DNA of 64,000 bases. It comes from Chrysomallon squamiferum. Its lineage: Eukaryota > Animalia > Mollusca. The DNA lies in contig CM022665.1 of assembly GCA_012295275.1 (NCBI GenBank), positions 25,792,001 through 25,856,000 of the forward strand. Reading direction: 5' to 3'. Both the position numbers and the translations under genes were made by a program. The notes under the pieces were generated by a model that had not been told where the DNA came from, ran no database searches, and was given only the letters and a program-made list of their open reading frames with translations. How positions within the stretch are numbered: position 1 is the first letter of the stretch; the number at the start of each line of letters is the position of its first letter. Shown here one piece after another: positions 1 through 64,000 of the stretch.

Positions 1-762
1 AATGAAAATAAAATAAAATTGACCAAGTCATTATTACATGATCAGTGAAAATATTTTCACTTAAAACAGATGTTTCAGGAATTCTAATCACTGGAACCCT
101 CACACCCCGATATTTTGCATTTGCCAGTTTCCAGTTTATACGAAAAGTCAGCCACAGCACAGATTATAACATCTTTATAACATCTTTTAAATTAAATAAA
201 AATAAATAAATAAATAAAATAAAATAAAATAAAATAAAATAAAATAAAATAAAATAAAATAAAATGTAAATAAGTTAACTACATTCATGTTTTTATTCTT
301 TTTAGTTACAGGTGTTTACAGCATCTTTTAAATCAATAAAAACATCATTAGCAAAACAAAAAATAATAATAATTTGGAATTTTTGGACCAGAGTCAACAG
401 CCAAAAAGAACACAGAAACATCAACAGCAGCTGAGAAGAGAACAAACAAACAGAACGCAACTAACACAGACCCGGTGATGACTAGGAGACCTTCAACGAA
501 CTAGAAAAGTGCCAGAAACAACAAGGAGCGGAAAACATCAATGAAACATCACAACTGATTCATTACGATCCGATATGCTGGACACTCCCTTGTGTCCTGT
601 AATCGTAACCAGAACCCATTCTCTTTCCTTAGCCAAAACTCTTTTCTGCGACAGACATGCAAGCTGACCTGTCAGAAAGCGTGTCTGTCGTAGACGTACT
701 TCATGACAGCTTACTCTGATTAGCACGTTAATTTTTTTCACTTCACTTCACACACAGATTAC

Positions 763-915
763 CTTGGTTTCATATCCAGTAAGAAACCCAATTTCTCTTG
801 ATCCTTTAAGGACTGCCTCTGTGTCACCTACTGTTGCACTTTTAATTATAGAAATGTATTTGTCGATAAATGGTTTTGGAAAATCTCTGCTTGCACCGAA
901 ATCCAACAAATTTAT
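763..915 (-). CDS. COQ8: COQ8 coding exon 12 ([12 protein letters not shown]...GFLTGYETK)
   Basis: DFG motif and GFLTGYE; donor AAG|GTAATC. Confidence 0.96.
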
Positions 916-3900
916 CTGAAAAAACAAACAAATGAATACTCAAAAAACAACCCTACCAAGAAAAATAACAAAACCTAATAATAATAATTACAACAAAAAT
1001 AACAATAAAGTAATAATAATAAAAAAAAAAAAAAAAAATATTAAAATGTTCCATAAAGAAAAACAACTTAAATAAAATAAATGGCATTCAACATTAAACT
1101 TTCCAGCAACTGATTAAAAAAAAAATAATAATAAAAATAAAAATCGTAACACATCTCAAGTAAAATTCTTTCTAAATAATATCAAATTATGTTATAGTGT
1201 ACACTTTATTTTTTAGCAGTGACAAATTGATTAAAAAGACATAAAAATATATGTACTTTATTTTTTTGCAAATACATGAAATTTATACTATACACTTACT
1301 TTTCCTGTTTGGGGGTTGTAGTAAAAGTTGGACCAGTTTGGATCAGTTTGCATAACACGAAACTTGAACAATTCTATTAGACAGAGTTTCAGAATAGATT
1401 CACCAAGCTGAAATGAGATATATATAAAACATAATTAAGAACAATATTAATAATTCAGTACAAAATATTAGTTTTTAATAACAATCAGAGTAATTCAGAA
1501 AAAGATCTACAGAAAGAAAAATTTACAATTAAAAATAATCTTAGAAATATGGTTTATATTCTAATTGTGAAATGTAAATAAATAAATAATTAAATAAATA
1601 AAAAAATAGAAAATTAAATAAATAATAAAAAATAATAATCTCTGTTCAAATCATCTAACAGTTTTCTTTTTAAAAATATTTTATTTTATTATTTTTTATA
1701 CATTAAATATTCTAAAATTAATTTTTAAATATATAACCACATTATGTTAAAAATTAAGACAGTAACTGTAAAATCAGCCATCAATACTGTCTTTACGACT
1801 TATCAATGTGACTGTTATTAATGTATTTATAATACATTTACTGTTATGTATTTAGTTCTTACTGCTGTCCAGAAGTAAAAAGTAATTATAAACTACATCA
1901 ACAGTAGGTCATAACCTCCCTCCACTACCCATAAAAATAAAAAATAAAAAATAAATAAATAAATAATATAAAACAAAATAAAAATAATATACATTTCAAG
2001 GATAATAACAACATTCTGCAAGCTCCATGTTTTCTGTGAATCCATCTTATTATGTCAAAGAGTGACACATCATACTTCTTACAGCTGATAAGGATTTTGT
2101 CTACTTAAGGAGGAAAATGTCACTTGTTTCTGTGAATGTACAAGAAGTGGCACTTCTTTCAATTTTAAACATTTGTGAATAGAATGTATATACAATGTAG
2201 CTATCTAAGAGTTATAAACTGTAGGTATATACTGAACATGGCTTTGAAAAAAATATAAAAAATAAAATAACACATTCTCAAAACAGTGATTATCTCGGTA
2301 GACAGAAAACATGCATCAGATCACTGTTTATCTTGATACGAAGCCAGTAAGAGTATCACCAGTAAAAAGATAACCAAACTTTTAGATTGTTTTGACAGCT
2401 TTAAATTATGTCCTATTTACACTGTCAAGTATCATTATTTTATGATGATAAATGGGTGTAACAGTCATATAAAAAATAACGTTATGCAAGCTTTTTAATG
2501 CATGAGTTTTTTTCATCATTTAACTTTTAATGAAAGTCAGATCTCTTTGGTTTGGTTTCTTACAATCAGACATGCTTTGTAAATATGTTACATCAATAAT
2601 GACAGTAGTATATCTTTCTCTTTTAAGATTCTTACTCTATAGGCAGATTCAGGACATAATATCCCATGCAAATCATTGTATGGTTCACAAATTAGTGAAG
2701 CAAAATTTTTGTGAACTAACAATCCATTATGTGATACAAACTGAACATGGAAAACAGCTAATGTGTCTGGGTATGTAATATGTGTAATATGTGTGTCTCT
2801 GTGTGTGGAAATAAAAAACAAATTCAGTTTTAATGACATTTCTTTTTTACTGAACAATGTAGAATGATGTGCCAGTGATACTGGCCCATAAACATCTGTG
2901 AGAATTGAGCAACTAATATATACATACAAGCTTGCATAAAACAATAAATAAATAAATACAGACAAACCCCAAAATGTTCTACAGTATCCCATATTTTAAA
3001 GTCTAAGAAGTCTATCATAAGTGGTTAAGTAGATAATCAATATCAGTTTTGCTTATAATAATAAATTTCAAAACGTTTCATAAAGTAACTGTAATCATCA
3101 ACAATTATTTGTTTCAACTTTTTCTTTTCTTTTTATAATTTTAAACTCTCACTCTGTAATTATTTTATTGGTTCAGTATCTATTTCTTATTAAAATAAGA
3201 AGATATTACTTTCATATAACCTGCTCATTATTTCTACTATTTTCACTGACATGCCTTATTTCACAAAATATCACAATTATATACAAGGCTTTTTTTATGA
3301 AAAAAACCCACAAAACACAAACTAATAAAAATAACAACATCAAAATACACAACAATGTATCTAACAAATATTAATCTCATTTTCTTTCCAAGAGACTGGT
3401 CCTTTATTTACATGATGCATTCATGAATCTTTTTATCACCAGATTTACTGATATTACCTTTCATCAGCAAACTAACTAAAGCATTAAAATAACTACAGGC
3501 ATATCACTTACTGACTTTGTGGATTTTAAAATAAAAAATGTTTTGTATTCAGTACACCCTTTTAATATTAGTTGGCTTTTAAACAATAATATAATTACAC
3601 AGTCTTTCTATATAAAATCAGTTATAAATATTGGAATCCTTAGTAATCATATAAACAAATATAGATTAGATGAACAAATTGTAAAATTGAACATTCAGAT
3701 GTACATACACAAAATATGCTTTTCTTGTTAATATTAATATTTTCATCGGATTAATTTTAAAAACCAAAATATTGTGTTCACTTTCATATTAAAATGTATA
3801 CAAAAGTATTTCACTAGGTCCAGTCGCATTAAATTTGGGTAATACTTAATGCATTTTCCTCTGGAATAACTTTGGAAGAACTTAATACATGTCCATCTGG

Positions 3901-4971
3901 AATATTTGCAATGCTCTGAACAGTCATTTCTCCATGTCTAAAACAGCAACCAAATTTTCTGAACAAAAACTTTTTAAAAGTATCTCTGAAGTCTTTTTTC
4001 AAGAATGCATACACTATAGGATTCACCATAGAGTTACTCATACTTAGACACAGAGCAAAGCTTTTCAAGACTTCAACCAAATCCCATGGAACTGATTTGA
4101 TGTATTTCAGTGCACTGCACGCCATATATGGCATCCAAAAGAGTACGAAAAGTAACAAAACCAGAGACATCACTTTTGCTGATGAGATCTCCTTTTCAGT
4201 CTTTTTCTTGGCCATAGCAGAGGCATACACACATGTAGCTTGAATTTGTCTATGGTGTCTGCGAGCTGTGTAGAAAATCCTAATATACATCAGGCTTGTA
4301 AAAGTAAGACAGCCTAGAACTTGTACATGCACAGCAATATAAATATATTCTTTAGACAGAACAGTGTACAAATCGCATGGACTGTTTTCTTTCCAAGTAT
4401 TCCATCCAGCTAGAGGAAGAAAACTCAAGACTGTAGAAAATACCCACAGAAAAGTAAGTGCACGCTTGGCCCTACCAGGGGTCATCAAAGCTAAGTATTT
4501 CAGTGGGTAGATGACAGCAAGATAACGATCAAAAGACATCAGCAACAGATTCAGCAAAGACGATCCACATGAATAAATTGCCATACCACATCGAAAGAGA
4601 CAGGCATACTTGTTCTCATCTAACTTTCCAATTTTCAGATAAAACAGTGAGTACAACGGTATTGTCACAAGGCCAACAAGCAGATCAGCAACAGCCAAAC
4701 TAGCAATATAGGAATTTGTGATTGTCTGCAGTTTTGGTTCAGAGCACACTGCAACTAAAACTAAAAGGTTTCCACCAATAATAAAAGGTGCCAAGCAAAT
4801 ATCAATGCCTGCAAATATTCTTCCAAATAAAATCAAATCTAGTTTTGCATTTTTTTCTGAAACTGACTGAACTGTTGTGAAGTTGTTAATAAATTCAAAA
4901 ACTGTTGTATTTTCTGCCATTTAGAACACTAAATATGACAAATTTATTTTTTTATCAAATAAATAAATAGA

Positions 4972-5006
<35 letters not shown>

Positions 5007-8000
5007 ACAGATAAATCAATAAAATAAAACAGATAAATAAAAATAAAGAATATAAAAAAAATAAAATAAAGGATCTTAATTTATTTAAAAATTGTTAAGA
5101 AACATATTAATTTCTCATACCATCTCCAGTAATGAAACATATCTGTATATACACATATTACTTTCCTATTTCAAAAAAAGTTCACATTTCAGTTCATTTT
5201 AAAAAAAGAAGAAAAGAAAACATTATATGAAGTTGATTCCTTTCTTCACATAATATTAATCAACTTGAACGAATTCCTGCTTTGTGTGATGCTAACAATC
5301 ATCCATTTTAAATAAACAACAAGATTCATCAGCTAAATCTATGAAAACTGTAACATCGTGGGTATTTTTCTTAAATTCCAAGCACAAAGTTTAGAAACAT
5401 ATGATATTCAAGCCTCTCAGAAATTATATTGGACCTTTGCACTCTCTTCTTTATTTTATAGCACACACTTTTTCTTTGGGACCAAAATTTATTCAGTTAA
5501 AGTTTGATGCATTGAAGGTTAATAAAAATATAGTACAGTTTGCATGCTGATAGCTGGCTATATTATGTATTTTCCAATGTATATACATGTTTATTTGTCT
5601 TAATAAGCTCCTCCCACTTTAGCTTGATGGTGAAATGTGTGCAAAGCATAGAAGAGACTGTCTGATATATTCTTCCTGATTAAGTTAACCATAATATTTT
5701 ATGCACAGTTCTGTGAAATAAATAAATAAATAAATAAATAAATAGAATGAATTAATGTTTAAAATTTGAGTTCAAATAGTTACATATTGAACATTTATAT
5801 ACAATTATAAATAAATAAATAATAATAAAAAAATAAATTAAGAAAACACAATAGTAATAACCAAACTGAATTACATCAACCCAGAAATGTAGAGGGGCAT
5901 TTTGTTTTTAATTTTTAATTTTTATATTTGTATTTTTATTATTTTTAAAGAAAAATCTTTAAGATGTCATGATAATTATAAAATAAATAACTAAATAACT
6001 AAATAACTAAATAAATAAATAAATAAATAAATAAATTCCAAAGGAATAAATAAAAACCCTTACTGGTTCATTTAAAAAAAAACAAAAAAAAAAAAAATAA
6101 TAATAATAATAATAATAATAATTTAAAACAAATCCTTATTTATTGTCATGATTAAGTCAATTTAAGAAAGTCTTCAAATTTACCACTGTATTAACAATAC
6201 TTATTGTCGATATTTTAATAAATAAATAATGTTGATGATAATCAAATAAAATAAATAAGTAATAACTTCAACACTAGTTATGAAACAATAACCAATAAGT
6301 AACCCATTAACTACTGAAATACAGCCCTGGAAATTGTTCACAAATTTTACCCATATATAAAAATAACCTACATTTATCGTCATACTGTGATCGACCTGTC
6401 ACCGTTGTCTCAGCTATTTATATCCAGAAACTAACTCTGGGCCTAAATCTCAAAGCCAATAGATGCATATTCCGTCGATAATGCATGTTATATATAATTT
6501 TATATAATTTTTGTTTTACGAAAATATTTAAAATTAGAAACAGACGTAAAAAGCAACAGTTATTAATGATAAATTAAAAATTATTAAACATATATTAGTT
6601 TGGTTCATGTACCTCCGTGTTCGGCATTTGCTTAAGTTGAAAATGCACATGATGTTAATTTTTCTATTTGACATGTTTAATGCAGAAATTTGATTAAATT
6701 GTGATGCTTAACATATTAGTGAGCTGTTATTATTTATTTATTATTACAACTCATGGCCAAATAACAAAGTTAGGGACTTCATACTGACAGTCAGTCCGTT
6801 TTTTAAAAGAATTTATGTAATTTTGACATCCGATTACATTTACAAAGAAAATACCGTACCCATACATTTGGGAATAACTAACTAAATAAATAAATACGAA
6901 ATAAAATAAATATGGTTTATGTCATAGTTATACGGTCAGCGTGAGAGAAACAAATGGAAATGTTTCAAACATGCAGGCAACTTACAATCACATCTTGAAT
7001 TTAAATTAACTTACATTTACGAAGGTACATTTAATTATGTAGGATATTTATTAAAATTATATATGTATCATATCCATGTTACATACTGATTAAGTTCAGT
7101 TATATGACTGAAATCATTTACTGAAGTTTATCGTATCCTTGGTAATTAACAAAAGTTCAAATACGGTTGAAAAGTCAAAATTTTTATCTCTTCGTACACA
7201 AATATGTTGTAATAAGTTTAGTAACGTGGAGCCTATCATGATTTGTTTTTTAAATACAGTGGAACCTCGGGTTACGAACGCCTCAAAGCATGAACTAATC
7301 GGATTACAAACTGTGATTTGGGGCAATTTTTGTCCCGAGTTACGAACTACTGCGACGCTCCACGACAATTTTTTTTTTTTGACGTCGGTTTTGACATCAA
7401 CATCTAGTAAAGATAAGAATAGATGCTTACATCAAAGCCGAGGTCAAAGTAAGGATTATAGGCTTGCCCTGTAACAAATATATATCATGAATTAGGGTCT
7501 TTAGTCTTCAGTACGCAGTTGCAGCTCAATAGCTTCTGCTTTGAGATTGAGTGCTCGCATTTTTTAAAGTGTTGCTGCTTTTATGTGTATATATATTTTT
7601 TATTATACCCTATCCAATATGGCACCCAAGAAGACAAAATGTGAAAGTGAAAATGCTGGTGGAAAGTATAAATGTATCACCGTAGAGGTTAAGAAAAAAA
7701 TAATTGCAAAACATGGGAGTGGCGTTTGTGTCTGGCATTGCTTTGGTTTATGAACCGAGTTCTGGAACGAACTAAGTTCATAACCTGAGGTTCCACAGTA
7801 AAATTCACATTTACAGTTTCCACAAATAAAGCCAATAATAATAAATTCCTTTCTACATGTCAGTGAACATTTTAAATTAAAATGTTTCCAAACCTCTGCA
7901 ATTATAGTTACATATTAAAAAAGTTAGTCACCAAAAAATATATTCAAGTTATTCTATACCTTGATCATCATCTTCATTTTGATATAGTACTAAGATGACC

Positions 8001-9030
8001 ATCTAAAGAGAATTTTATGTTTTTTAATATATATAATTACATTTCTTCACATTTATAATATAGCAAAGAAACATTCTGTCATCATTTTTCTATCAACAAA
8101 TGGGTCACCAAGAAACAGGTGTGCAAACAAAAACTAAAACAAAATGCTAATACTGCAATGTCAGGAGAATGTACTAAGCATAATATTGAAAACCAACCAG
8201 ACCTTTTAAAAATACTTCAAGAATAACAACACTTGATAAATGATTTAAAAAAAAAGAAAAACCTGTGCAGATTAATTCTTTTTGTTTTTATTCTTGAGCT
8301 TGTTTTGGTGCTCTAGTTTTTAAGACTTTTTATTATAATAACAGAAAATAGAGAACTGATTTTTCAGGCATCTTCCAATTTGGTTTTTAAAATATGAAAT
8401 CTGCTGATGTAAAGGTAAACATATCTTTTATTTATTTATTTTATTATTATTATTGTTATTATTATTTTATTTTTTAAATTTCATGTATTTTAAGCCTTGT
8501 TAAATAACTGTACAAACATCATGTTTAAAATAAACACTTTTGTTGTGTAATATACCAGTTAGTAAAACAACACACACAAAACAAAATAATTAAACCAATA
8601 AAAATAGAAATTAAAATATTTCATTGATTCATCTTAATTTTGGAAATAATAACATTATTTCCAAAATATACAGTCACACGAGGTTGAAGAAAATAAAAAA
8701 TAGACACAAGTAGTTGTTGCATGACAACTGCAGTTTTTGTTTTTCAAATGCATTTATTGATTTTGTATAACATCTTTTAGTAACTATCAAGATTTGACGA
8801 ACAGTTGCCTGTAAGAAAAACTGCGCAATAATGAATAAGCTGAAGAATTACAAATTATCTGCCCCGAGCAAACGAAGTGTGTTTGGTGGTGTGAATAAAG
8901 TTCCTTCTTTTTTTAAATTAATTAATTAATTTTTTTATTTTTTATTTTTTTAAATGATTTTGTAATTATTTTAAGGATTGCTATTATATAAAAATACAGC
9001 TTAAATAAATAAATAAACAACAACAACAAC

Positions 9031-9103
<73 letters not shown>

Positions 9104-12100
9104 GTGTGAGCACAAAAAAGTTGCCTTTTAAATGGTTTTACCGATTTCAAAACCACCTGAAGATACCAGCAATTCAAGTAGCAGTTGCTCAGGGAGCAAT
9201 GCTGTTTTTCAAATCTTCAAAAATAAAAAAATTTGAGTTGAATAAAAATTTTCCACTGTCTGATTATTGATTCGTTCTATTATGGTGATCTAACTGCCAA
9301 AAACAACTGGCAAAGGAAACTTCCACAACCGTCAGCTAGAATGCCAATATCAGCTGGCCCTACTGCTTGTTCAGTGTATTAAATATGAAATCCCTTGCAA
9401 TAACTGACTGCATTAATGTTACTCATTTTACATGTGATCTTCTGGGTGGTCTCAAAATGTACAAGCTGATTGATCATAGATAATTATGACCCTGACAGTG
9501 ATTTCTGGGACATATTTCCCCCCCCCTCCCATAAAAACAACTATATATAGCTCACAACAACACAAAAAATCAACAAAAATAAAGAGTTTTATCAACAGCT
9601 TTGTGTTTGAAAATGGCAGGGCCAGTTGCAAGGGGATAGTCAGTCTGGTGAGGACCATCTGTCGATGTGAACTGTATGGTTTTTGCAGTTATGTTGGATC
9701 CCACGTCGTAATGTGCTGCAACATAACAAATGTTAACTTTTCTGCAGATCCGTTCTGATAGGCACTAACTTTATTATTTCTCTTGCCAGTTACTTCCCAG
9801 AATGAAGGAAAATGCATCACCTGCAGTCTAGATCTAAAAAATTATTATTATTATTTTTTTTTTTTTTTTGATGAGGGGCATTCCCCTGAACCCCTCCCAC
9901 ACCAGCTACAGCCTTTGGGCTGTTGATTACACAACCCAGTATAAAATTTAGCATATGATCCTGAGTAGAGATATTGTTCTTTCATTTCTTTATGTGTTTA
10001 TCATTATTTGATTTGTGTGCTGCCGTATTATGCCTGTTAAGTTACAATTATTAGTACATTTTACCAGTCAAATCACAAAAGCAATTTCATTAAATCTCAT
10101 AATATTTCAGGAATTTTGTATAATTACTGTTTTAACAGATTTACAGCAATAAGTATATGCATATGAACTAAAAATCATCATTTAAATAAAAATAGATTTT
10201 ATATTGCTAAAGATATAACTCTTCGTAAAAACATACATAAAAGTTCTATTAAATAATCTTAAAAAAAAAAAAAAAAAAAATTGAACAAAATAACTAATTT
10301 CTGCCTGTGGTGAAATTTGTTACACTATATCTCATATAACACTGTAAGAAATATTAGAAAGAACTTCTCTGGCCTTCATCTAATTCAAAAGCCATGTGCA
10401 CTAGCAGTACACATCAATTATACCTGCATTAACTGCAAGGTGGTTATCGAGTACACGTCTCCTATGAAGGCAGAGAGAAACTTGATACAGTAAAGCATGC
10501 AAGACCTGTCTAATATAACCTCACATATATATAATGGTTACTGTCAATGGAATTAAAGTCATGCTACTGTTGCTGTCAAGTGGTGCCACTCAACTGTTCT
10601 ATTGATCTGAGACATAAGTAAATATGTTTGTTGACTAAAACCTGCAACTGACTGATACATGATTATATAATTAGTTATGTACTGGTTGACCTGACATTTG
10701 TAATACTGATAACATAACCTCTTATTTGCATGTATCATTAAAACAAGAGATAAAATACAAGATTGAAACAGATGGGTGAGAGCATGACATGTGCATATTA
10801 GACTGATAGGAACTTGTGCTGAATATATAGATCCCATAATACTTTCATATGTTTGTGTGTGTATATTTATATCAAGGTTTTAAAGATATAAAAAGGTATT
10901 TATAAAATTTTCTCAACAATTTTTAGAATTTGTTAATAATTAAACATTTTCATTTTTTTTTTAGCTAAAAGAATAATGTTCTTTATGTGTCATTGGTGTT
11001 TTGACAACAAAGAGGCTTTTATGTGCAGTCTTTTGATTCTACTATTGACTAGTTTATCGTGTAAAATCTTCAGATGCTCATATTACTAAAATATATATAT
11101 ATATATTTTTAATATCAATCAACAACCATTATTAACTTTATAATTTAACTGTTAAGACTGCTCTAATTAATTTTTTTTTGAGGCAAAAAATAAAATTAAA
11201 ATAAATATTTTTATATATTTACTTTAACTGAATAACCATAATTGACTAATCTTCAGAATCTTTCTTACCAACATAAGAGGAATTTTAAAAATTGTGTCAT
11301 AAAGAGATTCACAGGTCATATTATTCAAGTGGATTTTTATTTGCAGCACTGCAAAAGTGAGGAACAGGCTTTAAAAATTCTTTGACAGATAATTATACAA
11401 AGATGCAGGCAAGTTATCAGTCATAAAAATATTAAATACAAAACTGTATATAATACATTAATTTTACTGAATTATCACGTATTTATAATTCCAACTATTT
11501 TTTAAATGAAGAGAATATTAAAATGAATAGGCTTATCAAATAAAAATTTTTTTAAAAATAAAGTTATTATAATTTATTATAATTTTACTGAATACAAAAG
11601 ATTTATCCAATTTTTAATTTTAAAAAGTTTGTTTTGTGGTTTTTTTTTTTATTTCTTTAAACAGATGACATGTAAGTATTTTCCGAAACAAAGAAATTAA
11701 AATAAATTTTGGGTGGATTCATCTGTGAGCAGCTGTAATTTAAGCAGACACAAGTTTAAAGTGTAAAATATTATTTTCATTTCACTTGAACAGAAACATT
11801 TTAAAATTCCCAAAATACTTGCTTTATAATTAATGAGACCATATTTTAAAAATACAATATATTTTCTTCCTCAAAATAAAAACAGGAAACAAAATAAAAT
11901 AAAATTTAGACAGTACTGAAAATGTGTTTGTTTTATGAATTAAAGCATTTAGATAATTAATATATATGCTAAGAAATAATATCTTGAATTTTCTGAGGAT
12001 TTAGAAGTATTTAGGAATACTAATATTCCTTTCCCCAGTAGCTTTTATTTACCTATTATATAAATGCATTTGGAACAAACAGGTTGATAAAATACAGAAA

Positions 12101-15100
12101 GCTTTCAGCATGACATAACCCATTAATTATCATTACAAACACAAAACAGATTCTCTTATTTTTTGTACAAAAAATATTTTATGTATAGAATTTTTAATTT
12201 CAAATCATGTTTTTACTACAGATGAGTTTTCTTTCATACATGAAAGTAATCTTTCAGCATGTCTGTTTTTTGTAGTTAAAAAACCCCAGCTGTTTTGGCT
12301 ACCTACCACATAGATGTTATTTGCAAATACATAATCCAGTATATACTGATGTTGGAAAAAGTAAATGGGGAAATAAAAACATAACATCAGTCACCTAGTA
12401 CTAAAACAGACCATTATTCAAAGATTTTCAAGACTTTGAATTTAACAGAAAACTGTCAGTGCATTTGATAATTATAAAATTATATTAAATGTAATAATTT
12501 TAAGAAGGGCTCACTTTCTACAATTTCTGTCTTCAATAATCTTTCATTTGATGTCTTCTACATTTGAAATTAATTTCTTCAGTTCTTTTCAGTGAGCACT
12601 GTCCATGACTGTTTACCTACCTTATTTGTCTGCCATACCTATCCTCCAATCCATTCTTCTCTCTATATATGTTTCACTCTCCAGTGGTTGCAGCAAACCA
12701 CATACTTAACAATCTACCAGTCTGTTTATTATTTTACTGCTGTTTATTACTTACCCAGTTTCTTGTTTCCTGATCAAAGTCTATACAATGGTCCAGTGGC
12801 AAGCCCTCGATGTATTCTGTTGTGAAGACCAGTTTAGTACTCAGGTCATCTATTACTTCAGGCACATAATATGCTGGATAGTCCTTCAGTAATTCTCTAT
12901 TAAAAATCAATCAGTATATTGCAAAATTATATATTTTATACAAATAACAATCAATAGAAGACAAGTTTTATCATGGTTAAAAATAAATGAGATATTTATG
13001 ATAAACCATAAGTAATCATTTCCGTGTAATTATGGATAGGTTTTTCTTGTTCTCTTCATCTTCATTTCAGACCAATGTTCTCATACACATTTTTTATTAA
13101 TGTTCATGTTTATCTAATTTCTGTACATTCTTATAAAATATATACACTTATATAGCAATTTATATTTACTTAGAAACATACAATAGCCTGGAAGATGAAA
13201 TACCACTATTACTGAAGCTCATGCTCAGAATTATTGTTAGATGTTTTATTTTTATTTTTAATCTTTAAAAATATGAAAGACAAAATAGATTACTGTGCAC
13301 TTATATCAAGAGTTTCAAGAAACTTATGTTAAAATGCTGTTTATTTTTTTCATTTATTTTTTGTTTTGTTATATCAACACTTTCAACTTTGAGTGCAAGC
13401 AAGTCCACACAGTGTATATGGATTAACCTAAATACTGAGACTAGGTCATAAAAGTTAAATGTGGCTTACAATATATTATTTTAAATGCATACATTTTTTT
13501 TAAATTGTGCCTTTCTCTCACTGTAAGTATGTTAAATTTAACAGTCTTACCTAAACAGTCTACAGTATTTTGCTTCTCTGATGTAGTCAACTTCCCAAGC
13601 TAATTCTGTTTTGGCTACTTCTATAGCACTTTCAATGTACATACCTGAAAAAAACATTATCTGTGCAACACAATATCTCTTAGGAACAAATATATTAATT
13701 TTTGCTTACACAATATCTCTTAGGAACAAATAAATTAATTTTTGCTTACACAATATCTCTTAGGAACAAATAAATTAATTTTTGCTTACACAATATCTCT
13801 TAGGAACAAATAAATTAATTTTTGCTTATACATTTTACCATTGCCAGTTAACAGCTGTCATGTGATTTCTAATCTTAATGTATAAGGTAAGAAATCTATG
13901 GATTAATCTTACTTATTAACAGAATATATATTTTACAAGAACAGATAAGAAGACAATAAAGGATTTGAGTGTATTTTGTTAAGCATTTTTAAGAATTTAA
14001 ATCTGGTAGCTGCATTGAATGAATCTTCATTTATTTTATTTACCATCACAAGCTGGTTTTTACATAATGATTGTATGAGAAAGGAAATCTGCTGCTACTA
14101 CTTCATGGAAACTGTCATTAAATAACTAAAGGTTGGGGTTTTTTAAACCTTAACTTTTTAATAAAGAATGAAGCATATACTATTGCCATGGGCAAACAAG
14201 TCAAAAAACTATAGTCTGAATAATTATTAAGATGTTAAATTTAATATAACTAAGCAAGTTAGGTTGGTGAATTTAGTGTAACACCTACATCACAGAACAG
14301 ATTAATTTTCTGTTTTTCAATAATCATTTTGGGTTTTATTTAATTTTTCTTTGACAAAGTTTTTCAAAAATTGCTTTGTGTGCATTATGAAAGTTCTGTA
14401 TTTTGTATATTAAAAATAACGATGTGTAGTGCAATTTATAGATCCTAACCATAACTATTTTATAAATAAAAGTAAAGTATTAATCAAAATGAATGAATTT
14501 CTTACATCTGTTAAAACTGCATTTCATACCAATAGCATAATTATGTATAAGTAGTACAAGAACTGGTATTAAATTTATTTCCCTTTACCAGAATTTCATA
14601 AAGTATTAAAAAAAAAAAATTGAATAAATTATCTGCGATTTTCTTGTTAGTAATAATTAAATATATTGTGTTTTATTTATTCTTACCAGGTGGTAGTATC
14701 TCCCAAACATTCAACACAGCCATCAGATTGTTGATGTCACTATCAATACTTTTGGCAACCCCTGGATACTGTAATATAAAATAAGACTCGTATGCATGTG
14801 ATGTTATTATTACATTTGTTTAATATTATAAGGCAATTATAATTATTTTCTTTACACTAGCAGTATTAACACAAAAAGAGCATTTTTACGAACTTTATTA
14901 TTGTGACTCTGCTCTAGCAGTATTTACCTGAACTTTAACGGCAACCTTTCTGCCATTTTTCAGCGTGGCCAAATGAACCTGTCCAATGGAGGCAGCAGCA
15001 AAAGGTTTCTCATCAAAAGATGAAACTTTACTTCTCCAGTCTGGTCCAAGCTCTTTGTTCATTACTTTCTAAAACAAACATGTGGGAATGAATGACTGAA

Positions 15101-18100
15101 TGAATGTTAGTGACACCTGAACATTTTTTTAATATTTGTGTCTTTGGGTTGTTAAAAACAGAGCTGTGTAATGATAAATAAAGACTAAAAAAAAGGTTGG
15201 CTGCTGATAGCAGGAAAGATGTAAAAACAGACTAGCTGATATTTCTTCATAACTCTCCTGTAGCATTTAGCTACATCTTCGTTGGAATGCAGGAACAGCA
15301 AAAATAAATATATAATTACTCTACTTTTCTGTTAGCCAGAAAGGTAAACAATTTATTATTATTATAATTTTTTATTTTTTATTTATTTTTGCTGTTTCAT
15401 GTTCAAATTATAACCTGGATGAATATAACACATAAAAAAAAAAGTAAATAACACTTAAAACAAATTTGTTTTCATTTTTAAAAGCATTTAGTAATTATTA
15501 CCAATTTTTGTTTTGGTTAATTTTATGCATTAAAAATTAATATGCTGACACCAATAATATGTGTAAATAGTTAATGGAAGAAATCTTTGAAAAACTTTTT
15601 CTCAGATGAAAATATGAACTCTACCAGTGTCTGTGATGAAGGCATAAAATCAGCACTCTGACGAACCCGCTCAAATATTGCCTGCCACTGAGGACTGATC
15701 ATTGAATTATCTAACAACAGTGACAAAATAATAATAAACAAAAATAAAAATCTGTTTGTCCTCAGAATATAAAAACAGATAATAATTATTACTGACATTT
15801 AAAACAGCAAATCTAGTAAATGAAATTTTGTTTATTATTGTTTTGAGTCAGTCAGACCGTATATTTTGAATTACTGAATAGCAATGGTGTAAAAACTTTC
15901 ACACAGATTCATTATCTTTTACAGTGGTTGTACATGTCCGATTATGAAAAATAATTTATTACTAAAAAATATATATAAAGAGAAGTAAAATTCAAAAAGA
16001 TAAATTTACACACTTAGATCAAAAAAATTACTTTAAAAATCTCAAAAGAAAGTTACCTTGAATACTAAGCAGCTGACCCAGTTTGAGGGCAGCTCCACGA
16101 ACACGACACAGGGTATTTACAATTCTTTCTGCATTAGCTTCAGTCAGAAAAGGACTTTTAGCTAAAATTTAAAAAGGTAAATCAAAAAGCCTTACATTTA
16201 CTGGCTTTAAAACAGTTAACAGATCTGTGGTTTAATTGCCATGAAAATCAAAAAGATTAAAACCAAATTTTAAATAGACTATTTGATCAAGTTTATTAGT
16301 TGAAAAGATGTGGAATAACTTATGAAATATTAATTATATCATGTATAAAAGAAATATTAAATATATTTTATTCTTAAACAAAAAGTACTTTATATTTAAA
16401 TTTTTTAAATTTAAAATCTGAAGAGAAAAGAAAATTACAGTTTACCTTTATCCCCTAAACCCACAGACCTCCTGGCTACTTCTGCTAAAGCTCCAATTCC
16501 CAGGCCAGCTGCAAGACCTAATGGAAGAAGACAGAGAACAAATAAATATCCCCAAATTAATAATAATAAATACAAGTCAAAGTTATTTAACTGTACACAT
16601 GCAAAACTAACAATACCACAGAACAAAAAATGAAGGATAAACAGGGAAAATAAATGTCTGTGTGTGTGCTTTATTAGTCTTGCTAATTGAAATACTGATT
16701 GTAACTAATTTATAATTCTTTTTAATAATTAATTATGGCTTATAGAAAAACAACAGTGCTGCTTGGGAAAGCACATACCATGAAATTTTAACACTCCAGC
16801 TGTAAACCACAGTCTGTGTGTAATGAAAAGGATTGATCCTGTGCCCTATCATGCTGCAGGTAAAGACTTTACATTGAACTATACAACTAGTTCCAGATAA
16901 ATGCTTTGAGAGGACTATAAAACATATGGTACTAATAAAATATTGTTAAAGACTAATATATATCAAAAAAGTTAAATTAAATTTAAAAAAAAAGACAGAT
17001 ATATTTTAAACAATATACCTCCATAATTGACAAGACGACTAACTCTGGATACTGGAACCCGTCTCTGACGAGATGATGGATTAAGCTGTAAATAACAGAA
17101 TAACAAATTTTACATTTCATAAATTATCATCTTACCCAGAGGTAATCAACTTAATAATTACTAGAGCAAGTTTCACTATTTTACACGATTCTAATCAACT
17201 AGTATTGGTTAACTGCAAGATAATTGTTTGTTTTGTTGGGCTTTTTTATATTAATAATACAAAATAAAATTTAACAATTTTATTTAAATACTTTATATTT
17301 TAAAACATTTAAAAAACAGTTCTTGTTTAATTTTAAAGTTTGTTTTTATAATAATATCTCTTGAATATATACACACACACACACACACATTTTGGACAAT
17401 TTTTAATATATAGCTTGAGAAAAAACTGCCTATATTTGTCCTTTTATATGAACTTTCCTTTATTATATAAAACACATGCAGCTGTTTTGGTAACCAACTA
17501 CATAGCACTGGCATCAACGGGAAACATCCCAAAGGATGTTCAAAATATATGAGATAGATTTTCCTTTGTATATTTCTTCTAAACATAGACATCAAATACT
17601 GGAATGAAAAACTAATACAAAATTTTAATGACCATAGAGGCAAAATCCTACTTTATTTTCTTCAGACATTAAAAACGTTGCTGAATCTGTTTTCACTGGT
17701 GCTTGTTTTGCTGGTTGGTTAGTTTTCACAGCTGTAGGTGAAGGTGTCTCCTCCTGTGAGATTCTTTCTGATGCATTACGAGGTAAGTTAGTTGTTTTAA
17801 CTGTGGAAACCTTCTTGTGTTCTTGTTTCTTGTCTTTTTCTCTAGAACTGTCCCTAACAACACTATCTGATTGAAAATTTGTATTAAAATCACTTTCAGA
17901 AGAAAATATTTTTTTCTCCTTTATAACGTCATCTGTTGCACTATCTTGTTCAGGCTTCTCCTAGTATTAAATGAAAAAAAAAAATGTACATAAATGCAAT
18001 TATAATCAATAAACTTATCACCCATTTTCAAATTTAGGTGTAAATAAGACACTTGTATCTTACATATAAACTCAAAGAAAGCTGATGTTTTATTCAAATA

Positions 18101-18255
18101 TATATATTTATCAGATTTAATGTAATTCAAAAATGAAATATTACTGTTTACAAAAAAAAATTATTTCACAAAAAATCAGCAAACAGCCTAATGAAATATT
18201 AGATCTGTATTGTATTCACATATCTAATTTTAGATATTCAAGATACGTATTATTT

Positions 18256-18298
<43 letters not shown>

Positions 18299-18562
18299 CA
18301 ACAACAACAATAATTAATAAATTTACATAGCTCAGATGAGACTTTCTGTTTTTATTTAATTATTTACCTGAGTGCTGTAAGATGGTTTTGAATATGAAGT
18401 GCATGTTTCCTTGGTTTTAGTTGTACATTCTTCAACAGCAGTGCGTAAACTGGAATTCATCCATATCCTTGACCATTCATTGCTCTGGTATTTAAACAAA
18501 GCCTTGGAAATATTTTCAAGTCCTCGAATAAATCCAGCTAAATCTCCAACCCTTCCAGCCAT
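763..18562 (-). CDS. COQ8: Atypical kinase COQ8 (ADCK3/ADCK4, UbiB family), mitochondrial; 12 coding exons in the window, final exon(s) lie beyond position 1
   Basis: Exons 18368-18562, 17652-17960, 17019-17085, 16446-16517, 16057-16161, 15625-15710, 14928-15068, 14687-14768, 13551-13644, 12755-12896, 1300-1407 and 763-915 join through GT-AG sites into 518 open codons. Motifs: [16 protein letters not shown] (KxGQ), [10 protein letters not shown] (A-rich loop), [25 protein letters not shown]. No stop is reached. Confidence 0.95.
1300..1407 (-). CDS. COQ8: COQ8 coding exon 11 ([36 protein letters not shown])
   Basis: Catalytic-loop QTDPNWSNF; tttcag acceptor, AAA|GTAAGT donor. Confidence 0.96.
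3829..4920 (-). CDS. Intronless class A (rhodopsin-like) GPCR, 363 aa, adenosine-receptor-like orphan; nested in a COQ8 intron
   Basis: Seven hydrophobic segments with GN (TM1), LAVAD (TM2), C3.25 and DRY (TM3), W4.50, FWMPY (TM6), NSMVNPIVY (TM7), helix 8 FRDTF plus CC; N-terminal NxT sequons. Position 3.32 is Ala, so it lacks the aminergic Asp. Confidence 0.93.
   Translation of the reverse strand: MAENTTVFEFINNFTTVQSVSEKNAKLDLILFGRIFAGIDICLAPFIIGGNLLVLVAVCSEPKLQTITNSYIASLAVADLLVGLVTIPLYSLFYLKIGKLDENKYACLFRCGMAIYSCGSSLLNLLLMSFDRYLAVIYPLKYLALMTPGRAKRALTFLWVFSTVLSFLPLAGWNTWKENSPCDLYTVLSKEYIYIAVHVQVLGCLTFTSLMYIRIFYTARRHHRQIQATCVYASAMAKKKTEKEISSAKVMSLVLLLFVLFWMPYMACSALKYIKSVPWDLVEVLKSFALCLSMSNSMVNPIVYAFLKKDFRDTFKKFLFRKFGCCFRHGEMTVQSIANIPDGHVLSSSKVIPEENALSITQI
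6385..6460 (-). promoter_or_regulatory. Candidate core promoter of the nested GPCR (CCAAT box, TATA box, Inr-like sequence)
   Basis: Minus-strand TATAAATA at 6422-6415, CCAAT at 6456-6460, Inr-like TCACAGT near 6390, in a locally CpG-enriched patch inside a CpG-poor intron. Confidence 0.4.
7257..7798 (+). mobile_element. Non-autonomous pogo/Tigger DNA transposon (internal-deletion derivative)
   Basis: TIRs CAGTGGAACCTCGGGTTACGAAC and GTTCATAACCTGAGGTTCCACAG (3 mismatches in 23), TA on both sides (7255-56, 7799-7800). Internal ATG at 7619 gives [36 protein letters not shown], resembling the Tigger transposase N-terminal HTH. Confidence 0.85.
9031..9100. repeat. (AAT)n microsatellite preceded by (AAC)n
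   Basis: Directly visible. Confidence 0.95.
12755..12896 (-). CDS. COQ8: COQ8 coding exon 10 ([47 protein letters not shown])
   Basis: Phase 2/0, donor TGG|GTAAGT. Confidence 0.95.
13551..13644 (-). CDS. COQ8: COQ8 coding exon 9 ([32 protein letters not shown])
   Basis: ELxxExDYxREA motif; phase 1/2. Confidence 0.95.
13668..13827. repeat. 40-bp minisatellite, 4 near-identical copies
   Basis: Unit ACACAATATCTCTTAGGAACAAATAWATTAATTTTTGCTT repeated 4 times. Confidence 0.95.
14687..14768 (-). CDS. COQ8: COQ8 coding exon 8 ([27 protein letters not shown])
   Basis: ttacag acceptor, CTG|GTAAGA donor. Confidence 0.95.
14928..15068 (-). CDS. COQ8: COQ8 coding exon 7 (…[26 protein letters not shown])
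   Basis: A-rich loop and VAVK lysine. Confidence 0.96.
15625..15710 (-). CDS. COQ8: COQ8 coding exon 6 ([29 protein letters not shown])
   Basis: [13 protein letters not shown] motif; phase 1/0. Confidence 0.95.
16057..16161 (-). CDS. COQ8: COQ8 coding exon 5 ([34 protein letters not shown])
   Basis: Contains the UbiB KxGQ motif; canonical splice sites. Confidence 0.95.
16446..16517 (-). CDS. COQ8: COQ8 coding exon 4 ([24 protein letters not shown]), transmembrane helix
   Basis: GxxxG-rich TM segment typical of COQ8; phase 1/1. Confidence 0.92.
16765..16895 (-). mobile_element. Decayed mollusc-type tRNA-derived SINE fragment
   Basis: GCACATACCATG...GGATTGATCCTGTG...TGAACTA resembles the copies at 37480 and 47390; family assignment is from memory of gastropod Meta/MESC-type SINEs. 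Confidence 0.35.
17019..17085 (-). CDS. COQ8: COQ8 coding exon 3 ([22 protein letters not shown])
   Basis: ttacag acceptor, GAG|GTATAT donor; matches the conserved COQ8 RxVPxxRxxRL segment. Confidence 0.9.
17652..17960 (-). CDS. COQ8: COQ8 coding exon 2, low-complexity N-terminal region (EKPEQDSAT...SEENK)
   Basis: 309 nt open in phase 0/0, acceptor tactag, donor AAA|GTAGGA. Confidence 0.75.
18368..18562 (-). CDS. COQ8: COQ8 coding exon 1 ([15 protein letters not shown]...YSTQ)
   Basis: ATG at 18562, acceptor tttttaatag before 18580, donor CAG|GTAAAT, phase 0. Confidence 0.8.
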
Positions 18563-18899
18563 GGTAAATATATTCCAGAACTATTAAAAACAGTAACACA
18601 AATTTGTATTTTATTTAAGTAACTGAAACTTTTATTGTTTATTATTATTATTATTTTTATTTTTATTTTTTTTTAAATGTTATGAAAAATAATCTCTGAT
18701 CAGTTCATCTAGATTTGTTTACTAATACATATTTTAATTATTGCATCAGGAAGGATTAAACTTAGGTGACAGTGTGTAGTCTCTTTATTTGTGCATTCTA
18801 AATATTGTTTTATGTTCTGAAAACAATCTTTATTGATTCTAAATTCAAGTTCATGCTTAATATCCGTTGATCTCACTCACTTTCAAAGAGTCTTTGACA

Positions 18900-18901
<2 letters not shown>

Positions 18902-18968
<67 letters not shown>
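18902..18968. repeat. (TG)n microsatellite
   Basis: Directly visible. Confidence 0.97.
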
Positions 18969-18971
<3 letters not shown>

Positions 18972-19199
18972 ATTAAGACAATTAAATGAATTATATATCA
19001 GTGTTAATAGAAAAGATCGAGATACTGAAATGGCCGGATGGCGTTTTCCTTCTTATTTCTGATAAGCAATCATTTTTAAATATTATATTTCTACATGAAT
19101 CTTATTAGTATTAAATAATAATAAAATAATAAATTAATTTAGATTAAAGTTTATAAATATTTACTATAATTTACTGTTATTCACTTATTGTTAAACTGA

Positions 19200-19730
19200 C
19201 CACTTATCGTTTCATGTTTTAGACCAGAATACTTTCGTTCATGTCAAACGATTAAGAAGAAAAATGCTCTAAAAACGGGTAACCAGTTTCTGGCTGCATA
19301 GCAATAAATGAACACGAAAACAAAATAAGTATCTATTAAAAGCACGTGTAAATATCATCAAAAACGTGAAAACTACAAGGAATCAGGGGAAGCAACTCTA
19401 AAATTCGATCCTCTGAAGGTCATACATCGTTTAAAAGGAAGGAACATATCGAGACTAATTCGTTATGGACGCTACGACATACATTGAAATGATATAGGCT
19501 ATGTCATCGTGATTTTGTCATTGCATGGACACAAAACAGCTGACTTTGTCACGTCACAGGTCATGTCATTGACTAGGCACTGCTGTGAGATGAGAAAGGT
19601 GTTCGAGAATGGCTCAGAGTTCAGAATAAAATCATAACAGGCGACAAAGTATTGATGCAAACTTTGGTGACAATGAATTACTTTCTAAATCGGTTATTAT
19701 TTTTTTAACATCGCATCACACACTCGTGCT
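19200..19730 (-). promoter_or_regulatory. CpG-enriched promoter region of COQ8 with a probable non-coding first exon (donor near 19201)
   Basis: High CpG density against CpG-poor flanks; minus-strand donor GTG|GTCAGT at 19201/19200; CACGTG, TCACGTCA and TGAAGGTCA motifs. Confidence 0.5.
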
Positions 19731-21999
19731 TTATTTTGTTCATTTATTTATTTATTTAGTTATTATTATTATTATTATTATTATTATAGATTGTTAATGA
19801 GATGTACTATATATATATATATATATATTTATTTATTATTTTTTTTTTTTTGTGGTAAAATCTGCAATTTGTTATGCTCAAATAAATTATTTAAAAAATA
19901 AAAGTAATAAGTTCTTAATCATTTTTAAACATATCCTATTGCATTTAACATTGTAGTATCAGTATATATATTATTTCAGTTATTTTCAATTTTGTCCATT
20001 TACATGTTTGTATGTGTGTGGTCAAATTTCATAATTAGATATGTCCGATCATTTTCATATATGTTGCTGACTCGCAATACCTTATTGAAAGAAATCTTCA
20101 ACTTTAGATCAAGAAAAAAGATGTGTTCAGTACTTGTTATTATAAAGTGAAATCTACAGTTTTGAAACTATTAAGATCTAAACTGTTTTTTTTTATTAAA
20201 AGGATATTTTCACTACCCAACAAATCTGTCAGTGCCACTGGATCATGCTGTAAGAACTAAGAACACCTAAATTGTAATGATACTTTTCTTTAAAATTAGT
20301 ATTAACTGTTTGATTCAATCATAATTTTATGTAACCTGTTGAAACTGCTTTCAGCATATTGTAATGTTCCATTAAACAAAATGTGTCCCTTACTTCTTTC
20401 TATTTGAATTACTTATATTTTATGAAGAAAATGAATTGTTGAATATATTTTTTTCAGAACATATTTTCATTCTATTCATTGTGCTATACTTCATTTTTAT
20501 TAAAGAAATAAATGATGCATTTTTTAAAAGAGTCTGTCCATAAAAATTTAAGCTGATACTAAATTATTAATATGATTGTTAAAACCACAGCTGCTTCTTT
20601 TAGCTGGCTGAACAAGCTGGTTTTTTATTTTTATTTTTTTCAGGAACTAATGGATTAAAACTTGTACTAACAAAGAGGAAAATAGTCGTTTTGACATTCT
20701 AATTTTGTGAGCAAGTTCACTATCCTTTTAATTTTTTGGCATGAGTGAATGAATTTCTGATAAAAGAGAATGTTATTGTTACAAAGTAGTGATTTCCCAA
20801 TCATTCAGTTTTCAATTATTTTTTTTTTATGTATTTATTTTATTTATTTGCTTTATTCTTTTTTGCTGTCTCTTCGTTTGATGTGCAGAAATTATTATAA
20901 TTAAAATATGAGACAGTTTTTTTGCAAAAGATAATTATTTTAATATGAAAGTGACATAAAAAGCTTAATGTGTCAAAATTCTGTCAATAGGTCTTTGAAG
21001 CTGGGACAGGAACATGACTTTGACAGTAACTGATATGTGTGCAGTTATATCAACATAATACGCAGAACCAGTAATCTCAGTATTAAATATTTTATTTTTT
21101 ATGTACTTTTATATGAAGAATAAATAAATACTTGAATTCCAAGAAGCATCTGTTGATTGTCAAAATGAAAAGTGAAGGAAGATCTTAATTTATCTTAAAT
21201 TATCTTTAATGTCCATTTCATCTTTTATTTAAAATATCAAAAACACAAGAACAATACCTAAAAACCATTTTGATGCTAGATATATTAAATTTCACAGTAA
21301 TGAAATGTGGTGAATTAACTTCCTGGAACACTTGCAAGTGTACACAGTAGATGAAGTTTTAGGTAGGTTTTTATGTTAAGTACTTTCCTTGGAATGTTGT
21401 CCATTTGTGAAAGAGCCATTATCATATCACTCCTTCAGTGAAAGTTTCATCATATTTCTTGTTACTATCATCTAAAGAAAAAGGTTTTACTCTATCTTGG
21501 CAAGGATTTAGTTTTACCATCTTAAAGACTGGAAACCTAGAATCACTACTCTCGATAAACTTTAAACATTTTCTTCAGCATTAAGCTACTTGATATACAG
21601 GCCCTCCTTACTTAACAACGGAGTTCCATTTCTATGCCTGTCATGAAGCAAGAAGCCGTCCCTTAATATTTCAGGCATACTCTACTGTTTCCGAGTTTGT
21701 GTCAACCACCTTTACACCATTTATAGTATAATTATTTTTAAATGTTTATGCAGTAGTGTAATGTTTACTGTAATAGAGGAAATCAGCTCTAATATAAATG
21801 ACTTGGATTTGGATACTGTAAATATGGGTAATTATTTTTATTTATTCTGGATAAAGAAAAGCTTCAGTAGAAACACCTACTTTATAAACTGTTTTAATTT
21901 GCATAACTTAAATATTACACAACATAAAAAATAAAATTACAGAAATTATAAGGTCTTGTACATGGGGTGCACAATAAAAAAAACAAATTTATAGAGTAG

Positions 22000-22081
22000 A
22001 TATGTAGCCTTGGAGGCTGTGAATGCTAGTGAATACTGATGAAATATGTAGTTTTGGAGGCTGTGAATGCTAGTGAATACT
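22000..22081. repeat. 44-bp tandem duplication (2 copies)
   Basis: ATATGTAG..TTGGAGGCTGTGAATGCTAGTGAATACT starts at 22000 and 22044. Confidence 0.85.
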
Positions 22082-22269
22082 ATGGTAATGAGAGACTCAC
22101 AATGGTTAAAGCAAAATGAAATGCTTGACACTAAGGTGTTGACTGTAACAAGATCATTTATGGAACTGACAGATTTTCTTAATGTTACAATTTAGCCTGA
22201 ACTCAAATTTGTTCATCTCTGAAAACTATTAGAACTGCCAATTAACTGCTGTTTTTTTTTTCCTGAAAA

Positions 22270-22331
22270 TAAAACACACTGAATACACAAAAAACAAGAG
22301 AAGTAGAGGCTTTGTTCAGCTTTAATTTATT
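22270..22331 (-). terminator. Candidate distal polyadenylation signal of Nova
   Basis: Minus-strand AATAAA at 22331-22326 followed by a U/GU-rich tract (TTGTTTTTTGTGTATTCAGTGTGTTTT); implies a ~3.1-kb 3'UTR. Confidence 0.45.
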
Positions 22332-25300
22332 GAAACTTATTGAGAACTGCATATATTACCAGGTGGTGGACATGGTATTTGCAGTATAATTAATCAACAA
22401 TTATAGTCCCACAGCAAGTGTGATGTCTCATCTGCAGAAAACAGAGTGCCATTAAAATAATACTAATATTAAATGAAAATAATGATAATTAATGCTACAA
22501 CTAGCAAGCTAGATAATGAATTAAAAAATAAATAACAATAATCTTTGAAATAAAACAGGTAAAATCTGTTTGATGATATTTGTTTTGATAAATGTACACA
22601 ATGCATGCTTTTATAACAGTGGATGCATATATAAATATATTTCATGTAAATGCTAGCGATAAACTGACAGTGATGGCATGAAGTGTTAAAACAGCAACTC
22701 CTTTGAGCTGGTCACCAATATTTTTGCTTTGTTTTGTTATTTTTTTTCTCTCAAAATCTTCCCAGTTTCTGACAGGAAATCCTCATGCCACCACTGGAAA
22801 CCAATGGCAGTCTGTACTCTGCAATGGACATTCAGTTACCCCGACACACTACTGAACAAGTCAGCAAATACCAAGCACAACCTTGTGCACACACATCTTT
22901 GTTACAAAACAAGCTATCTGGGAAACAGAGTACATAATATAGAGAGCATCACCTGGAATAATAATATTAATATTAATAATATTAATTCTTTGAAAAAAAA
23001 AAGAAATTTAATAAAAAAATCTTTTTTTTTTCCTTTTATGCTATTATTTTCTTCACATTTTTGTGAATATTATGACATATTAGATCCTCAACCTGAACTA
23101 TACCACTGTTGTGTGCAGAATATGCAAAGTAATGACTAAAAAAACCCAAAGTGACCAACCTTACCACAGTACAACTGAGAACATATAAAATACACATAAC
23201 AATGGTTACAAACAGCAACTATTATATTGCTTTTTCCTTAAGTTCCAGACTTCAAACAAAATGTGCAGGTATATGAAAACTGTTTTTAAAGTAAAGCCAC
23301 ACAATTCTGCAACTACTGAATACATCAACCAACTCTCCATTTTATGTACTCTTTACTCTTGAGAGAGAGGTTTTGAGAAAGCCCACCACACAGCATACCA
23401 TAATCCTTCTAACTTATTTTTTCCCAATAATATCTTGATCTTTCTTTTTAAATATATATATATAAAATAATAATAATAATAATAATTATAATAATAAAAA
23501 GAAAAAGTGAAATAAAACGGAAAAAGTTAAAAACCAATACCAAAACTTAGGTATTCTTAGTTTGCAACAAAACCCTTGAACCATTAAACTGGACAATATC
23601 ACAAATAGAAAGGATGAAAAACAATATTTAAAAAAAAAAAAAAAAAAAATTAGAAGGATTACAGCATGCAAACATACTTTATTTTTTAAATATATTTTTA
23701 AATGTTGCCAACGTACACACGCATTGTTGGCACAATCGGTGTTTCACTTCACATACTGGAGATCCACACCATAAGGAAAGACATCGGGCTGTGACAAACA
23801 CCAGATCTCATGGGAAATGCGTGGCCTATCCAGGAATATATGAGTATAAAACAATCAAGGATCACATGCAGAACTGAAATCAACTGAACGGGCTGCTGAA
23901 ATGAACAGACAGATGGCAGATTTAATAAGAAAAGCAGAGAAAAGAAGAAGTGAAGGATAAAAGAGGCTCCTTAATGTCACATGCATGTACCTTTAATGAA
24001 TAATCACATCTTATTGCATATTTCACCTGTCCATCAAAAATCACAGTGTAACTGGAAGTAACAAACTAACAAAACTATAAGTGGGAAACACGACAATGCT
24101 GTATCTAAGATAATAAATAGTAACTAAGCAAATCCTATTGTTCCCACAGTTTCATGACTCATCTAATCTAGAAAGTCTTAGAATTTACATATTCAATAGA
24201 ATAATGAAACATCTAAAATGGTTAACACTCGGTACCATCTTCCAACATTTAACAGCACACAGATTGAACGGATCATGAGAGAAGAAGAGAAAAAAGCAAG
24301 ATTAAAGTGGAAAGTCGGAAAAGAAAAATGACACAAAAAAACAGAATAAAAAGCGAAAGGGTGGAAAAAAAAACACAAAAAAAACAAACAAGGAAAAAGG
24401 CAAAGGAAAGAAATACCCGTTCAATTTTTTTTTATTTTTTTTTTTTAAACAATTGTTTGTTTTCTGTTGTTGTTTTTTTTTTTGTTTTTTTTTTTAAAAC
24501 GCACACTTCCCTGGTTACAATGCACACAAATGATTTCATGCTAGATTAAGAAGACAAATGACTACAATCTGGGTCCAGTTGCATGGTTCAAAATAAATAT
24601 AACTCCTCAATAATTACACTTAACATAGTGATTAGATCATGTATATATGAAACGTGGTTAACAACTTTGAGTTAAATAATAACAATCAATTCAACTAATA
24701 AAACAACTTTTTACATAATACAATATTCCATTTAGTTACACATGAATATGATACAATTTCTGTTGCATGATAAATGTGACTAATATATATACTATATAAA
24801 TCCTTTCATTCTATGAAAGTCTTTGAGGTTTTGAAAGTGGAGAATATGTAATAAATCTGTAAGGAGTGCACTAATGTCACGAAAAAAAAAACGAAAATAA
24901 AAACGAAAAAAAAAACACCCAACAATAACTTGATGACTGATCTCCAAGTACAAAATAGTCCTGAACAATGGTCTACAAATGTCTAAGTAGCCATTTTGGT
25001 TTTATTGAAAGACCTCGAGGAGGATGCGGCAAGTTTGCATCAGACGGTAAAAATAATATGCAATGTTGGAAAAGTCTTGTTGTTGAAACTATGAAGAAGA
25101 AAATTTTTTTTAAAAATTAAAAAAAACATCGAACGAATCTGTTGTGAAAATGTGTGAGATCAGAGTGATGTATATATACAGAAGTTCCTAATGGTTGTTG
25201 TCTGTTTCTTTCTTTCTTTTTTTTCTATTACAGTCCAAAATGATGTGTTGGTTTACAGCAGAGTTATCTGGGATGAACATGCAATGCAAATGTACATGTA

Positions 25301-25457
25301 GGAAAAAAAAAAGTCACATAATGCACAAAAAAAAGAAAAAAGAGAAGAATCACTGTAAAGGCGATTATGCCACCAATAGGGATAAAACGAAAGAGGCCTT
25401 AAATAAGTTTTTTTTCTTCTTTCTCTTATGATGCTAGGTCATGATACACAGTATCTC

Positions 25458-26614
25458 CTAATGACCTGAAGCTTGACGGGCACGTTTGTACTCCTCCTGC
25501 TGAATGCGTTGTTGAATCATGTACTGTGCTTTAGTTATGTTAGATGGTGTTCCAGTGATAGATACTATGCGGTTTCGGGTTCCTGGGGTGTATACACCTT
25601 TTTTCGAGATTTGAATATTGGTACCAGTATACTGCTGTATTTCCACAATGCCCTTTCCACCAGGGCCCAGTATAGCTCCAACGATACTCTCTGCTACTTC
25701 CAGATCCTGTTTTGTAGTTCCAGATGTCTTGTCTTCTGTAGGGCTATACATTCCTGTACCAAGACCAAATGAATTTTGGTTAACACTGATATTTGGAGAC
25801 CTATCACCAGCAGGGAAACCTTGGGCAGTGCTGGGGTAAGTGATAGCACTAGAGAAGGAATCATTTAACATGGGACTACTTCCGTATCTTTCCTGTTGTA
25901 CACTAGGGGAAGAGCTTCCAAACAGACTAGAGTTGGCACCTGTAGAACCAGAGCTACCAAGTCCGGATGAACCACTGCCAACAGGACCAAACAAACTCGT
26001 GGCACTAGCTGAATTATTGCTAGTGTTGAGGTATGGACTGGCTTGGGAAACATTTCCCGAAGCTGACGATGTGCTTGTCATCAGTGGTGTTGATCCTATG
26101 GCTGGGGTACCCAGATTCAGATTACCTATACCAGTGTTGCCACTGATATTCTGTGGTACATTCCCAAGATTATTGACACCAAGACCTAATCCCATTCCAA
26201 GTATTCCATAGTTAGCTAATGTATTCATAGCCTGACTTATTTCCTCAGTTGCCTGGTCTGTAAATCCACTACCTCTTAAAGTCACTTTCAAGTTGTCGAT
26301 GTTGGCGCCTGACATTGCACCCGGTGCTCCTGCATTGAAATTCATTCCAGTTGCTAAGTTGGTGTTTAATGTATTTCCATTAAATCCGAAACCGAAACCT
26401 CCACCACCAGCAAAATTATTGTTGCCAATCGCCATTTCTTGACTGCGATTCTGAATAAAAGTGCTGTTAGCGAAAGGTGAACCTGTGGGATTGGCACTGG
26501 CTACAGGACCCGTATAATCTGCATAGCTGATATTTGGACAACTTCCACTCTGTGGATCTTCAACAATCTTCTGAAGTATCATATCTATAGCCTTTGTGTT
26601 GGAATCAAAATCAC
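25458..26614 (-). CDS. Nova: Nova coding exon 5 (last helix of KH2, low-complexity linker, KH3, stop)
   Basis: ttttgcag acceptor, 1157 nt in phase 1 ending RQASGH*. Confidence 0.96.
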
Positions 26615-29600
26615 CTGCAAAATACAGAAGTTACAAAGCACACCATTAACAGATTTTTATATTAAAAATTACAGGTTTCCAAACACTGTTTTCAGTTCTT
26701 GCAAAAAGAACCAGCAAATAAATAATACTAATCTATTTTAATACTTTTTTTTTTTTTTTAGCTCATATTGGCCCGTATTTTTCAATATCCATTAAATAAT
26801 TAGTATTAACTAAATACTCAAATTTCCAAAAAAAATCATTTATATAACCTTATTGACTGCAATTTCTGTTTTTACTACTGATTTTTAAGTCCTTCAATTT
26901 TTAAAAATATTCATGCCCAGCTTTAATGGAATATGACTATATCATAAAGAACTGTTTTTCTTATGTTATTCATTAAAAAAAATAATAATAATAGGAACTT
27001 TAAATACAAGTGTAACTGACATGCTACTTTCCACAACCACCCTTGATGAATGAAATGATAACCCTTTTATGAATATCTGACCAGATGGAATGATGATATC
27101 AATCCAGATAATATGATAATGGTGATATGAAATGAAATAAAGTGAAAATGAACGAGATGATATGGGAAAGTTTAATTTATATAATCAGAGACCTGGACAA
27201 ATAGTTAACTTATGAAAATGTGATCTATTTTAACAGTTCTGAATTGTGTTTTAATGATAACTATAATGATTACTTATTATCTCCCTTGATAATAAACATT
27301 CTGCAATATTAGGATCAAAGAAATATATAATTTCGAGACTCCAAAAAAATAAAATGCATTTTTAAAAATATACAGCTAATTCACAAGAATAATTAACAAA
27401 ATTTACTTCATAATTAGTCACCTTTACAACTAAAGATCTTGTAAAAAATGCAATTAAAACATGAATTACAGTGATTAAAACTGGTCTAGAATTTTGTAAT
27501 TAAAATGCCAAAATCATTATCTGCTCAAAGTAATTTTAAATCAAAATATTTTAAATTAATTTTAAATTAAATTTTTACGTACCTTGAGGGTAAACAATAT
27601 GTCTTAGTGAAATGAGAATGAAAATGACATGATACCTGTGATCTCACCTGCTACAGTCACACATCTCTCAGGTAAATTGGTTTCTTTTGACTTTTGTGAA
27701 ATCTGTACATACGCTCCACTTTCTTCTTTTATTTGTTTGATGAAGTTTCCGGCTTTTCCTATGATCATCCCAGCTGTACTGTTTGGTACAAGGATTTTTA
27801 CCTGCAAGAACAAATCATATTTTTTTAAGAAAATAAAAATATTTGAGATGATAATAATTACAATTAATTTTATTTTTTTATTTTTTTTATTTTTAATAAA
27901 TGGTATATCAAATATCTTAATTGAAGTTTAGAAATCATGTTATAGACAGACATCCAAATGAAATTAAAAAATTGCTTACGACCAATACTGTTTTCTTTAG
28001 AAACTATAAACTGCTACAGAAATACACTGCAAGTAAGGTTGGGCATTTTAAACTTGACATGAGATGATTATGTTATCTAATTATGGTCTGCAAAGAAGTA
28101 TTAAACTTAAAGCATATGAAATATTCAGCAGCAGCCAGCTCAAAATTTTGAAATGTGTATTAAATTCTATCTAAACATACCTGCCGATGCCGTTCAAATG
28201 TTGACTTTGTTTCATCCATTTTGGGATTAGGGTCAGGTTTTTCTCTAATTTTTTCCATGACAAAATTATGAACTTGGCGAACTGCTTCGACGGGACCCAT
28301 AATGAGACAGACGCGTTCAGTTGTTCCTGAAAAATAATTAAATAAAAAGACGTAACATTATTCTTACAGTTGGCACTGACTGGAAATAATGTAGCAACAA
28401 CAACAACAAAAAACACTGTTGCATCAAAAATGTCTTTTTGTTAAGTACTGCAGTTTATTACTTCTGACATTTTATCTGCATTCCTACAGACGGAAAGAGA
28501 TTCTCAAAGACTGACCCCCCCAAAAAAACAAATGTAATATAAATACTTGTAACACAAAGGCATTAATCAAATCTGAGGTAAAATGGATAAATAATGAATA
28601 AAACTGTTTCTCTAAACTTAGTATGTAATTAATATTTTTAAACTCATTTTAATTTCTTAAATATATTTTAAAAATTTAAATTTTGTTAAGATTTACAACT
28701 GAAAAATATACTCTTGAAAAACAGAACAAAATATATCCTGCAAGATTTGATACATTATATAGTGCTGCATACTCCTTTTTTTAACCTGTTATTAAATACT
28801 GTGTTTTTGTTTTTTATGCAGCCAAATTGTCATTGTATTTAGTCTACATTTGTTACTGATAAATATATTAACAATTTCATTATGTGTAAAAGTAATATTT
28901 GTTTATCATTTTATGTATCTGCATGTTATCTTTTTCAGCCATGTTAATTATTTTAAGTCAACCAGTGTATAATACAGTTGAAAACTAATTTGTTTTTATA
29001 TATATCTGGCTTATAATTAATAGAAAACAGTTTGCTTCTATTATACTTTCTTATATACTGACAGATGACCACTTAAATGCTTATGTTACCATAAAACTGG
29101 AAACATTTATTTGGATTAGATGAAAATACTTTGTACCAAAATAAAAACTCCCATGTCATATACTACTTTATAGACTTTTCTGCTGTTACCAATAAATAGA
29201 ATATATTGATTAATAATGACAAAATAATTAATATGAATTTTAAAATGTCATTTTATGGGAAGTAGCATCTTGCAGCTATTTTCATCATCTACAGATTCGG
29301 TTCATTTTATGGAAATCAATGCTGATTTATTTTCACACTATTTTACTAGCTGCATAAACATTACTGAAATTACTAATTGTATAATCTCTGTCATTGAAAT
29401 GAATTAATTCACAGGCTAATTAAGCCTAGCAAGTCTTTTACACTTTCTTTATTTCACTTTTGTACTAATAAAAGCAAACTTTTTTGCTGAATATTCTTAA
29501 ACCAACAATAATACTAACCCAATCCCAGTAAAATATTAAGATTTAGCATAATGTTTTATTTGTTTTCCTGTTGTTGTTTTTATTTTAGTGAAATAAATAC

Positions 29601-32600
29601 TTGATCATTTTTAAAACATACATGTGTATGTTAATGAAACAGTATTAGTCACCCAAAATTACCTGGATAAAAATCATTTGCTTTTGACATCTTAACTCGG
29701 GCGCCTGCATCTTTCTGAACTTGTGCAATGGTTTCCCCACCTTTTCCAATAATGGCACCGGCAGCTATACTGGGCACAAGAATTTTTAAGTGAATGTTTT
29801 CACCTGAAAGTATAAATATATATATGTAGTTATAATCAAAGATCAGGTAATGTACCTTACATATTTTTATTTTTTATATATAAACCTTTGCATAATTATT
29901 ACAAACACACAAACTGCTGCAAGGAATAGTTTATTTCACTCATATAGGTATTAAGTACTAGACATCAGCATGCATATTGTGTACACCATTAAGGACATTG
30001 ATCAGAATGGAAAGTCCACAGCTAAATTATCTGCCCATAATACATACTGGCTATGTAGATAAAATAATTAAAGTTGTATTATGCAGATAAATTCACCCAA
30101 GTCCATTGTCTCCTTCAATATGAATGATCATCTGCCAACTTACTAACCTCTGCTATGTTCCATGCTTTATGTGCCAACTATCTAGCAACATCTGCATTTT
30201 CTAATGATTTCATCCATATGGCAACATTGTCAATACAAACTAGAAAAAATCTTTGCTTCTGGATACTTCTCTGCCTCTAAGCAGAGGAGGAAGTGTGTAT
30301 CTACACTACAAAATGTCATTGAAAGGTCAAGAGTTTTCTGTTAAATACACACAACAGATCTACACGCATCTACGCACAAACACAGGTTCATATATAAACA
30401 TGTTCACTCACATAATACATATATTCATAACATACAAATATAGAAGTCAAAACGTACAAATTGTGTATTACTTCTGTGGAAATTACCAAGTGTCATCATA
30501 TATTCATTGATTTATGCTTTAGGCCATTTTCAGAATATCAGATAGAAAGTTTATAGTGGGAGTCACTTTCTCCACGCACCCTAATTTCCATCACTCAAAA
30601 ATAATTAAATGCATTAAAGAAGACCACAAACTATGATAAATCAACCTCTGACTGGTATATTAGAATCAACGCTGTGTACGTTGCAACTAATAATTAATTA
30701 TATGTACACGTGTAACTATATACTGAAGTTGACAATAGATTGTGTTTGTGTTCCCTTGGGCAACAATATTTTTAAGAATAAATGAACCTAATGAAGGGTA
30801 AATGTACGTAACAATACTTAAGCACTGTTGTGGAATAGCTTCCCTGCTACTTTCAGACTATTTGGTAACCATAATAAAAACACTTCAAAAAGGATATCTG
30901 TAACCACAAAGCCCATTGTTTGTTCTCTCAAACAAAATGTTTTAATTTCCTTTTATTTCCACACATACATTTCCTCACATATTTTTTTTTTTTTCCCCAT
31001 GTTCTTTTTAAAATTATGTCATTTTTTCCCTGCCTAATGTGTTAAGGTTAACACTACAAAAACAAAACATTGATTTTTAAAAAAATTATATGACAATAAC
31101 AGGACCAGAGGGCAGAAAGAGTGAAGGTGATGTAAGGTCAATGTTTCTGAGACCAATTGGAATGTTTGACTAGTTACAATTTGCAAAGTGTTACTCACCA
31201 TTAACAAACATATCATTGTTTTCATTTAACCTTTATTATTACAGAAAATACCCTGCATTATAGAAGATAAAAGATGGAACAGACAGTGAGGTCAACTGAC
31301 CCAGGCCTTTGAATGTTGCTGGTCTATAGCAAACATGTACATTCTGTAACAGCTGGCAAACAGTCTAATGTAATATTTATTGTACATACATACATACATA
31401 CGTACATACACACATATATATTTAATAGCAACATGATGCATAACCGTCTTACACCACAAAAGAGAATATTACCTGGAACGAAAATTAAAAAAGGTCTCAC
31501 TGTCTTACCTGGAAATGTTAAAGGAAACATATATACATCTGCAAATACATGTACAAGTGGGCTGTAGCAGTCTGGAGGTGTAAATGCATATGCAGATGTT
31601 GGTCCACTTCAGAGAGTGGCACTGTGCCAGATGTACATAATTACTGCTGTCAGACCCACACCAACAAGGCACACTGGGCCACAAGTTTATGTAAAATGTA
31701 CATCAATCAATGGAATAACAACACGATCAATAACGTCAAACCCAAACAATATGCTCTTTCTATCTTGTTCAACTATCAGAAATCAAACTTTTTATATTTT
31801 TTTATATGGTATACATACAAGACACATACACAAAATATTTATCAGAATAAATACATCATAAAGTAATATTTGCTATTATCTCTTCTCAAAGGACTTGGAT
31901 ATATTGTCTGGTTTCTTGTTTCTGTATCCTATGTGGTATTTTTAAGTTTTTTTTCTGTGAAGTCATACAAGTATGCAAGCAAGTGCATTCACGGAATGTG
32001 CATATGACTATCAAAGTGCATGCAGCATGTGTACGAGTGCTGTTTTTCGCCAAAGACAGTAAACCATCATCAAAATTAACAGAATGATTATCATGGCTTT
32101 TTGAAATATTCAGCTTGCAAACATTGTCTGATGCAAGAGATTGTAGATCATGTTCAATACATTATGTTTCTACCATAAGGTTACAATTATCTAAAAACAG
32201 GATATTTACAGATCTGATAAAAGCAATGAAGTATAAAGTTATTTTATTTACACAAAACCCACGATCTTTTGTTGTAGTGTGGAACAATGGAAATTTAAAT
32301 TATACTAACTTAGAAAATTACTTTAAAAAAAAAAAAAAAAAAAGTGATTTTAAACATGAAAATTTATACCTTTCTGATGTTTGCATCAAACAAATGTCAA
32401 AATGCAAAGCATTAAGTGCTGTTTTATCACATTAAATGACACTTAACATGCACCTCAGCCTTAGAGCTCCAAGTAAGATCTAGTTGATTCCCCTCTTTTT
32501 TAAAAATTACTTAGGTGTGTTATTAATAACTTCTGTTATTTCTTAGGAAGAGCATGTATGAGATGAGCCCTTAGAACATCCTTAGTACATTTTCTGATTT

Positions 32601-33002
32601 TATTGTTTAATTATTTGAATTTATAAAATGAAAAAGTTGACTAATTTCTTCTTATTGGCAAGAAGTTCTGTTTGTGAAGTGGGAAATGTCTGTCCATTCC
32701 TTTGTTTTTTCTCAGTTTTTTAAGCAAGTTTTCAAATACCTAAATCTAAGAAATGGAATATTCATGTCACTTATTCATGATAATCTATACTTGGTCTTGA
32801 CAATTGGAAAAAATACCATTTTTAATGAGAACTCAAAAATGGTAACTATCAATACCCATGTAATTAACATCGACTAATAAATGTTCCATCTGCCATACCT
32901 ATATCTTAATCTACAAAAATTCAAATTTAGGTTTTTGCTATTTCAGTACAATTCTCTTAAAACACTAAGGCATTATTGCATTAAAAAAAAAAAAAAAAAA
33001 AA

Positions 33003-33040
<38 letters not shown>

Positions 33041-36000
33041 ATTTTTAAAACCAAAAAGAAAAAAGAAAAAGTGAAAATAAGAAAATTTCTCTGGTCTTGC
33101 TTTCCTGACTAATCTGATTTTAGCTCAGCATCTCTAGCTACAGATTTAAAAAAGGTCAGCATTTCTGGTTATAATGCATCTCCATCGGTTATGTTTCTAC
33201 AATTAGAGCTCACATGTTTTAAAGAAATATTTAATAAGAAAAATTTGAAAAGTTACACATTTCACCTTACAAGAAAGATTTTTTCCCCATTTATTAACTT
33301 GCATAACCTGTTGCAACAAAGTGTTCTGTTTATTTGAAGGTTGAAATTCCAAAGGCATCTAGCATCTGTGTTAAGATAATTTTTATTTTTAGTTGTTTGA
33401 AGAAATTTCTCATATTATAAAGGCTTGAACTTGTTTTCAATAATACTACGCAATAGATAATGTGTGCATATCTAACATTAACTTTTTCTGTGTTCCTTGT
33501 TTCAGGTTTCAGGATGATAAAGGATGTTCATAATTTTCAGTATCAAGTACACAAGTGAAGATTCAGTTTCTGTATACCTGTTTTATAAATACACTATTTG
33601 TAATGAATGCAGTTTTTTGCAGCAGTCAGAGAAAAAACTGGTACATCAAGGGCATTCATTTTGTGCTGAAAAAGAGGCTATCATTGCTTCACCTTAATGT
33701 CTTGATCATTTCTATATTACATTTATTTATAAAATAAGTTTTAGTTATCATTTCATGTATCAGAACACAAAAACATTTTAATATATGATAAAATCTGAAG
33801 ATAATGGTACAGAAAGTGATGCAACCAAATGGAATTTGAGCCGACTCATTTATGCACATTTTCTGAATAAATGAAATGAACGCTCATCTTTTTTATGGCT
33901 TAATTCAGATGTACTAACTGAAACTGTATGCGAGCAGCAGTCAAAACCAGATATACTTTCTTTCAGATTTAGTGAATGATGAATAAACAAATTAAGATCA
34001 ACTATTTGTTTTAATTTTACAGATTTTATACAACACACTTAACATTTGAATTCTTATGTATTATTCAGATGTTTTAAAATTAATTAATACAATTGTTAGC
34101 TTATCAGTCTTCATTTCATTTATGTAGTATGCATATCTAGTGCACACACATATACAAAATCTTAAATGGTAGTTATTTGAAAGTCTATTCAGGGCAAATA
34201 TTATAATGACTAGGCAAATCCCATTTCTGTTTGGCTATAATGGATAGAATATGCTGAAAGGACTTTTTTTTTTTTTAAATCTACCTCGTGGAAAAATCTT
34301 ACCAATTAATTAAATATTTATATATTTTATTGTTATTTTTATTTTATTAATACAATTAATCATGCTTTTAATAGATAAAGCTTTCAACTGACCTGATTCC
34401 ATTAATTGTGATATGCATTATTTTTCAATTAATTTTATTAATTTCTATTTCTTTAATTTTTAACTGCAGCCAACTGGCAATTCACTTTCCTGTGAAAAAT
34501 GTTTTACAATAAAACACAAGCTGTTTCTTGAAATCAGCTTTAAGACTGATTATTACAACTGTAAGGACTTCTTTCTAACACAAAATTTAGCAATGATAAA
34601 AAAAAAAAAAAAAAAAACAACTAGTAATTACTTTGCCCTTTTGATAATGTTTAAACATGATGAACATTTCATAATATAAAGTTATTTAATTATCCTTGGT
34701 TAAATATTTAGGTTACATGAACATGGATGTGGAAATAAATGTTCAGTTTTATTTGTTAAAGGTGATTTGGTGCTGGACTTTAATGAAAAGGTTAATAAGC
34801 TAATACAAGCCTAGCTTAAACATGGAAATATAAAGTCCTAGGTTTAGAGAAATGGCTTATTATGGCTACATCTATTAGAATTTGAAACTGGTTCAACAAA
34901 TAACAAGGCAATAAATATTGTATTTAGCTATCAATGACAAAAGGTCAAATACTTTTAAAGTGTTATAAAATGCATATTGTATTTCTGTGACTAGTAGCAA
35001 AGTGACAACATTTCATACAACATTTAATCCTTTTTTATTAATGTAGATCTGTGTACAGTTCCAATTAAGACACGCTATCCAAGGCACTCCAGTTGGAAAG
35101 AAAAATTCAGCAACACAGACGTAGAGGAAGGTGGGATATAGAATTTTATTTTTTTATTTTATTATTATTATTTTTGTTAATGTCTTATCCTCATTTAAGA
35201 TTCAACTAAACATACTTACCTGTCCATTAATGGCAAATGTGAGATATAACAAGTAACTGTGTGAGTATCATGCTAAAGACCAGTGCTATGTAGGTTCTTT
35301 CAAATGTATTCTACTGCAGAAATTTATCTGACAATAACACTCCTATTGATTATAGCATTACACACTAAACTGACAGATTGTTAGAATTCTTTCTTACTGG
35401 TAACACAGGAAGAAAAGCTCTGTCAGTGATTATGAAATTTTGCTTGACAAACATTTTTTTTTAACAATCGTTCAAAGGTATTCTGTTGCCCATAAATGTC
35501 ATTTTCAATTTAAAAAGAAAAAAGTTTGTATTTTATTAGAAAACTGAATGCAGCTTGAATTGTACAAACATAAGAAGATTCTTTGATGATAAACAAACTT
35601 GTAATGTTGTTTAATGAAGCCATTTTGCAAATAAATAAAAGTTTATCCGATGCTTTTTTTTACCAGTATGAACCGATATTGAAAATGTGTGCCCTTTAAT
35701 TTTGCTTTATGATAATAATAAAGGTTTTTCTGTTTGTTTTGAAAGGTTATTTCTCGTTCTTCAGTGTATTAACAAAACAAAATTCTGAATTTCTCTAAAT
35801 ATGTTTGTCAGACAAACGTAACAGAAACCTAAGATCTCAAACATTTACATCAAGAAAAAGAAAAAAAATCTATTGCGTAGTTTCACAATGTGTCTACTGC
35901 ACACTGTTCAGTACTTTTCAGGCACAACAAACAGGTGGTGAGACTAAGTACAAATACATTGGTTTTACTAGAAAGACTTGCTATCAATGCAAACTATTTC

Positions 36001-39000
36001 TATTAATCATCGATACATATTTGAAATGAATATACTGATTTTTTTCGTTTTTTCAAATGTATAATTAATGCCAAATTTGAAAATCAATTTAACAAGAGAG
36101 GATTTCATGTCCTGTATTAGATTTGTATAGAATAAAAAATAATAAATAAATAAAATAAATAATAAATAAACAGGCTAGGTGTAGCTTTGAAATTACAAAT
36201 TATTACCATACCAAATTAATTTTAATCATAAACATTCAACCATGAAAGCAACATTAGTATGCATACTCTACAAAATGCTGATACTGATGCAGTAACAGAG
36301 AAACCAATTAAATGTCACCATTTCATTTTGTTAGTTATCTTACAAACTTCTTTATCAACAGATTATTTTATCAACAGTAAGCAGTTACTTGTTTTTAATG
36401 TTTTTCTCTATCTCTCCCATGTAAAAATTCAACACAAATGCTCAGGCATGTTTGCAAATGTACGCCCACACACTGTATTCTTTAGTTCTGAAAAGCATGC
36501 CAAAATTCACGAATCCTATTGACAAAATAAAATTAATTAATTAATTAATAAAAACAAAGTTTTATAGTTACCTGCAATTAGTAACACACTCATGGTGCTA
36601 CCGTCATGATTGTTGAAAATGTTAACTATCATAACAGCAGCATCGTCATTGCCCGAATTCTATACTGTGATGTAAGTTTCCACATACTTTAAATATATGA
36701 CACATTCCTCGAGCTGGAAGTGAAGTGGAGTCAACTGAACAAGTGCTGACCTACAAGCCATTACACATGCAGTTCCAACAAGCATAAACGCATGTCTAGT
36801 TCTGATGAACCTCAGACAAGTGTAATGGAGGAGATGAAAAATGTACATAAATTTCCACACAAGACACATCCACTGTATATTCAGAATAATAGCCAATGAT
36901 TCAGCTGATAAAGCTGTCTGTAAACAGATCTGTTAGCATATGATAATTTTAATTTACAGCCAGGATATTTTACAAATGTTATTTCCTTTAAAGTTATTAA
37001 TGACACTGTGACGTGTAAGGGAGTTTCATTTTATTGGATGTACCATTTATACTCATACCATATTAAAAAGATAATAAATATGTCCAAAAGCATTTCAACA
37101 AAATTTAAAATGCTTCTATGCAAATAAATGTGCTGTCGTAACAGATTTTACTCATTTTCTACTCTGTAATGTAAATGAATTTATCTTTGAGACAAATTGT
37201 CTGAACAAGTAAAATTGTAATGTAATTGTAGCAAGTCATTGAGAAATGTAATGTATATGAATTTCACACTAGCCTCAACGGAAATGTGCCTCAGACACAT
37301 CGGATGGACCAGTTATGAATAAAATACATCTGTGATTATCTTTAAATAAATATTTTCTTAATTACTCTCAACAAATGATAAAATCCATTTACTGGACATT
37401 TTATTTATCAATAAATGTTTAGTGTTTAACAGGTATCAAATGTCAATCAAAATGGAATGAGGCTATTTTCAGTTTCAATAATGAAACTAGAAAAGGAAAT
37501 TAGTTGCTACCACTAATGGGTTACTCTTTATTAGCAGCAAAAGATCTTTTGTAAGAACCTTCTCAAAGATAGGAAAAAATATAACATGGCCTTTTGATGG
37601 AGCCCTGGACACAGTAAGAAACAGACCAGATGATGGTGCACTGAAGAGGACTGATCCTGTGATCCACTTTATCTCACATCAGGAATTTTAACAAATTTCA
37701 GTGACTCTGCAGACACACCCTTTAAACAGGTTGTAAAGATGTTTTCAACAAAATGTATTTGTTGTTAAATGGATACATACAAGGATTGTATTCCTGGCAT
37801 CTGTTATCAATACATACAAGAAAAAAATATTGTTTTATGATAGATTTTCAGACGTGTCACAGCATGGATACATGATCAGAGAAAAAGTAAAATTGTACAG
37901 AAATATTCAAATTCATTAATCAGTTTGGTAGTGGTTTTTTTTTTTTATAAGCATTTCTCAAATGGATGTTGTATTTTTAATGGTTAAATTAAAAAGATTT
38001 TTCCTAAAATAGTGGGCAAAGACTGTTTAAACAACAGTTTGTTCCTTAAATAAATATTAAATGTGAACCTAGTCATTTTATTAAAAATTTAAAAAAAAAA
38101 TAAAATAAAATAATTAAAAAAAGAAACTACAGAATATGGCATGTAGCTGAATAGCATAATTATAAAGTAACCTCTGAATTAGTTACAATTGTTATTCCTT
38201 AGTGCACATGACCTAACTGTACAACCCATAGCAACATGATGTCTTCAGTATTTACAATTACTTCAGTAGTTGATAATATAGATTGTAACATACCACTACA
38301 AACCGATGTTACTAGTACATACTTAGCATACACAATGTCGTTGCCATGTCGTGGTTGCATCTAATGTGCTTTTTTAACACAGATACCTGTAGAATACCTC
38401 ACTTGTGTCTGCCTTTATAGGAGTGGCCCAGTTAATTGGTTGAGACAGGTTCCACAGGATTAGGCAAGCAAGAAAACCAGTCATGTGTTTGGGTGCCAAT
38501 AACATTGATTTTACAACAAACTGTGGTTGTTTATAATAAGCAGCTATGCTGAAAAAATAGCGCAAATCACTTCAATTAAAGTGTATGTATTATAATTTAT
38601 TTAACATTCCATACAATGCATAAAAAAAATATTTAACTTGAAACTGTATCTGAATAAATCAAAGAAATTAATATTTAACACTTCAACCCATGCAATAACT
38701 GATTAGGGAGGAAACTCACTATAGCATATCCAGATACTATCTTGATCAGTTAACAGCATTAAATTATTTTTTGTGTGTGTGCATACCACTACAACAGTGT
38801 TGGATCTGGGTAAAAACAACCCAAGCACTGCAGTGAGGTCTAATCCCAAGACCCATGTTGTATTATCACAATGCCAAAATAATTTTCTAAAACCCTGTCA
38901 AAAAAACATGGTGCATACTGTTGGTAAATTACATGTTAACAAGTAACTCATGGTAACTGAGCATGTTACTAACATCAGTAGTGGTCAAATAAGTTGGTCT

Positions 39001-42000
39001 AATACAACCATATCATGAACAGCATACCTGGCTTGATCCTTGCTGAAATAAACATTAAAATCTTTATTTTGAAAAAAAAAAAATAAGGTAAATTTAATTT
39101 TTTAAATTTTTTCCTTTCTTTTTACATTTATCAAATGGATTAAAACTGTCAAAAGTATCTAATAAAAATTTAAAATACATAAAATTATCTATGTATACAA
39201 CTTTATGCACACAGAACAATCTAAAAATAATCATGTTTGTACATAAAAAAACATAATAAAAAGTAAATTGTTGTATTTAATTCCAAATCTTGCATCATCT
39301 GTCCCACAAAACAAGCATTATAAAATTAAATGACCAAGGTAACTTCTAGGACTTTATCGGTGTAATCTCATATGCTAAAAAAGACATGTATATCAGGACG
39401 TACTCAAAACCAGCTGTAAACAAGTTAAAAAAAAAATGTACTAAAATTAAATTTCAATTATGACCTTGTAAAATTCCATCTTTACAAGTCATCTGTGGTC
39501 TACTAATCTCCCTCCAACCCTCACTCTACCAGAATAACCGTAAGAATCACGTTTAGTCATGGTGCAATGAAAAAGGAAACGTGAGTGTCCAGGCAGCCTC
39601 AGCTATGCTGAACATAGATACGACATACTTGTTCAGTCCAGTAGAACAAGTCTGATGACATTCTCTTGTCACAACCCACCTTTAAATACACAACGCAGTC
39701 GCTGACCATTAACAAGACCTCACGATTTAGTATACACAGACATACCTACATACAAAAAGAATGATCACAGGTTTATTGTAATGATCCTCTAAGCAACTTT
39801 GATATTACTTGTAGCATAAACAAGTAGTAGTAAGTGCTGATTTAAATTGTAATCTTAAAAAGTCCTTACAAAATTAAATCAATTAAACCCAATGATATTA
39901 AAATAAAATAAATCAATATTAATAATTATACATAAAAAAAAATTGGCAGGCTATTTTCGTCTAATTTTAACAAATTTCTATTACAAAATAGTCTGTGTCC
40001 AAAACAGTTTTGACATTACAAATTAATATTAGATTTATACATAGATCTACATAATTAATATTCCTATTTGATACAACTGCCATGACAAGCCAAATGGTCG
40101 TTGATAAATTTTTTTATTTTTTTATTTTAACTTTGGCCTTAATGTATATAAAATGTCCATAAGGCTTTAAAATTGTTTTTCCAGTACCTACATTTCATAA
40201 TTTTCAATTGGAGGTAAACCCTGAAACCCCCTTAACTAATTTGCCTTCAATGTTAAAATTGTTCTGGCTGTCCTGCATATATTATTTTTATAGTTCAACT
40301 TTATCAAGACAAGCAGTCAGTGCACCAAACTAATTATACTTGTTTCAACATTTCAGTTTTATATAAAAACACTAGAGGTATATGATAATAAAGATATATT
40401 GATGTTTTTAATAAATATCAGATATATCTATAAAATACAGTTTAAAATCTCACAAAGCTGAACCATATAACTGACCTAGACAGTTTGTCCTCTGTATAAA
40501 TACTGGTGAATGCTGGTTTCTTTTTCTATAGCTATTAGGATCAGTTGAAGGTTGGGGTCTAGTGAAGATTCATAATGCACACAAATAAATCTTTACTGGA
40601 CAATTCAGAAATATGTTAGCATATTAATGTAAAATACAGTCATATCTTAGCTAATTACATGATTGTTATTTTGTTTTTAATTTATTCAAATACTGTAATA
40701 GAACTATATATATATATATAGCAACAAATATTATCAAATGTTATTTATGATGTCCAGAAGGCTTTAAAATTGTTTTTCCAGTACCTACATTTCAAAATTT
40801 TCAACTGGAGGTAATATATATTCATTAGATAATAAAACATTCTTTCATTTTGTATCTGGTAAATCAACTGAAAGTGTGCACATGTACTTTCAATAAAAGG
40901 TAGATCTGAAGAAAAACAAAAAATGTCTAAATGTAGCCATCTGTAATTAAATAGCTCAGGTACCATACTGGCTGTTTAATGGAACCTAACGACAAAAAAA
41001 AGATGTACTAGCATATGCATTGTAAAACATCTGAAACCAAATAAAATAATCTAGTCCCATTTTTTATTTGTCACATATTAACATGTTCTGGTTCAAGTTC
41101 ACAAATCTGTTTCAGTAAGTGTTCAGTTCTGAATAGTTTATCTATACCACTAAGCATACATCTTGGAGATTAACCCATACTTTTGGCTGGTAGCCCTGTA
41201 GAATCAACATGAATATGCATGCCCAACATATTGAGCTATTGTTTGAAAAGTATTTGACTCATTCCAGAAACCCCCCCTAATATACATATAAACCTGTTTA
41301 TGACTTGTAATAATAATAATAATAAATAATAAATAATTAATATTAACAATATTTTAAAAAATATATATATATATTTTTTTTTAAAAACAATCTCTCTATT
41401 TATGCACACATTTTTCGACAAAAAATAAGCAATTCCTTGACAGCCAGGACATACATCAGGGTTATATTTATATTTTTAAATCAGTTTAATGTTATTTCTC
41501 TCCGTTTTAACCTAAAGCGAAAATGACTATTGGCAATTTAGTCACATGATTAGTCATAATATAAATTTGGTGAATCTACTAGAAAACAAATGTGTTATCT
41601 TCTTATATTACCTGTTGAATCTTGATCCAGCTCATACATTTGGAATGCAGCTAGTTTGGGAACTCCTTTTTTCACATTAACTATTTTTTTTCTTTTATCT
41701 ATTAAAAACAAAAATTATGTTACTCGTTTTAAGTCATTTTCTTGTTTCATTACAATTACTCTTATCTTGCCATGGAACTGAAAAAATGTGTTAAGATTTG
41801 ATATCTGAATACTACTTCTTTTTGAGATATATTTGTTAATCTGACAAAGCCTGCATATACAACCATACACCAAATGAATCGAATGGAAAGCAGTTGGAAG
41901 GTTCCTATCAAACATGTGCCAGCAGTGTAAATTGTTCCCTAACTCAAAACCAGGTAGGTAGGTAAGGTGTTCACTGTAGGACTTGAATAACAGCCAACTC

Positions 42001-45000
42001 TTTTATCTCAGCAGTACAGTGCACCAGACGTATTATATTCATCCAAAACAAAAAAGTGAATTATTATAAAATAAATATGCCAACCTGCTTTCTAATTAGA
42101 AATTGTTAGCACTGGTCACTGTGGCATATTATGTACAACTTTGATATGTGACTAATAAATTATGCAAGTATATGCATGACTATAAAATGGAACAGCTGCT
42201 TGTATTTAATGAATAGTGGCCTGATATATGTGTGACAATTTGGCAAGGAAATCTGGTTGATTTTCACAACAGCTGCATAAAGAATGTGCTTACTATAATT
42301 ATATTAAAAGCTAAATTCAGTTGCATTATTTAAAAACATAACTTTTCTTAAGATAATGAATTCAGATTAAATTTTGTCAGTTTTAATAGCTTTTACTGTA
42401 TCTAAACTGCTTCCTAGGTCAAAAAATTATACCTGGACTCATATTTTGATAAAAGAAATACTTAGTTAAGGGAAGTATCTGCCCCTTCAGTTGTGGGACT
42501 TTTTAAATGTCCTTTCTTCTAACTACAAACTTTGTTCACCATGCATTATGTATTATAGTCATGTTTATATAAGGTTATGAAGTTATCAGGAAGGAGGGGA
42601 AAAAAAGATTGAACAATTACTCACCAGTTATAATATTAACGAAGTTCATTGAATTTTATACATCATAATTTACCAGCAATTCTCTACCACTACTGTTCAC
42701 CAGCTTTCACACTTTGTTTTGTATATGCAGTCTCTGCCAAATGTATAAATGGACAACAAACAAGTTAAGTAGCTGTTACGTAAGGGCTAATTCTTAACAG
42801 GGTATTTATTTCATAACTATATCCAGCAAAACTTTCACATGGTTATGCTCTGCCAGCCATGGCACAAAATCCAGTGTGTATCATGTGACTTGATCATATG
42901 ATGTTAGTGATTTTCCAGTGGATGAACCTATGTGGTAATGCTCTGTAATCCAGGAGATGCATACATCCTGGCAGGTTTAATAAAGAAGCCATCATGGGTC
43001 AGTTATCATTTTACAGCAACGTGCAGACCAGTGGAAGTAAAATGTTCACACCAGCTCCATTTTTATGCACAATTAAATGTTACGTGTCAACAGCAAATAA
43101 CACAGGCCACAATTATACACTAAACATGTCAACAAGTGGATATATATTGTAACAGTGCTTGGGGGTTAACTGTCTTGAAAAAACAAACAAAAAAACCCTC
43201 TATTCAACCTTATCTGCTGTGATGAAATGGTCTTGTCACTAAGAGGACAAACAATATAAATAATCCACTGAAGTCATGTGAAGCAAATATGTAGTCTGTT
43301 GTTTGCAAGACTGTTTAATAAATGATATATTTGCAAGTGTCTCATTTCTAGCCAGACACATTTTGAAGATATACCATACTTTCTGTGAAATATTTTAAAA
43401 GAGAGGAAAAAAGAATTAAAAATTAAAAAGGCCAATACAGATTTAACACAACCTATGTTTGATGTAATTTGTAAAAATCCCTTTGCCATTTTGCAGTCTC
43501 TAAGTCATTTCAAAGACTATTGCATTCTGGCAAAGTTTCAAACTGGGCAAAGATAAAATTCATGTTTCTACTGCAGTGGAATTCTATAGCTGTACATTTC
43601 AGTGACCTGCTACTTTATCAGTCCAAAACTTCAATTTTAAGTGTCTAAATCACAGGCTGAATGGCTGAATCGAGAATTGAAGATCCATGACAGAGATAAT
43701 GCACCAGATAATACATGTTAAATGTGTTTTGGATTCTCAACCGTTTACCTGTTTATTCTGATTTTTGTTTTTTTGTTACACAGATCCTCACTAAGTATCT
43801 CTTCTTTTCCCCAGATAATACCCAACTGATGATTTAATTATCATGTTTTAGTTTTATTAAAAAGAATCTGAAACAGATATAAAAGAAAAATAATTAAAAC
43901 AAAATAAAATGACATCAAACAGAACATTTCAGAGAAATATTCAGGTCAAATATGAGACATTTATTAGAAAGATGCACATATGCATTAATACCATTGGATG
44001 AAAAAAGAATAATGAATTTTTTTTTTTAAATTGATAGCTAACAAAGTTTTTCGGGGGGGGGGGGATGCTAACCAATGATTAAAGTAATGATTGTGTGCTG
44101 TTTGTATACAATACTAGTAACACATTTATAAAAGTATCCCTCAAAACATAAATAGCAGTATAAAAGGGACCTATTAATATTTACAGACACTAGTGTTGAA
44201 AAATAACAATTGTGAAAACAAGTTTAACAGTCATAAAACCAATGCTAATGTACTATTTCAAGATTCTGTATTCATAGGGCTTACTGTTCGTGACCCATTT
44301 AGCCTCATGTGATATTAGAATGACAGTATCCATAGCATACACAAATTTTTTTTTTTTACTTTACACATTAATGGATTCCAATATTTAAAAAAAGAAAAAA
44401 AAATTCTTCTTCATGTAAGTTATATATATTTAATACTATTCATCCCCCACAGCAGGTATACTAGTTAGCTAGTTTACTCTTTTAGAAGGTAATCCTAAAA
44501 TTCTGCATTTTTTGACATAAATTACATGCCATATGGCAGTCGTATATCTTACTGCTATTTCTTTTTGGAAATTTGTAACATGTATGTAATGAAATAAAAC
44601 AGACTGAAGTCACGGTATCTTGTTTATATTGTAAAGACGTCATTAACATATATCCAACATTTTTGTCTTGAGTCAATCATTAACTAGTGTTACACCTAAC
44701 GAATTACAACATTTTTACACTAATTTACTCACTTTTTCAAAAATATTCAAAATATATTAACTTACATTTGTATTACTTAAAACTACATTAAAATACTTTT
44801 TAATATTTTATCTGCAGTCATGTTAACCCGTTATCGAATAGTTTTTAATACATATATGAAATAAGTGAAATGCATTTCTCTTCTTCAAATTATATTCACG
44901 CTTGATATTTTTCTAACAATATACAAGCCTGTTTTTTCTATATAAATGATGTCATATGTCAGACTGCACTTTACATTGGTATTGGTGCATTGCCAATAGT

Positions 45001-48000
45001 TAGTCTTCAATTGTTTGTTAGATTATAATCCCCTGTACTAAAGGTTTGTCTTAATTCACTGTAAAATGTTGATCTAGGCATTCAGAATCTGAAAATATTT
45101 TTCAACAATTGTCTTTGTCAATAATAAGAATGTAATAAATAAGAGAATTAAGATGGGGCAATGCCAATGAAAAATAAACACTTGTTGTTTAAATATAGAT
45201 GAAAACCGATAAAACTTTTTTTTTTTTTTTTTTTTTTCTCAGACATTTCTGTACTGTCGAACATTTTGGAAACTCTTTCTAGAAGCAAGTGGCCACAGGA
45301 TGTGTATTTTAAAAGTATTTTTTTTTATACTTACAGTAATGCAGCAGGAACAAAACAAAGTAATTTTATAGATTCATGCTAGAAATCTTTAAATCTCTTT
45401 AAATTATGTGAAAATAAATTTTTTGTTTCTGCATTAGAAGTAAAATTTAAGTTGTTTCATGTAACAGGTTTTAAAAGAAATAAGTATTTTAAATTAGATT
45501 TAGCTGGCCAATCTTTTTGTTAAAAAATCAGTTTCTTAATGCTCATCATTTCTTTTTTTGTCACATACATATATACTAACCACATTGTTAAAATTTGAAT
45601 TTTGGGAGAATCATGTAAAAAAAATGTAAATTCAAAATCAGAATGGATCCAGGTTTTCAGAATACAAGGTTTCTACCACTGTGGTAGGTGTAATTTACAA
45701 CATGAAACAAATTTCTTTATTAAAAATATATATGTATATATAATTTAAAAATTCAGCTGAAAAAAAAGAAGGTTGGTGCAAACCAGGTATAACATACAAG
45801 ACATTACCTGGCATCAGATAACATGGATAAAATAATAGATTTTATTAAAAAATAAAATTAATTGCAATCTTGTGTAAAAGTATAAACATAGCAACCTTAA
45901 TACAAACTGCACACATTTTTAATGTTGAAAAGGCTAGTAATGTAATTGATTAGTTTGAAAATATGTTTCCTTGGTAGTTGTCTGTAAGCCAAACACTTGA
46001 TATGGATAATTATAGGCATAGCTACAAGCCTGCAACATTCCTTAAGTTCAACAGACAGCAAGAAAGTATTTTAAGCTGGGTAAATACTATTCTTATACAT
46101 ACTAAATTAGCCACAAATTATTGTAAAATCACCTATTGCAACAGATCTATTAAACAAGACTGTAACTGTAAAACCAATTTTTGTTTTCATACACTATTAA
46201 AAGAAATCATAGGACTTAATTATTTCCTATTGGTGAATATAAAGTTCAGTTAATTTTTAAAACAGGAAGGCTGTTAAACAATACAAATAGTCCGAAGCCA
46301 GTTCAATCACATTAATAAATTTGTACACTAACTGCTTTATTTCCATTTAGTTTCAGTGTATTTGGACATCAGTACCCAATTCAGACTATTTATTTGTGAA
46401 AACTTTTCTTCAATATAATTTGATTATCGAAGTGTTATGGATGGAACATAGAAAGAAAATCTGAGAAAAATAATGTATGCACTCCATAAAGATAATTATT
46501 AATTTTCTTAATCAACAGTTTTGAATAGTTTCCTATATCTGATCCACTGTAGAGAAAATATGTTTGGTAAAACAATTTTCACTATATAACATGGTCATTG
46601 ACATCAAAACTATCAAAAATATTGAGAAAATAAATAAACCTACTATACCTTAACAATACAATATGCACTTACATTACATGCACCTTTAAAAAATAATCAA
46701 CAGTAAGTACTGTACTGTTACTGCAATGTATAAGTAATATACTTACCTTTTGTTCAAATAAATTTCTTTATTATTAATGTAATTGTTAGTTTCCTAAAAT
46801 AACGAACCCATTTTTATATCAGCCTACACACAAATGTATATATACTACCCTTCCCCAACTTGTAACAGTAAAGAGTATTATATTGTGGATGACATATGAG
46901 CTATATGTCACCCTAACACTAGTTACCAAGAGAAGGGTATGTGTAACATTATAATATACTGTGCTATATTTAGCATGTGCTCTATCTGTAATCAAACAAT
47001 CTGAGCTATAGTGAAGAAATCCTCAGTGGAAGCAAAGTAAATTGTTGGCTGCTGGGCATATAATCATTGTAGTGGTGGAAGTATGTGGTATACATGTTAC
47101 AGGAATTTTGCTATTGTCACTGTGATTGCCACTTGCCAAAAGGACACAAACTGTCACACAGGTGTTTGCCAGAGTAAATGTATTATATATATAAGATATT
47201 ATATCACAGTTCAATATTAACTGCATTAATTAATGGAGTGAAGAAGATATGTATACATGTGTGTGTTTTGTAAGCATGTACACTTCACACACTTACTATT
47301 ATTAAATATTTTATTTTTTTCTTCATTTTTAAAATATAAAACAAAAAATAAAAATAAAAAGAATCATCTATTACATTCTAAATAAGTGGGTTGTGGCTAT
47401 ATGGTTATCAAAGGCCATGGTACAAACTTTACATGCAAGGAAAAGTGTAAATGAAATAATCCTTGTTGCTAACTGATGAATATGGCAGCTGGTTTCCTTT
47501 GTTGTCATCTTGCAAAAATAATCACATCTGATTTTTAAATACTGTTAACATCAATATGCTGTGAGGTATCATTAAATTTAAATCCCAAATCAGAAAACAT
47601 ATATCATTGTTGACATACATCACATTTACAATAACAATACTCATCTAAGTAGTCATCCACTTAGATCTGATTAGGAAAGGCTAATCAATACTTTTAATGA
47701 ACATTTTTTAACCAGTATAAAGAATACTTTACATATTTCCAATATATTAATACCAGTATGCTGTTGTATTAAACCAAACATACAGTTACAAACTGCAGTA
47801 ATGTTTGCTTCAATTACCGAACATTTGTTTGTCCCAGTCATTCACAGATTGAAACACAAAACAAAATTATATGCTTCAGTTTCACATTCACAATACTATA
47901 ACACAAGGCAATACAAATAATCTGACAATTAAACAATGCAATTTTAGTTTTAAAACAGTGCACTGAAATCAAAATGACAGTCCTTTTACATCAATTCTAT

Positions 48001-51000
48001 ATCTGTAATAATTAATGAAAAACAATTTAAAATTTTTTAAAAAAAATATGAAAAAAAAAAAATAACCTTCATTATATGTTATTTTGGTTTCTAACAGATC
48101 CACAGCTGTGTAAATTACAAGGTATATATCATAATAAAATAATTTTTAAAAAGTCTGAAATTTGCCTACCATTCCACACTGCTCCAAACTGGTGTGCAGA
48201 AGAAAGCATTTCCAGAGGCAAGTTCACTGGGCTAGGAATGATCATGTTTAAAATCCTGCTACCAAATACCAGATCCACTCATCTGCAGATTTACCCCAGA
48301 TATATCACAGAATATTGTTTCAGCCGTTGCTTGGGAACCCCCTAGCTGTTCATCAGGGGACACAAACAGACTTTTGGTTGCTAATGTGATCTGTGTTTTA
48401 CAGATCTTCAACACTACCTGCCATGTGGTCATTCAAACATGTTACAGGGAGCACAGAGTATTACATAATATGTACACAAAACATCTGATTGGTGTGCTAA
48501 GCTGTGCTTAATGATATCAACTAATTAGCACTGTAACTGAAACTGCAAAACAATGAGTCTAAATTATCAGTGTTTATTAACTACACATGGAGACAGACAC
48601 TTAAGATTTAAACTTTCATCATCATTAAGATTAATCTTAACAATCTGCTTCAACTCTTACATAATCATTTTATTTACTTTTTTTGGTGGACATTGTTTCA
48701 CCTCACTCAATGAAGATTTTCTTGTGTTGTAAACAGGTATAACATTTTAAACTTTTTCATTAATAATACTAAATGAAATATTTTGGGGGAAAAGGACTCT
48801 TTTTTAACATTATAAATATTAGTGGAATAAATGTTAAAATGTAAGTGACAGGCAAACACTCTTACGCCAGATATGGATCTCTTAATTTCACAAATGTTCT
48901 ATTTGTTATAATTTTGTGATGAAAATAATTTCCATAACTTTTATCATTTTACATTTCATAAATATGTCGTTACATTTTGAAACAAAACATTTATGCTTAT
49001 TATGTATTGTAGCATTAAAATTAATGCTTAAAACAAATATTCTATTTCCATTTAGAAAAAAACCCTCTTCAATATCAAAAAGAAATAATTAATTCATATT
49101 TCTTACTGTGCACCAATATTCACAGAAACAAATCATTAAAATTTACTCAAGTCACTGTGATAACCCTGGAAGTAAGCCAAAACTGTACCTAGAGCATCCT
49201 CCCACTACTAGAGGCAAGGAAAATGTAGATCAATACCCTTAGAAAAATTTTCTTTGCTAAAAATAGAGCCAAGACATTTCTAAATATACCAGACAGTACA
49301 CAGGGCAAGATGTGGGGTTCCTCGTTCCAGCCGTCTTGATAAAGCAAGCCATTTTACTAATAAGGAAACCATGAAAAGACTATGGATCAAATGTTAATAT
49401 TTTTCTCTGTTATCACAGTATTTTGACAGGATATGAGTGTACTGCATATTTGAGAATGTGGTGGTTTGAGGATAAAAAGAAATAAAATAAAATAAAAATA
49501 ATGAAATACGTCCCATATATTAAATATCTTCACTGATGTAATATAATGATATGGTTGGTTACAGATAAAAACAGTGAAAATGCAGGGTCTCAGATATGTA
49601 TGTGCTTATAGTTATCTATTGGATTATATTATGCGGGGTACAAGGGTTCGATAAATTATTTAGCAACTGACAGGTGGAAATATAAACAAATGCAGAAATA
49701 GTTTTTAATACAACATGCATATACTATTCCAGTTTAAAATTTTATGCATGCATTTTATTTTCATTTATATACTATTTGCAATAATGTGTGTGTGTGTGTG
49801 TGTGTGTGCATGTTTGTGTGCATGCACGCACAAAATTGAATACTGTACATATACAAGAATAAACAGAATTTATAATGACACCACAAACTGTTCACTTGGA
49901 TTTAAAAGGCTCACGTGGAAAACATTTTTTAATGAATTGTTTCAACATTTTAAAAACTTGCAGAATAAATTACTGTATTTAATATGTCACATTCCTAATG
50001 AAAACAGAGTGGGGGAATAGCTTGCAATTGATGATGATATTAACTAATTTGTATTCTTATTTATAATATTTTTAAGACAAGTTAAAATCAATGACAAGAT
50101 TTAACATAAATATCAATATCATTTAGCAAAAACTTTAATCACATTACAAGCTACTCTCATAAAATATGGATAATTATTTCAAAATGTACATGTCCCTAAA
50201 CAAGATAAATTACATGACAATTTGAAATTAATTTAAATGTAATAATTTCTGTAATACTTGATAAATGCAGTCTCTTACAAAACATGATCATTCATACTAT
50301 GCTGTTGGTATATTTTAATAGATGAAACCTCTTCAGAATATATGCAGATTAATTCGCATTATGAATGAAACTAAAGATTAAATAAACTGTTAATGTCAGA
50401 ACAAAATGGCACCCAAAATCAATAAAATGTGTGCAACATGATTTTAAATGAATGACCAAAGTGGAAAAAGAATGCTAATTTTTTGGCCTAACTCCAAACC
50501 ACAGTAAACTTAAGCAGGTTTATCAAGATACATAGTATACCCACACACAATATTATATGTACCTACACCTACACACAACCTAGTCAAAAGATACCCATTA
50601 AAATCAATTCCCACATTTTTTAACCAGCTCTTGGGTGGTAACCTAGTGATCATGTGAAATATGTAATATATCCATGAATACTTGTAAAAACATTTACAGA
50701 ATTTTCTTTACCATATGTTACTGAACAGTTCATTCTGAACACCATGTTAATGTCAAATTATGTATTGACCTTGCCTACATTTATGTTCCTCTATTTGTGT
50801 GTGTACTTATTACAATGTATATATCTGTGCCTATGTACTCTATGCATATGCATGTACATACAAACTGGGTGCAAGTGTATATACATTCATTTAATACTGT
50901 AGTTACTGAATAGTCCACTAGAATTCTTTTTTAATGGAAAAAATGCAATGTTTACAATAATAATACATTCTGTGTAACAATTACATACTTCAGAATAATT

Positions 51001-53718
51001 AAACAAAATGGTAGAAAAAAATCATAATCAACATACTGTATGTTAATATATATTAACTGCCATACTTTATACAAAGTGAACAGTAATAATATGCAATGAA
51101 TTATGCATGGGATTTTGCATTTTGCATTTGTATGAAACTAAAGCCAAGAATGCCTAGCTAAAGAAATTCATGACAGCAGTGCCATTTACAGAGTTATTTG
51201 TGTTGTCTATTCTCAGATTAACACCGTTCATTTTATTGTAATGTGCAGATCTAATAACCAAACCCTCTACTTCAAGCAAAAGTAATCTATAATTCTATTC
51301 AGCATGTAACCTCAACAACTGGACAATTACACCCTCTGTAATTAGTAAACTATGCTTTAATGCAAGTTTGCAGTATCCTTATAAAGGTTGTACAGTCAAA
51401 ACGCATGTGTGCATATGATTGTGCAATAATTTTATATATATATAGATATAGATATAGCTAGTTTTTAAAGTATTCAGTAATACTTTCTGAAATATTAAAA
51501 TAATGAAATCCCTAGTAATCTTTTTGTACCATAAAATTTAACAAAAAAGAATTAACCATGGTAACATCTTAATGAAATTAAATGTGCAGCATCCTCTTTT
51601 ATAGCATTTTAGTGTCATACATTCAATTGTAATTTTCATTTTCAAGCCAAAGATTTTTATTGTACATTTCCATCGTAAGTGTTTTCACTATTGGTGGCTT
51701 AGTAATTAAATTCAGTTCATATTTTGAATCTTAGTTACTTGTAAACGAAAAGTTTTTTTAATTTCAGATTTCCAAATATATTTAAAGGTATGAAATCTGA
51801 AATGTTCAAGTTTGGTATGTTTTGTCAAAATTTTAAATTTTGTACATTATTTTTCATATATGATATTTCATAGTTACATTTCAAATGAAATATTTCACTC
51901 AAATTATTTTCATGAGTGCAGTGTAATATCTTTGAATGTTCACATTACGTCTATTTTTGTATTTGTGACAGTTCAGGTTCTCTACTGCATGACTAATCCT
52001 TTGTGAAGTATATATCTAAACCACCACCACCAAGTATATAGGATTACATCCTATTCAATGTTGCCCATACTGACAGTCTAAATAGTCCTAAAATGTAAAT
52101 TCATATATTCAGTATCTTTTAAGAACCTGAAATACATGTTTAAACACACACAAAAAAAATAAAAAAATAATAATAATTCTTTAAATTATAAAATTGATAT
52201 AAACAATTCATTTTTGAGGATTAAATATGAAAAGTATGTACAACTGTAAAAAAAAAAATTATACTATTCTGTAGATTAAGAATAAAATACAGCATAACAA
52301 ATATAAAAAGGTAACTAAGAATTAGTGTCAGTTAAGTAAATAAATAAAAAGTAAATTAATGTCATGTGATGAGAAGACCATATTTCAAACAGCACAGCAG
52401 TATGGTCTGTGTGTATTACACGATATCAAGAATGTGCTACTTTTAAAAACAAATTACCACATATTGATTCTTTAGAAACGGATACATTGTAATGCTTGAA
52501 TTTTGTTTATTTCCATCTCCAAATGAAGTTAAAAATTGCATCATATAACTGCAATACACCTGTAAAATGTTGCACAGCTGTGCGATCTGTTTGCATAGTT
52601 TTCTCTTCTAGGCGAACTATTTTTGGCTATCCAAGAACTGAATTATGGCAGCCAAGCAATGTGTGATACCAAGTTGGGTAAAGAATGGCCATGGATACCG
52701 ATATGTCCCTGGTAAAAATATGGACTTGTATCTACAATTTGACACGTGGTCAAGTTATGGAAATTCGCTGAAATCAACAAATGTATTGCACGAAGTGGGT
52801 GGAGCACCGGTGCATGTCCACGCAATACACAGGCAAACAGCCGTACACGTTTCCAAACGCCCTTACAAAACCGAACAAGAAAATTTAAAATACACAAAAC
52901 AAACAATACCTCTCCAAATAGGAATAAATGATGGGTCGGGACTGTCTACCATGTTTCTCCGAATGGTACTGTGGCAAATATTTAGGTCGACCAACGTCAT
53001 AATTTCGGAGCTGTTAACTATTCGTCCTTCACTCGCAAGTGCTGGCAACTGACTGAGCATATGACCGTCGAGTTCTCCTTCAACCCCGACCAGATCTACC
53101 CATACATGGGTCAAAGAACAGTCTAATGTGCTAACGTGAATTGGGGTACATAGCATATATGTACTGCGAATAAACGGCTAGCGAAATAGAAATGAGAATT
53201 TTGACACATGTATGAACATACATGCCCGTACACGAAACGCAAGGACAGTCGATGACCGCTGTGGAAAAAAGTTAAATTAAGTGCGTAGAACTAATTATTA
53301 TTTAATCATTAAAAGCAAGGCGATTACAAAAATGGCTTAGAAAAATGCATTAACAAATACTTTACATTTCTTTCCATGATTGTGCGGGGAATTCCACAAA
53401 AAACACATCGAACAAAATTTCGTCGACTCGATTTCTGCCGCCATATTGGCTGAAATGAGTCGCTGGTTCGTTCCAATAAATGATCTTTTTTACAAAAATT
53501 ATATAAGCTTCATTCTAACCTCCACCCTGGTTAGATCGCTTGGTGACCCCGTTATCTGTTTCTCCATCCAAGGGCCTTTTTCTCGAGTCCAAGGTGTCCA
53601 TTTCCGACCCGTTCATCCCGTCGTAGTTCACTGCCATTATGGAGTTGGGCCTGTTCTCGTGGGGTAACGTACCACACGGCGCATGACTCACGAGACTTGT
53701 CGAGGCGCATCCTAGCAT
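25458..53718 (-). CDS. Nova: RNA-binding protein Nova (Nova/pasilla family), 598 aa, three KH domains; 5 coding exons
   Basis: Exons 53520-53718, 29663-29803, 28181-28326, 27648-27801 and 25458-26614 join in phase (1797 nt). Motifs: DSRKRPL NLS, KH1 [11 protein letters not shown]2 [36 protein letters not shown]3 [28 protein letters not shown]. Confidence 0.96.
27046..27165 (-). promoter_or_regulatory. Intronic YCAY cluster (16 motifs), candidate Nova-binding element
   Basis: 16 RTGR tetramers on the plus strand (YCAY on the pre-mRNA) counted in 120 nt. Confidence 0.7.
27607..27641 (-). promoter_or_regulatory. YCAY cluster (6 motifs) just downstream of the Nova exon-4 donor
   Basis: Pre-mRNA sequence UCACagguaUCAUgUCAUuuUCAUucUCAUuUCAC. 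Confidence 0.7.
27648..27801 (-). CDS. Nova: Nova coding exon 4 (most of KH2)
   Basis: [37 protein letters not shown]...ERCVTVA; donor CAG|GTGAGA. Confidence 0.96.
28181..28326 (-). CDS. Nova: Nova coding exon 3 (end of KH1 and linker)
   Basis: [36 protein letters not shown]...ERHRQ. Confidence 0.96.
29663..29803 (-). CDS. Nova: Nova coding exon 2 (KH1, first part)
   Basis: [46 protein letters not shown]. Confidence 0.96.
37480..37690 (-). mobile_element. Decayed Meta/MESC-like SINE copy
   Basis: GAAAAGGAAA..CTACCACTAATGGGTTACTCTTTATTAGCAGCAAAAGATCTTTT..GATAGGA..ATGGCCTTT..TGATCCTGTGA resembles the reverse strand of a gastropod SINE core, recalled from memory and not searched. Confidence 0.5.
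40153..40814. repeat. 65-bp dispersed direct duplication (40153-40217 and 40750-40814)
   Basis: ATGTCCAKAAGGCTTTAAAATTGTTTTTCCAGTACCTACATTTCAWAATTTTCAAYTGGAGGTAA occurs twice, 597 bp apart. Confidence 0.85.
47390..47585 (+). mobile_element. Decayed Meta/MESC-like SINE copy
   Basis: TGGTTATCAAAGGCCATGGTA...ATCCTTGTTGCTAA...GGCAGCTGGTTTCCT...GAGGTATCATTAAAT; reverse-complement similarity to the copy at 37480. Confidence 0.5.
52910..53156 (-). CDS. Nova: Candidate alternative first coding exon of Nova, lacking the NLS (…[14 protein letters not shown])
   Basis: Open frame in a CpG-rich region ending at the donor GAG|GTATTG in phase 1, compatible with exon 2; the start Met is uncertain. Confidence 0.5.
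53437..53447. promoter_or_regulatory. YY1-type motif (GCCGCCATATT) at the start of Nova intron 1
   Basis: Matches CCGCCATNTT inside the CpG-rich 52500-53900 region. Confidence 0.4.
53520..53718 (-). CDS. Nova: Nova coding exon 1 (contains the [11 protein letters not shown])
   Basis: Donor GAG|GTTAGA in phase 1; which ATG is used (53718 or a downstream Met) is uncertain. Confidence 0.85.
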
Positions 53719-54363
53719 AATTGTGGATTTTTTATTTTATTTTACTGTACGACGTTGCTTAAAAAGCTTATATTTTATCCTCAGATATACCCTCAAGTCA
53801 TTAACCATAAACCACAACGATTATTAGGGGTCTGAAAGAGGCGTGGCACTTGTACCACTGCGTAGCTCGAAAGGGGTGCCACGCCCCCCTCAGCATCCCC
53901 ATCTTGTTTTCAGTGTAACGTTTAATGGGTTTTTTTGTTTATTTTACATATATATTCTTCATCATGCTTCATACTAGCTATTTAGTCTTGGAAATTAACA
54001 TGCACCATTTACAAATAATGTATAATATATAATTCGGGGGAAACAGATTTTAAAAAGGACAATAATAATACTACTGTACGTGTACCCATTCTTTCTAGTC
54101 CCTCTTTACTAGATGTATGCAGGATGGTATTTTACGTCATAAAACTGAAGTTTCTTAATTAAGTTTTTTCTCTGATGTTAGGAAAAATAAAATGTTAGCT
54201 TCATTTTCTCCTTATTTATTTAGATGTATTTATTTAAAATAAATAAATAAATAAATAATAAATATTATAATCCATCTTGAAATGATCACTTTAAGATATG
54301 ACATCAGTACAACCATATATTGTTAGTTATTATTCTTGTTATTATTATTGTCATAACACCCAC

Positions 54364-54402
<39 letters not shown>

Positions 54403-55543
54403 AATAAATAAGAAGGAAAACTATTGTAAAGAATACAACGTAAAGGCATTGTGTGCACTAAAATAATTAATAGAAGAAGGTGGAAACAGTGAACTGCAAA
54501 GCAAATATAGACATGCATACTTGTATGTAGATAATAAGTCTGTGTGACCTTCTGCATTTCAGTCCAGATGTTTATACCGTGGCTCCTGATTCGTAAAGTG
54601 TCTTGATTTTAAAACATAATCATTCATTGACCATACCAGTAACATATATAAGAAAGAACAAAGAAAGGAAGAAAAAAAAACTTATGTTTTCGTTCCTATG
54701 GATTTTGTTGTTAATCGCTGAATCAGCAGTCTTCTCGTTAAAAGCACTTCTTGACATGTGGGGACGTGGAAGTGTTCTATAAAATCAATACATTCCTTTC
54801 GTTATCCTGTTTAGCGTTTCGTGCATGTCGCTATGGATTATTTTCACAGAGAATTATATATATGCGTATATATAATTATTATTACTAATATTATTATTTT
54901 TTTAATGAATTCACGAAACAAAATGTAATCTTTAGAATAAACATACAATTCATTTAAAAAATAATAATTAAAAATTAAATTCGCAAAATCCTCGTTCGTT
55001 TTTAAATAAAATATTTAATGTCGATCGCTGATGACCTGATAAGATTAACTTAAACAGTAATGGTTACGCCCAGATAAACGCGACCAAACAAAAGAAGTAT
55101 TTCATGCTTATGAAGCTAGCCTCATATTAAAAAAATAAAAATAATAATAATTTAAAAAGAAGTAAAATAAACAGTAAATAAAGCCGATAACTGTTAATCT
55201 TTTGTTGTTTAATTGCCTAATTTGACAAGCCTAGTTAGCAATTGATTACGCCGGCAGTTTGACAGGTCACAAGAGAAGGTCAGCAAGGGCATCATACATA
55301 TTCAACAGTGACAGGTTAGATTAATGAATAAACATTAATTATGGATCAGTTCTGCTCAGCTCGGATTTAAGAGGGTATTTAATAATTTCACCATTGCAAT
55401 GAAGTATTGTTATGGCATCGACGATGTTTACATACGTTGTAGCAGTTATAATAACTGTTTTTGTTGTGTGTTTTTTTCTTCTTTTTTTCCCTACATACTA
55501 ATAATTATTTTTGGGAAAAAAAAATGAATGAAAAATGACAACG

Positions 55544-55545
<2 letters not shown>

Positions 55546-55574
<29 letters not shown>
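55546..55574. repeat. (CA)n microsatellite
   Basis: Directly visible. Confidence 0.9.
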
Positions 55575-55576
<2 letters not shown>

Positions 55577-55719
55577 AACACCACTTTTATAAAAGAACAA
55601 TTTTTTTAAGTTTCATATATATTCGGTTGTTTATATGCCTGCTAATCAATAATAAATTGTTTCGGCTTTGTGAAAGGAAAAAAGGTGGGGAAATTAATTA
55701 ATTAATTAAATAATTAATA

Positions 55720-55762
<43 letters not shown>

Positions 55763-56228
55763 CCACTTCATTGTGGTACAACAATGTAGACTGTAACTCC
55801 AGTCCCATCAAAAGACGAATATATGTAGGTGACCGTTCACAAAATTATTATTATAATTTTTTTTTTTACCCGTAGTGATCGGGGAAATAAATCCTCCGTT
55901 AAAACTCTATTGTTGCGTTAATCCATTTCGTCTTTTAAAAATTTAATTCGCAGAGACATTTTGTGCTAAGTTGTTGCGTGAGAATTTTGGGCCAACAACC
56001 CTAGTGAATCTTTATGAAGAAAAAACATGTATTACAGTGTTAAAAATAAGTATTTTTAAAGACAACGTCATGTCTGAGATAGTATAACAATGTTATGCGA
56101 TGTCTAGTCGTTAAGATAGTGAAAAAGTAAAACAATTTGGCATGTGCCTATTCGCATGGGGCTCCCATGGGGAAGCAATTTTCCGTAGCAACAATAATAA
56201 CAGTTTAACTACAAACAAATAAAATAAA

Positions 56229-56247
56229 ATAGATAGATAGATAAATG

Positions 56248-56288
<41 letters not shown>
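56229..56288. repeat. (GATA)n microsatellite
   Basis: Directly visible, one interruption. Confidence 0.92.
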
Positions 56289-56830
56289 CACCAAGATAAT
56301 TAGACCTGATCGATAAATGTTATTTGGTCCTTTTTATGTTTATTTAAATTCTTTCCACATTATTTATTTATTAGTTTATACACACATACAAAATAATTAT
56401 GAAACAAATATTTGTTCCTAGATTATCAGATTCACGTACATTCCTGATGGGTAAAAGAAATCAGCAAATGTATATTAATTCAAAACTTAATTATTCATTC
56501 AAATGATATAATAATTTGATAAAAATTAAAGTTTTATTTTATCTCGAATCTTCCGGCTATAACACAAGGGGAAAATTATTCTTACAAATAACTGTAAAAC
56601 TATTCGTCATTTGAGACCATTTACGATAACATTTTTTTGTTTTTAATTATCTCCCTTTATAAATTTTTAACTTCCGTTAAAGTATTTCCGGCGTGGGTAT
56701 ATATTTTGATATAGCAATAAAACAATGCTGAAATTGATACGTCATAATTGTTTTTCTGTCATTGATTAAAGAATAAGAAAAAACAGATGATTTTGAAATA
56801 ATATATACTATTGTTTATTTGAAACTCGCA

Positions 56831-56879
56831 ATGAAAATTGCTGTAATAGGATGCGGTCTTATGGGTGTAAGAATAGCAG
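56831..56879 (+). CDS. HAD-like exon 1 (MKIAVIGCGLMGVRIA)
   Basis: GxGxxG motif; donor CAG|GTAATT. Confidence 0.9.
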
Positions 56880-59800
56880 GTAATTTCAATGTTATAATTT
56901 TTAGGTTTTTGTAAATTATAATTTATACGACTAATACTAGTAATAGGAATACCATCATTATTATAATATTTGTACACAGTACAGCGTAACATTACAATTA
57001 ACTGATGAATTAATTTTCAAAAAAAAATTATAAAACAATATTATGTAATTACTGAATTAAATCACTTTTATTCTTAGTATCACAGTATTAATTATTATAT
57101 TATAGATATTCATTAAAAGTATAATCATAATAATTTAAATAGTGGATTATGGTTTTTTGTGTCAAAATAACAATTTTTTGTTGTGCCATTTGTATCTGAT
57201 TTCACAAATTATAATCTGCTTCTATAGATGACTATGATTTGACTGGTCATAATATTTGGTAAACAGAAACACCGTATTTATTGTGAATTCATTCTTGATT
57301 TTTTTTATTTCAGGTGAACTTGCATATCATGGACATAGAGTTAAAATATATGACAACAATGGTAATGCACTTGATAAAGTATTTGAAAGGTTGCAAGATG
57401 ATAAAAGACTGTTACATGAAGAACATTTGATTCCACAAGAAAAATTCATAGTAAGTTAAGGATATTTAAATTAAAGGGAGTGAAAATGTTATTTTTTTTA
57501 ATTAAATACATACAGTGTTACAAACTTTCTGCTAATTACATAATTTCAAAGTACAGATATATATATCAAAGAATATTTTCAGGCCAGGATAATAAATCGC
57601 AAACAGTTGTCTGTTGTGCAGTACAATTATTAAAAATAAAAACTGTCACCACATCTGATCAACTAACTTATTATTTATCTCATTCTGCTGGTTGATACTG
57701 TTCACATATCTAGATTACTTGAAATTATTTATTGCTCACACAGGTTTTTCACATTGCAAGAGTATGGGACAGTGGCCAAATTTTCGGAAGCTAATTTAAA
57801 AGATAAACTTTGTATTTCAGTTATATTTTATGACAAAATCGGTTACATTCTTTTTTGATATGCTTACTGTTATTATGAACAACACATACATACTTTTAAG
57901 GATGTATTAGGGTTTCATACAAGATATGTATAAATAAAAAAAATGTGTTTCAGTAAAATAATAATTTTGTCTTGATTTCAGGGCCAGGTATTTTGTATGA
58001 GTCGTTTGGAAGAAACTGTCCGTGATGTTGATTTCATATTTGAGGTCATTATTGAAAACCTTGATGCCAAGAAAGACATTTTTGAAAGTAAGTAAAATGT
58101 CTGGTAAATTGTTTTTTTCGGGGAGGATTGTTGTTTATGTTTGTTTGTTTGCTTGTTGTTGTTGTTTTTTTGGGGGTTTTTTATCAGATTTTTATAACCA
58201 AGTTTCTACCCATTTATTAATTTACACAGTAGTAAATGACAACAAACCTGTTGCATTAAATATGGCTTGAGTGTAAAATTACTATATTCTTTATACTCTT
58301 ACATTTAAATTCAACTCTGAATTTTGTTTTTGTTTTATTTTTATCAGAAATGTACATATGGAAAAGATGTTACAGTTTTATTGTGTGACACTATCCTGCA
58401 TTATAAAAATGTAATATTTGTATTTAGCTCATTGCAAAATTGGTATTTGTTTTATTCTATTATTACTGTTTTTTCTAGGAGTTTCACACTTATGTAAGCC
58501 TGATGCAGTTATTGCTTCCGGTACAATGGGCCTTAGTATTGATGAAATCACAGAAAGAACTGTTGGCAAGGAGGTAGAATCATAGACGTCTCTGTTCTTT
58601 TTTAAAAGACTCATTTTATTTGCATTATTTCAACCATTTAATTTTGTTATTTTAACTTCATTATTTTGTTTTAATGAAATGCCTGTTTTGACAGAATAAA
58701 ATTATTTTATTTAAGTGGAACAGATTTAGGCAACAACTACAAATTAGTCTGTTATTCTCTGAGAAGTATTATTACATTAATAAACCAACAATTTTGACTA
58801 AATAAAAGTGATTAACTAATGAATGAAAGTGTAATGGCAAATATAAAAGTATCTGTCCAGATGAAGGAAATAAACAAATTAATGGAGCTGCTTACTGCTT
58901 GACCAGTCTCTGTGCATTAAATTAGAATAATTAACTCTTATAGTGCCAAGGTTTTGTTTTTGATAAAAGTGCATTTTTGTACCTAGTCTGTTTAAATTTG
59001 ACTGCTTTAAAATGTTCTGGCTTGTGAAAAATTGAATGAATAAAGTTATAACTATGTATAATATTAGTGTGAAGTCCTTCAGTCACCTGCAGAGTCATGA
59101 GATTTAAAGAAATACCCACTGCTGTAAACAGTGTTAATAACCATTTTCTGATTTGATTAGCCAGTTTCTTTTAATTATTATGTATTGACTAATATAATGA
59201 GCCAGGTCTCTAAACTATTTATTTTAAATCATCTCTCAACAGTCATCACCTTCTTGTTAATAGTTGATCTTAATTTTACTTTAATCTTTAATCAAAATAA
59301 TTTCTTTCTTGGATATTTGTAACTTAAGACATTTTTTCTGATGCAGTAGTGCTGTGTCATAGAGGAGAGAAAATACAAGGCTTGATGGGTTCACAGTTTA
59401 TTCCCAAGGATCAAATTTCTGTTTATCAGATGAAGTATTAACCGAAGTGAAAAAAAACAACAACAAAGCAAAACAAAAACAACCTTTTAAAGACAATAGA
59501 CAGATATCACAGGTTCATCTGGGTGAAAGACAATATATACACTTATAGATAATTCATTCATAATTAATATCTATCAGATATCTAAATGTTATTTATGGTA
59601 TTTATGTGACACACATACTGTTCAGCTGTGCTTAACAGGGCCACTTTAAATGGACAAGCAGCATACAAAATATGCAAATTATATTACTAATAATGCACAA
59701 TAAAATATACACACATTATAATAGCCATATTACACATCTTTGCTGTGGGCAGAATGATAAATGGCTGTAAATCTTTGGATTGTCAGATATTCCTAGAAAC

Positions 59801-61509
59801 AAATAAAATGTAAAATAAGTTATCATTTAAAAGTTATCATTTAACTATAAATGACTGACATGATAACATACCTAACTTTTACTTCATTAGAAATTACTAC
59901 CTTATCTTACTATTTACATACACACACACACACACACATGCTGATTAGTCATACTTTTTTTTGTGCCAGGTGCATGTGATAAGTGGAAAAAAAAGTTGTC
60001 ACTTGCTTTTTTTGTTGTTGTATTATTATAAGTTTATGTCACATGATTCATTCACACTGACCACCGCCTGAATGAATGTCAGTGAAGGAAGGAAGAAATG
60101 CCTGAATCAATATATCATTGCCCAATAATAATGGAAAAAGCTTATTCGCAATTTCATACAGTATAGATTATGCTGAGAGACCTGTGAAATGAAATAATAT
60201 TATTAATTTATGATAAAATAAATAATTATTATAAAACTCTATATGCATCCATCATATATTTTACTCACTGCTACTTGTTTCCCCTCCTATTGAGAAATGA
60301 TGTCTTCATCATTTACAAATATACAATTATATTTGGTAACAATGGACCATGAAATATGATGTGGCATAGACTGAAACATTATCTGAAGCTAAATGGGTAA
60401 AAAAAAAATTGTCCAGTCTTTCCAGTCACCTCCAGTTGTTTGTACCGTAGCAAATCTGCAGTTTGTTATTCATCTTGAGGTGCTCCTGTCTCTTAGATAC
60501 TTCCCCAGAACATTGTGACCAAGATTAATTTCAGATTGCATTGGGGATTTCTGAATTAGGCAGCTCAGTGACTTCCTCAGGGAAGTCATCTGCATGTAGT
60601 TGAACTAGTTCGTCTCTAAAATCTTCTTCAAGTGCGACTTTCTAGATCTCTGGATCTGTCTATTTTAGAGTGTCTAGTGAATGCAGCTCGTTAACAGAAT
60701 CATGACAGCAGAAGTCATAGTAACTGAAAAATGTCTGCTACATATATCTTTCTTCATTATTCAGTTGTGTTTTCATTTGCACAGAACTGTTAATATTTTA
60801 AATTTCCATTCTTTTCAGTCACAGATGTTTAGGATATTTATTTACATATTAAATACAAATATTAAGTTGTGTTCTTTTATTTTCTACATATTACTTAACA
60901 TTTCTTTTCAGCGAACTCTTGGACTTCGATTTTTGTTTCCTGTTTACTACATACCTGAAGTTGAGATCACACCTGGACGAAACACATCTGCTCTGACTAT
61001 TGAGAAAGGTATCAAATGATTCTGTGTATTAGTTTTAAAGCAAATTTTAAAAATTATTTTAGTCTTATGAGCCACTACATTAGTTCTTCTTTTTTAGCCA
61101 TTTAAAGTATTAATTATTTTAATCATGACATGTGTGTGTCTTTGTTTTTAGTGAAATGAAATGTTAAAGGAAAGTAGTTAAATAATGAGATTAGTATGAA
61201 ATCACATTATCAAAGTTTTGTACTGTTTATTTAGTGCAATAAATTTATAAAGTTCCTTTATATAAAATATTGATATATTTCAGGTTTTTGTAGATATAAC
61301 ATTTGTCATTATGAATTTATGCTGTTAGCAGAATAATACTTAAATTTTCATGTGTTGTTGATTTTAATTTTTTTTTTTTTTTAATAATCATATTTTTTGT
61401 TGTTGTATAGTACGAATGCTTCTAGAAAAAATGGGGAAGACTTTATTTTTTCGGTCTGGAGGTAATCCTCTAATATTGTCAGAAGAACAAAGAGAGGCAA
61501 GAAAATTAG
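56831..61509 (+). CDS. 3-hydroxyacyl-CoA dehydrogenase-like protein (3HCDH NAD-binding domain) with a divergent active site; 3' end not established in the window
   Basis: Exons 56831-56879, 57314-57450, 57982-58087, 58479-58573, 60912-61008 and 61411-61509 join in phase (194 codons plus 1 nt). Motifs: KIAVIGCGLMG Rossmann, VKIYD, DFIFEVIIENLDAKKDIF, IASGTMGLSI, RTLGLRFLFPV..PEVEI, MGKT. Confidence 0.88.
57314..57450 (+). CDS. HAD-like exon 2
   Basis: ELAYHGHRVKIYDNN...QEKFI; tttcag acceptor, GTAAGT donor. Confidence 0.9.
57982..58087 (+). CDS. HAD-like exon 3
   Basis: GQVFCMSRLEETVRDVDFIFEVIIENLDAKKDIFE. Confidence 0.9.
58479..58573 (+). CDS. HAD-like exon 4
   Basis: VSHLCKPDAVIASGTMGLSIDEITERTVGKE. 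Confidence 0.88.
60410..60710 (-). pseudogene. Decayed coding-like relic in a HAD-like intron, probably a transposon fragment
   Basis: More GC-rich patch; minus frame reads HDSVNELHSLDTLK*TDPEI*KVALEEDFRDELVQLHADDFPEEVTELP with in-frame stops; family not recognised. Confidence 0.3.
60912..61008 (+). CDS. HAD-like exon 5
   Basis: RTLGLRFLFPVYYIPEVEITPGRNTSALTIEK. Confidence 0.9.
61411..61509 (+). CDS. HAD-like exon 6
   Basis: VRMLLEKMGKTLFFRSGGNPLILSEEQREARKL; donor TAG|GTATGC. Confidence 0.85.
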
Positions 61510-62049
61510 GTATGCAATTTAAATGTCTGCCAGGACATGTTTTATATCTTAATGATGTTTGATTAGTGTAAAACATGAAAGTTTTGCAAACAACGAAGTA
61601 TTGCAAAACTTTGAACAATTAATTACCACAGGACTTTATTTAAAAATAAAATAACCAAATTTTGTAATCTACATAGATTTATTTCATCATTAGTCTGTCA
61701 TTCAGTGAATAAATCATAATAGGAATTATTGTCAGTCACCATGTGTAATTACAAACTACACTAAGGTTTTTTCCTGAGTAAAGTTCACACCACAGCAAGT
61801 AGACATGATGATTGCCAGCACATGTAACAGTTTCTTTGTCTTTCAGTAATTTGTCAGTGTGTGCCTAAAATCTGCCATGTATGAAATGGTTTAGTCAACA
61901 TGCTTCTGGGCATTTTCTTTTATGTTCTTGGCCACAGTGTTAGCAAACTTAGTAAATTTCCCCTTTGTTACTAATTAATAATCCACAATCAGTGCTAAAT
62001 TCATGGGCTGGAGCCTCCTGACACAAATCATACTTAAAAGGACTGTCGC

Positions 62050-62790
62050 GTAGAAAACCCCCAAATTCCAGTCATCAGGGAACTTGTAGGATCTGTTTGT
62101 TACATCTGTCTATATTATGTGAGTGGGTAGCATGTCAGGCTTGTCCTCCATAGCCATGATGGCAACTTGTTTCACACGCTTTCCTGCCAGCATCCACAGA
62201 TACTGCCAGTTTGATGTCTCTTTGATCAAAATTTAATACCCACTCAGCAGGAATGTTGTTTCTCTGTTTGTCAAAATTGGCTGGTGTATTTCATGCCTTT
62301 TAATTTCCAAATCCTGGTCTTTATAAAAAAACAAAAACACCTTCATAGCAGGTCTTAGTTAAAGAGAGGGGTCTTCCATGTTCTTCAAAGAAGAATCAGA
62401 TTTTGGGTAATACTATGCCTCGAGTCATTGCAAAGACAATGTCCCTGCAGGTTAAGCCTCTGGTATTATGAATTGCTGTGACATGTTGTTTCACCACATT
62501 ACAGCTATTATGGTAATAATGATATTCCCATTTTTTTTTGTATGAAAGTTTCATCAACTTGACAGCTTTCTTTGAACTCTCTCACTGAGGCTATCATCTA
62601 GCATGGCACACTTTGCAATTTTTTTTCTCTGGTTTCAGGGTACAATGGTTGTTGAAGGTATCATTTTATTCATGTTTTGTTGTGATTGTATTTGATGTCG
62701 TTGCCAGGGATACTTCCTTATTCTTGTTGATGGCAGCAATTTTGGCAGCTTTTTCAGCAGTCATTGTCATGGATGGATCCAGTATATCAC
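62050..62790 (-). mobile_element. Degenerate pogo-superfamily (DDE_1) transposase relic
   Basis: Minus-strand fragments NIPAEWVLNFDQ, KQVAIMAMEDK and YKFPDDWN resemble pogo-like IPxxLVxNxDQT, KQVxIxGxxDKR and FPxDW motifs; frameshifted. Confidence 0.55.
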
Positions 62791-64000
62791 TTCTTGATGG
62801 TTTCTGTGTTTATTTTGCTAGTAAACTACAGTATATTGATATTACAATAAAAGACACGTTTAAAAATTAACACATGATGTTTGAGTAACTTAAGTTAATA
62901 TTGAATGTATAGTGTCATTCCTGCATGACGACAACTAAATGTAACCTATGGCTTTTAATTAAAACAACATGGCATGTTCAGCAGTAACAGAAAGCCTTTT
63001 ACTTTTCAAGAAAGTGTTTATGTTAATTATCATTGAGTACCAGCTGCAGCTGCAATACTGTTTGTGTAAGCTACATCTGATGTTGGAATACAGTAACACA
63101 TATTGCAGTATGTAATGGATCTAGAGTACATACAAACTTAAATTATTTTTAAAGTTAATATTGATACATTTGGTATTTAAAGAGAACTGGTACATAATAT
63201 CACTTTCAGAAATATGTTTTAATTATGCTTCAAAAATATTGTTTGTAAATATTTTTAATTATGAATAATATATTAAGTTATGTTGCGTGTATTTTCAGCA
63301 ACAACCACTCACACATAGTTGTTTGTGATGTTATAAACGGTGTAGGCAATACCATTTTCATAAAAAGAGATCTGAGATTTTTAAGTATTAATAGTTATTT
63401 TAAAATTGAATTACTAAACTCTAAAATCGATAATATTGTGTTGATTTCTGTTTAATAATTACAACAAATAATTTCTGTTCATTATTTTTGTTGCAGATTG
63501 CATTATAGTCCAAACCACTTACGAGTTATTTCCCCTGTTACAATCTTGAATACCTTTCTTTCTCTAAAAAAAACATTTTTTGAGGCTTTTGATTCCTAAT
63601 AGAAATTATAAGAATATTTCCTTACAATTGCTTTAAAAAACAAAAAGTGAAATTGTAGGCATTAAAGTGAATTACAGAATATTAATTTATATAAATTATT
63701 TAAGAAAGGTTTTTTATTTTTAAGATTTTATTTCATTTTATAAATTTAAATTAATTTCTAAGGCACAGTTTGCGAAATAAAAACTGAAACCTAAATGGAA
63801 AATTTGTTCATGTTTGTTTTGTTTTTTTTGTGGGTTTTTTCCCAATTATAAAAAATAACCAGTGATGCTGATATTTTTATTCAAATTCATTGTTCTTTTT
63901 TAAGCTATCTTTCATTTTACTTTAAACTTTGTAAAAATATTGTTATGAATTTTATTTATGCTTGTGTATGTGTATTTTATATTTTCAATTTTACTTTTTT

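What the first reader, a model, noticed from the sequence alone, without database searches (positions are those of the whole stretch)
27583..27648. Three competing 5' splice sites with a YCAY cluster between them: candidate Nova autoregulatory switch inside KH2
Seen: after Nova exon 4 the pre-mRNA has donor 1 CAG|GUGAGA (27648), donor 2 CAG|GUAUCA (27636, +12 nt in frame, inserting 4 residues before the last KH2 helix) and a strong donor 3 AAG|GUACGU (27583, +65 nt). The donor-3 extension contains UAA at 27606-27604. Six YCAY motifs lie in 35 nt (27641-27607) between donors 1 and 3. Known: Nova KH domains bind YCAY clusters, and vertebrate NOVA1 autoregulates a cassette exon between KH1 and KH2. 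Inference: here Nova controls donor choice or retention of a different intron. The alternative product would end ...[18 protein letters not shown], with a broken KH2 and no KH3. The stop is only ~21 nt from the donor-3 junction, so it may escape EJC-type NMD and give a truncated protein.
Basis: partly seen in the sequence, partly recalled or inferred. Interest (0 to 1): 0.85.

Follow-up and report, generated by a model that had tools for sequence, protein, structure and literature searches.

The report
Tandem donors under Nova's own motifs
In a snail's gene for the splicing regulator Nova, two splice sites 12 bases apart are both used and are shared with abalone, adding or leaving out four amino acids in an RNA-binding domain; a run of Nova's own recognition motif lies across the second site, so Nova likely tunes its own splicing here, while the third site first proposed found no RNA support.

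Summary
The gene is a gastropod Nova (97% identical to Gigantopelta aegis). RNA contigs show donor 1 in 4 of 4 runs and donor 2 (+12 nt) in 1 of 4, at roughly 28% there. Donor 3 was joined in 0 of 4, and it plus unspliced RNA is at most about 5% in the deepest run. Donor 2 is old: G. aegis and three Haliotis species have annotated isoforms with and without the 4-residue insert, which only lengthens the KH2 beta3-alpha3 loop in AlphaFold models. The six YCAYs straddle donor 2, and one abalone-type read-through peptide suggests the cluster is conserved. Best reading (0.5): Nova binds its own last intron and shifts choice toward donor 1. Binding and regulation are untested, 0 of 20 more distant introns show the motif enrichment, and oysters and limpets have similar extensions of other lengths. 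A new variant of known Nova autoregulation, not a truncation switch.

The parts
53520..53637 (-). Nova first coding exon 1a (an in-frame upstream ATG also lies at 53718)
   Evidence: tblastn of G. aegis isoform X1 residues 1-40; donor GAG|GTTAGA
52910..53000 (-). Alternative first coding exon 1b
   Evidence: 31 of 31 residues identical to the N-terminus of G. aegis isoform X3
29663..29803 (-). Exon 2 (first part of KH1)
28181..28326 (-). Exon 3 (end of KH1, linker)
   Evidence: exon 3 letters are the loose end at 27805 in all 4 runs
27648..27801 (-). Exon 4, KH2 up to the end of beta3; ends at donor 1 (major)
   Evidence: junction to exon 5 in 4 of 4 RNA runs; Pfam KH_1 positions 3-53 of 66
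27636..27647 (-). 12-nt in-frame extension to donor 2; adds four residues (EITG) to the KH2 beta3-alpha3 loop
   Evidence: junction contig in run X1, depth 62.8; same insert in G. aegis, ESTG in Haliotis; models
27607..27641 (-). YCAY cluster A: 6 motifs, at +7 to +41 of donor 1 and -6 to +29 of donor 2
   Evidence: conservation inferred from peptide P0214
27604..27606 (-). In-frame TAA met by any read-through past donor 2
27577..27585 (-). Donor-3-like site AAG|GTACGT; no use seen
   Evidence: no junction in 4 runs; predicted to lie in a stem
27516..27599 (-). Imperfect hairpin predicted to cover donor 3
   Evidence: z -2.6, 3 of 200 shuffles; boundaries chosen after seeing the fold
27046..27165 (-). 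YCAY cluster B: 16 motifs in 120 nt in mid-intron 4, the densest in the window on either strand
   Evidence: maximum 11 per 150 nt in 100 shuffled windows; only a weak 30-nt period-5 repeat inside it
26615..27647 (-). Intron 4 (1033 nt), the last intron in the coding sequence
26745..26759 (-). Genomic run of 15 A on the sense strand; the intron RNA contigs end just upstream of it
   Evidence: contig lengths
25458..26614 (-). Exon 5 coding part: KH2 alpha3, linker, KH3, stop

Best explanation
Nova exon 4 ends at two in-frame donors 12 nt apart that are both used and are shared with abalone, and Nova likely binds the YCAY cluster lying across the second donor, which would block that donor and favour the first, so that Nova would set how much of itself carries a four-residue insert in the KH2 beta3-alpha3 loop. 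Shown: use of donors 1 and 2, the insert in other species, the motif positions and enrichment. Predicted: the insert leaves the KH2 fold intact. Inferred: binding by Nova; direction of the effect (one YCAY between the donors and one at +4 to +7 of donor 2, inside its U1 pairing site, while the whole cluster is downstream-intronic for donor 1); cluster B acting as a second landing site that helps remove the intron; any functional effect of the insert. Donor 3 is most likely a silent look-alike.
For: Junction contigs for donor 1 (depth 150.6) and donor 2 (62.8) in X1. Isoform pairs with and without the insert in G. aegis (3 of 4 cluster members with) and in Haliotis rufescens, cracherodii and asinina (5 of 15 listed members with). 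Clusters A and B are the two densest YCAY clusters on either strand of 64 kb and both are on the sense strand of this 1-kb intron; TCAT is the most enriched of 256 tetramers against introns 1-3 (20 vs 6.7, Poisson p 2e-5). P0214, identical to Haliotis over KH2 plus ESTG, has a read-through tail that could hold 10 YCAY in 18 codons, against at most 5 in the other 50 tails and 1 of 646 null peptides reaching 10. Published: Nova silences from exonic or splice-site positions and enhances from downstream (PMC3165201, passages); TCATTT between competing donors repressed the intron-proximal one in a reporter (PMC1877881, section 8 part 1); NOVA1's own YCAYs run from exon 4 into the downstream intron (PMC1877881, passages); KH2 is needed for Ciona Nova activity (PMC12445529, passages).
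Against: No binding or perturbation data. 0 of 20 orthologous introns from more distant animals show YCAY enrichment at p < 0.05. Oysters (+5 aa) and limpets (+6 aa) have their own extensions at this junction, and the oyster read-through tails can hold only 0-2 YCAY in 14 codons, so extensions arise here without the cluster. Mollusc Nova annotations also show short extensions at the exon 2/3 and 3/4 junctions. The cluster-A segment alone is not beyond its own shuffles (p 0.13), and YATY is enriched as much as YCAY in the intron. Donor 2 was seen in the run with the highest Nova depth, not the lowest. Cluster conservation rests on one unnamed peptide and on the maximum possible, not observed, motif count. 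In the reporter study 26 of 31 tested elements had the same effect, so it is not specific to Nova.
Confidence: 0.5

Rival explanations
1. Unregulated tandem donor: a tolerated loop insertion made at a fixed ratio; the U/CA-rich tract is a general splicing helper read by other proteins (TIA-1- or PTB-like, recalled examples) or compositional noise.
For: Extensions of +4, +5 and +6 residues and a -3 form occur at this junction in different mollusc lineages (22 of 213 proteins); the insert falls in a surface loop, the usual place for tolerated tandem sites (PMC2279118, abstract); no motif enrichment in 20 other introns.
Against: Same +12 offset and the pattern GE-x-TG-x-x-SF kept between this snail and abalone; two window-leading clusters of exactly this protein's motif in one intron.
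Confidence: 0.26
2. Negative feedback on intron removal: Nova on clusters A and B holds intron 4 in, or ends the RNA within it, giving a message for a 227-aa KH1-only protein or for decay; donor 2 is a side matter.
For: Intron-4 RNA in 4 of 4 runs, continuous from exon 4 in X1, while 53 nt of intron 3 have no cover in any. Cluster B is far from both splice sites, so it has no obvious part in donor choice. Word shares (0.90, 0.66, 0.65, 0.63) fit intron RNA that stops near the A-run (expected 0.92, 0.70, 0.68, 0.64) better than RNA running into exon 5 (0.99, 0.78, 0.76, 0.72).
Against: Intron-to-exon depth is flat (4.3, 6.1, 5.3, 4.9%, my arithmetic) over a fourfold range of exon depth. Last introns next to a genomic A-run are commonly covered through oligo-dT capture of unspliced RNA (recalled). 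No AATAAA in the intron. No truncated isoform among the 120 best of 756 longer hits, the cluster members listed, or 20 short hits.
Confidence: 0.18
3. One reading: Nova switches splicing to or from donor 3, whose product escapes junction-dependent decay and makes a truncated protein.
For: Donor 3 is consensus-like (7 of 9; U1 pairing like the true donors of exons 2 and 3); all six YCAY lie between it and donor 1; the stop is 21 nt before it. Contigs drop rare forms, and 4 runs of one study do not cover all tissues.
Against: No junction in 4 runs and a ceiling of about 5% in X1; comparable sites at 0.68 per kb; predicted to be buried in a stem; no GT at the same offset in the abalone-type peptide.
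Confidence: 0.06

Closest known systems
Vertebrate NOVA1 exon 4 autoregulation (Dredge et al. 2005; paper not held, seen through passages of PMC1877881 and PMC5343574)
   Same: Nova's own YCAY motifs straddle a variable 5' splice site in its own pre-mRNA; both outcomes keep the frame.
   Different: There a cassette exon (between KH1 and KH2, recalled), with regulation shown by experiment. Here a 12-nt donor shift inside KH2, in an intron that human NOVA1 and NOVA2 lack, their KH2 and KH3 lying in the terminal exon (PMC11836289 and PMC9543825, passages). Not the same event by descent.
Nova/Pasilla RNA splicing map (PMC3165201, passages)
   Same: Cluster A sits in the enhancing position for donor 1 and in the silencing position for donor 2.
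   Different: The map was drawn for cassette exons; the paired second site described there is near the branch point, whereas cluster B is in mid-intron, about 430 nt from the acceptor.
In-frame tandem alternative splice sites (PMC2279118, abstract)
   Same: Small in-frame insertion in a surface loop of a folded domain.
   Different: That study covers 3, 6 and 9 nt in human genes and finds most such sites selected against; this one is 12 nt, kept across distant snail lineages and overlapped by a regulator's motif cluster.
Human NOVA2 last-exon truncating variants (PMC9543825, passages)
   Same: A product lacking KH3 that is predicted to escape decay, as for the donor-3 or read-through form.
   Different: Those are mutations, mostly after KH2; here the truncated form would also lose KH2 alpha3 and was not shown to exist as a spliced message.

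Membership tests
Nova/Pasilla protein family | Three KH domains with Nova-type sequence | tested here: met
   Pfam KH_1 in exons 2, 4 and 5; G. aegis isoform X1, 97% identical to the window protein, hits Nova-1 KH1/2 (2ann) and Nova KH3 structures first
In-frame tandem alternative donors | Both nearby donors joined to the same acceptor in RNA | tested here: met
   X1 contigs for donors 1 and 2
In-frame tandem alternative donors | Insert in a loop, fold kept | tested here: met
   Predicted only: beta3 180-187 and alpha3 192-209 with insert, 180-186 and 189-205 without
Nova autoregulatory splicing (NOVA1 exon 4 type) | YCAY cluster at a variable splice site of the Nova pre-mRNA | tested here: met
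Nova autoregulatory splicing (NOVA1 exon 4 type) | Cluster conserved in relatives | tested here: inconclusive
   Likely in abalone from one peptide; absent in 20 more distant introns; no gastropod intron DNA obtained
Nova autoregulatory splicing (NOVA1 exon 4 type) | The regulated unit is a cassette exon | tested here: not met
   It is a donor shift; no contig branch at cluster B or elsewhere in the laid part of the intron
Nova autoregulatory splicing (NOVA1 exon 4 type) | Nova binds the cluster | not testable with these tools
   needs CLIP or gel shift
Nova autoregulatory splicing (NOVA1 exon 4 type) | Splicing changes with Nova level | tested here: inconclusive
   4 runs of contigs, tissues unknown, donor 2 visible in 1; contigs cannot show absence
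Splicing-coupled decay (poison) autoregulation | A spliced isoform with a premature stop is made | tested here: not met
   No donor-3 junction in 4 runs; only unspliced intron RNA at 4-6%
Splicing-coupled decay (poison) autoregulation | Stop lies more than 50-55 nt before a downstream junction (rule recalled) | tested here: not met
   21 nt for donor 3; intron 4 is the last coding intron; introns in the 3' UTR were not tested

The most novel reading that the evidence does not exclude
Snails independently evolved Nova autoregulation at an intron that vertebrates lack: Nova bound to two YCAY clusters drives its own last intron to the productive donor and away from the insert-bearing, stop-bearing and unspliced outcomes, a positive feedback loop that locks in a Nova-high cell state and tunes KH2 by a four-residue loop switch.
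Probability: 0.15. Interest if true: 0.75.

Novelty: new variant of a known kind. Interest (0 to 1): 0.5.

Why it matters
Nova autoregulation is established for a vertebrate cassette exon. A motif-covered, conserved donor pair inside KH2 of a snail Nova would be a separate solution to the same feedback problem, in an intron vertebrates lack, and gives a small, directly testable minigene for asking whether mollusc Nova follows the same position rules. It also points to a KH2 loop that several mollusc lineages vary by 4-6 residues. The insert isoform itself is already in automatic annotation (G. aegis, Haliotis); my searches of the held library found no paper describing it or the motif clusters, but most subscription papers are not held.

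Tried and rejected
No genome is held for this window, so there was no genome-wide control for donors or clusters. RNA was laid on 26800-27858 only, so the last 185 nt of intron 4 and the acceptor were not covered; junctions were read from loose-end letters. A cryptic exon at cluster B (acceptor-like site at 27192, donor-like sites at 27082 and 27021) was rejected for lack of any contig branch. RNA structure as the control on donors 1 and 2 was rejected (z 0.08). Cluster B as a simple tandem repeat was rejected. Absence of donor 2 in X2-X4 was not counted as tissue specificity, because assemblers remove minor short bubbles (recalled behaviour). The gap in intron 3 cover is only a weak control against DNA in the libraries. 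A scan of prokaryotic genome contigs gave 2 unrelated loci; the metagenome scan gave 75 loci but no close gastropod intron. A search of short proteins for truncated isoforms gave 20 hits, none informative, and its query favoured exon 5. Papers not held: Dredge 2005, a PNAS paper on Nova network evolution recalled as Irimia 2011, Teplova 2011. No supplements were read.

Full report
Gene and observation. The minus strand carries a five-exon Nova gene: exon 1a 53637-53520 (alternative 1b 53000-52910), exon 2 29803-29663, exon 3 28326-28181, exon 4 27801-27648, exon 5 from 26614 to the stop at 25458. The protein is 97% identical to Gigantopelta aegis Nova and 76% to Haliotis, with three KH domains. 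Donor 1 gives 598 aa, donor 2 602 aa, and donor 3 or any read-through 227 aa. Intron 4 is the last coding intron and splits KH2 between beta3 and alpha3.

Is it more than chance? Donor 3 is not remarkable alone: 7 of 9 consensus matches (27 of 1396 GT sites in intron 1 do as well) and a U1 pairing energy met 0.68 times per kb. These two are the densest clusters on either strand of the window. TCAT is the top tetramer of 256 against introns 1-3; among 16 Y-N-N-Y classes only YCAY and YATY are enriched. Densities are 29 per kb in intron 4 and 8-19 per kb in introns 1-3.

RNA evidence. Five runs hold the stretch, four RNA runs from one study. I laid their contigs on 26800-27858. In X1 three paths leave exon 4: a contig whose loose end is exon 5 joined at donor 1 (depth 150.6), one joined at donor 2 (62.8), and a 902-nt unspliced contig (12.4) that crosses donor 3 without a branch. 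The path shared by donor 2 and everything longer has depth 70. By my arithmetic that is about 68% donor 1, 28% donor 2 and 3-5% for unspliced RNA and donor 3 together; the tool warns that contig depth is a poor measure of level, so these are rough. X2-X4 show donor 1 only, which proves nothing about donor 2 because contigs drop minor forms. Intron RNA is present in all four runs at 4-6% of exon depth, in X2-X4 only in the 3' part, and by their lengths the contigs end just upstream of a genomic run of 15 A. Word shares fit RNA that stops there better than RNA that runs into exon 5; this is indirect, and oligo-dT capture of unspliced RNA explains it as well as a real end does.

Conservation. Of 213 proteins examined, 8 carry a 4-residue insert at this junction, 6 a 5-residue, 7 a 6-residue, 1 lacks 3 residues, 187 have none and 4 lacked the motif. 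The 4-residue form is EITG in G. aegis and ESTG in three Haliotis species, each also annotated without it; for the abalone and oyster clusters only 15 of 20 and 15 of 124 members were listed. Limpets have +6 and oysters +5; read-through fragments show that the oyster insert also comes from the 5' end of the intron. None was seen in the Aplysia, Babylonia, Octopus, chiton, Dreissena or scallop isoforms listed. No gastropod intron DNA could be fetched, so I used read-through peptides of exon-4 fragments (120 listed, 7 dropped as lacking the motif or reading into exon 5). P0214, identical to Haliotis over KH2 and the insert, has a tail that keeps Ser-Phe at the same two codons as the window and could hold 10 YCAY in 18 codons, against at most 5 for the other 50 tails of that length; 1 of 646 null peptides reaches 10, and under 1% reach its expected count. 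The query held the window's tail, which raises P0214's rank, but its assignment rests on the exact match. Its tail has no early stop and no GT at the donor-3 offset. Against deep conservation, 0 of 20 genomic introns from other animals (20 of 75 loci: those with an intron here, near-duplicates dropped; 8 partial) show YCAY enrichment at p < 0.05.

Protein effect. In AlphaFold models of the two G. aegis isoforms the insert lengthens the beta3-alpha3 connection, with low confidence at residues 189-191, and leaves the other KH2 elements in place. The read-through protein would lose alpha3, which contacts the KH2 core in NOVA1 (PMC11836289, passages), and all of KH3, so it would likely act as KH1 alone (inference).

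Mechanism. The motifs lie at +7 to +41 of donor 1 and at -6 to +29 of donor 2. By the published position rules (PMC3165201, passages) and a reporter test in which TCATTT between competing donors repressed the intron-proximal one (PMC1877881, section 8 part 1 of 2), bound Nova would hinder U1 at donor 2, and at donor 3, and favour donor 1. The geometry resembles NOVA1 exon 4, whose YCAYs run across the donor into the intron (PMC1877881, passages). I put this at 0.5. An unregulated, tolerated tandem donor is the main rival (0.26), since other molluscs make similar inserts without the cluster and short extensions recur at other Nova junctions. Control of intron removal is next (0.18). The donor-3 switch gets 0.06; the site is also predicted to be buried in a hairpin.

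Known and new. It works like NOVA1 autoregulation but is not that event: it is a donor shift, in an intron that human NOVA genes lack, and binding is untested. The insert isoform is already in automatic annotation. Searches of the held library (three returned no paper) found no description of the event or of the clusters. Verdict: real, conserved two-donor event with a plausible autoregulatory element; new variant of a known kind; interest 0.5.

Noticed in passing
   Followed up: partly
window 53000-52910 (-): Alternative first coding exon of Nova, identical in translation to G. aegis isoform X3; it lacks the RKRP basic motif of exon 1a, recalling the two first exons with and without a nuclear signal in Ciona Nova (PMC12445529).
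   Followed up: partly
proteins P0121, P0123, P0124, P0129, P0133; P0001, P0004, P0019, P0180 and others: Mollusc Nova annotations carry short in-frame extensions at the exon 2/3 junction (Haliotis, +5 aa, in the KH1 variable-loop region) and the exon 3/4 junction (+1 to +5 aa, most starting with Val).
   Followed up: no
proteins P0229, P0233, P0234: Three unnamed read-through tails share the start GENGK and then diverge, which would fit a conserved second donor at +9 nt in another lineage.
   Followed up: no
window 27599-27516 (-): Imperfect AT-rich hairpin covering donor 3 (z -2.6).
   Followed up: partly
window 3832-4920 (-): Intronless 363-aa rhodopsin-family GPCR gene (Pfam 7tm_1, E 9e-48).
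   Followed up: no
window 18562-16438 (-): Coding exons of another gene downstream of Nova; their translations look like the N-terminal part of a COQ8/ADCK3 kinase (recalled; two exons gave no Pfam match).
   Followed up: no
window 43034-42840 and 22163-22010 (-): Weaker YCAY groups (8 in 100 nt each) in Nova intron 1 and downstream of the gene; the second includes a short direct repeat.
   Followed up: no

What the first reader, a model, noticed from the sequence alone, without database searches (positions are those of the whole stretch)
27046..27165. Very dense second YCAY cluster (16 motifs in 120 nt) in the middle of the last Nova intron
Seen: RTGR (YCAY on the Nova strand) starts at 27046, 050, 055, 069, 085, 090, 093, 113, 119, 122, 127, 132, 142, 148, 157 and 162. 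The spacers vary, so this is not a tandem repeat. A rough base-composition expectation is 1-2 motifs per 120 nt. Inference: a high-affinity Nova platform that works with the donor-proximal cluster, or that controls a cryptic poison exon here (possible acceptor cugguCAG near 27079).
Basis: partly seen in the sequence, partly recalled or inferred. Interest (0 to 1): 0.8.

Follow-up and report, generated by a model that had tools for sequence, protein, structure and literature searches.

The report
Snail Nova self-binding intron cluster
The last intron of a snail's gene for the splicing regulator Nova holds a very dense run of Nova's own recognition word, downstream of two competing splice sites that its RNA does use, so Nova likely tunes the splicing of its own message there, though binding is untested.

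Summary
All 16 YCAY motifs lie at the stated positions on the Nova strand. It is the densest 120-nt stretch on either strand of the 64 kb (next best 9), and no shuffle reaches it. It is not a tandem array or a known RNA family. The gene is a gastropod Nova (last exon 96% identical to Gigantopelta aegis). The second-best cluster of the window lies in the same 1,033-nt intron, on top of two donors 12 nt apart. One RNA run shows both donors joined to the last exon; the longer form adds four residues to a KH2 loop, as do annotated isoforms of Gigantopelta and abalones. Best reading: a distal Nova site acting with the donor-proximal cluster on donor choice, i.e. autoregulation (0.5). The proposed poison exon was not seen in four RNA runs but is not excluded. 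No comparable cluster was found in 25 orthologous introns, none from a gastropod. Genome-wide copy number and binding were not tested. Nova autoregulation is known in mice; the scan earlier noted a similar cluster in an octopus Nova leader.

The parts
27046..27165 (-). Distal YCAY cluster, 16 motifs (the finding); 482 nt after the main donor, 431 nt before the acceptor
   Evidence: highest 45-nt cluster score in the window (36)
27607..27641 (-). Donor-proximal YCAY cluster, 6 motifs; the first lies in the 12-nt extension, the second covers positions +4 to +7 of the downstream donor
   Evidence: (score 30, second highest in the window)
27648..27801 (-). Nova exon coding KH2 up to strand beta-3; main donor (GT at 27647)
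   Evidence: joined to the last exon in 4 of 4 RNA runs
27636..27647 (-). 12-nt in-frame exon extension (adds E-I-T-G) by a second donor (GT at 27635)
   Evidence: joined to the last exon in 1 of 4 RNA runs (X1); same peptide in G. aegis isoforms P0121-P0123
27575..27585 (-). Third, consensus-like donor 65 nt downstream of the main one (GT at 27582); its use would include a stop codon at 27606-27604; no use seen
   Evidence: sequence; 8 of 11 matches to the donor consensus against 7.5 for the main donor; translation; not seen
26615..27647 (-). Last coding intron of Nova, 1,033 nt, 30 YCAY on the sense strand against 14 antisense
27021..27076 (-). Candidate cryptic exon after the proposed acceptor: 56 nt with a stop codon (or 36 nt in frame if the donor at 27041 is used); not seen in RNA
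   Evidence: no joint
25458..26614 (-). Last coding exon of Nova (end of KH2, linker, KH3)
28181..28326 (-). Nova exon coding the second half of KH1
   Evidence: (loose ends)
29663..29803 (-). Nova exon coding the first half of KH1
52908..53637 (-). Two alternative first coding exons of Nova (53637-53518 and 53000-52908)
   Evidence: 100% matches to the N-termini of P0001/P0121 and P0123

Best explanation
The 120 nt are a dense, sense-strand run of YCAY words in the last intron of a gastropod Nova gene and likely form a distal binding platform through which Nova acts on the choice between two donors that its RNA uses, 12 nt apart. Shown: the cluster, a second cluster on top of the donors, and splicing from both donors. 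Inferred: Nova binds both clusters; the proximal one covers the downstream donor and would block it, while the distal one would load or loop Nova onto the intron and favour the upstream donor. High Nova would then give the canonical KH2, and low Nova a KH2 with four extra residues in the loop before helix 3. The direction is the weakest step (about even odds). The same binding may also keep the stop-containing third donor silent.
For: The two highest cluster scores among 88 clusters on both strands (36 and 30; next 18) fall in this one intron and on the sense strand (my implementation of the score in PMC2014790 section 9). In 200 shuffles of the strand, 0 reach 36 and 1 reaches 30; uniform placement would put the second cluster in the same 1,033 nt with probability 0.008, a post hoc figure. 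Run X1 has both donors joined to the last exon (contig depths 150.6 and 62.8). Of 161 parsed homologues (218 held), 8 carry +4 residues here (G. aegis, three Haliotis species), 9 carry +5 (oysters) and 1 carries +6 (Patella); these are automatic annotations. The insert is a loop between strand E180-187 and helix H192-209 in the predicted model, matching the gap against mouse/human Nova-1 KH1/2 (2ann). YCAY specificity and the position map are shared by mouse Nova and fly Pasilla (PMC3165201 passages; PMC4617965 passages), and Ciona Nova uses intronic YCAY clusters (PMC12445529 passages). Extensive and distal clusters, and Nova1 exon 4 as a self-target, are described in PMC3737533 section 16. 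TCAT is the most enriched 4-mer (11 against 0.76); YGCY, TGCATG, TCTT/CTCT and ACTAAY are absent.
Against: No binding or perturbation data. Many high-affinity YCAY sites are non-functional (PMC3165201), and 841,501 clusters are predicted in mouse genes (PMC3737533). The cluster is over 400 nt from both splice sites, outside the usual map. It is absent from 25 orthologous introns in other animals (best 8 per 120 nt), and no gastropod intron could be fetched, so conservation with the alternative donor is untested. Nova's pre-mRNA covers about half of the minus strand, so a top cluster somewhere in Nova is not surprising by itself. Simple repeats can give such scores: 18 per 120 nt in L004, L022 and L024 and score 30 from a (CTCA)n run in L075. 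The longer form appeared in only 1 of 4 runs, all from one study. In a whole-intron fold the motifs are only partly single-stranded (unpaired probability 0.07-0.94).
Confidence: 0.5

Rival explanations
1. The cluster is a Nova site that controls an unproductive event: a hidden poison exon (27076-27021), the stop-containing donor at 27582, or retention of the intron, and so sets Nova levels through decay.
For: The acceptor at 27077 follows 116 nt without AG (17 of 3,161 gaps on this strand are as long) and a 56-nt exon with a stop can be drawn. The third donor matches the consensus as well as the main one. Intronic contigs over the cluster region occur in 4 of 4 RNA runs. In mouse, orphan intronic Nova clusters led to cryptic NMD exons in 11 of 15 transcripts examined (PMC3552424 passages).
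Against: No joint or loose end between 27000 and 27633 in four runs; X1, X3 and X4 cross 27077 collinearly and X1 crosses 27582. The AG-free zone follows partly from the low G content (10 of 120). Candidate exon donors are weak. No homologue among 161 parsed has a longer insert here. Intronic contigs may be pre-mRNA or DNA; no silent control stretch was laid.
Confidence: 0.2
2. The cluster is neutral low-complexity DNA, a decayed (TTCAT/TCAT)-type microsatellite or a fragment of a repeat family, that happens to lie in Nova.
For: A borderline period-5 array lies inside it. Self-shuffles keep 12.7 motifs on average. Repeats produce equal densities in other loci. Not conserved in 25 other introns.
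Against: No periodicity over the segment. No second copy in the 64 kb or in 79 loci by blastn, apart from two 15-nt hits at E 0.4. It does not explain a second, separate cluster on the same strand exactly at an alternative donor.
Confidence: 0.22
3. The cluster is a DNA enhancer (GATA- or TGAT-type sites) or a site for a different RNA-binding protein.
For: Three WGATAR words against 0.44 expected (1.65% of windows have as many). The stretch is U-rich (52 of 120).
Against: YCAY enrichment is far stronger than WGATAR, and both clusters have the same polarity as the transcript.
Confidence: 0.08

Closest known systems
Mouse Nova1 exon 4 autoregulation (Dredge et al. 2005, PMC1142566, title only; described in PMC3737533 section 16 and PMC3165201 passages)
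   Same: YCAY clusters in Nova's own pre-mRNA next to an alternatively spliced, in-frame segment; binding in or at the exon silences, binding downstream enhances.
   Different: Here the event is a 12-nt donor shift inside KH2, not a cassette exon. The intron is not in mouse/human NOVA1, where the terminal exon codes KH2 and KH3 (PMC11836289 passage). No functional data here.
Distal intronic Nova enhancers: Gabrg2 exon 9 (PMC164843, title only), Ptprf exon 6 with 23 YCAY in 200 nt, Ctnna2 exon 17 (PMC3737533 section 16); Ciona Agrin Z exons (PMC12445529 passages)
   Same: Long, irregular YCAY runs far from splice sites in an intron flanking an alternative event.
   Different: Those are validated or CLIP-supported and act on other genes' cassette exons; this one is in Nova itself and untested.
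Nova-regulated cryptic NMD exons (Eom et al. 2013, PMC3552424 passages)
   Same: An orphan mid-intron cluster with a drawable stop-containing exon.
   Different: No such exon was seen in four RNA runs, and Nova-dependent mRNA change is unknown.

Membership tests
Nova/Pasilla gene family | Three KH domains with Nova-type sequence | tested here: met
   KH_1 hits in three exons; last exon 96% identical to G. aegis Nova, best named hits called Nova or Pasilla; the G. aegis isoform P0121 matches PDB Nova-1 KH1/2 at E 1.6e-53
Functional Nova YCAY cluster | Three or more closely spaced YCAY in about 45 nt on the sense strand | tested here: met
   score 36, highest in the window; criterion from PMC3737533 section 16
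Functional Nova YCAY cluster | Motifs accessible (single-stranded) | tested here: inconclusive
   no stable fold (z -0.65); unpaired probability 0.07-0.94 per motif in the whole-intron fold
Functional Nova YCAY cluster | Conserved in orthologous introns | tested here: inconclusive
   absent in 25 of 25 introns from bivalve-like, insect-like and unplaced loci; no gastropod intron available
Functional Nova YCAY cluster | An alternative splicing event in or beside the same intron | tested here: met
   two donors used in run X1; matching isoforms annotated in relatives
Functional Nova YCAY cluster | Nova binds the RNA and the event changes with Nova level | not testable with these tools
   needs CLIP, EMSA, knockdown or minigene
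Nova-regulated cryptic NMD exon | A stop-containing exon spliced in near the cluster | tested here: inconclusive
   no joint in 4 runs, contigs only, no NMD inhibition
Tandem repeat / microsatellite | Head-to-tail periodicity over the segment | tested here: not met
   only a 30-nt borderline hit; no lag above 0.42 identity
Dispersed repeat family | Many copies in the genome | not testable with these tools
   no genome held; no copy in the window or 79 loci
Known ncRNA (Rfam) | Match at gathering score | tested here: not met
   two chance-level hits (E 0.8 and 3.8), neither over the cluster

The most novel reading that the evidence does not exclude
Nova self-regulation is a recurrent invention: in this snail a two-part YCAY element lets Nova rewrite the loop of its own KH2 domain through a 12-nt donor shift shared with abalones, while other invertebrate lineages have built self-binding clusters elsewhere in the Nova message (a conserved YCAY block around a donor-like site 1.5-2.5 kb after the stop codon in seven other loci; an octopus leader in an earlier, unchecked note).
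Probability: 0.25. Interest if true: 0.65.

Novelty: new variant of a known kind. Interest (0 to 1): 0.42.

Why it matters
Nova autoregulation is documented in mice at an exon that lies elsewhere in the gene. A mollusc version acting on a donor inside KH2 would show that feedback of this neural splicing regulator arose more than once, and would tie it to a small change in the RNA-binding domain itself. It gives a compact, testable minigene (one 1-kb intron, two donors, two clusters). Seven literature searches listed no paper on Nova self-regulation or this donor shift in molluscs; the library lacks most subscription papers, so this is not proof of absence.

Tried and rejected
Genome-wide repeat test: impossible, no genome held. 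Gastropod orthologous introns: the metagenome scan gave 79 loci, of which 24 had no intron here, 17 gave a delimited intron, 8 more were bounded approximately and 30 were not usable; the prokaryote and viral collections gave two chance-level hits and none. RNA could be laid only on 27000-27860, so the 3' part of the intron and the acceptor were seen only through loose ends. Absence of the +12 donor in X2-X4 is no evidence of tissue regulation, because contigs drop variants. Intron contigs of X2-X4 cover only the 3' part of the laid stretch and end at 27034, 27141 and 27173 without loose ends; internal priming at an A-run further downstream or an intronic poly(A) site could explain this, but contigs cannot show ends and there is no AATAAA in the intron. 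A 16-bp stem closing the cluster appears when 221 nt are folded alone but not in the whole-intron fold, so it was rejected. Direct and inverted repeats in the intron are short AT-rich matches. A profile of the 3' block from other loci found nothing in this window. Dredge 2005, Dredge and Darnell 2003, Teplova 2011 and the Pasilla RNA-map paper could not be read. Supplements were not consulted.

Full report
Observation. The 16 RTGR starts are at the listed positions. On the minus strand they read as 11 TCAT, 3 CCAT and 2 TCAC, against 1.74 expected. No other 120-nt window on either strand exceeds 9. None of 5,000 shuffles of the intron and none of 200 shuffles of the whole strand reaches 16; the maximum is 10. 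Shuffling only the 120 nt keeps a mean of 12.7 (84 of 10,000 reach 16), so the cluster is largely a patch of TC, CA and AT steps; 16 of its 17 CA steps are flanked by pyrimidines, against 928 of 4,195 on the whole strand. It is not a tandem array, not an Rfam family, not stably folded (z -0.65) and has no second copy in the window or in 79 fetched loci. Genome-wide copy number could not be tested.

Gene. The minus strand codes a three-KH Nova protein. Its last exon is 96% identical to Gigantopelta aegis Nova, so the animal is likely a close relative of that snail. First exons lie at 53637-53518 and 53000-52908. The last coding intron runs from 27647 to 26615 and splits KH2 after strand beta-3. 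The cluster begins 482 nt after the main donor and ends 431 nt before the acceptor.

A second cluster and a second donor. With my implementation of the published 45-nt score (PMC2014790 section 9), the two best of 88 clusters on both strands are this one (36) and one on top of the donor (30); the next scores 18. Shuffles reach 36 in 0 of 200 and 30 in 1 of 200. Four RNA runs of one study were laid on 27000-27860. All four join 27648 to the last exon. Run X1 also joins 27636 to it, a donor 12 nt downstream that adds E-I-T-G; the loose-end letters equal the start of the last exon. Depths of 150.6 and 62.8 show that the longer form is not a trace product but do not quantify it. Among 218 homologues, 161 could be parsed at this junction: 136 have the canonical length, 8 have +4 (G. 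aegis and three Haliotis species), 9 have +5 (oysters), 1 has +6 (Patella), 6 have +1 (crustaceans) and 1 has -3. The first inserted residue fits a donor sequence in each mollusc case, so these are likely donor shifts too (inference). In a predicted model of the G. aegis long form (pLDDT 58 overall, 68-90 in the KH2 blocks) the four residues are a loop between strand 180-187 and helix 192-209.

Poison exon. The proposed acceptor ends at 27077 after 116 nt without AG, as long as only 17 of 3,161 such gaps; with a donor at 27021 it would give a 56-nt exon with a stop, with one at 27041 a 36-nt in-frame exon. A third donor at 27582 matches the consensus well and would bring in a stop. None of these is seen: there is no joint or loose end between 27000 and 27633, three runs cross 27077 collinearly and X1 crosses 27582. 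Contigs drop rare forms and decay would deplete them, so this lowers the idea without excluding it. Intronic contigs (depth 3-12) may be pre-mRNA, retained intron or DNA.

Conservation. The same intron was delimited in 17 loci and bounded roughly in 8 more, of 79. They are two bivalve-like loci, insect-like loci and unplaced loci, many closely related to each other. None has more than 8 YCAY per 120 nt. One (L075) scores 30 through a short (CTCA)n run. The two bivalve-like introns also lack an in-frame second donor in their first 30 nt, which fits either reading. No gastropod intron was available, so the decisive comparison is open. Elsewhere in those loci, 18 per 120 nt is reached three times by CAC/CAT-rich runs. 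Counting only non-overlapping TCAY, this cluster (12) ties for first with a block downstream of the Nova stop codon in L066.

Mechanism. Nova and fly Pasilla share YCAY specificity and a position rule: binding at or in an exon silences, binding downstream enhances, and two sites in one intron can act together by looping (PMC3165201 passages). Long and distal clusters occur and some are validated (PMC3737533 section 16). Applying this by inference: the proximal cluster covers positions +4 to +7 of the downstream donor and would block it; the distal cluster would act as a high-avidity enhancer or loading site for the upstream donor. Nova would thus bias its own KH2 toward the short loop. I put this at 0.5, an unproductive-splicing target at 0.2, neutral sequence at 0.22 and other factors at 0.08. 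Many YCAY clusters are bound without effect, which is the main caution.

Comparison and novelty. It would work like mouse Nova1 exon 4 autoregulation and the distal Gabrg2-type enhancers, but membership in the class of functional Nova sites is shown only for density, strand and a neighbouring alternative event, not for binding or effect. The intron and the event differ from the mouse case. Seven searches listed nothing on this in molluscs; one search returned no paper at all. Verdict: real feature, plausible autoregulatory element, new variant of a known kind, interest 0.42.

Noticed in passing
L060:4132, L061:4118, L062:4243, L066:3165, L068:8436, L073:3960, L078:6452; similar in L037:11081: A conserved YCAY-rich block (9-14 per 120 nt) around an invariant donor-like site, 1.5-2.5 kb after the Nova stop codon, in seven related loci of unplaced invertebrates, with a similar site in L037. 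It could be a 3' UTR intron that triggers decay, a second route to Nova feedback. Not found in this window; splicing untested.
   Followed up: partly
window 27575-27585 (-): A consensus-like donor 65 nt downstream of the main one, just after the proximal YCAY cluster; its use would include a stop codon. Not seen in RNA contigs.
   Followed up: partly
window about 23770-23813 (-); L001:4593-4635: A 44-nt element 89% identical between this snail's Nova downstream region and an Aplysia-like Nova transcript (E 1.7e-7), suggesting a long 3' UTR with a conserved element.
   Followed up: no
L033:4102-4240 and L032/L033 downstream regions: A bivalve-like Nova locus has a donor-like site followed by 10 YCAY about 330 nt after the stop codon; L032 and L033 share several conserved downstream blocks.
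   Followed up: no
window 52908-53637 (-): Two alternative first coding exons of Nova, matching G. aegis isoforms.
   Followed up: no
window about 14700-18580 (-): The next gene downstream looks like a COQ8/ADCK3-type kinase from its reading frames (recalled likeness, no search run); a short TCAT-rich run scoring 18 lies near one of its exons at 15113.
   Followed up: no
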